The notes below the pieces were generated by a model, which was not told the DNA's origin, did no database searches, and was given only the letters and a program-made list of their open reading frames with translations. Shown piece after piece: positions 1 to 64,000 of a stretch of 64,000 nt of DNA (position 1 is the first letter of the stretch; the number at the start of each line of letters is the position of its first letter). This DNA is from Flectonema sp. DT1601 (lineage: Eukaryota), in assembly GCA_964019425.1 (NCBI GenBank), contig OZ025799.1, forward strand, positions 744,001 through 808,000, written 5' to 3'. The translations under genes were made by a program, and so were the position numbers.

Positions 1-486
1 CATTCGTAAGTTTGATCGCCAAGTTGTTGGGTCACAAGATGGGTCTGTCTTTACCATAATCCCAGCAAATACGGAACGGTAGATCTCAACGTGATTTATT
101 GAAACACTTGTTGTCGCACCTCCAACTCCGAGTGCCCCACCCAACCGAAACCCATACGGGTGGTCCTTCAAGTCTTCACCTGTTCCTGTCACAGTGACGT
201 CTGAACACCTTTCCACACTAATTCCATAATGCCATGGTTTGGTAGTAACTACACCACCACAGTTCTTGATCACAGCTGAGTGCAGGTTTGTAAACTTCAT
301 CGGTCCCCTCATGTAAGCCGCCTCAACGCAGACCGTTCCCGATGCAAACTTTCGCTGAAGACCGTTGAACTCGTAATCGTTCGCTAACAACACCGCACCA
401 CATCCACACCGTTGCTTGTCTTCATCAGAAAGAACAGCAGCGACTCCAGTGAACAGAGTAGACAGTACTACGGCTGAGGTCTTCAT
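1..486 (-). CDS. Secreted right-handed parallel beta-helix (pectate-lyase-fold) protein, 5' part only, runs off window start
   Basis: Not in the ORF track. Manual translation from ATG 486 gives 162 open codons: MKTSAVVLSTLFTGVAAVLSDEDKQRCGC...VIKNCGGVV...VTGTG...YGFRL...INHVEIYRSVFAGIMVKTDPSCDPTTWRSNLRM. Signal-peptide-like N-terminus, and motifs I recognise from Bacteroidota beta-helix proteins. Confidence 0.7.
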   Translation of the reverse strand, partial: MKTSAVVLSTLFTGVAAVLSDEDKQRCGCGAVLLANDYEFNGLQRKFASGTVCVEAAYMRGPMKFTNLHSAVIKNCGGVVTTKPWHYGISVERCSDVTVTGTGEDLKDHPYGFRLGGALGVGGATTSVSINHVEIYRSVFAGIMVKTDPSCDPTTWRSNLRM

Positions 487-695
487 GTTGCTCAACAAGA
501 TTTTATCTGAAGAATAAGTATTTAGATAAATTACTTTTCACCTGACGAACGAGAACACAAACCAACCAATAACAAATTATCTGAACTATTAATAATATAA
601 TTGGACTTGAACTGAATAAGAAATAATTAATTATGAAGAAACCACTAAAGAGGATCACATTAACTCTAAAGAATACAAATAAAGTGTTCAGCTGA

Positions 696-1640
696 CTAAT
701 CGTTGAGATCTTTTGTTCGATCTTCAGAAGTTGATCTGCGTTGAGGGACACTTCGACTCCTACTCCTTGCACGAGCCCTGGCAAGACTATTGCTTCGCGA
801 TTTGAGTTGTCTATTTATATAGTCCTTAATCGGTTCAACCCCTCCTCCGGTTCGAACAAAAACCTCACCTGCGGAATTCGCTCTGAGAATGAGTCGCTTC
901 CCATCATGTGGAGTAAGGGTATAAGTACAATAATCAACTTTTTTTAAATGCTGCAAAAGATTAAATTCCTTCAAACTAGCATCAATCAAGGCTTGCTGCT
1001 GTGATGCAGATGGAGGTGGCGCAAATGTTCGTTTTGTCCGAGTGGCAAGACCAGCATCAGGAGTATCTATGAGGTCAGAAAGTTTTGGTTCTTTTTTTTT
1101 TGGTTTTCGACCACGTGGACTACTCTTGGAACTGTAAGCCAGAGTCTTTAAATCGAGAATATGAACTCTTAGGTGAGCTACTTCGTTAACAGCGATGGCA
1201 TTTTCTTCAAGTAATTCTTTATTATGCTTTAGAAGAGAAGGTATTCTCCTTGATTTACCTGTCAATACTTCTATTCTCTCTCTTAAAATAGCATTCTGTG
1301 CCATTATTGTATCAATCGCCATGTTGGTGTCAGCGGTGGTCAGGTTGGAGCGAAGTTGCATATTTTCTTCTTTCAATTTCCTATTATCTCTTTGTAATGT
1401 TATCACTTCTTTTTTTGCTTTGTTAAGAAGAGATGCTAAAAGAGCTACTTCATTAGCAGATACGTCGCAGTCGTCATCAGTTCTGGTTGCCTTATTGCTT
1501 TGTTCAGGTGTGACTGAGTGTTGTCGTTTATCACTTAATCCACCTGTCCATTTTGGCATCACCAATGCTTCGTCATCTGAATCAGAGTTGCTGCTGAGAT
1601 CCCATTCGAGTGTCTTTGGGATGGGTCCACCCTGTCGCAT
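696..1640 (-). CDS. Coiled-coil protein with C-terminal GAS2/GAR-like microtubule-binding domain
   Basis: 314 aa ORF with heptad-rich middle. C-terminal GKRLILRANSAGEVFVRTGGGVEPIKDYINR resembles the GAR motif VRVGGGW..L..YL. Confidence 0.6.
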   Translation of the reverse strand: MRQGGPIPKTLEWDLSSNSDSDDEALVMPKWTGGLSDKRQHSVTPEQSNKATRTDDDCDVSANEVALLASLLNKAKKEVITLQRDNRKLKEENMQLRSNLTTADTNMAIDTIMAQNAILRERIEVLTGKSRRIPSLLKHNKELLEENAIAVNEVAHLRVHILDLKTLAYSSKSSPRGRKPKKKEPKLSDLIDTPDAGLATRTKRTFAPPPSASQQQALIDASLKEFNLLQHLKKVDYCTYTLTPHDGKRLILRANSAGEVFVRTGGGVEPIKDYINRQLKSRSNSLARARARSRSRSVPQRRSTSEDRTKDLND

Positions 1641-1843
1641 AATGATGGTAAACCTGATGTGTGAATTAATAATAAAATATCTTATCTTTGATTTTTTATA
1701 TGAAGCTTTGCGAGCACACGAATCGTACTTTTGATTGAACCTAAAGGATAGTGGAAGATCCGAGTAAAGACCTTCTTCAACGGATTTTTAAATCTTTTTT
1801 TTTTTTTTTTTTCTCTCGAACCACTCACGCTGATCAATATCAC

Positions 1844-3637
1844 TTAAGCCCAAGTGTCGTACTGAATTCTTTTATATTTCTTCAATTCATTTACAACATC
1901 ATCAGCTTCTTCTTCACTACAATTTGAATATTTCATTATACAATAAACTACAGCCTTAGTGACTGACTGAGGCATGTCTTTTGAAGTACCACTGATATAT
2001 AAGAAACCATCATTCTGTAAGAGAACTTGTGGAATAGTTGTTAATAGTTTGGAATCTTTCCTGATTAGGTCTTGGCAGTAGAATTTTGATTCACCGTCTC
2101 TTGAGTATGCTTGTCTTTGAGTGAGCCAGTGATTGTCTGATTCAACGGTATTAAAATAAGATTGATATATATCATCTATTCCCTTGTTTCGACATCCTCT
2201 AATGAGGGTCAGTTTTCCTGTTGTTGCAGAACGGAAGTTGTCATACCAATGTTTTATAAGAGAAGTACATGGAGCTACACCAGTACCAGGTCCAATCATC
2301 ACGACTGGTGGAACATCTTCAGCACTAGAGCTACAGTCAACAACAGGTAACGAAACTGTTGGTGAGTGAACTGACATTGTTAATTGATCAGAAACTTTAA
2401 GATCTCTCAAATATGTTGAACAAAGACCTGTTTTAGATCTTCCATAAGGTGTTTTGTATTCAACTACAGCAACAGTAACTGAAACAACATCAGACAAAGG
2501 AGATGATGAAATCGAGTATTGTCTACACCTAACAGTAGGAATGCATTCAATAACCCAAGCTAATGAAATATCAACTAATTTAAAGTCCAACAGTACTTCT
2601 AAATAAGAACGTCTTTCTCTGGTACAATAAAATCTTAGTTCTTCAGCCCCATCTGCTGATCCCAATTCAAGTAACTTTTCGTGTTCTTCAGGGTTACATT
2701 TCATTGTTGACAGTCTTTCGAAGAAACCTCTTGTTGGAACTCCCAACATGTCTAATTCTTTAGAAAATAGTTGTCTTGTTGTAACAGTTTTCCCAATCAA
2801 ACCGCATCCCTCAATCGGTTTTAGTGGTATTTCGTTATTCGATGATATAGTGATGACCTCATCACCTGTGAGGTTGAGTCGTAAAAGCATTTTGTTCACG
2901 TCATTGTTTGGAATCACAGGATGAAATCCAACTGATGAACAAGGCTCTAGACCAAACACTTGATTATTATGAGTTGATTTGAATTCGATGTGACGAATAT
3001 CTTGAAAGTGATCTGTTGGAGTTATTCTCTCATTTGATGTAACAGTGACAGGGAATGAAGTACTATCGTATTGATGTGGTGATAGAGGACGATGGTTTGA
3101 TGTATGAATATCAACAATAATACGAGATTCAGATAACGCACGCTGACGTACGTCAGTTGATGTTATCGAGACGTATGGTGATAGAACTGGTAGTGTTCGT
3201 GATATCCATTCATGAAGACCATCATCAAGTCCGTTGACATCTTGATCGTCAGATAATCCTTTGTCTGATATTGGTGATGCTCCAAGTTGTTTTAATCTAT
3301 TAAATAACATCTTTCCGATGTAATTATATTTATCGTAGCTGCTGTCACCCATTCCTAGGACGCTGTACTTACAGCCGTCGAATTTCTCACAGCTTTTCCT
3401 CCTCAATTCTCCCCACACCTGTTCCATGTTCTTAGGAGCGTCACCTTGTCCAGTAGTGCTTACAATAAATATAACTACCTCACTCTCTCGTATTCTTTTT
3501 GAACCAAAACTATCCATGCTTCCTACAACCGTTCGAATTCCAGCAGCAGCTGCTTTTCTTGCAAATTGCCAAGCAACACCAGCAGCATTTCCTGTTTCAG
3601 ATCCAAACAGGACCGGAATGACACGATCTCCGGACAT
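1844..3637 (-). CDS. NDOR1: NADPH-dependent diflavin oxidoreductase 1 (Tah18-like)
   Basis: Flavodoxin motifs LFGSETGNA, STTGQGDAP and LGMGDSSYDKYN. Also RITPTDHFQDIRH, RQYSISSS, MIGPGTGVAP and terminal YDTWA. No N-terminal membrane anchor, unlike CPR. Confidence 0.9.
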   Translation of the reverse strand: MSGDRVIPVLFGSETGNAAGVAWQFARKAAAAGIRTVVGSMDSFGSKRIRESEVVIFIVSTTGQGDAPKNMEQVWGELRRKSCEKFDGCKYSVLGMGDSSYDKYNYIGKMLFNRLKQLGASPISDKGLSDDQDVNGLDDGLHEWISRTLPVLSPYVSITSTDVRQRALSESRIIVDIHTSNHRPLSPHQYDSTSFPVTVTSNERITPTDHFQDIRHIEFKSTHNNQVFGLEPCSSVGFHPVIPNNDVNKMLLRLNLTGDEVITISSNNEIPLKPIEGCGLIGKTVTTRQLFSKELDMLGVPTRGFFERLSTMKCNPEEHEKLLELGSADGAEELRFYCTRERRSYLEVLLDFKLVDISLAWVIECIPTVRCRQYSISSSPLSDVVSVTVAVVEYKTPYGRSKTGLCSTYLRDLKVSDQLTMSVHSPTVSLPVVDCSSSAEDVPPVVMIGPGTGVAPCTSLIKHWYDNFRSATTGKLTLIRGCRNKGIDDIYQSYFNTVESDNHWLTQRQAYSRDGESKFYCQDLIRKDSKLLTTIPQVLLQNDGFLYISGTSKDMPQSVTKAVVYCIMKYSNCSEEEADDVVNELKKYKRIQYDTWA

Positions 3638-3918
3638 TATTTATGACGTCGGCGTCCTGTATAAAATATATTTATTCTGATTTGAATACATTTATTTTTT
3701 AACAACTTTTTTTTCGTTGCTTCGCATTATTAATATAGCTGTTGAATGAAAGAGAGGAATATATGAACATCAGTTGAATAAAAAATAATAAAAAATAAAT
3801 ATTTGTACGAAAACAAACCGAGTAACAGACAAGTGTACACGTGTCGTTTAACTTGTCTAAAAAAATCGAGAACGATTAATTGAATACCCTTTTCGGGGTA
3901 AATGTTTTTTTAAGTACG

Positions 3919-4929
3919 CTATTTCTTCTTCGTAGCAGCAGCGTCGTTAGGTTTTGCAAAATCTATTTCAACAGTCGAATCGAGATACTCTTTACCATTC
4001 CATCCTCCGAATATTATTATCTTTGACTCAACCGAACACGATGTGTGGTACCTTCGTGGAGGTAGAGGCCAGTCTCCAGAAATTGTGCTTGCTTCCCAAC
4101 TAGAGGTAGACAGTTGATTGTATGGGATTTCCCAAACATCGGATAACTCAATGCCATTGTATCCCATTATTACGACGAGTATGTTTTGTTCATTAGAATT
4201 TATTAAATGACATCGATGACTGTTTCGAGGTGGTGGTACTCGAGGTTGACGTGGTTCCTGAACCCAAACCGATTCCTTAATATTAAAAGTAAACAAACTA
4301 CCACAATGTGTTTCTCCAAATCCTCCGAATAATATTAACTTACTCCCATTAGAATCAACAACCATTGTTTGGGCATCAGTTGGAGGAGGTACACATCCAG
4401 AAGTTGATATCGACTTCCAGGTTAAAGTCTCAGGTGAGTAGATGTGTAGATCATTAAGTCTTGTTTTTCCATCCGTACCTCCAAATAAATAAAGAAATCC
4501 ACCATCTGAACACAATGAAGCCCCACATCGAGGTGTTGGTGAGTTATTATGATTGTGTTTTATCCAAGTGAGTTCCTGTGAATCTGGTGACTTAAGAGAG
4601 AGAGACCACATATCATTATGAAGTTCATATTTAGTATCTTGACCCCCCCATATGATTAAGTTCGAATCATCTGAGGTGCAGTAGGCCATGTTGCATCTCG
4701 CTCCTGGATTGTCTTTGGATGTAACGATGCTCTTGGTCCATTTTTTATTAATCAAATCGTATCCCCATACTTCACTTGAACATATTCCTTCATTACCCAA
4801 CCAACCTCCATAAACAATCATAGTTTTCTTTCCATCAGGGTCTATTATTGCAGACGCTGCCTCAGCCACTGCTGGTGGTCCCGTTCCTAAGGAATCAATT
4901 AGTGTACTTTGACGATACGCCTCAGTCAT
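3919..4929 (-). CDS. Kelch-repeat beta-propeller protein
   Basis: Repeated (Y/W/F)GG...W motifs (IVYGGW, IWGGQ, LFGGTDG, LFGGFG, IFGGWNG). Likely start MTEAY at 4929, although the ORF track starts at 4992. Confidence 0.85.
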   Translation of the reverse strand: MTEAYRQSTLIDSLGTGPPAVAEAASAIIDPDGKKTMIVYGGWLGNEGICSSEVWGYDLINKKWTKSIVTSKDNPGARCNMAYCTSDDSNLIIWGGQDTKYELHNDMWSLSLKSPDSQELTWIKHNHNNSPTPRCGASLCSDGGFLYLFGGTDGKTRLNDLHIYSPETLTWKSISTSGCVPPPTDAQTMVVDSNGSKLILFGGFGETHCGSLFTFNIKESVWVQEPRQPRVPPPRNSHRCHLINSNEQNILVVIMGYNGIELSDVWEIPYNQLSTSSWEASTISGDWPLPPRRYHTSCSVESKIIIFGGWNGKEYLDSTVEIDFAKPNDAAATKKK

Positions 4930-7390
4930 TTTTGTTTGGTGTGTTGTGTATACCTTAAATGAGTGTTTTATTTGGTTACAGGTGAAAGCCATTCAAATAG
5001 AGGGACAATACCTCGTTTTAATACAGGGTTTTTTAGATATTCTTCTCCCTCCTTTATTTGGTAAGGGTTAACTTGCATGAGAATTATAAATTTGAAAAAA
5101 AAAAAACAGAGAAAAAAAACCGGAAAAAAAACGTGAATAACAACCCAGCGGATCATAGTATTGGTGTAGTAGCGAGAGGGCGCGCGCGCCGCGCACGACC
5201 AACCGTTTTTATGATACAAAAACTGACGTAGTACCGATCCCACTACAAGCACATTGCATACAAATAAAATATAATAGAAGAATAAAGGAATTTTTAGTTT
5301 TTTTTTTTTTTTTATAAAGAAGTGGAGAATTCGCGTTTTAGCAGAAACGTAGTAGCAACGTAAAGAGTAAAAAAAAAAAAAGAGAAGGGAGAGAGAGAGA
5401 TATACCAAATTTTATTATAACAAAATAGAAAGAACAAACAACAAAAGCATCCCTTTGAACACCTAATGATAAAATGCAATTGGCCAAATTGTTTTCTGTG
5501 TAAAAAAAATAAAATATTTTGACTTTTTTTTTTTTTTTTTTTTAGATAGTCAGTCTTATTAGAATAGGCGATAATTCCGATAATACGAAGCTGAGAGAGG
5601 AGAATTTACTTTACAATAATCTCCTTTCAAGGACGTACTAAAACAATTAGATAATTACACTCAATGACTGGGATTGGTGTTGGATTGGCAAAAACATATT
5701 GGGAATCCGTCAGAGAGTCGCAGATTAGAAAACCTACGAGGAACTGACTGAATGATCGCATCAAAAAAAAAAAAAAAAAAAAATCGAGTAAGAGTCACAC
5801 TGAGGCAACAACTTTCATAAAACAACATCGCACGCAAAAACCACAAGTGTGAAGGGAAAACCTTAATAAGAAAAAATCAATATCATACATGACACAAAAA
5901 AACTAAACAATTTTTTTTTTTATTTTTTTTAATATAAATTAAAGGAACTCTCTCTGCTTAATTTGATCTTCAAAAAAAATTAAAAAAAAAATTTAAAAAA
6001 AAGTGCAAAATATGTTTAATTTGCATATTTTTATTGTTTTAAAGCCTTTTTTACACAACGTAATACAAGACGTGGATATCGACGCCATCGCATTCACAGT
6101 TTGCGGATCATATCGTAGCAAGCAGTGCAGTTGCTCTAACTATTCTTTTTTTTTTTTCTTCTAATTTTGTATTTACATACGCAGAGTCAATATGCCAGTC
6201 CATCTGTTTTGTCCTCCGTGTGGTAAATTCTACATATCGTCGTATTTCTCAAAAAAAAAAAAAGAACTTCACCAAAGTAACATGAAAACCAACACAAAAT
6301 TGTTTTGATAAAACATCGGCAAGCGTGTGAAGGCGAATTACTATTACGGTGCAGCAATATAATTACTTGTCACTAACAGACCAATAAAACAATCGTTCTA
6401 ACAGCAAAAGGCTGCGTGTAAAGTGAAAGAAAGTTTTTATAGCACAATCACGTAGCAGATAATAGTAAGACGGCACCTTAGCCTTCGCTAGGCTTCGTCT
6501 TTTCAATTTGGTTTGTTAGTACGAATGTGTCATGAATGGTTCATCCTTTTGTAGTCGTTTTAGTTGTTTTCTTTTAAGTTGATTACTTTGCTTGTTTGTT
6601 TGTTTGTTTGTTTTTTTCTTTTCTATCGTTTTACATGCTGAGCAGTATTTTGCTCGCTGCTGCACTCGGTTAGTCTGCTACCCTCACTGGGGATAAAGAA
6701 AGCGGTGTGCTTATTTCACGCCTTCGTTTTAATTTTTTTTTCTATTTTTTTTTTTTTGTTATTGTTGTTGTTGTTGTTGTTGTTGTTTGTTATCGTTTTA
6801 CCTCTACGGCATGTAGTCGAAACTAAGATCCACAAGACGTAATATTGATCAGTCGTTTTATAAATAGCACACAGCTGATTATGAACCCAAGCAAATATAA
6901 AATTAGAGAAAAAGAGAGAATCATATTAAGAGGACAAGAGGAAATACATGTGACCCTCTATAATAGTTTTTATGATCTTTGATCACAACAAAATAATAAG
7001 AAATGAAGGAGAGAACAATATTGAGAGGACGAAGCACCGGTACAAGCCGTGGCTCTCTCTTTGTTTTTAATGAACTGAAAAAAAATAATTTTAAAAAAAA
7101 AAAAAAGGAAAGGAAAGGAGGGCGGAGAATTCTATTTCACAGAAAGAAGGGAAAGACTTATTCCAACACTACCAAAAAATGAGTTTTAAAAAATAAATCA
7201 ATGATCATCAAAGGGACGTGGACGATATAATCTATTGTTGTTTTCCTCATAAAAAAGATCAACAAGCTGCACGTTTTTTTTAAAATAAGAAATCAACAAC
7301 AATAGATGACCAATACAGCGTTATCCTCATCGTGAATGATTAAAAAGAAAACAGTCAGCCAATGACAATATAATAATAAAACAACATATT

Positions 7391-9352
7391 CTAAGCAAAG
7401 CTGTGCTTCATACTCAATAGAGCGAGTGGGGCAATATTAAGAACAGCAACCTTCGCAAAGAAAAACAAATAAGTTCCATCACAAGCGCTGCTGTCTTGAT
7501 AAGCAAGTTCGAGGAACAGACCAGCAACAGCTAGAAGAAGAGTTTTTCGAAGTAACGATTTCTTTCTTGCTTGCTGAACGTATCCAAGAATGGCAGTGGA
7601 AAAAGGATAGCGATTGTAGTGGGTGGGTGTTGTGACGAGAGCTCCTGCAATAACAATATAAAGAACACCTCTAAGAGACCATGCAACATCAAAAAATATG
7701 AATATAGAAACAACAGTTAACAACCGAGTTAGATTTCGATAAAGACTCCAAAAACACCAACGTGATCCTTTATATGGAACTGCTGCGAATGATGACATCG
7801 CTCCAAGAACACAAATTCCAAAGCAAAGCAAAGTTGAAAATGCAGCCTTTGCATATTCACCTCCGCTATGCATACCTGCACCATACACTAACGCAAGTAA
7901 ATTAATGTCTTGAAATGGTCTAATTGGTTTTGGTTTTAATGCTTCGGACCAATTTTCTAAGTGCATCACGTGAGGTAGAAGAGCTCCAATCAAGACACCA
8001 ACAGATGTAGCCATTACTACGATTCCTTTTAATATTACTATTCCGAAGAAGTCAGGATTTAACGGATCTGCTTCACAACGTGACACGACATCCTTCGCAG
8101 CTTCTACAAATACCAACGACAATACAGGAGTGGTCATTCGTATAAATGATCTGGTTTCACCCGACATCATTGTAACAATAGTTAACGTAGCCGCAGTGTA
8201 ATATGGAGTAGAAGGTGTGATTACAGTAAAGGCAAACGACGCAACAGTTTTATAAATAGAATTCATCACCAAGGCAGCCAATACTACTCCGCAGGGAATA
8301 GCAAGTTGGTTTACCTGGTCTTTGGTAAATTTTACTGGAGTTGAACCAAATTCCCAACATCGTTGTTTCCATGATTCAGTCATAACTCCGTGGTATCTAG
8401 TGCACTTACTGTGAGAATAATGAAATGAGACTCTACCTGCTATGGATTCACCGCAGAGCATGCAAAATTGATAACCGCATTTGACGCATGTCATGTGGTT
8501 GCATCCATCACGTAATTCTATGATACTACGACAGCCATGACATGGTGCTCTCATGTTTCCTGCAGCTACCCACTTTCTAAAATCAGGGTCAATAATCTGA
8601 GAACATTCCCTTCCTGGATGGTTTGCTTGTTTACATTGAAAACACGATTCAGTTCCGCAGTCTTCACATTTTGAAGTTCTTCTCTCACTGATATCTGACC
8701 AAATCTTACCTGCAGACAGTGCCCTGTGCATACCAACACCAGAAGCAATACAACAAATAATAAATGACGCACAGAGAGTTATAATATCCCAATGTCGATT
8801 TATGGTTTCGGACGAAAAATTTGACAATTCGATTTGTTCAGAAGCTGTACACGTTACAGTCGTTAAGAGAGACTCTGTAGGACAAGTATTCATATCAGAG
8901 TACGAATGTTGCCATATAGGAAGTAATAAGAAGCTATATATGTGTAGTAGACCAGCTGATATCACTCCAGCTGCGAATGGAACAGTTGCTCTGATGACAG
9001 ATCTGAGTATCGAAAGGGAAGTCATGTTTGTTTTATATCCAAAAACAGGTTTTCCACAGTGAGGATTAATGCACCACCTCATTTGGGGATTGGCTTCTAA
9101 TTCTTGAGCTGCTTTATACTTTTTATACTTCGACATGATTTCAGGACCAGTAAACCGAGTGCAATCATCTTCTGAAACACTTGTTGGACACTGCAACTCA
9201 ACGCAGGGTATTTCGACAACTCCTTCATTCACTTTTGATTTTACGTACGCTCCCCAACAACCAAAACAACATCCATGATCTGAACACCCTTCAAGACAAA
9301 CAATAAGACCTTCACCAAGACAGACTCTACATTCTCCTGTTATGATTTCCAT
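7391..9352 (-). CDS. RBR (RING1-IBR-RING2) E3 ubiquitin ligase with multiple transmembrane segments
   Basis: RING1 CRVC...CSDHGCCFGC...CVELQC. IBR halves RWCINPHC and KCEDCGTESCFQCKQANHPGREC. RING2 CHGC...GCNHMTCVKCGYQFCMLC with catalytic Cys. Hydrophobic C-terminal half. Confidence 0.85.
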   Translation of the reverse strand: MEIITGECRVCLGEGLIVCLEGCSDHGCCFGCWGAYVKSKVNEGVVEIPCVELQCPTSVSEDDCTRFTGPEIMSKYKKYKAAQELEANPQMRWCINPHCGKPVFGYKTNMTSLSILRSVIRATVPFAAGVISAGLLHIYSFLLLPIWQHSYSDMNTCPTESLLTTVTCTASEQIELSNFSSETINRHWDIITLCASFIICCIASGVGMHRALSAGKIWSDISERRTSKCEDCGTESCFQCKQANHPGRECSQIIDPDFRKWVAAGNMRAPCHGCRSIIELRDGCNHMTCVKCGYQFCMLCGESIAGRVSFHYSHSKCTRYHGVMTESWKQRCWEFGSTPVKFTKDQVNQLAIPCGVVLAALVMNSIYKTVASFAFTVITPSTPYYTAATLTIVTMMSGETRSFIRMTTPVLSLVFVEAAKDVVSRCEADPLNPDFFGIVILKGIVVMATSVGVLIGALLPHVMHLENWSEALKPKPIRPFQDINLLALVYGAGMHSGGEYAKAAFSTLLCFGICVLGAMSSFAAVPYKGSRWCFWSLYRNLTRLLTVVSIFIFFDVAWSLRGVLYIVIAGALVTTPTHYNRYPFSTAILGYVQQARKKSLLRKTLLLAVAGLFLELAYQDSSACDGTYLFFFAKVAVLNIAPLALLSMKHSFA

Positions 9353-9737
9353 CTGTTTCGTGTATACTGGTTGGATGATATAGTCGGGTTAGAAGGTTAT
9401 GTTGGTCTTATCTCTTTTTTTGACAACAAGTCCACCTAATAAAGAGAATAAAAAACATAAAACTACAACAACATCACATTAAAGTTTAGCTTACAGACAC
9501 AGAGGAGGGGGCAATAAATTTGCTTTTTCGTGTCGATTTTTTTTTTTTTTTTTTTCGTTATTTAAAATTGTAAAAACTAAGGGGGAAAAAAAAATAAAAA
9601 ATAAAATAAAAAAATATGTTTCCAACAGAAAATGAAACATAAATAAAAATTCCATTCTCGAATCCCAACAGTTATCGTTTTTTTTTATTCATTTTTTTTA
9701 TTGTTTTAGTGTCAACAGAAATGTGTTTTGCAACCTC

Positions 9738-10562
9738 TTAACGAGAGAGTTTCTTATTTTGGATTGGTTGCGGAACATCAATCATGTCATCAACTGCGTT
9801 TATGATCGCTCTTTTTAATAAAGGAAGCAACACATCTTTATTAGCAACATCACTACCTCCTCTACAAGCAGAATCATGAATAGCTAACAGATGCGTGGGT
9901 TTGATTAAGTTTGAAGGCAAACCAATTGACTCTAGCAGTGGAGGAAGCACTGATAACATCCTGTCACTGGATACTAGTTCTGGCAAGTTAAACTCCTCTA
10001 TTATATCAGGAAATGGTCCTGAAATTAACGGAGCACATCGAATATTAATAAGCAACTCAATGTTAAGTGAAGGCCATATCTTTTTTCTCTCTTTATACCT
10101 GGCGTTAAGAACCGACAATGCATTGCTATTTACTGAACTGGTGTAGTTAATAATTTCATTATTTCTAATAGCTTCGAATGTGATAACTGGATGCGGGTCT
10201 ATGAGTGTTGCTTGCTTTATGGTATTCCTGAGATCTTTTGTTTTTGTAATCAAATTTCCATTTACTTTTAATATTTGATCACCCACTTCCAAGTTTTCAC
10301 TATTTCCTATAACACTTACGACTGTGAGTGTAGTATCTATGTCTACTCCCAGTGATCCTAGTTCATAATTTAATTTATATATTCCATACAGCAGAGTAAT
10401 CATACAGCATAAGTGTTCTGACTTTTTACCTGACTTGTTGTACGTCCCACACCATGCAGCACATGCTGCAGCTATGACTACTCTGTGAGTTCTGTAAAGC
10501 ACTAAATCTTTCCATGCCAAGGCGTATCCACTGCATACCGCTGCTGCGAGTAGTAGTGACAT
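9738..10562 (-). CDS. Membrane-associated PDZ-domain protein
   Basis: Hydrophobic N-terminus, then GSLGVDID...LEVGDQILKVNG...ITFEAIRN, which is PDZ-like. Confidence 0.6.
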   Translation of the reverse strand: MSLLLAAAVCSGYALAWKDLVLYRTHRVVIAAACAAWCGTYNKSGKKSEHLCCMITLLYGIYKLNYELGSLGVDIDTTLTVVSVIGNSENLEVGDQILKVNGNLITKTKDLRNTIKQATLIDPHPVITFEAIRNNEIINYTSSVNSNALSVLNARYKERKKIWPSLNIELLINIRCAPLISGPFPDIIEEFNLPELVSSDRMLSVLPPLLESIGLPSNLIKPTHLLAIHDSACRGGSDVANKDVLLPLLKRAIINAVDDMIDVPQPIQNKKLSR

Positions 10563-13527
10563 GATAACATCGGACTGAGGTGTGAAAAATGGTGTAAATA
10601 TTTAACTAATATAATAGACTACTACTACAGGTATCCCCCGCAGGTATCCCAAGCTAGATTTCATATTAGTGATTTTATGGATGAGAATTATTATTGATTA
10701 CTACTTTCGTTAATATGTTTTTTTTTTTTTTTTTTTAAAAAGAGCTACAAACTTGTTAGATAACAATAATGTTATCGTTGTTAACTCCATCCCCAAGAAG
10801 GGATAAACAGGCGATTGGAATAAAAGACTAACTCAGAGCGCTATCACAAAATGACACATTGGTGAGTGCAAGAAATCTGTCAGTATTACTGTGTGTGTTT
10901 CAACTAAGACTGTCGACGTCTTGGTTGGAATAGCATTTCTAAGTAGCTATATTACGAAAAAGTTTGAAATTCCTGTCGGAGTAATCTGTTTGATGTCTTC
11001 GAATGAGATAAAAGATAACAAAAGAAGTGTGACATTCGTGCGTATGTTTTGTTTAAGATAAAGGCGGCGGGATCGACAAATCGGCGGATATTTGTTTGCT
11101 TCCCACTCCGAGAACACACAGAGAAAACCAGCCGTACGGAGAGCGTTTATGTCAGATTCTATTCATTTGATATTCTTGAATGAATGCAGACGAGCTTTTG
11201 TGATTTGAGTTTCATTCTTAGTATCTACAGGCAGACCATGAGAAAACTTATTAAAAGTTACAGTCAATCGTCTTATTGTGATATTGTTGAGATATATATA
11301 AACCATTGAACAACATGTATTATAAATACCAGCTCATGTAGTGAAGCCATATGATTATTAGATTCCGAGTACTCAAATATTTATAGTAGTGAAGATACTA
11401 CAGTGTTGGTGTGTAAACCTTGAATGTGCCAGTTACGAGCTTAGTCGTTTTGTTTGTTTTTGTAGATAAAGAAGACCATTATATTGCTTATCGCTGATAC
11501 AGCAAACTGAAGAGCATCGGATAAACTCTAGAAAGAATAACGTAAATCTATCCCAATCTTTGTTAAGATTGTTATAGCTGTCGCTGACGGAACATCCTGA
11601 ACACTGTATGCCATTGTCAGTCTTCCGTCTTGTCCGAAGTGTTGTCAGAAGTTGAAGATGCGAGGATAAACAAAATAATAAAAGATGAATAATTCTTTCA
11701 TTTTTTTTGATTCGTTTACCAAAAAAAAAATGAAATATCATCCTATAGAATTAACTTATCCGAAAGGTTAAATTAAATATATAATCGAGATGTAAAAAAA
11801 ATAAAAGTTATAAAAACACATTGTCTGCTGTTCCATATAACACTACTTGTCCCCTTTAGGGTCTTCATCAGTAAGCAGTGAGCTAACTGATTACCACGCA
11901 GGTAAGTTAGTATTAGCAGGTTATCACAAATAAATAAATAATCAAAAAATTAATCAATACAGACTGAGAGCTGAATTTAAAAAAAAAAAAAGGTCTTTCC
12001 TCGGAACATTCCCCTTCTTTTCAGTAAAGGGACAACGTCAAGATGGTTATTTCTTTTACCATTTAACACAGGACACTCACATACTAACTACTGAGTGACT
12101 GCTGAGTTATGTTTATGAAGTGATAGTTTTTGATAGTAAATAAACTTTAAAATACTAAAAAATAAGTAATAAGGTTAAAACTGAAGAAAACAACGACAGA
12201 AGATTTTAGCTTTCTGAGTTATGGGGAGAGATGGATAATTAAAAAAGAAAGGGACGAACCAATAATAACATGTCCACTGAAGGCTAGTTAGAATATGAGT
12301 TTGTACAGCGGGGGTCTGAGTAGCCCGCGCCAGTAGAGGAGAAGATTAAAAAAAAAAAAAAAATATTCAATTCGATGAGAGGACGGGGAGTAATAATAAA
12401 AAAAAAATCCTTTTTTTTTGGATTCTATAAACAAAACCCTTTTTTCATGAAATAATCAAATGTGTTGTCGAATTCCCATACCGCGAAATAAAACAAAAAA
12501 TCTGGAACATTGCCAAGCAGTTCACCCTAATAATCAGGGCTTACTGAGGGCTATACAAAGAGACCACATGGATTGGGCAACACAAATGACTATATCAATC
12601 TATAAAGAATAGAATCAAAAAAGAAGTTCAAATGAGACAGTCAGTTTTGAGTCTTAACTGCTCCGGACCTGCAAGGTAACTCACCTCACCTGCGATAAAA
12701 CAACATAGGAAAGAAACGCATCTACGATCAATATAACCGTAGAAAAGATTAAAAAGATAGGATGGAAATAAAAGAACTTGAGAGTAGTTCAGTTGGCTGA
12801 ATATATTGACAACATGCATGCCACGGTAAACATTAAAACACATTCACGCCATAAGAAGGGTAGTAAAAAATTGAGGGAAACAAAACAGTAAAAGTCTTTC
12901 TTCACAATTCTTATTCTAAACACAATACTAAAACGGAAATAACTTTGACCGAATGCAACTGTATTATAATAAGGTTTTGTATGGGATTGAAAGATTTTAA
13001 AAATATACATCAGTCATTTTTTTGAAAAACGTTTAAAAAAAACCCCTGCAATGAAATCTAAGAATTTACATACACAAGGATCAGTAGTACCCAATCCACC
13101 AATCATTCACCGTATTCTCTTGTAACATGCAGCAGCTACTACTGTGCTTCTTGCAGTCTTGGAAACTATTTCCCGAAGCAATCCACAGACTATGGAGCAG
13201 GTGGAGGTGCAGTACACACAAGAAAGACCTAAAGTTTAAAACGTTTTTCAAAAAGTAACCGTATATATAAAAATCATAAAAAAAAGAGATTTGGAAAATG
13301 CACATCTCCAGAAAAAACGTGCTTTAAATGGTGCGCAAAGAGAGTTTATCTCCCCAACAATTTTGAAAAAAAATTTTCAAAAAAAAAGAAGCAAGAGAAA
13401 AAAGATGATTTTTTCTCATGTGTTGAAAGTTTTTTAGGACTCAAACAAGTTGAAGATGTAGCAGTGGCTATAATATAATGAAAAACTCAATTCTTCACAA
13501 CGTTTTCCATGTAGTGGCGCAGCAAGA

Positions 13528-13558
<31 letters not shown>

Positions 13559-13707
13559 TGTTTCCCAACAGAGATATGAAAAATAAGTATATACAGGAGA
13601 GATAACTGCTTGCCCTCAACTTCATAGTTTCAATGTCAACATATCAAAACAAGAACACACGCTGAAAACAATAAAGAACTAAAAGGCATTATCTCTGTGT
13701 TAGTATC

Positions 13708-15180
13708 CTACTCTGATTTCTTTAATTCAGATTGAGGTCCATCGAACAGTAACTTAACAGCGAAGGGAATTGAAGCCATCGCTACCTTCTGAATAACTTG
13801 TTCAACTACTACATCAGAATCGTAGAACATAAATGAAACAGTCAGAAGGCGAATAATCTCAAAACAAAGACCGATGGTCCTGTAATTTTTGTCGTATGCG
13901 AGTCCATGAGCGAGAAGTGTTGTCCAAACAAGGAGAGCATGTCTCATACAGATGTCTGGAATTAGCACAGTCGTCACCATTGATGCGACAGCCAACTGAG
14001 TTTGAACAACTCCGTAGACGGCCATAAAGTAACTTTCAATTTCGTAACCTCGTAAACGAAGAACAGATGACTCTTTTGGCAGCTGACGAGGTCTGACACA
14101 TGAGTTCCATCCGGGACCTCTAATTGAGATTCCAACACTCCACCACTGCTTAACTAAATTAACCCATCCAAATGATTGATGAACAGATTCTGAAATAGTT
14201 GTTGGGAATGCTGAAGTTCCATAATAACATACTTCGTCTTCAAGTTCTACGACTTCATTCTTGTTATCAGATCCCAGAAATCCGCTATCATATCCTTCGT
14301 CTGCGAAGGTACCGAACATGATATCCCAAATCATAAAAACACCTCCAAAGTTCTTATGAACTCTTCTATCATGATGAATTCGATGGGCAGAAGGAGTGCC
14401 TATGATATATTCAAGAAATCCAAGACGTCTAATGTGACAAGTGTGAACCCAAAACTGATATAAGAAATCAAATTGCGAAACACTTAATTGAACCAGAGGA
14501 GGAATTCCAATAATCGCAGATGGTAAAAACCAAATCCAAGAAGTACATGCTTGCCACCATGACTGACGAAGAGCTGTTGATAAATTATAAGTATCGCTAC
14601 TATGATGAACATTATGACCTGACCATAAGAACGAGATTGTGTGCATTTGTCTGTGAGCCCAGTAGTATTGTAAATCAAACACAAACAGTGCGAACACGTA
14701 AAGAAGAATTGGATTCCAAGACTCATAGAAACCCTCAGGAACAATAAGTGTGGAAACTCGATTAAAGCAATAGGTGTAGGATGCATTTTGGATTACGTAA
14801 ATCTGTTTAGTTTGGATTTTTGTTTTCCTCCCGTTCCTCAGTGTATTTTATAAAGGTGAAAAATAAGAACGCTAACAAACCTTTAAGACCGGTCTCAAAG
14901 ATTGCTCTGTCAAACCAGAAGCAACATTACACCATGTTTCTAAATATGAGTACTGCGCAGCTTTGTGAGGAAATTTGCTTTTCCACGTGAGTCCCATCTC
15001 AAGCAATGTGAGCACGAGAAACATCGGAACACCAGCAGTAATGATCTGAGGTCCTCCTGTTGGTCCAGGAGGAAGAACATAGCATGCCACGTACAGAGTG
15101 AAGACATAGCTCACAATGACTACCAATAACAAGATAGTACTTGTGTTAGGAGGCTGGTTTTTAAATTTTATTTCCGTCAT
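13708..15180 (-). CDS. AGMO: Alkylglycerol monooxygenase-like fatty acid hydroxylase, copy 1 (exons 15180-14881, 14802-13708; 464 aa)
   Basis: His boxes YYWAHRQMH, GHNVHHSSDTYNLSTALRQS, YQFWVHT and PSAHRIHH. A phase-0 intron 14880-14803 (GTTTGT...CTAAACAG, 78 nt) joins two track ORFs in frame. Confidence 0.8.
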
Positions 15181-16268
15181 TTGATGTAAAAAGTTTACTG
15201 AAAGAGATTGAAAGATAATATTTAAAAATAACTAACTGCTCGATTTTGTTTGCATAAATATGACAATAAAAATAATAATAATAACTTATTATAAGAGAAA
15301 AAAATAAAATAGCTTCGAACGTGCAACTATTCCAGAAAGGCACGCAATCATCACCTTAAGTGGTGAATGCAAGAGAGTTTATCTCCCAGCGAATACTGAA
15401 AATCACGATTTTTTTTTTTTTTTTAATAAACGATGTCATTAAAAAAAAAAAAAAAAAAAGAAACATCGAAAAAAAAAGGGAAAAAAACGAGGTAACATTT
15501 TTTTCTCAAAGATTGGAATTTGATTAGCTGTTTTTTGAGATTGAAACAAAAATTGAAAAGACACATTTTACACGGAGCTCATATCTTTTTTTTTTTTTTT
15601 TCAAATCCGTTTTTCAGCAATAGCTTTCCATATGAAACCGTGTGCGTTAGCTAACGAGTTCAACATGCCACCGAGTACTTTCTGGGGATCCCAAAATTAC
15701 GGAGGTATACAGAACCTAATCCCTGAAAGGATTATATTGTTAGCTTCGACACAGGGTTAGTAAAACACATAAAAACAGAAGCAAAAAGAATTTTTCATCG
15801 GTGAAGCATTTTTTTCAACACAACACAAAATATGAAAAACAAGTATAAGGGGGGAAATTGGAACGCTCCACAAGGACGTTTCCTCAAACTTTTGTGTGGA
15901 CGTGGATTTTCCTTAAATAAAAAACGTAGTCGGAGAAAAAAAAACTATTCAGATCGAAAGCCGATATTTCATATTCCGTGCGACAAGGATTCCGTCTACG
16001 TTTGAGGGAATACAAGACTAATCGCAATGAATATGAGAAGTCGGAGCAATACAAGATCGCACTTCGTCAGTTTAGGAGGGGTGAAAAAAAAAGAACTTTC
16101 TGATTGGCGGGGAATGTACTCAAGGAGAGACAAAAGTAACACGTATTGCGGAAAGATAACTAATTTATCACCGGGGAGCTTGCCATAGTTTCAATGTCAA
16201 CATATCAAAACAAGAACACACGCTGAAAACAATAAAGAACTAAAAGGCATTATCTCTGTGTTAGTATC

Positions 16269-17743
16269 CTACTCTGATTTCTTTAATTCAGATTGAGGTC
16301 CATCGAACAGTAACTTAACAGCGAAGGGAATTGAAGCCATCGCTACCTTCTGAATAACTTGTTCAACTACTACATCAGAATCGTAGAACATAAATGAAAC
16401 AGTCAGAAGGCGAATAATCTCAAAACAAAGACCGATAGTCCTGTAGTTTCTGTCGTATGCGAGTCCATGAGCGAGAAGTGTTGTCCAAACAAGGAGAGCA
16501 TGTCTCATACAGATGTCTGGAATTAGCACAGTCGTCACCATTGATGCGACAGCTAACTGAGTTTGAACAACTCCGTAGACGGCCATAAAGTAACTTTCAA
16601 TTTCGTAACCTCGCATGCGAGGAGCAGATGACTCTTTTGGCAGCTGACGAGGTCTGACACATGAGTTCCATCCGGGACCTCTAATTGAGATTCCAACACT
16701 CCACCACTGCTTAACTAAATTAACCCATCCAAATGATTGATGAACAGATTCTGAAATAGTTGTTGGGAATGCTGAAGTTCCATAATAACATACTTCGTCT
16801 TCAAGTTCTACGACTTCATTCTTGTTATCAGATCCCAGAAATCCGCTATCATATCCTTCGTCTGCGAAGGTACCAAATATGATATCCCAGATAATAAAAA
16901 CACCTCCAAAGTTCTTATGAACTCTTCTATCATGATGGATTCGATGGGCAGAAGGAGTACTTATAATGTATTCAAGAAATCCAAGACGTCTAACGTGACA
17001 AGTGTGAACCCAAAACTGATATAAAATATCAAATTGCGAAACACTTAATTGAACCAGAGGAGGAATTCCAATAATCGCAGATGGTAAAAACCAAATCCAA
17101 GAAGTACATGCTTGCCACCATGACTGACGAAGAGCTGTTGATAAATTATAAGTATCGCTACTATGATGAACATTATGACCTGACCATAAGAACGAGATTG
17201 TGTGCATTTGTCTGTGAGCCCAGTAGTATTGTAAATCAAACACAAACAGTGCGAACACGTAAAGAAGAATTGGATTCCAAGACTCATAGAAACCCTCAGG
17301 AACAATAAGTGTGGAAACTTTATTGAAGAAATAGGTGTAGGCTGCATTTTGGATAACGTAAATCTGTTTGGTATGTTTTTTTTTTTTTTTCCCCCTCACT
17401 GTCAACAAAGCATTTTAGGCGAAAAATAAGAACGCTAACAAACCTTTAAGACCGGTCTCAAAGATTGCTCTGTCAAACCACAAGCAACATTACACCATGT
17501 TTCTAAATATGAGTACTGCGCAGCTTTGTGAGGAAATTTGCTTTTCCACGTGAGTCCCATCTCAAGCCACTGAAGTACGAGAAACATCGGAACACCAGCA
17601 GTAATGATTTGTGGAGCTCCTGTTGGTCCAGGAGGAAGAACAAAGCATGCCACGTACAGAGTGAAGACATAGCTCACAATAATTCCTAATAACAAGATAG
17701 TACTCGTATTAGGAGGCTGGTTTTTAAATTTTATTTCCGTCAT
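16269..17743 (-). CDS. AGMO: Alkylglycerol monooxygenase-like fatty acid hydroxylase, copy 2 (exons 17743-17444, 17363-16269; 464 aa)
   Basis: Near-identical paralog with an intron at the same position, 17443-17364 (GTTTGT...CAAACAG, 80 nt). Confidence 0.8.
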
Positions 17744-18122
17744 TGCTGTTAACGCTTACTGAGAAGATAAGAATAATATTTAAAAATAACTAACTGTTAC
17801 CAGCTAGGCCCACAGCAAGAACACTGATTCCAATACTCAGCTGCCTGTGTAGAAAATAATAATAACCATCAGCATGCAATAAATATAAATACAATATTTA
17901 AAAAAAAAAAACATTAATTAGATCTTATTGACGATTAATACAACTTAATGTAAGCTGCGTATTATCGAGAACGGAGGGGAGCTTAGAACTTAAAATATAA
18001 ACAAGAATAGGGAAAAGGGAGAGTCTATTCAGTGCGAGTCCACTCATTAGTGACAATGATGTTTGTGTGAATGGTCTTCTTTGTTTTTAAACAAGTATAA
18101 TTATAAAAGACAATCCATCACT

Positions 18123-18144
18123 CCCCCCCCCCCCCCCCCCCCCC
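18123..18144. repeat. C22 homopolymer (G22 on the mRNA strand, IFT46 3' flank)
   Basis: Read directly from the sequence. Confidence 0.95.
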
Positions 18145-18205
18145 AAAATTGCTGTTTACTTCCACGTTGTATAAATGTATGCCATCACTTACACATCTCT
18201 GACTA

Positions 18206-19850
18206 CTACAGGGGGAGACTTGAAAATGCTCCTCCTTGAAAATGAGGATTTGCTTTGAATTCTGAATACAACGAAAGTAAAACATGAACCGACTCAACAA
18301 GATTAGAATAGCAAGGAATGTCAAGTAAAGTACAAACAACTCTAACGTATTGTAAGAGGTCGAGTTCTATCTTTGCAGGAGGGAGCGTTAAGCTTTTAGA
18401 CAGCAAGTCTTCAAAATCAGCTGGCCAAACTTGAAGCAAAACTTCCAAATCAGGCATCACTTTTGAATAGTTAACTTGTGGACGAGGTTTTGATTGATGA
18501 AGGTCCTGCATATCAACTATCCATTTATCAATTACTTTACCTCTAGTGTGAGCTTGTTCAACTCTAGCAACAGTTTGTTCAGCAACTTTTCTTTTTGTTT
18601 GATAAGCCAGTCCTAATGCGACAACAGAACCATTACTTTGATTAGATCCTGGTTCATCAAGTAGAGTCAGACCTAAACTATCAGTTTTTCCATCAGGTCT
18701 CGGAACCTTTACAAATCCATCAATATCACCTATAGCTGGTATGTAGTCAGGAATGAAGGGATGAAGCTTTGGTTCAACCTCAACCTCATGTGCTTTGTAC
18801 ACAGTTATAAACTGAAATAGATCTTTAACTTCTTTTGAAACTTTCATATAGTCGTACTCAGTTGGATCGTATAAACCTTTTTGTTCTTTGTTAGGTGATG
18901 CGTCTGTTGCGTCATCGTCGTCAGATGAGGAGTCCTGTTTGTTTAGAGTAATGGAGTAGTTGTATTAGACAAGCTAATTTAAATAATAAATGACATACAT
19001 CACCACCTCCTGAAAGTGCTTCAAGTTTTGTATTTCCATGCGGTTTAGGAGGTGAGTTAACTGGAGATAATGAAGTTGTGAGACCGACAGGTTTACTTTC
19101 TAATTTGTCAGTTGAATCGATTGACGCAGCGTCATCAACTCCGAAGGCCTCATCGTGTGTGTCATCTTTGAGAGCTTCTCCCTTGGCTCCGAGTGGTGAT
19201 TTATTTATGTTATGTTGTGGAGGTGTTTTGATATGTCTTGTATCATCAACACCAAACTCTTCATCATGAGCTTGATCTTTTAATACATCAGTATCCATTC
19301 CTGCTTGCCTTTGAGTTGGTGTTGTGACGTGTTCTCCTCCTTCAACAGAAAATTCAGCATCATGAGCCTCGTCTTTTAAGTCGTTTCCGTCACTGAGTTC
19401 TTTTCTCGTACTCTGCGGGGGTGTTTTTATTTCTTCTGCTCCTGATACTTCCAGAGCTTCGTCGTGAGATTCGTTAACAAGTTGAGTCATTTTAGATTCT
19501 GCTTCTCGCTTTGCTTCTTCTTTCATAAGCATTTCTTCTTTTTCAAGTCTTTCTTCTTCAGCTGCGATGTCTAACATTTCTTGTTTAGCGACGGCTTCTT
19601 CTTTTGTTAGTCGATTGTCTTCTTCTGACTCTTCTTCTTCTTCAGATTCTTCTTCCTCATCTTCTTCTTCTTCGTCCTCTTCGGACTCCTCTTCCTCGTC
19701 TTCTTCACTCTCCTCAGTCAAATCCTCTTCGGACTGACTGTCTTCTTCTTTAGGCATTACTTGTGTATGGTTTCTGTTTGACAATCAAAAGTGTGTTGTT
19801 ATAAAAAATCAACAAAAGGAGTCTTTGTGGTGTTACGGCAGTTGAGACAT
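18206..19850 (-). CDS. IFT46: Intraflagellar transport protein 46 with long acidic, repeat-containing N-terminus (exons 19850-19837 [tentative], 19773-18999, 18934-18206)
   Basis: C-terminal domain YDPTEYDYMKVSKEVKDLFQFI...PFIPDYIPAIGDIDGFVKVPRPDG...LGLTLLDEP. A phase-0 intron 18998-18935 (GTATGT...CTAAACAAACAG) fuses track ORFs 18921-19784 and 18206-18847. A tentative 14-nt first exon with intron 19836-19774 gives MSQLPNHTQVMPK. Confidence 0.88.
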
Positions 19851-20078
19851 TTTAGTATTCTGTTTTAACAAATCGAATAATAACAATCATCTCCGTCGGG
19901 AAGATAAAATTACTTTTTCTCGTTTACACTTCAATGGCAAGGGGAAGGGAGGGAATGCAGGAATAACAAAGCGATTAAACGAATGCTTCCCAACAGAGAT
20001 TTTTTGAGAGTAAAGCGCCATCAGTGTCATGTCAGATTTGCAAAGATAAATTGTATCGGTGCGATCAACAAAAAGTAA

Positions 20079-21018
20079 TTATATTTTGAAAGGTCCACAA
20101 GTATGACCATTTCTAAATTCACTTGGGATGTATGAATCGTCGTTTAGTTTAATAATTCCGAGCATACGAGAACCAGTTTCCGGGTGAAACTTAAAATCAA
20201 ACACATCAATACCAGAATTACAAGTTGGGAAATTCAGTTCTTGTGAAGGAGCAGCACGTCCTCCAGTACACAAAAGACGTTTGACTCTATCGTGAATCAA
20301 TCCATGAGTAATAACTAAAATACCTTTATTGGCGTCGTTGACTCCATTTGATCTCTGAGTCATTTTATCTTCAACAACTGACCACAACCATTCAACTAAT
20401 TCTTTGGCTCTTTCTTCTGTCGATGCCATCGTCTCTCTTGGTCTGGAGTTGTACCACCCACCATCAGGTCCATAGCTACCAAGATCGTCCATGTTCTTTA
20501 CTTTACCGTTTAGCATCGCGTTGATTTTCTGTTTTGGTAGTCCGTATACTTTTCTTTGGTCAGGTTCTCCAGTGCGAGAGCCTTCGAAGAGTCCTCCCTC
20601 TTCGTATAATCTTTCATTTAAATAATGGTCGATATCTAGATTTTGAGCCTCAGCGGTACGTACCGCACGAAGCATTGGAGATAGGTGAACCTCTTCGATC
20701 TTCTGCCATTCAGGTACTTCGGTAGACTCGTTTATTTTTTGGAAGAACTGTCCAGCTAATGCTGCCTGTTGGATTCCCTTATCTGTTACAGAAGGGTCGG
20801 CTACTCTGCCAGCCTTTGTTGGTCCGCTTCGCTCGTCATTGTGAAGCTGTCCTGCATTGTTTGCCGACTGTGTTTAGTTTTTTTTTTTTTTTTTTTTTGA
20901 ATCCACCTCCCATAAGAGCATTACATACCATCGCATGCCTTACGAAATAGAACCGCACAGGATGTAGAGATCTTAGCTGCACATCGTCTAGCTTCTTTTT
21001 GTCTTCCGGTGTGGCCAT
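20079..21018 (-). CDS. Histidine phosphatase / phosphoglycerate mutase superfamily protein (exons 21018-20929, 20867-20079; 292 aa)
   Basis: Splicing intron 20928-20868 (GTATGT...CTAAACACAG, 61 nt) gives FYFVRHAM-SANNAG...DPSVTDKGIQQA...HLSPMLRAVRTA...VITHG, the RHx / SPxxRA / THG signature. Confidence 0.85.
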
Positions 21019-21482
21019 ATTTTAACTTGTCGTCACTGTATTATTAATATACACTTTAATGAAATTTCTTTTTCCGCAACAAGAAAATCAACAATAATAA
21101 TTTCAAGTTGAGACAGAGATCAATCAGAAAAAAACTTAGAAAAGTCTTTTCTTTGCAAGACCAGCAACACGCAGGGAGAGAGAGGGTTTAGTACCCAATA
21201 CTGAAATTGAGTACTTTTGTAAATAAAACAAAAAAAAAGAATCGGCAAACTTCACTTTTTTACTTACTCACTCACACTTTTATTTTGTTTGTGCGCAATC
21301 GGTACAAAATCCTAATAAAGGAATAGGTTAGTTACGCTGCCACAATTCTCTTTCTACCGAACAACGGGTTTGTAGGTACAAAAAAAAAAAACAATAATAA
21401 AGACGACACCAGGAAGAATGTTAATTCAACAGTGGGATACTACGTCATGAAAAGAAAAAGAAAAATAGTGTCTCCAGAATCA

Positions 21483-23687
21483 TCAAACTGAAACACGAAG
21501 AGAGATACCATTCTGTAGCATTGCTGCAACTCTGGCCAGTACTTTGTCTGACTGAGTTCGACGTTTTTTTATTTCTTTCCAGTTTCCTTCGTTGAATGAC
21601 TTGACATAGTCAGGACTCCATCCCCAATCAACTGGATCAGTATTCTCTGATACCTCTTGATGCATTGTAACTGAAAGCCATCTTTTTAATTCCCTCGCTT
21701 GAAGTTCGTAGACAAGAAATGACTCATCGCTACACCAGCGATCGATTGGACGACGGGTCGGAAAGTCAAATGGAGCATTGGCACAAACAGCAAACGTACC
21801 AACATCTTGTGCAGCTAAGCAAAGCAAATGACATGTTCTGAGACAAGTTCCAAAAACTGTGACGAATCTCTGATCTCTAGTTCCAACCCTACCGCAATGG
21901 ACGGGACCTGATGAGATTCCAATCCTGGCATCGTCTCTGTAAAAAAGACCATACATAAGTGATACGAAGCGAAGACCATCTTGGAAATGACCGCGGGAAA
22001 CCCTTGTTGTATTCCATCCTATAGTAATTGAAGAAGACATGACTGATACGATTGATCCTTCAGTTCGTTCCATGCATGTGATTGTTTTACCAAGTGCCGT
22101 ATTTATAAAATATTGAAGAAGATGATCATCAGAATTAATAACCATATGAACAGCACAAACAGTTGAATTCTTCTTCGCTAATTCCAATTCCTGTGATATT
22201 CGATGATCGTGATTAATGCTAACACTGGGTACACTTGGTGCTACACTTATAAAGGAACTGCAACCAGAGCTGACCTCAAGGGAGTCAAGATTGAATTGTT
22301 TTCGTGATAGGATTGCTATCGTACATTGGTGGTCACCAAAACCCTTTAAGTCTTCAGATTTAAAAGTGAATGACCATCCCTCAGCAAGAACGATTTCATC
22401 AATAAAAGTAGAATCGAGAGCAATACCTCCAGGGACGCACACACCTTCCATCCTAGCTGCTTTATTTGATGTTCGACCAACGTAGTCAGTCCTCCCGTTT
22501 AATGGACATATTTGGAGGTCGACATCACCATGATGAAGTCCTATCCTCAACATTAGTGATGAATTCTCGAATGACTGTGGTACAATTAAATCACTCGGCC
22601 ATACAGTAATCGTAAATTGTTCCTGAACAGCAATCGCAAATGTAACTCCGTCTGCTAGGGTCTCAAATGCAACCATGAAAGAATCACCAATCGTTTTAAC
22701 TTCGTATCCTCCGTGCTCAGCCATACAACTTCTTATTATTTTGTTGTGAATTTTAAGAGCTTTTGTCATCGCGTCGGGAGATGCTTCCCAGATGGCTGTT
22801 GAGGATTTCAAGTCTGTAAATAAAACAGTAGCTGGGCTCTGAGGGGGTTTTACCAAATCATGAAATTGAGTTCCCCGTCGCAGGTCAAATAGTGAATCTG
22901 GGAGGTATGGACGATACTCGTTCAGGTTTCTGATTAGTAGTTTAAGTATCGCAGTGAGGTCAGTTGGATTCGAATCGACGATGTGATTTTCAGCCTCATC
23001 GAGGTCAAGGCGAACAAGTGCTGCGACTACTGTCTCCGCAAGTGAAATACTGGATTCCAATTTTTGTTGACCAGCTCTCATCTTATTCGCAAAATTTCTA
23101 GTACAATAATAATCCATAACGAAAACTCCAATAAACACCATGGTGTAGATCAATGTTGATTTTAGCTTTTTCTTACAAGGCAAGGTCTGAACTTCATCAG
23201 GAGTAAGCCCAAGACATTCTAAGTCAATAGCTTTGTCTCCGTAAATAATATCAAATAAACCATACCTGCCAACACTTTCGGTCATTATAATTAATAAATA
23301 AACTACTAATGTTACTACAATACCAGTACCACATTTCTCACTTAAGTTACATAGTAGTGTGATGTCAACTACGAGTACTACACATGGCCATAGAGGTTCT
23401 TCCACTTCACTTCTAGCAAGGAAATCAAGAGCTATGATAACAAATAACCACATATACAATCCAAATACAACTTCACTTCTTGTTTGTTTTTTTGTTGCAA
23501 ACCACTTTAGCATAAACAACGCACCGAGTCCTGCAGCAAAACCACAGATAACCCCACGGGGCTGTGGTCCCACTGCAGACAGAGACCCACAAACTGAGAA
23601 CATCATACTGTACATGGTTATTTTCTTAATTCGTCTATCTTCAGCCGTATCAGACTCAGTATAAAAATACTCAATAATCGAATGCAT
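21483..23687 (-). CDS. Multi-pass membrane class III adenylyl cyclase with a second degenerate cyclase-like domain
   Basis: About 6 N-terminal TM segments. Catalytic motifs LFTDLKSST, EVKTIGDSFM, RIGLHHG and DYVGRTSNKAARME (ATP-specifying K and D). C-terminal RIGISSGPVHCGRVG...FVTVFG remnant. Likely ATG at 23687. Confidence 0.88.
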   Translation of the reverse strand: MHSIIEYFYTESDTAEDRRIKKITMYSMMFSVCGSLSAVGPQPRGVICGFAAGLGALFMLKWFATKKQTRSEVVFGLYMWLFVIIALDFLARSEVEEPLWPCVVLVVDITLLCNLSEKCGTGIVVTLVVYLLIIMTESVGRYGLFDIIYGDKAIDLECLGLTPDEVQTLPCKKKLKSTLIYTMVFIGVFVMDYYCTRNFANKMRAGQQKLESSISLAETVVAALVRLDLDEAENHIVDSNPTDLTAILKLLIRNLNEYRPYLPDSLFDLRRGTQFHDLVKPPQSPATVLFTDLKSSTAIWEASPDAMTKALKIHNKIIRSCMAEHGGYEVKTIGDSFMVAFETLADGVTFAIAVQEQFTITVWPSDLIVPQSFENSSLMLRIGLHHGDVDLQICPLNGRTDYVGRTSNKAARMEGVCVPGGIALDSTFIDEIVLAEGWSFTFKSEDLKGFGDHQCTIAILSRKQFNLDSLEVSSGCSSFISVAPSVPSVSINHDHRISQELELAKKNSTVCAVHMVINSDDHLLQYFINTALGKTITCMERTEGSIVSVMSSSITIGWNTTRVSRGHFQDGLRFVSLMYGLFYRDDARIGISSGPVHCGRVGTRDQRFVTVFGTCLRTCHLLCLAAQDVGTFAVCANAPFDFPTRRPIDRWCSDESFLVYELQARELKRWLSVTMHQEVSENTDPVDWGWSPDYVKSFNEGNWKEIKKRRTQSDKVLARVAAMLQNGISLRVSV

Positions 23688-25341
23688 TTCCTTTTTTTCC
23701 CCCCCTTCTTTTCTGTCATAGATGAGTTGTTTTTTTACAATATCGAAGCACACTCAATATCGATTATATTAGGTGCCCATCATAGGCAGCTACCCCTCAC
23801 AATATTATGAGTTTTTTTCGGATGCTGTTTGAATTGCTATGATTTGTGTTATTGTAAAGAAAAATCCCTATCAAATCCCAGTACTAGAAACAACTGTCCT
23901 CGCAGTAAGAAATATAGTCAGGTGAGGGGTGTAAATGCCAGGTAAATTATCAGGCAAGATGGCGGAACTTTCTAACAATTCTCCCTCAACACGTACACCT
24001 ACTTCGTCCGTGTGAGGAGTACTACTGTTGATAATTGAACCTGCCGAATGTCTTTTTTTTCTTTTTTTTTTTTCTTCTTCCTCCCTTGCTTTGTCAATAC
24101 GCATACCAAGTGCACAAAAATAAAATGGGGAAGGTGGAAGAAAGAAAAAAAAAAGTACACTGGTTTAAGAAAAAGACAACAGAAATGACTGAAGGGATAC
24201 CGAGAATGATTGGGAATTGACAATTCGCAAAAGAAAGGAAACGGCAGGTTTGACTAACATTCCAACTCCCATTGCAAAGAACATAAACAAAATTCACATT
24301 TAAGGGGGAAATGAAAAGGGAAAAAAGAAGAAGAAGAAAAGGAATCGGGGTAAGAACAGAAACAGTCCTTGATTTTAAATAATAAGAAGTAAAAAACAAG
24401 TCAGCTGACATCAACAGCCTATGAAACTCTCTCTGAAAAGATGACGAGTGAGACTTACTAAAACAAGTTACTTATCCGATTACCATCACAGATTGAGGTG
24501 CCGTTATGTAGCAACTAATTGGAAATAAATAACCAACGATTAGTTTGGAACTATACCAACATTTCACACAGTCTCTCAATAACCAGAACATCAGTTGGTG
24601 AATAAGATTGACGAGTGATGACCAAAAGTCCTCCATCATAATTTGGTTCAGCTATCTTGTTGTACAAACAAAGAAGTTGATGGTATATGCGCTGGGTATC
24701 AGGAACTTATAAAATAATAAAGAGAGAACAAAAAAGAAGAAAAAAAAGAAGGGGAAAAAAAAAAAGGACTTTCAGCTTCAATGCAATCAGTCCTTAGCAA
24801 GAAGAACAAAAAAAAAAAAAAAAAAAAAAAAAAAACAAAAAAAAATCAGAGAAAAAAATCAAAACCTTGTTTGATCATACCCGTAATGAACGATTCAAAA
24901 AGAAAAAGCACACATATAATTAGTAACAGAGAAAAAAAAGGGGGGAAAAACGATCACTTCAAGTATCTACATGCGACTATCACGGAATAACCTCCACGCA
25001 CAATGAGGTATTATTATTAATAAAGCATTATCGTTAACTTTATTGTTGTTGTTATTTTTTTTTAAAAAAATACAATCATGCAGAAACAGAGATTGATGTA
25101 TTGTGCAGAGTGTCGTACAGCAACACAAGTGTGTATAAAATGGGGAAAAAAACCTCCTCAGGAATGAAGGGTTTTTGCTTCGTTTTTTTTTTTTTCTTTC
25201 CTTTTTTTCAAAGTCTTTTTGTAAGAACTCATAAAGTAAAAAAGTGTTCAGTATTTTTCAATCTGAGAATCCGATAAGGAAACAGACGACAATTTCAGTA
25301 AAATCTTTCAGCCAATAATACGAAGTATTCCTCAGGAATTA

Positions 25342-27756
25342 CTAAAACTGAATACTTTTTCCGCCAGCTGCCGAACCAGGAAGTCGAATAGGTGATAATG
25401 GAACTGGTAATAACGGATTTGAATAATCAAGTCTGCGAGAACTTTTTTTATAGAAATTCTCAGACAGGTGTGAATCACTTGACGGCGGCGCATAGTCACC
25501 AGATAAGCATTCATCATAGCTGACTGTTTGTCGACTGCAGCTCATCTCTTTGACACCGGGAAGAGATTCAACGGCTCTGACGAGTGACTTTAGTGTTTCT
25601 GATTGAATTGTGAGACGCGCTTCTATTCTAGAAATCGGATCATCCATTTCTGTTCTACTTCCTCGATGCTGCGCCAGTCTCTTTATCTTTGTACTCTTTT
25701 GACAAGCCGTAGACATTCTCCGTGAACCCCCGAAACTATCGCTTCTTACGCTTGCATCTTGTGGTGGTACCGTATGCCTCATTAATGCGACTTCCAAAGT
25801 TGCGCTCTCAGACTTTTCAACTGAGATAGCATCTCCTTGGCTATGTTTTGAATTGCTGAGTGATGGAGAAAGTGGACCGGCCTCTTTTCTAACTCGTTCT
25901 ATTTCTTCTTTGAATCCAGGAAAATTCTGTAGCACCTCTTCGAATGATGTCCGACTCAGTTGGTATAACTCAGTGTAAGAAAGTGTTTTAATTGAGCGAT
26001 TGAAAGCCCCTCCAAGTAGCAGTTCCTTCTCTCCGAAGTAGTCACCCATTCTAATTGTCATTTCATATCCTTCTTTAGGTTTGACAACATCACAAAATCC
26101 ATGTGAAATTAAATAAAGGCTATCTGCCACCTGACCAGATACCACAACGAATTCATCGGGTGCGTACACTACGGACATTAGTTTTGACGCGGCATCGATT
26201 TTACACTCTTCGTTTGCGTATGCGAAGATGCCAACAGGACTGAGGCATTTTATTTTTAAATGCAAATCTAGATTTGATCTCATTGTGGTTGGTAAAGAAT
26301 CGAATAAATGATCAAATGCCTGAACGTCACTTTCAAAAGAGTGAGCTAAAAATGACAATATATCTTCCTGTAGAGTTGGAGGAACTTCTAAGAATTGTAA
26401 GACTTCGAGCGTCATTCGAAGTCGGGTATGCCCGTTAGTCGCAACGTTTGGTCTTAGCAGTTCTCCTGTTAACCTACCAATTAAGACTGCATTAAATACA
26501 GCTCCCAACGCTATGACAAAACAAGCATAAGCATGCTGTGCTTTAGTTATCACAGGAACGTCACCATACCCAGTAGTTACAACTGTGTATAAAACCCAAT
26601 AAAATGAAGTATGGTAGTACCGTAGCTTTTCATGATATTTCGTTTCTTCACTACTTTGACAGACAACTAACCAACCACAAGTAAGCCAATGAACACATAA
26701 AAGACACCAAAATGCCATTTTAATGTTTGGGACGTAATCAAAGTGAAACTTTATAAAAGCTTTACTTATTTGAGTACTCGATGCTCTTCCTCCCCAAAGT
26801 TTTTCAATTGTTAAAAGACGACATAGTCGTAGATACCCGATTATGTTTCCAGCAGTCTTCATTCCCATTGAATACAACAAAATATCAAATGGCAATGAAG
26901 AAATTACATCAAATTTAAAACGTTTACTATTTACATAATCGGACAGTAATGTTTGAGAGGTCATTAATTGATTGGTTCCGCTACCTGAAAGTGTCCGACA
27001 ATGAAACACCATATCAATGAACATAATAATAGTAAGAGTTACCTCAACAGGAAGTCTATCATCAGTATCATATCCCCAATCATCAACGTCAACCCACTGA
27101 ATTGGTGATGCGATGATTCCATAATAGAAAGTAACTCCTAACATTAATAAGTCCCAACACCACTTCCACTTAGAGTCAGGTAGTATTGTAAAAGGAGGGA
27201 CTAGATTCTTTACTGCTCGACACATGTGTTCTGCTCTGTTCGCTGTGGCCATGAGTTCTACTTCGCCTTTGATTCTTTTAAAGCGACGCATTAGTGAAAA
27301 GAATTCGTTTCTGTCGAGTTCTTTTGAATTATCAGCATCGACTTCTTGCATGAGTTGCTCAAGTTCTTCCTGTGACATTGGACATCCCAATCCAATCATT
27401 AAAGCGTCAATCTCAGCGAGGTCAATAGTTCCACTTCCGTCAGCATCGAAGATGTCGAACATTTTATTAAAGTTCTGCAGTTCTACTTGTGATAGTTCGA
27501 CAGCTCTTCCTTCTTGAATTTCAATCTCTGCTGTTCTTTCGGCAGCTTCGGCAGCTATGTGACCCAATGCTGCTTTCTTCTCTTTCATTGAACATATTCG
27601 GTCCAACTTCTTTCCAAAAAATGACGATTTTGATTTCGTATCTGCCCCTCCATCAACCGCAAGCCCCACTGCTTTCGGAGAAGGTGGCAGAGAATTATGT
27701 GATTCTGTTGACGTGCTTTCCACAGCATTGCCACTAAAACTACTAAATTCACTCAT
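25342..27756 (-). CDS. EF-hand-containing 6TM K+ channel with cyclic-nucleotide-binding-homology domain
   Basis: EF hands DADGSGTIDLAE and DADNSKELDRNE. S1 WDLLML, S4 YLRLCRLL, pore TTGYGD, CNBD LYLISHG...GDYFGE. Confidence 0.88.
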   Translation of the reverse strand: MSEFSSFSGNAVESTSTESHNSLPPSPKAVGLAVDGGADTKSKSSFFGKKLDRICSMKEKKAALGHIAAEAAERTAEIEIQEGRAVELSQVELQNFNKMFDIFDADGSGTIDLAEIDALMIGLGCPMSQEELEQLMQEVDADNSKELDRNEFFSLMRRFKRIKGEVELMATANRAEHMCRAVKNLVPPFTILPDSKWKWCWDLLMLGVTFYYGIIASPIQWVDVDDWGYDTDDRLPVEVTLTIIMFIDMVFHCRTLSGSGTNQLMTSQTLLSDYVNSKRFKFDVISSLPFDILLYSMGMKTAGNIIGYLRLCRLLTIEKLWGGRASSTQISKAFIKFHFDYVPNIKMAFWCLLCVHWLTCGWLVVCQSSEETKYHEKLRYYHTSFYWVLYTVVTTGYGDVPVITKAQHAYACFVIALGAVFNAVLIGRLTGELLRPNVATNGHTRLRMTLEVLQFLEVPPTLQEDILSFLAHSFESDVQAFDHLFDSLPTTMRSNLDLHLKIKCLSPVGIFAYANEECKIDAASKLMSVVYAPDEFVVVSGQVADSLYLISHGFCDVVKPKEGYEMTIRMGDYFGEKELLLGGAFNRSIKTLSYTELYQLSRTSFEEVLQNFPGFKEEIERVRKEAGPLSPSLSNSKHSQGDAISVEKSESATLEVALMRHTVPPQDASVRSDSFGGSRRMSTACQKSTKIKRLAQHRGSRTEMDDPISRIEARLTIQSETLKSLVRAVESLPGVKEMSCSRQTVSYDECLSGDYAPPSSDSHLSENFYKKSSRRLDYSNPLLPVPLSPIRLPGSAAGGKSIQF

Positions 27757-28438
27757 ATGGAAGTAAATCCCGCCATGTATTTTCGTCAGCTACAAGTGAC
27801 CTGGAAATAGAAAGACTAATTACTAATTATGAGAGTTGTAACTATAAATTCTTTGTTCTTTGTTTTTTTGTGTGTAAATCATTTTTTTTTTTTTTTAAAG
27901 TTTTTTTTCTTTTCTTTCTTCTTCTTCTCCCCCCAAAAAAGAAAATCAACCAACTCTCGCAATACGTAGCTCCTACTTAATCTGCGGCAGGCCATAATTA
28001 TCACACTGGGCATCGTTATATAAATCACGTAAATATTTACTCTGTTTGGATGTTCCTAAAGCACTAGATTGGTGATAAACGTTATATAGTTGACGACAGG
28101 CATTGAGATCGTTGACTCTGGTAGTTGCTTGGCAATTTATATTATAACATGCGGGCATTGTTTATGTCGTATTGATGTGGTCTGAATGAGTTAAGTTAAT
28201 ACGAAGCATTTTACATTACATAGAGTGAGTCATATTTTATTGGATTCAAAAAAAAAAAAGGATACCAATATAATTACAACTTAAATATAGCAAACAAATA
28301 AGGAGATTCTCTTTTCTCACGCCTACTTCTTTTCGTTTCTTTATTTATTTATTTTTTTTTTCCCCAATCAACTTGTATACCAACAAGCACAGACAGACAG
28401 CTTTTGTACATCACGTGCGTTGGTGAGAAGTAGAATTG

Positions 28439-28469
<31 letters not shown>

Positions 28470-28598
28470 CATCCATTACGGGAGAGTACCGAAGAACTTG
28501 GAAGCAAGGGCTTGAGTTCGTTAGAGCAAAGGGAGTTGGGAATGGGAACGAACGATAATTCATTTCATTTCTTCGCTGTTAACAAGCTAGTTTGTTTT

Positions 28599-28629
<31 letters not shown>

Positions 28630-28820
28630 CCCCCTTTACTAACTAACGTGTAAAAAACAAAGCGACAACCTTGCAGGAATGTTGCTGCTTCTATTTTCAA
28701 ATTGAAAATATAATAAATGCAAAAAAAAAAAAAAAAAAAAGCTCCATAAATATTACGCTGTCAAGACGGCAAAGAACTTAACTTCACAAGGTTTTGAGCA
28801 GTGCAAAAAAAAAAAAAATA

Positions 28821-28850
28821 ATAAGATAAGATAAGATAAGATAAGATAAA
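28821..28850. repeat. (ATAAG)n microsatellite
   Basis: About 6 units read directly. Confidence 0.9.
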
Positions 28851-28879
28851 AAAGGAAACACTGATTACTATAACTGACG

Positions 28880-30796
28880 TTAATAAGAATCGTCGTCGTC
28901 CATGTTTTCCTGATCATCAAATATGTCGCCTAGAGTGTCGAGGATATTCCATTTTTCTTCTTCATCATCATCATCATCATCATCATTCTCTTCTCTTAAT
29001 TCAATCGCTTTTTTAATAGTCGGGAACTCATATCCTACTATCGCTGCGCGGTTTTCAGCGCATTCATTTGTGACGATCATCGTTTTTGCATCTCTGATTT
29101 CAGACACGTCACGTGGGAGTCCAGCTGAGAGATGTAGACCAGTACCTTCTATAGAGACTTTTGCCCACGGAGACCAAGCCTTTGCACATTTAACTTCCGA
29201 AATACATTCGGATAATAAAAATAAGAAATCAGCTGGAGAACATAAATTGTTATTCCATCCGGGAAAGACCTCGTCGTCTTCCTCCTCAGGTTCTTCATCT
29301 TCTTCGTCTTCATCATCATCATCAGAATCAGTGTCAGCATCGAGAAGTTTTTTATTCTTCACCAATACCTTGTATGCTGGAGAATAGTTTGCCAGGCTCA
29401 TGGTTTGGGTTTTCTTCATCGCGTTATAGATTAATAAATTACTTAACATTCTCAATTCATTCTCAATTTGTTCTTCTTCGGCTTCAAATTCTAATTTAGA
29501 GATTTCCTTTCGAACTTCATTAGTTATAAATCCAGTTACCCTGGACAGGATATCATGCCTCGACCGATGGGCTATATTGCAGGAGTAGCTTTGAAGTGAA
29601 GAGAATCCGACTTCGGCACATTTTCTGATGAAGATCGACTTTTCTCCTAAGGAACCAATCACTGCCTGTCCCAAAGCAATTATAGAAGGTGATATACGAG
29701 CCTTTAGTCCAACAGTAAGACCATCATTAAGAATATCAATCATGCTCTTACCTTCTTTGTAAGACTCACGGAGAAGTTCAGACAAGTCCGCGCCGAGTCT
29801 AACGTCCATCTCAGCTTCAGAAATAAACTTATCAAAGTCTTCCTGCTCAGGATTTGTTGTACAAAATAATGAAGACAACAATTTGTCTGTATTCATATTT
29901 ATAGCAATATCAAAAGTACATGTATCATCAGCTATGGTGTGTTTCATAATCGCTTCTCCTTCAGTATTAGCAGCCTGTATGTCGGCCATGACAAGAGGTA
30001 TCGCTTCCTTAAATTTTTGCATCCTTTCTGGAGGAACATCTGTCGATAAGTCCACAACCAAACTGACGATAGCAACGATCTTCATCTTCGTATCTGGGAA
30101 TTTTGATTGTGAAATCTTTTCAAAATCTTCTTGGCGGGATGTGCTTACTTTCACATTGACCTGCGTTCTCGGTACTCTAACTTCACCAACGGTCATGTTG
30201 GTGTCAATCTCAATAGGAAGACCAATTGAAGCTTTTAGCTTTGCGGCGTGGGCACGATCACTTCCCTTCTTGGCAGAACGCAGCGCTTTTAACTTGCCTC
30301 GTGCTATAGCTAAGGCGAGTCCTTTGTTTCCACCGCGGGTGCTGTCACATCCCCACCATGCTAAGAACGCATCGAAGTCAATTCGATCTGTTTCTGAAGG
30401 TGACGCTAATGATTTAACAATGCTCGGGATTGATGATTCAGATATTTTAACACCAAGTTCTTCAACCATCTTTTGAAACTCAGCTGGTTCGATAAAACCA
30501 CTTTTGTTGGAGTCGTACTTATCAAAGACTGTTCTGATGCTTTCTTTCTCTGAGTCGCTGAATTTCTTCGTAGCAGCCTTTGAGTTGTCTTCCCTTCTGC
30601 GCTTCTCTTTTATGCTTACAAGGAGTTTAGATATTCTTTCTTGCTGTTCTTGTTTTATTTGTTCTAATTTTTTCAACTGAGTTTCTACGTCATCATGCTC
30701 GATATCACCTAGCAAGTCATCAAAGGGTTCTGGTGCAGCAAGTGTCGCGTCTGGTACAGCCTCCCACGAAGTATCTTGTCTTGGGAAATCCGACAT
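28880..30796 (-). CDS. EF-hand protein with acidic tracts, function unknown
   Basis: 638 aa. EF hand DSNKSGFIEPAEF, a second EF-like IDFDAFLAWW, N-terminal coiled coil and D/E runs. Confidence 0.75.
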   Translation of the reverse strand: MSDFPRQDTSWEAVPDATLAAPEPFDDLLGDIEHDDVETQLKKLEQIKQEQQERISKLLVSIKEKRRREDNSKAATKKFSDSEKESIRTVFDKYDSNKSGFIEPAEFQKMVEELGVKISESSIPSIVKSLASPSETDRIDFDAFLAWWGCDSTRGGNKGLALAIARGKLKALRSAKKGSDRAHAAKLKASIGLPIEIDTNMTVGEVRVPRTQVNVKVSTSRQEDFEKISQSKFPDTKMKIVAIVSLVVDLSTDVPPERMQKFKEAIPLVMADIQAANTEGEAIMKHTIADDTCTFDIAINMNTDKLLSSLFCTTNPEQEDFDKFISEAEMDVRLGADLSELLRESYKEGKSMIDILNDGLTVGLKARISPSIIALGQAVIGSLGEKSIFIRKCAEVGFSSLQSYSCNIAHRSRHDILSRVTGFITNEVRKEISKLEFEAEEEQIENELRMLSNLLIYNAMKKTQTMSLANYSPAYKVLVKNKKLLDADTDSDDDDEDEEDEEPEEEDDEVFPGWNNNLCSPADFLFLLSECISEVKCAKAWSPWAKVSIEGTGLHLSAGLPRDVSEIRDAKTMIVTNECAENRAAIVGYEFPTIKKAIELREENDDDDDDDEEEKWNILDTLGDIFDDQENMDDDDSY

Positions 30797-32119
30797 GTCC
30801 TTAAAGTGTCTGTCGAGAGAGTAACTACTTTTGAAGTATAAATTAAATAAAGAATGTGTGTTTCCAAGAAATAAAGGATACTTTGTTAGTCAGAAGAAAA
30901 GTGAGAAAGCAATCAGTTTTTCGGTGTAAATATGTCGGGTTTTTTTGTTTTCTCTTCTTTCAAACTTTAGTAAGGTTTTTTTTCTTTCTTTTTTTTTTTA
31001 AATTTAAATCCCGGGTAGAAAACACATGCTAGTATACTTCTTTTGCTTTTCTGTGTCCGCTGGAATTTAACCATTATCCGAGAAAACTGTTAGTCTTTAA
31101 AAGTGTAAGCCGGATACAAGTTGACTCCTGTCGTGTTCTTGTGGGTAGTCAGAAAACAACAATAACTATTTAAATTATTAAGGCACTACTCCACTCACGT
31201 CAGGAGCATTTCTTGTCCCAACCCTGACATACATTGGAAACATTGCTGTTTATTGTTCCCCTGGTTTACTCACCACTCTTCCCTTTTTTTTTTAAAAGGA
31301 AAATAATTCAACCGGAAAAAAAAATGATTTAACGGAATGCGTGGAGGAGGGGAACACCTGAAAGTTCATCCGTCGAGCGCACTGAGGATAGATAAGTTCA
31401 GAATCTTTGCAAAAAGAAACCACCACTCAGGTGTTGATATCACTTCTATGCAAAGATCCCACGTGTTCTGAGGAGTGAACTATATGATACTAAGATAGAG
31501 AATGAGAAGTTAGTGAACAAAAAGAAAGGCAACAAAAGAATATTTCATGTTTTAAATACAAGTATGTGGTAGTCGCTGCAAACAGGACAGCAGAACTACA
31601 AGTCTATGGTAGTTTGCATCATAACAGGGTCGCATACAAAGACCCTTCCTGTGTAGGAGGGTTCCTCTTCATTATATTTGGTAGCCGTATGCAAAAGGTA
31701 CATCAAGCACCTTAAAGTACTGAAAAGTTGTAAATAGTTAAAAAAAGAGGAGAAAAAGAAAATTGTAGTCGGTATGAAAAACAAAATAAAATAATAACCA
31801 CCTGACCATTCATAGGATAGCCAGTTATCCTTGTCACAGACTCAAGAATGAAAAATATAAAAAAATAATAATAATAATAAAAAGCTGTTATGATTCTTCC
31901 ATTTCACACTGAGCATGCATTACTTCAACGACGGGAACGACATAGCTTAAGGTCACTTGAAAACGACAACTCAGGGGGTGAAACTTTGACAATGTAAAAA
32001 CAGTAACAACTTTAGGTATTATTAAAAAACAAAATTAATATCAAGTTCTCAGGGGAATAAAGTAGGAAATAGAACGACTACATTCCTAACTAAGAAACTA
32101 AAAGGAAAAATATTTCAAC

Positions 32120-32151
<32 letters not shown>

Positions 32152-32977
32152 GAGCCGTCCAATTGTAGTTCCTCTTGACTTTGATGAAGGTTGATAAGGG
32201 GTAAGAATGACATAATAACCACTATCCACATCGAAAAATTCGTATTGCAAAAAGCCTTCTTCCTTTTTTTTTTTTTACCAGCTGGATGAGATACCATAAA
32301 TGTACTCAGTTTTGGAGAAGTTAGAATATGAATTCAAAAAAGAAATATAAATAATAATAATAATAATAATAACCACGGTATCTCAAAACTTATTTTGGAT
32401 TGTTTTCTGTTCTATAATTTCAGCATAAGAGAGTACCTCAATACTACCAAATACTAATCATTAAAAAAAATAAAATAAAATAAAAAAAATAAGAGGTATT
32501 TAGAACGTATGTCTTCTTTTTACTTTTAAAAAGAGAAACCGAATACCCCAAACAAGACTACCTATTAAGGTTAAGTGTCGAAGCCAAAAAGAGTAAAAAT
32601 AAAATAATGTCATGCTGTTTCACTCACCGGAGCTGTAAGAATCGAAGCAATATATATTGGACATCAGTGACAATGTACATTATTCTTTTAGAACCGAGAC
32701 TTTAGAGCAGAAGGGAGAGACCAACAAGCTTAACAATATTATTTTAAATAAGAAATATGGAATGAAGAAACTAATAAACATGGAGCATCGTACGAGCCCA
32801 GTTGAATGAAGAGATGGATTTTCTTGAGTGTATCAGGAGAGCAATAAAATGATATTCTCAAAAGACTAACTTCGAAAAACACAACCCGTACTATTTCTAA
32901 TAAAAAAACAAAACAAAACAAAATAAAAAATACCGCACCGAAAAAAATGATTGATGTGTACGAGAGGAATGACAATA

Positions 32978-34924
32978 CTACTCTACAAGAGATGCTCCAA
33001 AAGGATGAGACGAATACGAGTCGTCAGATATTCCTTGGGATGATGAAGAAGACTTAGCTGGAGAGGCATTTTGATATCGTGATAGCCAATCATGTGAGTT
33101 GGTTACAAATACCTTCGTATTCGTGGAGTGAGTCACATGTTGTATTTCACAATCAGTTGATAATCTCCTCACACCATTCTGCAAGAATCCATTTGGTGGG
33201 ATCGGTAAAGTTATCAGAGAATCTGAAATGCTACTTTTACGTCTTCCCTGAAGCAAATTACCCAACGAGTTGAGACTTCGCAAGATGGGGAGCTTACTTT
33301 TCTTCGTGGCAAAGGAGCTTGCCCTCGCTCGAAGTGTTTCAGGGGAAGAGTTCCTTCTTGGTATTATTAGTTCTTTATTATTATCATCAGTTGTGATTCC
33401 TTTCATAGATTTGAGATAGTTGCCATTGGGTTTGACTTCTAATTGGGGAGCAGTAATTGTATTCCTGTTAGGTTGTGTACTCAGACAGCGGAAACTCTTA
33501 GCAGACAACAAGTTTGCAATACCTCCGTCGTAATGATTTACTACAGTCTTCCGACAGCTTTCTTCAACCATAAAGAATGCCTTCTCATATTCATTACGGA
33601 GATGCTCAACTGTCTGATCACTAATTTGCTTGGCATTGAAGAGCCAGCAACGGTAAGTAAAACTGTTCATAAGTTTTATTCGTGTTTCTCTTTCCTCTGC
33701 GATAATATTTCTATTTTTGAACAGACACCGAGTGATTATTGATCTCTTCTCCATCGCAACACATATAAGCTGCCTCTCCTTTGCCTGCTGTCTTTGCAGA
33801 CACTTGAAAGCTTTGGCAGAGCAAACACGTTGATTGGACGACAGGAGTTTAGTGAGTGCGTTTCTATGTGTACTTTCTTGTTCTGCTATCGACGAGATGC
33901 TATTATCAGAAGATAATTGAATGTGATTAAGTTGTTCAATTCGTGTGATGTAAGTTCTTGCTGTACACTCATCGTGACTCAGGCAGGCCAACGCGACGTC
34001 TCCTAACAATTCTGACGGTCGTCTTGACTTCCTCGGACTCGCTGAAATAATCTCAATACGCTCTTCGCATATAACAGGAAGAGACATCGATCCTTTTATA
34101 GTTGTTGAACGAACTTTGAATCTATGAACACCTGGTTGTAATGATATTCCTTGAAATACAGCTAAGCCACTCTTTGTAAAGATATCTTTAATATGATATT
34201 CAGAGATTCCAGTCTTTTGAATTAATGAAATACAGATGGTAGGATGATGTTTTACAAGTCTTCCTTCAAAGTCTACAACTTCACAACTAATACGAATGTC
34301 ACTACCGAATGATAACACTTTCGGGAAGTCTGATGAAAAGATAACAGCAGCGGGGTACATAGGTTTAGCGACAATACGAATTGCCTTACTCACGTACCTC
34401 ATATGACCACATGTAATCTTTAAGTTGTAAACGCCTGGACAAATTGAAACTATTAAACCAGAGATAGTAACAGTTCCTTTAGTCCAGTCAGCTTCCGTAG
34501 CAGATGAGATAAAACTGACGTTGGACTCTTTTACTGTTGGTCTCCACCACAGTGAGAGTGTTGACAACTGCGGAGTTATATTTCTGAAAAGAGGAACCTC
34601 AAACGATACGACAGCGTTAAAAACTGATCCTTGCTCTGCGTGATCTTCACAAAGACTATGAGAAAGTTGTATCTGAGGATCGCAATGTATCAAATCAAAC
34701 ACCATCGTCCACTTACAGGTATTGTTATCAATTGATGTGACTTGGAGTTCTACTTCACCATAAGTCTCTATTGGGTATGATAACTGAATGACATCACTAT
34801 TAATAGAATATATCACATCCCACTCACTGTAATCCCTCAGAGATATCATTATAATTTCAACAGGAATATCACATCTTATTACACACGGCATGCCGCAATG
34901 CAGCTTCTCAACAACGACTTCCAT
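32978..34924 (-). CDS. Hypothetical protein (beta-rich, possibly Ig-like N-half; helical and disordered C-half)
   Basis: About 650 aa open frame on the cluster strand. First ATG (MEVVVEK) at 34924. No recognised family. Confidence 0.6.
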   Translation of the reverse strand: MEVVVEKLHCGMPCVIRCDIPVEIIMISLRDYSEWDVIYSINSDVIQLSYPIETYGEVELQVTSIDNNTCKWTMVFDLIHCDPQIQLSHSLCEDHAEQGSVFNAVVSFEVPLFRNITPQLSTLSLWWRPTVKESNVSFISSATEADWTKGTVTISGLIVSICPGVYNLKITCGHMRYVSKAIRIVAKPMYPAAVIFSSDFPKVLSFGSDIRISCEVVDFEGRLVKHHPTICISLIQKTGISEYHIKDIFTKSGLAVFQGISLQPGVHRFKVRSTTIKGSMSLPVICEERIEIISASPRKSRRPSELLGDVALACLSHDECTARTYITRIEQLNHIQLSSDNSISSIAEQESTHRNALTKLLSSNQRVCSAKAFKCLQRQQAKERQLICVAMEKRSIITRCLFKNRNIIAEERETRIKLMNSFTYRCWLFNAKQISDQTVEHLRNEYEKAFFMVEESCRKTVVNHYDGGIANLLSAKSFRCLSTQPNRNTITAPQLEVKPNGNYLKSMKGITTDDNNKELIIPRRNSSPETLRARASSFATKKSKLPILRSLNSLGNLLQGRRKSSISDSLITLPIPPNGFLQNGVRRLSTDCEIQHVTHSTNTKVFVTNSHDWLSRYQNASPAKSSSSSQGISDDSYSSHPFGASLVE

Positions 34925-35407
34925 CGTTGTGGAAGCCACTGATAAAAGTGATGACGTGAATATAAATAAAGAACACAAGTGGTAAACGTGGTATTAAAAG
35001 GTTTGATTTTTTTCCCTCTTGCTGTAGAAAAAATAGTTTTATAACAACACAAAAAAAAGAATTTTTTAAAAAAAACAATAATAACAAGAGTAAATCAGCC
35101 GACATCTTCATGGAAGTCACTGCCTACAATCTGAACGGAAGGACAGATCATTTCCGCCAGGCTAGTGTAGCAAATAAAACAGAACAGGCACGCAAAGCCT
35201 ACAGAATTCAAAAAAAAAAAAAAAAAAAAAAATTGCAGTATTTTTTTTTCTATTTTTGGTACCCATTCACAACAACGAATAGAAGCAATAGTTTTATTAC
35301 AGCATTCAAAGGTAAGGCTAACAATAAAGAAAAGTAACACAAGTCAGTGAGTCTATTGAGCAAGCGGTTAGGGATTGAAGCTTTACTTTTTCTATTCCTA
35401 TTTGTAA

Positions 35408-36736
35408 TCACGAGAGATCAATTTCATCGACGTCACTTATATCGTCGGATTCTGTAACGGAAGAGCTGCTTTCATCATCTAAATTATTAGTAACTTCGAT
35501 ATCTATTTGAACAACACTTCCAGAAGTAGTTGTTGTCGTGTATGATTTGCCATCAATATCACAGTCAGCTAGTGTTAGAAATCTCAGAGAAACAGAACTC
35601 TCTAACGCTTCATCGATAACCATCAGCCCATCATTTCCAATTCGATTTCCAGAAAGATCTAACTTTAGTAGTTTACAGTTCGGTTCTGCTATAAATTGAG
35701 CTACATCAATACAACCAGTATGTCCAATTTCATTTTGACTAACGTCGAGGCATCTAACTGAGTTGTTGCTTTCCATTAGTGAAGCAAGAATAACACAAAG
35801 ACCATCACTTCCTATTAGATTATTTGATAAGTATAAAGCAGTTACTCCACAGGCATTTCTTAGTACTCGGGATAGCTCAACAGACCCTGGAACGTTTAAA
35901 TGATTATCCTGAAGACATAATGTTCTAAGACCCGATGTTGTTAATGCTTCATCCGAAACGTTTTTCATATTATGAATTCCATTAGCTCCAATCCCTAAGT
36001 GTGATAAGTGTTCTGATAAAGGAAGACAGTTAAACAACTTTGCTGCTCCAGCATCACAAAGTCTATTGTGATTAACTTCTAATCTTCTTAATGAAGATAA
36101 TCCTCTCATAACTTCAGTTAGGAAAGTAGCTCCTTCTTCACCAATACAATTACCATCAAGAGTTAGTATTGTTAAGTTTCCTCCATTCACTACTCCTTGA
36201 CTTAGTGTTAAGCAGGCTATGTTATCAATCCAAAGGTCTGATAAAGAAAGAATTCGAAGTGTTTTTGAACGTCCGACCTCACCAATTGCCTCGAATGTAG
36301 TGACTTCTGCTTTAGTGCAGCCATCAAGTTTTAAGATGTCTAATTCGATGTCTTCGTTTTCTGACAGTGATGTTAATATCGTTGAGAGACCTGTGCAAGG
36401 GATTCGAGCTCCTGAAAAATCAATTGTCTCAACATAATCAAGTGTTCCGTTATCTATCCAATCTCGTACAACAGTACACGCTTCTTCATCAAGTACAGCG
36501 TCACAGAATGTAATGTCAGTGACATTCTCTAATTCTGTTTCATCCATTGCGATGATCTGTTCTGGATAGCATCCATCAGCGTCAAGTTCTCTTCCTTCAT
36601 TTAATACTTCTGGTTCAATAGCTTTCTTCTTTTGTTTCGATACAACTTGAACTTTCTCCATTGATTTTAATTGTTTTTCCATCATTTCTTCAATTGATCC
36701 TCGCTGGTGTCTCACAGGGTCAACATGTGTATCCAT
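35408..36736 (-). CDS. Leucine-rich repeat protein (RNI-like)
   Basis: Repeated LxLxxNxIGxxG units (LTLDGNCIGEEGA, LYLSNNLIGSDGL, LDLSGNRIGNDGL). Confidence 0.85.
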   Translation of the reverse strand: MDTHVDPVRHQRGSIEEMMEKQLKSMEKVQVVSKQKKKAIEPEVLNEGRELDADGCYPEQIIAMDETELENVTDITFCDAVLDEEACTVVRDWIDNGTLDYVETIDFSGARIPCTGLSTILTSLSENEDIELDILKLDGCTKAEVTTFEAIGEVGRSKTLRILSLSDLWIDNIACLTLSQGVVNGGNLTILTLDGNCIGEEGATFLTEVMRGLSSLRRLEVNHNRLCDAGAAKLFNCLPLSEHLSHLGIGANGIHNMKNVSDEALTTSGLRTLCLQDNHLNVPGSVELSRVLRNACGVTALYLSNNLIGSDGLCVILASLMESNNSVRCLDVSQNEIGHTGCIDVAQFIAEPNCKLLKLDLSGNRIGNDGLMVIDEALESSVSLRFLTLADCDIDGKSYTTTTTSGSVVQIDIEVTNNLDDESSSSVTESDDISDVDEIDLS

Positions 36737-39259
36737 TTTGTTGTATTCCCCCCCTTTCCCTTACCTGATTGATAATGTTAGAAAGTGAAGTCGAAGTAAT
36801 CAACAAAAGGGAAAAAAACGATTAGCCTGTGAGAGGATATAATGAGCTAGTTGAAATATAACTATAACTAATTCTATCCTTTTGTCATTCAAACAGCTTC
36901 TGTCGCTAAGATCTCTTCCTATCTCCATAGTAACATAGCAACGATGAACTGCTGTTGGAGGACACAAAGCAGACATATCGAGCATCGCATTAGATATGAG
37001 AGATTCAGACAAGAGAGATAAAAAAAACGTCTGCTTTCCCCCTTGGAGTATAGACAAGATGGCAAAAATAAAAATGGGACAAAAAGCTGCCCCAAGAAGA
37101 ACAGTAGTGTTAGCTGCTTGTCAAATTTAGCAACGCGAGAAGACTAACCCAACGAAGCAATGATTCTAGGATCAGGGGCAAAGCTTGAGTTAAAAGGTGT
37201 CCCACTGCGCTATCCTTGGCAAAGCAGAACAAACACAACGAAAAAGAAAAAATAATAAATAAAAAGGCAATGTGAGGGAGAAAAGCTTTTTTTTTTTTTT
37301 TTTTTTTTTTGGCTTGATTGAATTTGAAAAATGAGGAAGAAAAAACAAATGAAAAATCCTTCTCGTACGTGTAAGCCAACAATAAAACAATCGCACAAGT
37401 CATTTTGATGGCACTGCTTGAACAAGAAGCCCGAGAAATGTTACCCACAACAGGAGTAGAACAAAGCGAAACGAACTCGTTTTGTAAATACACCTCCCCT
37501 ACTGGAATTACATTTCTGTGATAAAATCTAAAGGTTTTTTTTGGTTTTCAAAAAAAAAAAAAAAAACGGAATAAAAGTAACCACGAAACGTCAGCATGGG
37601 CAGCAGACAGCCTCGCAGAACAGGTACGAATGGAACTGTAAGGTTTTAAGTTTTTAGACAATAAAAATTATTCTGCATGTGCTTCCTGCACGGTCCCCTC
37701 AAACGCGATAGATAGACAGAGAGATGATGACCATAATATTTTGTGTAATGTGCATCACTGATATACAGCAGTATCGGTAAGATTATTTGACTGTGGGCTA
37801 GAGAGGTAAGACGAGCTGTCAACTTTTACCCTTCTTAAAAAATAAAAAGAAGGGAGAATAAATAATCGAAAAAAAACGGTTGCACAGACGAATGATGGGT
37901 GAATAGAAATACAAAAATAAATAAATTTTAAATAAAGAAAAAAAAGAGACAATCGTTTCGTTCGTGTAGGTGATAAGGAAAAAAAAACAATTTTTAAGTA
38001 CTCTCATACGCGTCTTTAAGCAAGCAGACGAGGTACTTGAATACCAGTAGTATGTTGTAAAAGTGTTGGATCAAATAGTTCTTTTTGTGATTCAAGAAGG
38101 GATCAGAGGAATAGTTCTCTTAATTTAATAAAAGATTCCCAAAACAGTCAACCCACGACTTGTCTCTCAGTAAATAGTATCAGAAAGTGATTGACTCTTC
38201 CCATAACTGCAGTATTGCCGTGAGACTCTCACTGGCAACAAAGAGACGTCTCACACAGTGGATGTAGGACACCCCCCACAACAAAATAAATTTACAACAA
38301 GTCTGTAAGAGATAAATAAATAAAAAGAGAAAAGCAATAGTGTCTTCATCGGTGTTGATCGTTAGTATGCCTCACCAATGGAACAAAAAGAATAGCTCTC
38401 TCTTTGACTACACAAATCATCAACCCTTTCCTTCAAAGAGGTTAAAAGAAAGCGTTGATACAATTCCCCTACAGAAAGGGAAATTTTTTTTTTTTTTTTA
38501 AAGAAAAGAATTAGTATTACCTAGCACGTCGGTTTAGCAAAAAAAAAAAAAAAAAAAAAGAAATATTGGCTGCTGCATGTTCCTCCTCGAAATCGTAAAG
38601 AAAACCAATACTTTTAATCCGATTTAGAAAAACGGGGGATTAAAAGGGGTTTTACACAAATTCCGTTTTTTTTTTTTTTTTTTTTCCACACAATGCCCTC
38701 GATAGCCTTCATCATAAGAGGGGAAAAAAAGAATGAAGAAAAAATAGAGAAATCAAGAAGAGTAAAGCGATTAGTATCCCGTGGATCAATACCAATGAGC
38801 AATCGTTATGTTTGCTCAAAGAATACACAGAAATGGATCATCATAGCAGATAATCCATCGGAACTATTTTTGATTTCTCAAATAGTAGTTTAAGAAAGAA
38901 GAGAGGAAGGTAATAACAAAAAAGACACCGCAGTCGAAACCACGAAAAGTAACACAAAACAGATTAAGCAGAATAAAATACCGAACCAAATATTAGCGCA
39001 ACCAAATCAAGTACACCCAGAGCCAGCATTCAACAAACTAGTGTTAATATTACTTACTTAGGGGGTGTTTCTCGTCATTGGTACACGCTCTCGGACAAAA
39101 ATAGAATGAAAGAAAGCATAAAAATCTTTTTTGAAATACATTTTTTTTTTTTTCCCCCTTCTCAAGGCAGATGGAAGCGCCTATTCTATCAAATATATCA
39201 AATAAGTTCCTTTTTTTTTTTTTCTATAAAAGTTCGTTCCAAACTAAAAAAAAATGAAA

Positions 39260-41449
39260 TTATTTAACATCGTCGAGTTCCCCTACTTCAGAATCTTTAT
39301 AATAAGAATATCCAGTGTCATTAAAACCGTCATCAAATTCATCGTTATAGTCAATGGAGCGTTCCACTATGGATAACTTATCACTCTGTACTGAAGAAGG
39401 TGATAATGCCTCAGAAAGGTCTTCTATAACAGGTCTAGAATTAGGATTGTGAGAACAGCATTGTCCAATTAATTTCCAAAGTGCCATCCTACTCGGATTC
39501 GTTGATGCCACTGTTTGCTGAAATCCAACAGGTGGAGGTGGTTTTGATCCAGTAAGAACCTCGAATAGCAAACAACCAAAACTATAAATATCATTATCAG
39601 GTTTACTTATCTGTTCATCAATGCATTCTGGTGAACACCACGGGACGTATTGTTCTGGAAGTTGAATTCTTGTTTCAAAATAAACACTAACCCCCGGTAG
39701 TAATATCAATTTCATGTCACCAGACTTGGTCGGGAGTATATTGCGTGAACAAACCGCATTATGAGCGATACCTAATTCATGTAAGAACGATAAAGCATTG
39801 ATTATTGGTTTTAATTTATAACAAGTCAATTCTCTGGAACCTGTCTGATGAAAATCAAGTAGAGAACCTTGCATGCAATTTTCTGATACGATGTAAATAT
39901 GATGTGGGGTGATGTCAACGCTGCCGGGCCTGCTATTCGACCAACCCATAACAGAAACGATGCTCTCATGAGAGAGCTTTGTTAGACAAGCAACTTCATC
40001 ATTTAGTTGTGAAATAATAACATGTTCATTATCACTCGCAAAGTGATATGGTATAAGTGTTACTGGTTCTTTTCGGTATCGAATTGCTGAATATATTCCG
40101 CTTTGGATGTTCGGATCAACGGGTTTTTTAGTCCTCAAAAACGGTTCCCAAGGTATCATATGACTGCTTGTATTCCCATCACCCATATAAATTGTTCTCA
40201 TCTCTTCATGAGGTATAAGCGAACATTCGTTTGAGTCAGTTATGGTTGTCTGTGATTTCTGTCTCAACTTCTCTCTCCGATAACTTCTAATTAACAAAAT
40301 CGGTAAACTACAACAACATAATATAACCAAAGACAACACAGCGATGACGACTAATAAAATTCTCTCCGTGTCGCTGTTTGCTTTGTTATTGTTGTTGGGA
40401 ATCTCAGAACCTAAATTGGATCCTACTAAAACTGATTGAACAGTAGTAGTAGTATCGTGACATATTGCAGCCATCCAATTGTTTGATAGTGCGATTACAG
40501 GACCTGGTGTGCTTTCTGGATGACAAATATCAAATGTAGTTACTTTAAATGTTTTTAAATCACACTGCAAAGTAGATATTGACGTACTTAGAATAACGTG
40601 ATCCATAACCACGTCCATGAAAACCATTTCAACTGAGTTTAGTACAGCTGTTCCTAATTCTAATAATTGGCTTTTATTTACTTTAAAAGCTCTAAACCCG
40701 ATTGAAGAAGCACCCGTGACAAGTAACATTCCATTTTTATATAATAAATTTAATTTTCTATCTCTAAGTGTCGTATATGGAATGCTAAATGAGGCGAATA
40801 TCGTATGAGGCGATGCAATGTTGATGACTACGATCATTCCACCATCATCAAAAGCAATGAACCCATCATCTGATACTGCTAGGGCTGTTGCAGGTGCAGA
40901 GCGTGGATTGTATATAATATCCCATCTATTGTTGAATGCTGATATGTGAGAACCTTTGTTGTTTTGTAATTCGTATTGTGACATTTTGATACTCGAGCTA
41001 TCACATGCTATGATGTAGTTTTTATATTTTAAATGGACAATGTTAACGTCTTTGATTCCATTTCCTCCTCTAGTCGCTATTTCATTATTGAGTGACCCAT
41101 TAGACCAATTGCGAACCGATAACGTTTCAGATCGAAGCATTAACACATTAGTGTTTGAGAGGTTTCGTATCCTAAAAGGGGAGTCTAGCCTAGCTTTTAC
41201 TGCAGTCTCTGATATTAATTTTGTGAATATGGTTGGTTTATTTCCCATTGTAGCCCTAACAGCGAATTGATATCCCACCGAATTTTTACACGTTATCGTT
41301 AAATCTGAAGTCTCTTCAAGATAGATGAAAGCATCGCATTCTCTTCCATATTCTCCCAAAAGCATTGGTGATATTGTAGCATGGTCTCTGTCAACAATAA
41401 CCAAGTGAGCCGTAATTAAATTTACCAACAACGCTGTGAGCAACATCAT
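39260..41449 (-). CDS. Single-pass receptor-like pseudokinase
   Basis: Signal peptide MMLLTALLVNLITA, beta-rich ectodomain and TM ILLVVIAVLSLVILCCC. Kinase fold (HESIV, PWCSPE, DIYSFGCLLFE, RP) lacking the VAIK Lys, HRD and DFG. Likely ATG at 41449. Confidence 0.8.
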   Translation of the reverse strand: MMLLTALLVNLITAHLVIVDRDHATISPMLLGEYGRECDAFIYLEETSDLTITCKNSVGYQFAVRATMGNKPTIFTKLISETAVKARLDSPFRIRNLSNTNVLMLRSETLSVRNWSNGSLNNEIATRGGNGIKDVNIVHLKYKNYIIACDSSSIKMSQYELQNNKGSHISAFNNRWDIIYNPRSAPATALAVSDDGFIAFDDGGMIVVINIASPHTIFASFSIPYTTLRDRKLNLLYKNGMLLVTGASSIGFRAFKVNKSQLLELGTAVLNSVEMVFMDVVMDHVILSTSISTLQCDLKTFKVTTFDICHPESTPGPVIALSNNWMAAICHDTTTTVQSVLVGSNLGSEIPNNNNKANSDTERILLVVIAVLSLVILCCCSLPILLIRSYRREKLRQKSQTTITDSNECSLIPHEEMRTIYMGDGNTSSHMIPWEPFLRTKKPVDPNIQSGIYSAIRYRKEPVTLIPYHFASDNEHVIISQLNDEVACLTKLSHESIVSVMGWSNSRPGSVDITPHHIYIVSENCMQGSLLDFHQTGSRELTCYKLKPIINALSFLHELGIAHNAVCSRNILPTKSGDMKLILLPGVSVYFETRIQLPEQYVPWCSPECIDEQISKPDNDIYSFGCLLFEVLTGSKPPPPVGFQQTVASTNPSRMALWKLIGQCCSHNPNSRPVIEDLSEALSPSSVQSDKLSIVERSIDYNDEFDDGFNDTGYSYYKDSEVGELDDVK

Positions 41450-42763
41450 AGTGATGAGCTGAGAGAACGGGGGGCAACTTGATACTAATATTAAATGGAA
41501 AGCAACTTGAAACTGGCAAAAACGAGAATAGGGTTCGGCCAAACCTGGTTGCAATATAAGAAATCAACAGTTGGTATCGATAAAAAATCCCATATGTGCT
41601 GGGGGGGATGAAACAAAAAAAAAATGACAAAAGAAAAACTCTCATTGCAATCCTCATCACGTGTATCTGATACATATTGTTAAGAGGCTTGAGGTAAGTA
41701 AGATAATAATTTTTTTTTTTTTTTTAAATTCACAAAAAAAAAAACAACACATCCAAACAAAAACTTTTTTTTTTTTTTTTGGACTGTTCTATGGAAACAA
41801 ACATTGATTTGTGATAAAAAGTTTTTTCTTTGACAAAAAACCGTTGTCTTCGGAGCAAAACAGTGCGAAATAAAAAATTATCAAAAACAGGCAATTACGA
41901 GTGCCCTGCCAATTCACATAAAGAAAGGAAATGGGGGAACGAGTGGGTTTTTACTTTTCATCTCTCGAATAGGTGGTATGTGTTCAGTACAAATAGCCCT
42001 TCGATAATGCGATGATCACAATACCCAGTAGAAACGGTTAACAGAATACCATGATCGACTGAACAATCTGCTAAAAAGAATAGACTTTGTGAAGACACAA
42101 AGTTTGTATTTTCTGTCTCCATCTTTTCTTACCCCCGTTTGGTACTCATTGATAGGGGAAAAAAGATAGATTGACAATAATATTTTTTTTTTATTTTTTC
42201 TACATTTTTTCTCGTTGAAAAGAACATTAAAAAAAACCAAGAATACACAGTTTTTTTTTTTTTTTTTTTTCAGTGTTCTGTCACAGCTAATTTTAAAATA
42301 CAATATCGGGGTTCCAGCTAACGGTTTTTGGACTCGCTGCCATGTTCCGAATATTGAAAACAAAAATTAACTGAAAACTCACCAAATAAAAGAATAATTT
42401 TTTTTTTTTTGCGATCCACTACATGACGCTTAGCTCAGTACGCGGAGCATAAAGGTTTCGTAACTAGGAAGAGGCTACACCTTAAGACTTCAGAATGCAT
42501 GAGGGAGAATAAAACAGCTAACATTTCATGCTGAAGTTGCAGACGAGTCTTTTTTTTCCCCTTTATAAAAAGTATGATGTTCTTTTTGTTTTTTATTTTT
42601 TGTTTTCGTTCTATCGCTCGTTCAGTTTTTTTCATTTATTATTCTTTTTTTTTGAAGAGAAAAGAGAAAGGCAAGGGTTTGCAAAAAAAAAAAGAGGAGG
42701 AAAAAAGAAAGGGAAAAATTCAAATCGAAGAAATACCAAATAACTAAAAATGTGGGTTTACAC

Positions 42764-44176
42764 CTATCCCATGTGGAATGAAGCAGCATCACCATTTTGA
42801 CCCATTTCCTTAAGGTAATTAATGTGTCTGCTGAATGCGTCAGTGAAACTAGGAAGGACGTTGTATTTCACATCGTGCTTCTTGCACACTTCCATAATAA
42901 TTGGAGCAAGCTTCGGGTAGTGGTACTGCGAAATTCCAGGGAAAAGGTGATGAACAGTTTGATAATTCAGAGCACCACACAACCAGGTCATAAACCAATC
43001 ACCGTGAGAGTAGTCAACGCTGGTTTTAATTTGAGATACTGCCCACTCATCTTTACACTTGTCATCGTATCCCTTGTCACCAAGTGGATAGTCGGCAACA
43101 TCTGAAATGTGGCTGACTTGGAAATTAAATGCCAAGTACCAACCAGTAATCATATCACTCATAATAAACATAAGAATGTACCACATGATAGGAACATTCA
43201 AGTATACAAGTGGTACAACAATCCTCCATGCTACCCAAGCAGCCTTAACAACAAACCAACCTGAGTACCACTGTGGGGAATGCTTTCTGACACGAAGAGG
43301 ACCAGCGTACTCTCCACCAAATGCGTGTGTGATGTCAGAAATTCTTACCTTCATACCTAATGACCCATAAGCAATAGGAAGGTATATGTGTTGATATTTG
43401 TACATAGATCCCCACTGCTGTTTTTTAACCAAGTATCTTGCATCGCCTTCCTTGCTTGGAGGGAGGTCAGGATCGGCTTCGAAAACGTTTGTCCAAACGT
43501 GATGTCCAACAACGTGCTGAAGATGCCAAGCTGTCATTGACACACCAGCGTACAAGTCCATTGTGAATTTACCAAAAAGATCCCACATCAAGGGCTTGTG
43601 ACTAAATGATCCATGAGAGCAGTCGTGCATTATATGAAGTAGTGGAAGTGCCTGAATCCATCCAAACATCAGAGCACCAATAATATTAACGAATCCTGGT
43701 AGCTCCATGTTGTAGCTGAGGTACAGAGAAACTGCCGCAATCATCATCATAAAACAGAACTTGTAGAATGGTTCAAACCAAGCCTTTGGGTCAATCTTAT
43801 TCTTAATAAAGTAATCCTTAACAACAGGTACTAAAGCATCGTACAAAGGAGTTTCTTTTGGGTATGTTGGTAGTTCAGAGTCGATGACCTTAGCGACTGC
43901 AAAATATCTCAATTTCTCTTCTGCTATATCTCTTGATAAAGCATGGTACGTACGAAAAGCATATGTTGCTTCTCTTCCCGCAAATGTTAACATCAATTCA
44001 CTTCCACCTGGATGCTTGTCAACGTAACCAGTCAGATCATAAGCGATGTCATCAACAATAACCCAACAGTCGTTCTTGGTGTTGTGCTTTGCTACTTCCT
44101 TCCAAGAAACTTCCTTCAGACCACTTTTTTCATCCTCTGAAATTGGATTCTTTCGGTTTCGAAGCCCCTCGACCAT
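42764..44176 (-). CDS. Cytochrome b5-fused front-end fatty acid desaturase (delta-5-like)
   Basis: HPGG, HDCSH, QHVVGHH and QTVHHLFP. Likely ATG at 44176 (MVEGLRNR), just downstream of a poly(T)-AG acceptor. Confidence 0.9.
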   Translation of the reverse strand: MVEGLRNRKNPISEDEKSGLKEVSWKEVAKHNTKNDCWVIVDDIAYDLTGYVDKHPGGSELMLTFAGREATYAFRTYHALSRDIAEEKLRYFAVAKVIDSELPTYPKETPLYDALVPVVKDYFIKNKIDPKAWFEPFYKFCFMMMIAAVSLYLSYNMELPGFVNIIGALMFGWIQALPLLHIMHDCSHGSFSHKPLMWDLFGKFTMDLYAGVSMTAWHLQHVVGHHVWTNVFEADPDLPPSKEGDARYLVKKQQWGSMYKYQHIYLPIAYGSLGMKVRISDITHAFGGEYAGPLRVRKHSPQWYSGWFVVKAAWVAWRIVVPLVYLNVPIMWYILMFIMSDMITGWYLAFNFQVSHISDVADYPLGDKGYDDKCKDEWAVSQIKTSVDYSHGDWFMTWLCGALNYQTVHHLFPGISQYHYPKLAPIIMEVCKKHDVKYNVLPSFTDAFSRHINYLKEMGQNGDAASFHMG

Positions 44177-44205
44177 TTCGTTACTCTCTTTTTGTGATAG
44201 CAGAA

Positions 44206-44231
44206 CTGAAGGCAAAAAAAAAAAAAAAAAA
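44206..44231 (-). promoter_or_regulatory. Putative trans-splice acceptor (polypyrimidine tract + AG) for the desaturase
   Basis: Minus strand reads T-run GCCTTCAG, with the AG about 30 nt before the ATG. Confidence 0.5.
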
Positions 44232-44475
44232 TCTAAAGTTGACCCCATCTCATCCCGTTGCAACAGCAAAACATAAATCATCCAAACTCTTAAGGGCAAT
44301 ACAAAACTACAAAAAAAAAAAAAAAAACCATTCAGACAATCCTTACATTTTTGTTGATCGCGGACAGTATTACTGGCGCACAGGGAACATCGATAGCATT
44401 TTTACCCATAATAAAATAAACGGTAGTCTGAATAGTTTCTTCGAATTCGTCGGTACTACATCAGAAGAACAGTAC

Positions 44476-44841
44476 TTACTTAGGTGAATCTTGCTTTGCT
44501 GTGGATATGAGCTTCTTAGACCCATCAGGGAGAACGTCATATGTTTTTACTGTTAAAGTGTTATCCGAATTACAAGATGTGATACGAACTGTGCCTCCGC
44601 ATTTTGATTGGGAATGTTCAGGTGGGTCTTTTCCTAATAGTTTACACCAGCGGTATTTAATTTCATATTTAATCGCTTCAAACAATGCCAGTACACTTCC
44701 AATTATCATTTGTCTCATCCATTCAGGTGTGGTGACCCAAAGAACAGCACCACCTGCTACTAATAGCCCACTTTTCTGAAAAGAATATTTCGGAGGTTTT
44801 CCACTACAATACCTACGTGATTTCACCACCAAGCGTAACAT
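44476..44841 (-). CDS. Small hypothetical protein, probable mitochondrial membrane protein
   Basis: 121 aa. Arg-rich, acid-free N-terminus MLRLVVKSRRYCS followed by hydrophobic segments. Confidence 0.55.
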   Translation of the reverse strand: MLRLVVKSRRYCSGKPPKYSFQKSGLLVAGGAVLWVTTPEWMRQMIIGSVLALFEAIKYEIKYRWCKLLGKDPPEHSQSKCGGTVRITSCNSDNTLTVKTYDVLPDGSKKLISTAKQDSPK

Positions 44842-46025
44842 TGAATAAATAATATTGTGCTGCTACTTGGAAGTAACTTTGACATGAAATTCACCCTCAC
44901 ACGATACCAACAAATTTAGGGGTATTACGGCTCACTATATTTCATAAACCTTTCCTGTTGTGAATATAATAAGCAATCACAATACAGCAATATTACAACA
45001 CCTGAGTAGGGAGAGCTCATATCTTGCTTGCCTTTTTGTCAAGAATTGACAGCAGCAGAAGATACTTTATGAAACGAAAAAAAAGAAGAAAAGAAGAAAA
45101 AAAAACAAATGAAATGAAATAAATATAAGAAACGAATTCGTCCAATATATGTATGGAATGAGAATAAAGAGATAAGCAATCGTTCAAAATCAAGGCGCAG
45201 TTTTATAACAACAAGAGAGAGACACGCGCAAACAACACTGGCCATTGGACGATTAAACAAGCATCAAGAGATTGAGAAGTTCGCCACATGAAACTAATTT
45301 AAAACAAATATCAAAAAAAATATAAATTTAGTTAAAAAGAGAGAGATCGATTTTTGCAAAACCGAAGAAAAAAAAAGGGGGGAAACAAAAGTAATAAGTA
45401 AATCAAAACAAGTTGCATACTGCATATCTGACTAACTGCCTCGATAGTGCTACAACGAGATTGATCTTTTTTTTTTTAAGTGTCGGGCTTCGAAAACAGC
45501 GTAAACCAATGGTTGTCTCTGCTTTTCTAGTCGACTTTAATTGAAACACAAGAAAAATAATTTTTCAATAAAACATCATAGTCAGTATACATATGAAAAA
45601 AAAAACAAAAAAATCACACCACATCTTTACTAACACTTTTTAAAGAATAACACGCGCAACATCTGTGACTTTGCTTTTTTCATACACATACTAACATGTC
45701 AAAAAATTGGTTTAAAAAAAAAAAAAAAAAAAATCAAAACACAAGCTGCTCCTTTAATTTTAGTTAGTTAAAGTTTTGTTGAGCTTGCTTTACTGCTTTG
45801 ACTATGCTTTATTCTGTTTTTCTTTTCTATGTTTTGTCAGTTTTTTTTCTTTTTTTTTCGACGATTGATATTCACAGGTCATTTTTACTATTATATAACA
45901 CACGCTTGACTTCATCGTCATTATTAAACAAAAATAATATAATCAAACAAGAGCTTCGATAAGTCTCTATGAAACAATTAAATAAATACGTCATGATAGG
46001 ATACAACGAATAACGAAAGGCAGAT

Positions 46026-47825
46026 TTACTTTTTTTCAGGTTCCTCATCGTCCTCGAATATGAAGTCAGGAGTCTTCGGTTCCTCAAGACTGGATCTGAA
46101 CTTCTTCGGTCTCGATGACGGAACTTCAGTACCGGCTTCATCGTGAGCTTCCTTCTTCGCAGCCTTGAACTGGTCCTCAGTCACTCCCTTGCTCATGATA
46201 CCAGTTGAAGTCAGACTGTTAACCAAACCAGACTGGTAGTCAACAACAGCAGCACCAGACCACTTCTGGTGAGTCAGCGTCTCAACATCGTGCGTACGCT
46301 CCTCACGCTGGATACGCTCAACGTAAGCACGCATACCACGCTGGGCGTAGTCCTTCGTGAACGTGTCAACCATCAAAGCGTTCGAGTGGAAACCAGCGAG
46401 TGTGCAGAACTGCCAAACGAATCCGAAGCGCCCAATGTCACGAGTGAAGTTCGCCATCTCATCGTCACTCAATCCAGCGACATCCCAGTTGAATGAAGGC
46501 GAAAGGTTGTATGCGAGGAATTGCTTTGGGAACTCAGCGTGGATTCCGGCAGCGAACTGGCTCGCCTGCTTCACGTTCGGTGTGTCGGTCTCCATCCAAA
46601 GCAAGTCAGCGTGAGGAGCAAAAGCCTTAGCACGCTGAATGCAGAAGTCCATTCCAGACAAAACACGGTAGTATCCCTCCCGAGTACGAGGCTTGTACCA
46701 TGACCAGTACAATTCCGCTCCAAGGTCACTTGCCAATTCACGTGATTCTACGTGCGACAACTGCTTGTAGTTGTCATCCCACACCTTCAGCATCTCCTCG
46801 ATACTCTTGTCACGCTTTGGCAAGTTCTTCAATTCCTCAGTCACCGCTTCACCAAAAGTCATGATGTTCGCCTGCTCTCCCCACTTGGTCTGTGCCTCCA
46901 TCATCTGCTCAGGTGATGCCTGGCTCTTCTCAAGGTCACGCAACATGTCCACGAGGTTCGGGATTTCCTTGTTTCTCGTTCCCATGATGAAAGGGTGGTC
47001 ACGTGGGTCGATGTTGTTGTCGAGGAAATTAGCAGACTCCGCATCAGTTCTCGCAACAACAAGGGTCTCAGTTCCCATCACATCGCATTGCAGACGAGCA
47101 GCCTTCAGACGGTCAACGTGTTCCTGGGTGGAAACCAAAACCTTTCCTCCCATGTGACCACACTTCTTAGTTCCAGCCTTCTGATCCTCCAAGTGAACTC
47201 CAGCAGCTCCAGCCTCTACGAAAAGCTTCACCAACTTCATCAAAGCAGAGATCCCACCGTGTCCAGTGTCTCCGTCAGCAATGATTGGAGGGAAGAAGTC
47301 GACTGGTGGAGTCGCAAGACGCTCTTCCTCAGTCATGTTCGAACGCTCAAGAGCCTGCTTGCGGTTGTGGAACATCAGAGCACGGAACAACTGATCAGCC
47401 TTGTTTGGCACGGTGTCCATCGGGTAATCAGCAAGATCAGGACCCGGCTCGTTGGTCGTCGAGCAAGTCGACGATGATTGCCAACCACTCACGTAGATGG
47501 TCTCCAAGTACTTCGCCATCTGAGTAACTTGAACAGGGTCGGTACATCCAAAGGTCCACGAGGCCTTGCTCGTGTCCCAGTTGTTTTGGAACAACTTCCA
47601 TGCTTTCTTAGCAGACTCGTTGGCAAGATGGTATCTCTTGTGAGTCTCAGGGAACGTTCCACGAAGCTTCGCAACATCAGCTCCAGTGTAACCTCTGTTG
47701 ATGGTGGCGAATCTCTCGCTTCCGAACCACTCCTGAAGCTTTGCAGCGTCCTCAGCCATCGCCAAACCCTCCGGGTCTTTACCGAAGCTGTGAATGGCCC
47801 TGCGGAGTGTGTTGTTGCGCATCAT
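46026..47825 (-). CDS. ICL: Isocitrate lyase copy 1 (599 aa, distinct C-terminus EEPEKK)
   Basis: KKCGHMGGKVLV, IIADGDTGHGG, ARTDAE, AYNLSPSFNW and WQFCTLAGFH, with the eukaryote-type insertion. Confidence 0.96.
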   Translation of the reverse strand: MMRNNTLRRAIHSFGKDPEGLAMAEDAAKLQEWFGSERFATINRGYTGADVAKLRGTFPETHKRYHLANESAKKAWKLFQNNWDTSKASWTFGCTDPVQVTQMAKYLETIYVSGWQSSSTCSTTNEPGPDLADYPMDTVPNKADQLFRALMFHNRKQALERSNMTEEERLATPPVDFFPPIIADGDTGHGGISALMKLVKLFVEAGAAGVHLEDQKAGTKKCGHMGGKVLVSTQEHVDRLKAARLQCDVMGTETLVVARTDAESANFLDNNIDPRDHPFIMGTRNKEIPNLVDMLRDLEKSQASPEQMMEAQTKWGEQANIMTFGEAVTEELKNLPKRDKSIEEMLKVWDDNYKQLSHVESRELASDLGAELYWSWYKPRTREGYYRVLSGMDFCIQRAKAFAPHADLLWMETDTPNVKQASQFAAGIHAEFPKQFLAYNLSPSFNWDVAGLSDDEMANFTRDIGRFGFVWQFCTLAGFHSNALMVDTFTKDYAQRGMRAYVERIQREERTHDVETLTHQKWSGAAVVDYQSGLVNSLTSTGIMSKGVTEDQFKAAKKEAHDEAGTEVPSSRPKKFRSSLEEPKTPDFIFEDDEEPEKK

Positions 47826-48534
47826 TTTTAAAATATTTAAAACTGAGTCGGGAGTGAGGAGAACTTCATTAACAACAATCGTCAATCACACAAATAAAAA
47901 AAGTCAGACATGACCGAAGTGGTCAAAAGGGCAGGAGTCAAAGAGGATATCATACAATGCGAACAAGAAAACAACAACAAAACAAACACGCGCAGGCATT
48001 CGCAGATTGAATGATCAAAATAAAAGTGAGAGGCAAATTCAATAAAAATATTTCGACGGAGAGTCAAGCAGCTAAAGTGCTAGATGACAATAAGAATAAA
48101 AAGAGAGGAGCATAAAATTCAGTAGTTTCGAGCCTTTAACAACACTTGCTTTAACAAAACAGTAAAATTTACTCAACAGGCACACCAAAACTACTAACCG
48201 CACGTTAAATGTGTGTCAAAAGAAATGACACAAAAAAAGAACAAAAGTGAACGAAAATCATTTTGCTATGTAAACAAAAGTTCCTTCAAAATAGTTGCAA
48301 TAGAACAAACGGCATTGATTAACAACAAATCAAACATTAACCACACAATACACAGTATTCGATATGTTAACAAATAACAGCGCATGACATGGTTGTATCT
48401 CAAATACTATTTAATGACCAAATATTGGAAGGAATCTGAACCGGTTCAGTAAACTAAAAGTTTGCCGTCCCCGTTTGGAAAATATAAACACTCGCTTGAA
48501 ACACATTTTAATATAAAACAATTTAACAATTTCT

Positions 48535-50334
48535 CTACTTCTTCTCAGCAGTCTCATCGTCCTCGAATATGAAGTCAGGAGTCTTCGGTTCCTCAAGACT
48601 GGATCTGAACTTCTTCGGTCTCGATGACGGAACTTCAGTACCGGCTTCATCGTGAGCTTCCTTCTTCGCAGCCTTGAACTGGTCCTCAGTCACTCCCTTG
48701 CTCATGATACCAGTTGAAGTCAGACTGTTAACCAAACCAGACTGGTAGTCAACAACAGCAGCACCAGACCACTTCTGGTGAGTCAGCGTCTCAACATCGT
48801 GCGTACGCTCCTCACGCTGGATACGCTCAACGTAAGCACGCATACCACGCTGGGCGTAGTCCTTCGTGAACGTGTCAACCATCAAAGCGTTCGAGTGGAA
48901 ACCAGCGAGTGTGCAGAACTGCCAAACGAATCCGAAGCGCCCAATGTCACGAGTGAAGTTCGCCATCTCGTCGTCACTCAATCCAGCGACATCCCAGTTG
49001 AATGAAGGCGAAAGGTTGTATGCGAGGAATTGCTTTGGGAACTCAGCGTGGATTCCGGCAGCGAACTGGCTCGCCTGCTTCACGTTCGGTGTGTCGGTCT
49101 CCATCCAAAGCAAGTCAGCGTGAGGAGCAAAAGCCTTAGCACGCTGAATGCAGAAGTCCATTCCAGACAAAACACGGTAGTATCCCTCCCGAGTACGAGG
49201 CTTGTACCATGACCAGTACAATTCCGCTCCAAGGTCCTTAGCCAACTCACGTGACTCCATGTGTGACAACTGCTTGTAGTTGTCATCCCACACCTTCAGC
49301 ATCTCCTCGATACTCTTGTCACGCTTTGGCAAGTTCCTCAATTCCTCAGTCACCGCCTCACCGAAAGTCATGATGTTTGCCTGCTCTCCCCACTTGGTCT
49401 GTGCCTCCATCATCTGCTCAGGTGATGCCTGGCTCTTCTCAAGGTCACGCAACATGTCTACGAGGTTCGGGATTTCCTTGTTTCTCGTTCCCATGATGAA
49501 AGGGTGGTCACGTGGGTCGATGTTGTTGTCAAGGAAATTAGCAGACTCCGCATCAGTTCTCGCAACAACAAGGGTCTCAGTTCCCATCACATCGCATTGC
49601 AGACGAGCAGCCTTCAGACGGTCAACGTGTTCCTGGGTGGAAACCAAAACCTTTCCTCCCATGTGACCACACTTCTTAGTTCCAGCCTTCTGATCCTCCA
49701 AGTGAACTCCAGCAGCTCCAGCCTCTACGAAGAGCTTCACCAACTTCATCAAAGCAGAGATCCCACCGTGTCCAGTGTCTCCGTCAGCAATGATTGGAGG
49801 GAAGAAGTCGACTGGTGGAGTCGCAAGACGCTCTTCCTCAGTCATGTTCGAACGCTCAAGAGCCTGCTTGCGGTTGTGGAACATCAGAGCACGGAACAAC
49901 TGATCAGCCTTGTTTGGCACGGTGTCCATCGGGTAATCAGCAAGATCAGGACCCGGCTCGTTGGTCGTCGAGCAAGTCGACGATGATTGCCAACCACTCA
50001 CGTAGATGGTCTCCAAGTACTTCGCCATCTGAGTAACTTGAACAGGGTCGGTACATCCAAAGGTCCACGAGGCCTTGCTCGTGTCCCAGTTGTTTTGGAA
50101 CAACTTCCATGCTTTCTTAGCAGACTCGTTGGCAAGATGGTATCTCTTGTGAGTCTCAGGGAACGTTCCACGAAGCTTCGCAACATCAGCTCCAGTGTAA
50201 CCTCTGTTGATGGTGGCGAATCTCTCGCTTCCGAACCACTCCTGAAGCTTTGCAGCGTCCTCAGCCATCGCCAAACCCTCCGGATCTTTACCGAAGCTGT
50301 GAATGGCCCTGCGGAGTGTGTTGTTGCGCATCAT
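48535..50334 (-). CDS. ICL: Isocitrate lyase copy 2
   Basis: Same motifs, near-identical to the other copies. Confidence 0.96.
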   Translation of the reverse strand: MMRNNTLRRAIHSFGKDPEGLAMAEDAAKLQEWFGSERFATINRGYTGADVAKLRGTFPETHKRYHLANESAKKAWKLFQNNWDTSKASWTFGCTDPVQVTQMAKYLETIYVSGWQSSSTCSTTNEPGPDLADYPMDTVPNKADQLFRALMFHNRKQALERSNMTEEERLATPPVDFFPPIIADGDTGHGGISALMKLVKLFVEAGAAGVHLEDQKAGTKKCGHMGGKVLVSTQEHVDRLKAARLQCDVMGTETLVVARTDAESANFLDNNIDPRDHPFIMGTRNKEIPNLVDMLRDLEKSQASPEQMMEAQTKWGEQANIMTFGEAVTEELRNLPKRDKSIEEMLKVWDDNYKQLSHMESRELAKDLGAELYWSWYKPRTREGYYRVLSGMDFCIQRAKAFAPHADLLWMETDTPNVKQASQFAAGIHAEFPKQFLAYNLSPSFNWDVAGLSDDEMANFTRDIGRFGFVWQFCTLAGFHSNALMVDTFTKDYAQRGMRAYVERIQREERTHDVETLTHQKWSGAAVVDYQSGLVNSLTSTGIMSKGVTEDQFKAAKKEAHDEAGTEVPSSRPKKFRSSLEEPKTPDFIFEDDETAEKK

Positions 50335-51123
50335 TTTTAAAATATTTAAAACTGAGTGAGGAGAACTTCATTAACAACAATCGTCAATCACACAAATACA
50401 AAAAATCAGACATGACCGAATGTCAAAAGGGCAGGAGTCAAAGAGGATATCATACAATGCGAACAAGAAAACAACAACAAAACAAACACGCGCAGGCATT
50501 CGCAGATTGAATGATCAAAATAAAAGTGAGAGGCAAATTCAATAAAAATATTTCGACGGAGAGTCAAGCAGCTAAGTTTCTGGATGACAATAAGAATAAA
50601 AAGAGAGGAAAATATAAATCAGTAGTTTTGAGCCTTTAACAACACTTGCTTTAACAAAACAGACGCATAAATACGAAATTCAGGCAAACAACTAGCTTAT
50701 ATAAAATGAAACAACTTCAAGCAACTACAAAGATGAGTCTATTGCAAGCAAACATTAAATGTCTGACACGAACCCTTTACAATAGACATGAGTTGCCAAT
50801 CGATGGCGATGGATTTTTTTAAAGTAAAAATTGAAACAAACTCCGATGACGAACTTTTTAAAACACATTATCAAAAAGTCGGTAGTTAATCAGAAGTTAA
50901 ATAAGTTGCATGACAAACATATGAAGTCAAGCAAGGAATTAACAAGTAAAGCAGTACTTTACTTATATTAAGTCTTTGGAATAACATAAACACACGCATC
51001 AAATATATTCGACACAAACAATTCAATCTTTCATTTCTTTTTTTTTCATTCTTGTAACAGTGCACTCGCATGTTTCTTTCACAATAACAAAATAACAACC
51101 CAGCCTTAGTTGCGGTCTGATTT

Positions 51124-52923
51124 CTACTTCTTCTCAGCAGTCTCATCGTCCTCGAATATGAAGTCAGGAGTCTTCGGTTCCTCAAGACTGGATCTGAACT
51201 TCTTCGGTCTCGATGACGGAACTTCAGTACCGGCTTCATCGTGAGCTTCCTTCTTCGCAGCCTTGAACTGGTCCTCAGTCACTCCCTTGCTCATGATACC
51301 AGTTGAAGTCAGACTGTTAACCAAACCTGACTGGTAGTCAACAACAGCAGCACCAGACCACTTCTGGTGAGTCAGCGTCTCAACATCGTGTGTACGTTCC
51401 TCACGCTGGATACGCTCAACGTAAGCACGCATACCACGCTGGGCGTAGTCCTTCGTGAACGTGTCAACCATCAAAGCGTTCGAGTGGAAACCAGCGAGTG
51501 TGCAGAACTGCCAAACGAATCCAAAGCGCCCAATGTCACGAGTGAAGTTCGCCATCTCGTCGTCACTCAATCCAGCGACATCCCAGTTGAATGAAGGCGA
51601 AAGGTTGTATGCGAGGAATTGCTTTGGGAACTCAGCGTGGATTCCGGCAGCGAACTGGCTCGCCTGCTTCACGTTCGGTGTGTCGGTCTCCATCCAAAGC
51701 AAGTCAGCGTGAGGAGCAAAAGCCTTAGCACGCTGAATGCAGAAGTCCATTCCAGACAAAACACGGTAGTATCCCTCCCGAGTACGAGGCTTGTACCATG
51801 ACCAGTACAATTCTGCTCCAAGGTCCTTAGCCAACTCACGTGACTCCATGTGTGACAACTGCTTGTAGTTGTCATCCCACACCTTCAGCATCTCCTCGAT
51901 ACTCTTGTCACGCTTTGGCAAGTTCCTCAATTCCTCAGTCACCGCCTCACCGAAAGTCATGATGTTTGCCTGCTCTCCCCACTTGGTCTGTGCCTCCATC
52001 ATCTGCTCAGGTGATGCCTGGCTCTTCTCAAGGTCACGCAACATGTCTACGAGGTTCGGGATTTCCTTGTTTCTCGTTCCCATGATGAAAGGGTGGTCAC
52101 GTGGGTCGATGTTGTTGTCAAGGAAATTAGCAGACTCCGCATCAGTTCTCGCAACAACAAGGGTCTCAGTTCCCATCACATCGCATTGCAGACGAGCAGC
52201 CTTCAGACGGTCAACGTGTTCCTGGGTGGAAACCAAAACCTTTCCTCCCATGTGACCACACTTCTTAGTTCCAGCCTTCTGATCCTCCAAGTGAACTCCA
52301 GCAGCTCCAGCCTCTACGAAGAGCTTCACCAACTTCATCAAAGCAGAGATCCCACCGTGTCCAGTGTCTCCGTCAGCAATGATTGGAGGGAAGAAGTCGA
52401 CTGGTGGAGTCGCAAGACGCTCTTCCTCAGTCATGTTCGAACGCTCAAGAGCCTGCTTGCGGTTGTGGAACATCAGAGCACGGAACAACTGATCAGCCTT
52501 GTTTGGCACGGTGTCCATCGGGTAATCAGCAAGATCAGGACCCGGCTCGTTGGTCGTCGAGCAAGTCGACGATGATTGCCAACCACTCACGTAGATGGTC
52601 TCCAAGTACTTCGCCATCTGAGTAACTTGAACAGGGTCGGTACATCCAAAGGTCCACGAGGCCTTGCTCGTGTCCCAGTTGTTTTGGAACAACTTCCATG
52701 CTTTCTTAGCAGACTCGTTGGCAAGATGGTATCTCTTGTGAGTCTCAGGGAACGTTCCACGAAGCTTCGCAACATCAGCTCCAGTGTAACCTCTGTTGAT
52801 GGTGGCGAATCTCTCGCTTCCGAACCACTCCTGAAGCTTCGCAGCGTCCTCAGCCATCGCCAAACCCTCCGGGTCTTTACCGAAGCTGTGAATGGCCCTG
52901 CGGAGTGTGTTGTTGCGCATCAT
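51124..52923 (-). CDS. ICL: Isocitrate lyase copy 3
   Basis: Same motifs; start MMRNNT at 52923. Confidence 0.96.
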   Translation of the reverse strand: MMRNNTLRRAIHSFGKDPEGLAMAEDAAKLQEWFGSERFATINRGYTGADVAKLRGTFPETHKRYHLANESAKKAWKLFQNNWDTSKASWTFGCTDPVQVTQMAKYLETIYVSGWQSSSTCSTTNEPGPDLADYPMDTVPNKADQLFRALMFHNRKQALERSNMTEEERLATPPVDFFPPIIADGDTGHGGISALMKLVKLFVEAGAAGVHLEDQKAGTKKCGHMGGKVLVSTQEHVDRLKAARLQCDVMGTETLVVARTDAESANFLDNNIDPRDHPFIMGTRNKEIPNLVDMLRDLEKSQASPEQMMEAQTKWGEQANIMTFGEAVTEELRNLPKRDKSIEEMLKVWDDNYKQLSHMESRELAKDLGAELYWSWYKPRTREGYYRVLSGMDFCIQRAKAFAPHADLLWMETDTPNVKQASQFAAGIHAEFPKQFLAYNLSPSFNWDVAGLSDDEMANFTRDIGRFGFVWQFCTLAGFHSNALMVDTFTKDYAQRGMRAYVERIQREERTHDVETLTHQKWSGAAVVDYQSGLVNSLTSTGIMSKGVTEDQFKAAKKEAHDEAGTEVPSSRPKKFRSSLEEPKTPDFIFEDDETAEKK

Positions 52924-53619
52924 TTTTGAAAGATTACGGTAAATACAAACTGAATAGATGGAACTAAATGTAAACCTTCTCAAATACTTAGGTACTCAAA
53001 CAATACAACCATGAAGATTATCAAAAGTGAAATTATTTAAGGCGAACAGGGGAACACAAATAAAAACAGGAATACCACGCGCAAGTATTCGCAACTTAAA
53101 TAACGTCAACAGCAGCAAAAAGAGAGGAAGAGCTTGTTGTAAGCAATGAGAAAAGGGAGGAAAACAAGAAAACAAAAACGCCAATAACATAACCCATGCT
53201 AAGGTAAACATGCGAATGAAAACATCCTGAAGGCAACATACTATTTTTTTCTTCTTTCGAGTATGACCACAGGCTCTGTATTACGGAATAGTATCGCTTT
53301 AATTATCTAATTAATTTTGAACAAACACGACATCAATAATTGATGGACAGTCGTCGTTGTGTTATTCAGTTGACTTTTTTATGAAACAGTTAGAATTTCT
53401 TTTTTTTAAAATCCTTAATAAAACATTAGAAACTTTAGTTGACATAAAATCAAATAACGTCCTGTTGTGTCATTAAGGTGAATACGACATTAGTATAGAA
53501 TGGGTTTTTTCTTTTTTTTTTTTTCTTCTTTTTTTTTGTAACAGTGCACTCGCATGTTTCATTCACAATAACAAAATAATTAGCCAGCCTTATTGGTGGT
53601 TTCATTGATGAGTTTATTT

Positions 53620-55419
53620 CTACTTCTTCTCAGCAGTCTCATCGTCCTCGAATATGAAGTCAGGAGTCTTCGGTTCCTCAAGACTGGATCTGAACTTCTT
53701 CGGTCTCGATGACGGAACTTCAGTACCGGCTTCATCGTGAGCTTCCTTCTTCGCAGCCTTGAACTGGTCCTCAGTCACTCCCTTGCTCATGATACCAGTT
53801 GAAGTCAGACTGTTAACCAAACCAGACTGGTAGTCAACAACAGCAGCACCAGACCACTTCTGGTGAGTCAGCGTCTCAACATCGTGCGTACGCTCCTCAC
53901 GCTGGATACGCTCAACGTAAGCACGCATACCACGCTGGGCGTAGTCCTTCGTGAACGTGTCAACCATCAAAGCGTTCGAGTGGAAACCAGCGAGTGTGCA
54001 GAACTGCCAAACGAATCCAAAGCGCCCAATGTCACGAGTGAAGTTCGCCATCTCGTCGTCACTCAATCCAGCGACATCCCAGTTGAATGAAGGCGAAAGG
54101 TTGTATGCGAGGAACTGCTTTGGGAACTCAGCGTGGATTCCGGCAGCGAACTGGCTCGCCTGCTTCACGTTCGGTGTGTCGGTCTCCATCCAAAGCAAGT
54201 CAGCGTGAGGAGCAAAAGCCTTAGCACGCTGAATGCAGAAGTCCATTCCAGACAAAACACGGTAGTATCCCTCCCGAGTACGAGGCTTGTACCATGACCA
54301 GTACAATTCTGCTCCAAGGTCCTTAGCCAACTCACGTGATTCCATGTGTGACAACTGCTTGTAGTTGTCATCCCACACCTTCAGCATCTCCTCGATACTC
54401 TTGTCACGCTTTGGCAAGTTCTTCAATTCCTCAGTCACCGCCTCACCGAAAGTCATGATGTTCGCCTGCTCTCCCCACTTGGTCTGTGCCTCCATCATCT
54501 GCTCAGGTGATGCCTGGCTCTTCTCAAGGTCACGCAACATGTCTACGAGGTTCGGGATCTCCTTGTTTCTCGTTCCCATGATGAAAGGGTGGTCACGTGG
54601 GTCGATGTTGTTGTCAAGGAAATTAGCAGACTCCGCATCAGTTCTCGCAACAACAAGGGTCTCAGTTCCCATCACATCGCATTGCAGACGAGCAGCCTTC
54701 AGACGGTCAACGTGTTCCTGGGTGGAAACCAAAACCTTTCCTCCCATGTGACCACACTTCTTAGTTCCAGCCTTCTGATCCTCCAAGTGAACTCCAGCAG
54801 CTCCAGCCTCTACGAAGAGCTTCACCAACTTCATCAAAGCAGAGATCCCACCGTGTCCAGTGTCTCCGTCAGCAATGATTGGAGGGAAGAAGTCGACTGG
54901 TGGGGTCGCAAGACGCTCTTCCTCAGTCATGTTCGAACGCTCAAGAGCCTGCTTGCGGTTGTGGAACATCAGAGCACGGAACAACTGATCAGCCTTGTTT
55001 GGCACGGTGTCCATCGGGTAATCAGCAAGATCAGGACCCGGCTCGTTGGTCGTCGAGCAAGTCGACGATGATTGCCAACCACTCACGTAGATGGTCTCCA
55101 AGTACTTCGCCATCTGAGTAACTTGAACAGGGTCAGTACATCCAAAGGTCCACGAGGCCTTGCTCGTGTCCCAGTTGTTTTGGAACAACTTCCATGCTTT
55201 CTTAGCAGACTCGTTGGCAAGATGGTATCTCTTGTGAGTCTCAGGGAACGTTCCACGAAGCTTCGCAACATCAGCTCCAGTGTAACCTCTGTTGATGGTG
55301 GCGAATCTCTCGCTTCCGAACCACTCCTGAAGCTTTGCAGCGTCCTCAGCCATCGCCAAACCCTCCGGATCTTTACCGAAGCTGTGAATGGCCCTGCGGA
55401 GTGTGTTGTTGCGCATCAT
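53620..55419 (-). CDS. ICL: Isocitrate lyase copy 4
   Basis: Same motifs. Confidence 0.96.
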   Translation of the reverse strand: MMRNNTLRRAIHSFGKDPEGLAMAEDAAKLQEWFGSERFATINRGYTGADVAKLRGTFPETHKRYHLANESAKKAWKLFQNNWDTSKASWTFGCTDPVQVTQMAKYLETIYVSGWQSSSTCSTTNEPGPDLADYPMDTVPNKADQLFRALMFHNRKQALERSNMTEEERLATPPVDFFPPIIADGDTGHGGISALMKLVKLFVEAGAAGVHLEDQKAGTKKCGHMGGKVLVSTQEHVDRLKAARLQCDVMGTETLVVARTDAESANFLDNNIDPRDHPFIMGTRNKEIPNLVDMLRDLEKSQASPEQMMEAQTKWGEQANIMTFGEAVTEELKNLPKRDKSIEEMLKVWDDNYKQLSHMESRELAKDLGAELYWSWYKPRTREGYYRVLSGMDFCIQRAKAFAPHADLLWMETDTPNVKQASQFAAGIHAEFPKQFLAYNLSPSFNWDVAGLSDDEMANFTRDIGRFGFVWQFCTLAGFHSNALMVDTFTKDYAQRGMRAYVERIQREERTHDVETLTHQKWSGAAVVDYQSGLVNSLTSTGIMSKGVTEDQFKAAKKEAHDEAGTEVPSSRPKKFRSSLEEPKTPDFIFEDDETAEKK

Positions 55420-56121
55420 TTTTAAAATATTTAAAACTGAGTGAGGAGAACTTCATTAACAACAATCGTCAATCACACAAATAAAAAAAGTCAGACATGA
55501 CCGAAGATGTCAAAAGGGCAGGAGTCAAAGAGGATATCATACAATGCGAACAAGAAAACAACAACAAAACAAACACGCGCAGGCATTCGCAGATTGAATG
55601 ATCAAAATAAAAGTGAGAGGCAAATTCAATAAAAATATTTCGACGGAGAGTCAAGCAGCTAAAGTGCTAGATGACAATAAGAATAAAAAGAGAGGAGCAT
55701 AAAATTCAGTAGTTTCGAGCCTTTAACAACACTTGCTTTAACAAAACAGTAAAATTTACTCAACAGGCACACCAAAACTACTAACCGCACGTTAAATGTG
55801 TGTCAAAATAAATGACATAAAAAAAGAACAAAAGTGAACGAAAATCATTTTGCTATGTAAACAAAAGTTCCTTCAAAATAGTTGCAATAGAACAAACGGC
55901 ATTGATTAACAACAAATCAAACATTAACCACACAATACACAGTATTCGATATGTTAACAAATAACAGCGCATGACATGGTTGTATCTCAAATACTATTTA
56001 ATGACCAAATATTGGAAGGAATCTGAACCGGTTCAGTAAACTAAAAGTTTGCCGTCCCCGTTTGGAAAATATAAACACTCGCTTGAAACACATTTCAATA
56101 TAAAACAATTTAACAATTTCT

Positions 56122-57921
56122 CTACTTCTTCTCAGCAGTCTCATCGTCCTCGAATATGAAGTCAGGAGTCTTCGGTTCCTCAAGACTGGATCTGAACTTC
56201 TTCGGTCTCGATGACGGAACTTCAGTACCGGCTTCATCGTGAGCTTCCTTCTTCGCAGCCTTGAACTGGTCCTCAGTCACTCCCTTGCTCATGATACCAG
56301 TTGAAGTCAGACTGTTAACCAAACCAGACTGGTAGTCAACAACAGCAGCACCAGACCACTTCTGGTGAGTCAGCGTCTCAACATCGTGTGTACGTTCCTC
56401 ACGCTGGATACGCTCAACGTAAGCACGCATACCACGCTGGGCGTAGTCCTTCGTGAACGTGTCAACCATCAAAGCGTTCGAGTGGAAACCAGCGAGTGTG
56501 CAGAACTGCCAAACGAATCCGAAGCGCCCAATGTCACGAGTGAAGTTCGCCATCTCGTCGTCACTCAATCCAGCGACATCCCAGTTGAATGAAGGCGAAA
56601 GGTTGTATGCGAGGAATTGCTTTGGGAACTCAGCGTGGATTCCGGCAGCGAACTGGCTCGCCTGCTTCACGTTCGGTGTGTCGGTCTCCATCCAAAGCAA
56701 GTCAGCGTGAGGAGCAAAAGCCTTAGCACGCTGAATGCAGAAGTCCATTCCAGACAAAACACGGTAGTATCCCTCCCGAGTACGAGGCTTGTACCATGAC
56801 CAGTACAATTCCGCTCCAAGGTCCTTAGCCAACTCACGTGACTCCATGTGTGACAACTGCTTGTAGTTGTCATCCCACACCTTCAGCATCTCCTCGATAC
56901 TCTTGTCACGCTTTGGCAAGTTCTTCAATTCCTCAGTCACCGCCTCACCGAAAGTCATGATGTTCGCCTGCTCTCCCCACTTGGTCTGTGCCTCCATCAT
57001 CTGCTCAGGTGATGCCTGGCTCTTCTCAAGGTCACGCAACATGTCCACGAGGTTCGGGATCTCCTTGTTTCTCGTTCCCATGATGAAAGGGTGGTCACGT
57101 GGGTCGATGTTGTTGTCAAGGAAATTAGCAGACTCCGCATCAGTTCTCGCAACAACAAGGGTCTCAGTTCCCATCACATCGCATTGCAGACGAGCAGCCT
57201 TCAGACGGTCAACGTGTTCCTGGGTGGAAACCAAAACCTTTCCTCCCATGTGACCACACTTCTTAGTTCCAGCCTTCTGATCCTCCAAGTGAACTCCAGC
57301 AGCTCCAGCCTCTACGAAGAGCTTCACCAACTTCATCAAAGCAGAGATCCCACCGTGTCCAGTGTCTCCGTCAGCAATGATTGGAGGGAAGAAGTCGACA
57401 GGTGGAGTCGCAAGACGCTCTTCCTCAGTCATGTTCGAACGCTCAAGAGCCTGCTTGCGGTTGTGGAACATCAGAGCACGGAACAACTGATCAGCCTTGT
57501 TTGGCACGGTGTCCATCGGGTAATCAGCAAGATCAGGACCCGGCTCGTTGGTCGTCGAGCAAGTCGACGATGATTGCCAACCACTCACGTAGATGGTCTC
57601 CAAGTACTTCGCCATCTGAGTAACTTGAACAGGGTCAGTACATCCAAAGGTCCACGAGGCCTTGCTCGTGTCCCAGTTGTTTTGGAACAACTTCCATGCT
57701 TTCTTAGCAGACTCGTTGGCAAGATGGTATCTCTTGTGAGTCTCAGGGAACGTTCCACGAAGCTTCGCAACATCAGCTCCAGTGTAACCTCTGTTGATGG
57801 TGGCGAATCTCTCGCTTCCGAACCACTCCTGAAGCTTTGCAGCGTCCTCAGCCATCGCCAAACCCTCCGGATCTTTACCGAAGCTGTGAATGGCCCTGCG
57901 GAGTGTGTTGTTGCGCATCAT
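56122..57921 (-). CDS. ICL: Isocitrate lyase copy 5
   Basis: Same motifs; start MMRNNT at 57921. Confidence 0.96.
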   Translation of the reverse strand: MMRNNTLRRAIHSFGKDPEGLAMAEDAAKLQEWFGSERFATINRGYTGADVAKLRGTFPETHKRYHLANESAKKAWKLFQNNWDTSKASWTFGCTDPVQVTQMAKYLETIYVSGWQSSSTCSTTNEPGPDLADYPMDTVPNKADQLFRALMFHNRKQALERSNMTEEERLATPPVDFFPPIIADGDTGHGGISALMKLVKLFVEAGAAGVHLEDQKAGTKKCGHMGGKVLVSTQEHVDRLKAARLQCDVMGTETLVVARTDAESANFLDNNIDPRDHPFIMGTRNKEIPNLVDMLRDLEKSQASPEQMMEAQTKWGEQANIMTFGEAVTEELKNLPKRDKSIEEMLKVWDDNYKQLSHMESRELAKDLGAELYWSWYKPRTREGYYRVLSGMDFCIQRAKAFAPHADLLWMETDTPNVKQASQFAAGIHAEFPKQFLAYNLSPSFNWDVAGLSDDEMANFTRDIGRFGFVWQFCTLAGFHSNALMVDTFTKDYAQRGMRAYVERIQREERTHDVETLTHQKWSGAAVVDYQSGLVNSLTSTGIMSKGVTEDQFKAAKKEAHDEAGTEVPSSRPKKFRSSLEEPKTPDFIFEDDETAEKK

Positions 57922-58581
57922 TTTTATAAGATTACGAAGTATATGTAAACTGATTTGGGTGAGAATAGAGAAACTGACATCCTTCAAAACTACGAATACC
58001 CAAACACAATCAAAGTAAAAGGAAACATCTGTTAAAGTTAATCATATTTAAGATGTAGTGTGAGATCCTGACAGTGAGGATAATAATAATACAGCAGCTC
58101 TACTTCTCAGGTATTGACAACACACTAATCAACTGTGCGACTACAGTACTACGTTCCGTGTAAAGAAGAACAACAAAAAGAACTGCCCGAACCTTTTTTA
58201 ATTGAACAACATTGTCCCAACAAATGAAAGCGATCGATAAAAAGAAGCACAGAGCCACCACAAGAGAGAAGATTGAAAAGAGAACAAATAAAAAATAGCA
58301 AAGCCGCAGCAGTATTGTCGTCTAACAACTAATATTGCGCCGAGCGATAAAGAGAATAAAATAAAGTGCCTCTCCAAGCAAGGAAGCAGACAAGTTACCT
58401 AGAAAACAGTGGGTGAAGGCCCACACACCTCTAGCAACTTTTTTTCGAAGCACACATGATTTCTTATAACCAAATTTATATGAATAAATAAAATACAAAA
58501 AAAAATAGAATTCCAGCAGACAAAGAAAAGTAAAAGAACTGTACTAGCATGTGGTTTCTTCCCGGCATCTTCGCTTCGGCG

Positions 58582-58613
<32 letters not shown>

Positions 58614-58959
58614 AGTATTACGCACACGATATTGTGACAATAAAAATATTTAAAAAAAAAACAAAGTTTCCCTCATCTTCTTTTTTTTTTTTTTTTCCCC
58701 TCTCTCTTTTTTTCCCTTCAGCAAGTCTAGCTTTTTGCTTCTTGGTATCCACCACAGAGATGTTTAATTATTTACGTTTATATCGCTAGATATAAAAAGC
58801 AACGTCATTTTATTAAGTACATGACGAGGCATAGATCGTCTGTGAGTCTGTTTTTTTTTTTTTTTTTAAATAATTGATTAGCTCACCTTAAATATATCGT
58901 TATTGCCCTTGAGAAGCAAATACATACCTGCCTATAACCAACGGCTATTATGCAATAGT

Positions 58960-61637
58960 TTATTCAGGCTTCTTTTGCTCAAATTGTGGTTTTGCGTTTC
59001 CCGGTCTTCTGTGAATCTGTATTTTTTTTTTTTTTTTTCTTTTTTAGAAAGAGGTAGACGACGTTATTAGATTTTTTAATGAAATACCTTGTTTGCTTTC
59101 CAGTCAAGACAACGCTGAACATCAATTAAATCGACTCCCATAATGACACAACGAACGAAAGCGAAATAAATCACATCAGCTGCTTCAAAGGCGCAGTTGT
59201 CAGCGTTGGGTGATTCAATAAGTTCAGTTGCCTCTTCGAGTAGCTTTGCTTTTAGTAAAGCCGGATCTTCAAATAGTCTCTTGGTGTAGGACCCAGCAGG
59301 AGCAGCAGCCTTTCGCTGTTGTAATGTTTGAATTAATTTATCAAATCCGGTAGCAGGTCCAAAGCAACTCTGCTGGTGACGATGACAGAAACCACTTCCT
59401 GTTTGCTTTACTGTAAACATTAAGCAATCTCTATCACAATCGAGTGTGATGCTAACAAGTTGTTGAACGTCACCTGAGGACTCACCTTTGACCCAAAGTC
59501 CTCTAGTTCTCGACCAGTAGATCCCACGTTTTCTTCTTATCGCTTCTTGAATTGATTTGATATTTGAGTAACACATTCCCAACGCTCTACCATTGTTGTT
59601 ATCGACAACAACTGTTGGATATAATCCGTCAACTCTGTCTGTTTTAATGATGGCGGTTACCGCAGCAGATAGAGGAAGCTTTCCTTTTTCAATAACACCG
59701 TCACTCTCGACACCAGTGAGGATATTTGACGGGATTAAACACTCAATACCCATCTCATCGAGGACTGCTATTTCTTGTTCATTATTAATAGGGCCAGCCA
59801 CTGTTAAGCTTGCCTTTGATGCCTTGCAAACAGCAACCAGTTTCATGACAAGAGCTAAGTCAAGTCCAGGAGACTGCGGTTCAACAAACGTAACTTGAAA
59901 ATGACCAGCAGTGTCACATAAATCTGATATGACTTTTGAAATTGGATTTCCTTGAGAAGTTTTCCAAACTCCAACTTCGTTTTCATTTCCTGAATGAAAT
60001 ATAGCATCAATCGCCACGATAACTCTCTCTCTCGGTAGAGCTGATAAGAAGTCTCTGGTTGCCATGCTTCCGATTATCACCTTTGATGCTCCGTCGTTTA
60101 AAATATTTTGAGCATCTTCAATCTTTTTAATACCACCACCAAATCTGATTTGATGCTTTTTAAACAAACTCTTCATAATCTCTCTAGTTCCAGAGTTCAG
60201 ACCAAGAGATGCGTCGACGTCGATGACAGCGACTTCACCAACAACTGCGTGATCCTCAATCGATTTAATGACGTTCTTACCATCAACAAGTCCATTAGTA
60301 ACAGCAAGACTAGGAATGACGCAGTGAATGTTTGTTGAGCTGTACTGCATTCCAGATGGGTTAACTCTGGTGTTGATTCTTGATGTAAGCAGACTTCCTT
60401 TTACCTTAGCAGGAGGTGCCCCACATTCCAACGGAAATCTAACGAAGTTCGATGCTGGGCATTGTTCAGCGAGTGAAATCATTGTTGACACTTTAATAGT
60501 TTGCGTTGCGATCCAAATTTCATTGTGAGTCTCATGCAATGTTGAGATACCCTCAGATATACTTCCTGCTAGAGAATCGTCTGTGCAGGATATGTTTAGC
60601 ATAATCCCACAATTCGAAGGGGTCGAACCTATCAGTTGTTTAACGTTTTGAGGTGAAATGTCATCTTTATCTCCAACCTTCCATCCTGAAGAAGTGATTA
60701 AGACATCAATAAGACAAAGAACTGATCGGCTATCAAGTTCTGTTATGATTTTTTGAAAATTGTCTGTTGATTGATTTATTATAACCCTTGAGACTCCTAA
60801 TTCTAATTGTTTCTCAGCGGATTCTAAACTGTATGCTTGAGTCAAAACCGGAATAGCACATTTAGCAGAGCAAGCTTCAGCAATTTGATTTATGTTATCC
60901 TGAGAAGATAAGTCAGTTCCCAAGATAACAATGTGATCAGAACCACATGCTTCCCATGCAGATGGAAGATCACAAGAAGCAATATTCGCTGCGGGGATGC
61001 TATCAGCTGTTCCTACAGAAGCTCCTTCTTGTGAAACCGAAACCAAACTGCTAACATGAACCGTTTTATCCTTCTTAACACTAACATCTGGTAGCGGTGA
61101 GTACTTCAACCATCTGCTTAGGACTGCTCTTCCAAAAGAAGAGGAAAGTTCAGGTTGGAATTGAAGAGCACAAACAGGTCCCTTTTCAAGACTTCCAATA
61201 ATATTCTTATTATCAGCAGTCGTCCATGTTGCAGACCATCCGAGTGGGATTGCTCTAAGACATTCCTTCGTGGGAGATGTGAAATAAGCATCTCCAGACT
61301 TCACAAATCTGCATCGAGTGTCTGCTTCGATTGAAAGCCATTTGTGAGAATGTTGTTGTTCGTTGATTGCGACTGTCTCAACTCCAATGTTTTGAATAAT
61401 ATCCCGAAGGGTTCCCATTCCAAGAATTAAAGTTGGTTTACTTCCTTCTTCAATTCGTTTCTTTATAGCATCTCTAGTCTCTGAATTAGTAACCTTCTTG
61501 GCAACAATCAGATGAGAGATTTCACTCAAATTGGAACTGTCTTCTATTTCAACAACCTCCTCCGCTCCAGCTAGTTTCAAACCAGAAGTTAGCCCGGTGG
61601 TTAGCGTCCCAATGACGCCAACTTCTCTGCTGGTCAT
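58960..61637 (-). CDS. Histidine biosynthesis multidomain fusion: HisH-like + HisF-like + HisA-like + HisI + HisE (exons 61637-59088, 59016-58960; 868 aa)
   Basis: GATase-like CALQFQPELS. Barrel motifs GSDHIVIL / GVSRVIIN and IRFGGGIK / GASKVIIGS / VAIDA. HisI YWSRTRGLWVKGESSG...LDCDRDCL...FCH...SCF. HisE GSYTKRLF...KLLEEATEL...EAADVIYF. Intron 59087-59017 restores a His4-like end K-IHRRPGNAKPQFEQKKPE*. Confidence 0.85.
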
Positions 61638-61690
61638 TTTCTTTATTTCTTAGTGAATCACTTGTTCTGTATTAAGATATCGACTGATAT

Positions 61691-61734
61691 AACGTATAGC
61701 TGATTAAAGAACGTATAGCTGATTAAAGAACGTA
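61691..61734. repeat. 19-bp tandem repeat (AACGTATAGCTGATTAAAG x2.3)
   Basis: Units at 61691-61709 and 61710-61728, partial at 61729-61734. Confidence 0.95.
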
Positions 61735-61974
61735 CTTCACAACAACATGTAATAACCATCTGTAATGTAAATAAGATAAGCAAACCTCTCACATCACATT
61801 ACAAGATTGTGTGCAAACCGACTGATATCTACCTCGCTTTAGAAAACGTGGTCGTGAAGTAGAAACAAAACAATAAAATCAGGGAAAATGGAGGGGAGGT
61901 GACAAAAACACTTTCTTACTGATTAGTCCCAAGAGAGACTATATAAATTTTTCATTAAAAAAAAAGCATCAACT

Positions 61975-64000
61975 TCAAGAAGAAAGCTCTCTTTGGAGGG
62001 TGTTGATTTGTCTGGTTTGGATAAAGTTGACTGATTTCGGTGCCATCTCTGCCATGTGAGATTTTAAGAATGCCTTGGCAGCATTGATGACAGATTCTTC
62101 ACTACCAACTAACTTAATGACGAGATCCTTTGGTACGCTGTACTGTTCAACATCACTGTCTTCAGAGTCGCTATCGGTGTCGTCGTGTTCTTCGTTGTCT
62201 TCTTCGATTTCTTCATCTTCTTCTGAATCAATGAGATCTGAGAGTAAGTCATCTTCCTCATCGTTGTATTCAATTACGTGAATAAACATTTTAGCCACAG
62301 CAATGTACATTGCTAATTTAGAATCAATTTTTATTTTTTTATCAAGACTAACAGTGCTCTGCTCAATTTCAAATGAAGCATAGTCACCCTGACCAACAAC
62401 AACAAGAAGACCAGCTAAAAGTAAAACTAACTCGTGTTTGCATCCAAAAAAAAATGGAAGCTGAGTCAACCACGGAGTGAGGATTTCAGCAGCTCTCGGT
62501 TTTATAAATTGAATCATATCAGAGGGTTGTTTAATTGCCATTCCGCATATTGGAATTAAAAGTTCCTGAACGATTAAAGAGGTTCTCGCCGATGATATCC
62601 TTGCTACCACCATTGATAACAATCCACTGACAGTGTCAATTCCAATTTGATCACCCGCACATGTTATTAAGTCTAATACAAGTTTTCCTGAATGCTGTAA
62701 CTCATTCTCACCAACATCCTCACCACCTAATGTCATTTGCATAATATCTAAACAGACCTTTAGAGCAGGGGTACCATTGACCATTGTGTTCATTAGGTCA
62801 TTTCCACCAACTCTTTTTGAAATTGTTCTTAAACACAATGAAATAGATGCAGTTGCTTGATGTGCTTGTGCTAATCCTTTGAAAGTAGTCAAACAGGTCA
62901 CCACAACCTGATGAAGTAATTCCATACTTCCCTTCTTTGCGATGTGATATAACAACCTAACAGCACTTGATATAAGACCTGGATACTGTGATGACAGCTG
63001 TGGTGCTTGAGTAGTTAAAAAAACTGCTAAATAGTTAACTGCTTCAGACAGAGATGCCGTAGCGGTTTCATTTCCTGTAATTTGACTAAACATATCCTCA
63101 ATTGATTCAAGCATAAAACAGTCAGTGTGGTATTGTTGCCATAATTTCATCATATCTAATGGAAGGCTTGCGACAGGAACTGTTTTATTTTTATGAACGA
63201 TAAGAGCCAAGCTTTCAATACTTAAACTCAACAGTTCTTTAGTAGAACTCTTACTGAGACCAATACCAACACTGCAGTCTTGTGCAGCAGCTAATCGTAT
63301 ATCATTGGTGATGCTTGCTACAACAGATGTAATGCTTTGGTTGACAATGTCATCTGTGACTCCGGAAACTGATGCGTCAGTTGACTCAAAATATACCATT
63401 GTTGGTACATAACATTTAATCGCATGAACATAAACAACTTTATGTGTGGTTTCAGATGTTATGACTTTTGTTAACATTTGTAAAAATGCTCCTGGAACAG
63501 CAACACTCTCTAATTGTCTAATTGACTCACTGACTAACCAAAAACATCTCGCAGCTAGTAACGGATGGACGTTTGGTATCGACAAGATTCTTTCAACGAC
63601 GTCAAAGACATGTCGGATTGTGAAACCACAAGCAGCGAGTACTTTTGGTTTGATGTACGTCGTCTGTAATGCGAGTAAAGCTCCTTCAGTTAGAAACTGA
63701 TCAGCATCAGGTTTGGCAAAAATATTTTGACAAACCATCAACAGTCCTCCAAGAGAATCTTTTGACATACTTTGATGAAGTTTTTCAAGAACCATTGCTG
63801 CTGTTTCACGAGTAGTGCATGACCAACCATCTTCAAGTTGTATTTCAGATTCAGCATACTTTCCTGGGTCGTCCATGAAATCTTGAACTTCTTCTTCTGT
63901 CATTTTACACATCTGAGTAAGTAGTTGAAAAATACTTTGAAATCCATTTGGGATTCCCTTAACGTGTGTTCTGTAAGCTGCTTTTCCCATGAGTGATTTT
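61975..64000 (-). CDS. Importin-beta family HEAT-repeat protein (importin-9-like), 3' part, frame open to window end
   Basis: Helical repeats, EEEVQDFMDDPGKYAESE...TTRETAAMVL, HPLLAARCFWLVS and an acidic C-terminal loop. Confidence 0.7.
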   Translation of the reverse strand, partial: KSLMGKAAYRTHVKGIPNGFQSIFQLLTQMCKMTEEEVQDFMDDPGKYAESEIQLEDGWSCTTRETAAMVLEKLHQSMSKDSLGGLLMVCQNIFAKPDADQFLTEGALLALQTTYIKPKVLAACGFTIRHVFDVVERILSIPNVHPLLAARCFWLVSESIRQLESVAVPGAFLQMLTKVITSETTHKVVYVHAIKCYVPTMVYFESTDASVSGVTDDIVNQSITSVVASITNDIRLAAAQDCSVGIGLSKSSTKELLSLSIESLALIVHKNKTVPVASLPLDMMKLWQQYHTDCFMLESIEDMFSQITGNETATASLSEAVNYLAVFLTTQAPQLSSQYPGLISSAVRLLYHIAKKGSMELLHQVVVTCLTTFKGLAQAHQATASISLCLRTISKRVGGNDLMNTMVNGTPALKVCLDIMQMTLGGEDVGENELQHSGKLVLDLITCAGDQIGIDTVSGLLSMVVARISSARTSLIVQELLIPICGMAIKQPSDMIQFIKPRAAEILTPWLTQLPFFFGCKHELVLLLAGLLVVVGQGDYASFEIEQSTVSLDKKIKIDSKLAMYIAVAKMFIHVIEYNDEEDDLLSDLIDSEEDEEIEEDNEEHDDTDSDSEDSDVEQYSVPKDLVIKLVGSEESVINAAKAFLKSHMAEMAPKSVNFIQTRQINTLQRELSS

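What the first reader, a model, noticed from the sequence alone, without database searches (positions are those of the whole stretch)
58960..61637. Five-module histidine-pathway fusion (HisH-HisF-HisA-HisI-HisE) with three apparently dead modules
Seen: one ORF carries a GATase fold, two TIM-barrel-like regions, then intact HisI (DCD...CH...C) and HisE motifs. The GATase lacks the nucleophile (ILGMG vs GICLGMQ) and the triad His (QFQPE vs QFHPE). The HisF-like barrel lacks IPCLD/GGG, and the HisA-like barrel has VIPSLAV where IIPAIDL carries the catalytic Asp. Known: fungi have HIS7 (H-F) and HIS4 (I-E-D) separately, and some bacteria have barrel-HisIE fusions. Inference: an architecture I do not know as described, where pseudo-enzyme modules may act as a metabolon scaffold or metabolite sensor for active HisIE.
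Basis: partly seen in the sequence, partly recalled or inferred. Interest (0 to 1): 0.88.

Follow-up and report, generated by a model that had tools for sequence, protein, structure and literature searches.

The report
Histidine enzyme dragging three dead enzymes
This marine protist gene joins five histidine-pathway modules in one protein; the last two keep their catalytic residues and the first three have lost theirs, so it is likely a working two-step enzyme still carrying the folded remains of an older multi-enzyme fusion, remains that probably survive in yeast His4 too.

Summary
Observation confirmed. One minus-strand gene (61637-58960, with a 71-nt intron near the 3' end; 868 aa) encodes HisH-HisF-HisA-HisI-HisE. 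Profile comparison and AlphaFold support all five folds. HisI and HisE keep their catalytic residues. HisH, HisF and HisA have lost theirs, here and in all four diplonemid-clade homologs. The architecture is not new: it is the first five modules of the published Acanthamoeba heptafunctional protein (35% identity over 822 columns). The same order occurs in bacterial hisH-hisF-hisAIE-hisD operons. New, as far as ten literature searches show, are: three modules dead but retained; a published 'trifunctional His4' label that is wrong for the Sulcionema ortholog, which has no HisD; and the unexplained N-terminus of fungal His4 matching this HisA barrel (hhalign 95-96%). Sulcionema has separate IGP-synthase and HisA genes listed. 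Best reading: an active HisIE whose dead modules are kept for structural reasons. The HisH-HisF hinge pair is invariant while the active-site faces are erased. A sensor role is possible, since HisA keeps part of its distal phosphate site, but it is untested. The scan's earlier notes held nothing on this.

The parts
61098..61637 (-). HisH* pseudo-glutaminase (aa 1-180). Oxyanion strand PGVG lost, nucleophile Cys to G73, triad His to Q161. E163, hinge W100 and Y118 kept.
   Evidence: (hhalign 99.8%)
60363..61070 (-). HisF* pseudo-cyclase barrel (aa 190-425). D11-equivalent, glycine phosphate loops and ammonia-gate residues lost. D234, P263, G281, K413 and hinge R424 invariant in 4 of 4 full-length homologs.
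   Evidence: 85.6% HisF vs 2.2% HisA; Z 22.1
59643..60323 (-). HisA* pseudo-isomerase barrel (aa 439-665). D7-equivalent to A445, acid position to Q588 with a 2-residue deletion, proximal phosphate loops GG to GP and G to P636. Distal-phosphate motifs GGGIK (500-504), GS (523-524) and D544 kept.
   Evidence: (Z 22.3)
59352..59642 (-). HisI phosphoribosyl-AMP cyclohydrolase with intact DCDRD (733-737), C751, H752, C758
   Evidence: PF01502 E 4.8e-25; 40 of 44 conserved positions kept
59088..59351 (-). HisE phosphoribosyl-ATP pyrophosphohydrolase with intact EExxE (801-805) and ExxD (818-821)
   Evidence: PF01503 E 1.4e-15; 23 of 28 conserved positions kept
59017..59087 (-). 71-nt GT-AG intron, phase 0 (inferred)
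   Evidence: splicing restores the homologs' C-terminus
58960..59016 (-). Exon 2: 18 codons plus stop, carrying the RRPGNAK tail shared by this HisE family; no HisD follows
   Evidence: identical to the last 18 residues of P0002; no HisD or HisG hit in the window

Best explanation
The protein is likely a working HisI/HisE enzyme (steps 2 and 3 of histidine synthesis) that carries three predicted-folded modules lacking catalytic residues, inferred to be relics of an Acanthamoeba-type multi-enzyme fusion and probably kept for structural reasons. Inferred history: (1) a bacterial hisH-hisF-hisAIE-hisD operon entered eukaryotes and fused; (2) in diplonemids separate IGP-synthase and HisA genes took over steps 4-5 and the HisD-HisG tail was lost; (3) the active-site faces of H, F and A decayed, while the fold and the inter-module contacts stayed under selection because the modules pack on each other and on HisI. 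Shown: domain order, residue losses, collinearity, conservation pattern. Inferred: HisIE activity, inactivity of H/F/A, the order of events, the reason for retention.
For: Collinear with Acanthamoeba P0013 (35% identity, 822 columns, E 4e-123). Conserved positions kept in P0001: HisF 25 of 106, HisH 19 of 54, HisA 51 of 94, HisI 40 of 44, HisE 23 of 28; intact P0013 keeps 102, 48, 87, 38 and 25. The same catalytic losses occur in all 5 diplonemid-clade proteins. The hinge pair hW123/fR249 (PMC9032424) maps to W100/R424 and is invariant in 5 of 5. S. specki lists separate HisA, IGP-synthase and HisG genes (PMC7052976 Table S3). 80 of 80 kept GTDB loci have A-I-E in one ORF and 77 have H and F just upstream. 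In the AIE tree, 25 eukaryote-type rows split from 18 bacterial rows (SH-aLRT 100). HisA decayed but stayed in front of HisI in other lineages too: P0028, P0048, P0006 and fungal His4.
Against: No activity or contact was measured. Model pTM is only 0.55, so inter-module packing is not shown. HisA* is 91% identical between P0001 and P0002, close to HisI (96%) and HisE (93%), and keeps a phosphate half-site, which a ligand role would explain equally well. P0005 has lost about half of HisF*, so H*F* may be dispensable. The separate diplonemid HisA and IGP-synthase proteins were not seen, only their table entries. In the HisIE-only tree the eukaryote clade is unstarred (93/85), includes one bacterium, and that bacterium is the weak sister of diplonemids (80/40). 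The 80 GTDB loci are the best of 576, chosen by similarity to the query, which favours this gene order.
Confidence: 0.65

Rival explanations
1. HisA* is a ligand sensor. It binds ProFAR (the HisI product), AICAR or AMP through the retained distal-phosphate half-site and regulates HisIE allosterically.
For: R83 and S103 grip the distal phosphate in Salmonella HisA (PMC9088769). The equivalents K504/S524, the GGG loop and D544 are kept while both catalytic acids and the proximal phosphate loops are lost. HisA* has 91 of 227 positions invariant among four homologs, against 36 of 180 for H* and 39 of 236 for F*.
Against: The half-site is complete in only 3 of 5 diplonemid-clade proteins: P0004 lacks the S103 equivalent and P0005 lacks GGG. 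It is absent from the dead barrels of P0028, P0048 and P0006. Plant HisIE is inhibited by AMP without any barrel (PMC8102479).
Confidence: 0.18
2. The dead modules act as a scaffold that recruits the separate, active HisA and IGP-synthase enzymes into a metabolon.
For: A HisA-HisH-HisF metabolon has been suggested in bacteria (PMC8305728). A diplonemid-specific conserved stretch at 397-438 has 22 of 42 positions invariant.
Against: That stretch maps to HisF strand 8, helix 8 and the hinge strand, which normally face HisH inside the same protein. Most H* and F* positions are variable (17-20% invariant). No partner evidence was obtained.
Confidence: 0.07
3. H* and F* have no function and are being eroded slowly; only HisA*-HisIE is under selection.
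For: H* and F* are 66% and 64% identical between P0001 and P0002 against 91-96% for the rest. P0005 has a large deletion in F*. Other eukaryote-type proteins begin at HisA (P0031-P0033, P0037).
Against: Both modules are full length in 4 of 4 complete homologs that are as little as 28-39% identical in these modules. The hinge pair and the C-terminal half of H* (24 of 83 invariant) are conserved.
Confidence: 0.08
4. One or more N-terminal modules retain cryptic or new catalytic activity.
For: P0003 and P0004 have Glu at the HisA D7 position, and E586 is invariant in the four full-length proteins.
Against: That position is Ala in the other three, and the acid loop and proximal phosphate loops are disrupted in all five. 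H* lacks Cys and His, and F* lacks nearly all active-site residues.
Confidence: 0.02

Closest known systems
Acanthamoeba heptafunctional histidine protein, HisH-F-A-I-E-D-G, 1682 aa (PMC6029752; P0013); also Thecamonas trahens P0024
   Same: Identical order of the first five modules; 35% identity over 822 columns; same side of the AIE tree.
   Different: There all catalytic motifs are intact and HisD and HisG follow. Here H, F and A are dead and the protein ends after HisE.
Fungal His4 (N-terminal region-HisI-HisE-HisD; PMC1963479)
   Same: Related HisIE (47-51% identity in the best segment; same clade). Its N-terminal region matches this family's HisA barrel (hhalign 94.9-96.2%, versus 45.7% for HisF).
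   Different: His4 has HisD, a far more decayed barrel and no H or F modules. The window protein and P0004 have no HisD.
Bacterial HisA-HisI-HisE fusion in hisG...hisH-hisF-hisAIE-hisD operons (Myxococcota, Phycisphaerae, Geminicoccaceae, Gemmatimonadales); such trifunctional proteins are mentioned in PMC8102479
   Same: Gene order equals the module order; best-segment identity 39-46%.
   Different: hisH and hisF are mostly separate genes there, and their catalytic residues are conserved.
Yeast His7 / bifunctional IGP synthase HisHF
   Same: Top Foldseek match of the diplonemid-only model; nearest ESM Atlas clusters for residues 1-430 are HisHF proteins (score 0.90, a lead only).
   Different: Cys-His-Glu triad, cyclase aspartate, phosphate loops and ammonia gate are lost.

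Membership tests
Acanthamoeba-type multifunctional His fusion | Module order H-F-A-I-E in one chain | tested here: met
Acanthamoeba-type multifunctional His fusion | C-terminal HisD and HisG | tested here: not met
   Stop codon after HisE; no HisD or HisG in the window or in P0002-P0004
Acanthamoeba-type multifunctional His fusion | Intact H, F and A catalytic residues | tested here: not met
Acanthamoeba-type multifunctional His fusion | Common descent of the AIE part | tested here: inconclusive
   Supported in the AIE tree (SH-aLRT 100, quick search, long diplonemid branch); only 93/85 with one bacterial intruder in the IE tree; no AU test run
HisIE (PF01502 + PF01503) | Both domains above Pfam cut-off with metal-binding Asp/Cys/His and Glu/Asp motifs | tested here: met
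HisIE (PF01502 + PF01503) | Converts PR-ATP to ProFAR | not testable with these tools
   needs assay or complementation
Trifunctional His4 | Histidinol dehydrogenase domain | tested here: not met
   No PF00815 in P0001-P0004, although PMC7052976 files the S. specki ortholog as His4
IGP synthase HisH (class I GATase) | Cys-His-Glu triad and PGVG oxyanion strand | tested here: not met
   G73, Q161, E163; PGVG deleted
IGP synthase HisF | (beta/alpha)8 barrel of HisF type | tested here: met
   Z 22.1, rmsd 3.1, 224 aligned to 1h5y; hhalign 85.6%
IGP synthase HisF | Catalytic D11/D130, phosphate loops, ammonia gate (T. maritima numbering, partly recalled) | tested here: not met
   D11 to S200; D130 position is Asp only in P0001; glycine loops and gate lost
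HisA ProFAR isomerase | Catalytic D7 and D176 (PMC9088769, PMC5850734) | tested here: not met
   A445 and Q588 with a loop deletion
HisA ProFAR isomerase | Distal-phosphate grip R83/S103 and D129 | tested here: met
   K504, S524, D544 in P0001; complete in 3 of 5 homologs

The most novel reading that the evidence does not exclude
Eukaryotes outside plants took their HisIE once, inside a bacterial hisH-hisF-hisAIE-hisD operon that fused into a mega-enzyme. It has since decayed independently in several lineages. The diplonemid protein is a fossil stage with three dead modules, and the long-unexplained N-terminus of fungal His4 is the last remnant of the same HisA barrel. The barrel outlives its catalysis because it became a structural or allosteric (ProFAR/AICAR-binding) subunit of HisI.
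Probability: 0.4. Interest if true: 0.72.

Novelty: new variant of a known kind. Interest (0 to 1): 0.56.

Why it matters
It is a clear natural case of a multi-enzyme fusion losing catalysis module by module while keeping its folds, with intact, partly dead and heavily decayed relatives all available for comparison. It gives a testable identity to the N-terminal region of yeast His4, called of unknown function in PMC1963479. It corrects the published view that the Sulcionema protein is a trifunctional His4: with no HisD in it, the last step of histidine synthesis has no verified gene in that table for S. specki or H. phaeocysticola. It also ties the eukaryotic fusion order to a living bacterial operon order.

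Tried and rejected
No whole genome is held, so separate HIS6, HIS7 and HisD genes could not be sought in this organism. No RNA holder was listed; this is no evidence on expression. The index-free search of protein representatives gave no result, so the range of dead-module homologs rests on three word-indexed searches. Cluster membership could not be looked up. No complex prediction was obtained, so whether HisA* contacts HisIE is open. The search for 'hisAIE' returned only unrelated papers and one search returned none. The main texts of two D. papillatum papers hold no 'histidine'; their supplements gave one unrelated HisF row. Rejected: a chance ORF or annotation artefact (four homologs, three of them transcript-derived); an end at 59076 (intron); module 2 being a second HisA (2.2% versus 85.6%); membership in His4 (no HisD). 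The oomycete N-terminus (P0012) did not match HisA (1.1%) or the fungal region (5.1%) as a single sequence, so oomycetes are not claimed. The first AlphaFold model was poor in HisI and part of HisH. Earlier scan notes: 0 findings held all the words, one unrelated note was shown, and there was no look-alike by sequence.

Full report
Observation. The window is AT-rich eukaryotic DNA. It holds an 853-codon ORF at 59076-61637 on the minus strand. A phase-0 GT-AG intron of 71 nt (59087-59017) leads to an 18-codon exon ending at 58960. Pfam sees HisI, HisE and one histidine barrel clearly, and GATase only at E 0.17.

Five modules. Profile comparison of the four full-length homologs with intact references gives HisH 99.8% over 171 columns for module 1, HisF 85.6% against HisA 2.2% for module 2, and HisA 99.95% for module 3. 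A model built from these four sequences alone (pLDDT 55) matched yeast His7 best and HisF barrels next. A model from a 16-row alignment that included intact enzymes (pLDDT 79.9, pTM 0.55) shows complete barrels at 189-425 and 436-665 (Z 22.1 and 22.3).

Relatives. The first search returned 12 proteins among 7,996 scored candidates. Three are full-length homologs with transcript-assembly names (78, 52 and 42% identity) and one (P0005) is a truncated genomic prediction. P0004 carries the gene id Sspe_Gene.39724, listed under Sulcionema specki in PMC7052976 Table S3. P0001-P0004 form one clade (100/100). I therefore read the window as a diplonemid; the species of P0002, P0003 and P0005 were not given. 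Single transcript-derived ORFs in three relatives argue against split mRNAs; the window's own RNA was not seen. The search among longer proteins returned 3 hits among 6,356 candidates, led by the Acanthamoeba 1682-aa protein. PMC6029752 describes it as a heptafunctional H-F-A-I-E-D-G enzyme. BLASTP aligns P0001 100-851 to its 128-914 at 35% identity. A search with that protein gave 41 hits among 7,997 scored. Fourteen of these have H-F-A-I-E in order with intact-looking modules, among them Thecamonas.

Dead versus live. Of positions at least 90% conserved in 78-83 intact references, P0001 keeps 25 of 106 in HisF, 19 of 54 in HisH, 51 of 94 in HisA, 40 of 44 in HisI and 23 of 28 in HisE (the C-terminal part of the HisF alignment was imperfect there and was redone). 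HisH has lost the PGVG strand, the nucleophile (G73) and the triad His (Q161). HisF has lost the D11 equivalent, both glycine loops and the ammonia gate (numbering anchored, the rest recalled). HisA has lost both catalytic acids, D7 and D176 in Salmonella numbering (PMC9088769, PMC5850734), and the proximal phosphate loops. The losses are shared by all five diplonemid-clade proteins. HisI and HisE motifs are intact.

What is kept. The HisH-HisF hinge is formed by hW123 and fR249 (PMC9032424). These map to W100 and R424, invariant in 5 of 5. The other invariant HisF positions (D234, P263, G281, K413) lie, by my recall of the barrel, on the HisH-facing side. HisA* is the most conserved dead module: 91% identity between P0001 and P0002 against 64-66% for H* and F*, and 91 of 227 invariant positions among four homologs. 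It keeps the distal-phosphate residues in 3 of 5 homologs. That is the only support for a sensor role.

Why the loss was tolerated. PMC7052976 Table S3 lists separate ProFAR isomerase, IGP synthase and ATP-PRT genes for all three diplonemids studied. I saw the ids, not the sequences. The same paper calls the S. specki protein a trifunctional His4 with histidinol dehydrogenase, but P0004 has no such domain.

Origin. In GTDB, 576 of 600 matched stretches encoded a relative and the best 80 were kept. All 80 have A-I-E in one ORF, 77 have H and F directly upstream, and 48 have D downstream within the fetched DNA. They come mainly from Myxococcota, Planctomycetota, Geminicoccaceae and Gemmatimonadota. 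The selection favours this order. An AIE tree of 43 rows (P0005, P0006, P0048 and fungi left out; every second of 34 bacterial rows used) separates 25 eukaryote-type rows from 18 bacterial ones (SH-aLRT 100). A HisIE-only tree of 50 rows rooted on two distant HisIE puts 30 eukaryote-type rows, fungi included, plus one bacterium in a 93/85 clade inside the bacterial AIE family. For unnamed metagenomic proteins 'eukaryote-type' is my inference from architecture. PMC8102479 already notes bacterial A-I-E proteins and a Myxococcales-like origin of His4.

Repeated decay. P0028 has intact H and F but a dead A. P0048 and P0006 have a decayed A before HisI. P0048 groups with intact A-I-E-D proteins (94/79), which suggests an independent loss. 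The N-terminal region of fungal His4, reported as having no detectable homology in PMC1963479, matches this HisA at 94.9-96.2%. In this sample the barrel loses catalysis several times yet stays in front of HisI, which suggests a structural role. That contact was not tested.

Mechanism. Most likely (0.65) the protein performs HisE then HisI chemistry, and H*, F* and A* are folded relics held by packing. Rivals are ligand sensing by A* (0.18), neutral erosion of H*F* (0.08), a metabolon scaffold (0.07) and cryptic activity (0.02).

Novelty. The module order is published for Acanthamoeba. Ten searches of the held library found no description of the dead-module diplonemid form or of His4's N-terminus as HisA. 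Subscription papers and database structural annotations were not searched, so either may be known there. What I read: PMC6029752, parts 1-3 of 6 and passages; PMC7052976, passages, supplement passages and the first part of Table S3; passages only of PMC1963479, PMC9088769, PMC5850734, PMC9032424, PMC8102479, PMC8305728 and PMC7284861; term searches of the text and supplements of PMC8611851 and PMC10161547. Verdict: new variant of a known kind; interest 0.56.

Noticed in passing
window 46026-57987 (-): Five tandem, near-identical isocitrate lyase genes at about 2.5 kb spacing (PF00463 E 1e-206), in a region of higher GC (0.44-0.50 versus about 0.37). Could be a real array or partly an assembly effect.
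   Followed up: no
window 13708-14646 and 16269-17207 (-): Two near-identical 312-aa ORFs with histidine-box motifs, resembling a fatty-acid hydroxylase or alkylglycerol monooxygenase (label recalled, not scanned).
   Followed up: no
P0007-P0011, P0046, P0047, P0049, P0050, N-terminal 200-240 aa: The fungal His4 N-terminal region matches the HisA of the AIE family (hhalign 94.9-96.2% over 67-125 columns; controls HisH, HisD, HisG under 1%, HisF 45.7%).
   Followed up: partly
L031:3257-10208 (+): A eukaryote-looking metagenome contig with adjacent hisB, hisHF, hisAIE and hisDG ORFs about 180-420 nt apart: a eukaryotic his cluster in operon order, or exons of one long fusion.
   Followed up: partly
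P0038, P0039, P0041: Separate five-module fusions in the E. coli-like order H-A-F-I-E with intact motifs, apparently bacterial and only distantly related: a convergent fusion.
   Followed up: no
P0019, P0021-P0023; P0031-P0033, P0037, P0048: Further variants of the fusion: H-F-A-I-E plus HisB (PF00475), and A-I-E-D plus aminotransferase and HAD domains.
   Followed up: partly
P0004 (Sspe_Gene.39724): Listed as histidinol dehydrogenase in PMC7052976 Table S3 but has no HisD domain; H. phaeocysticola has no entry in that row. Diplonemid HisD is unaccounted for.
   Followed up: partly
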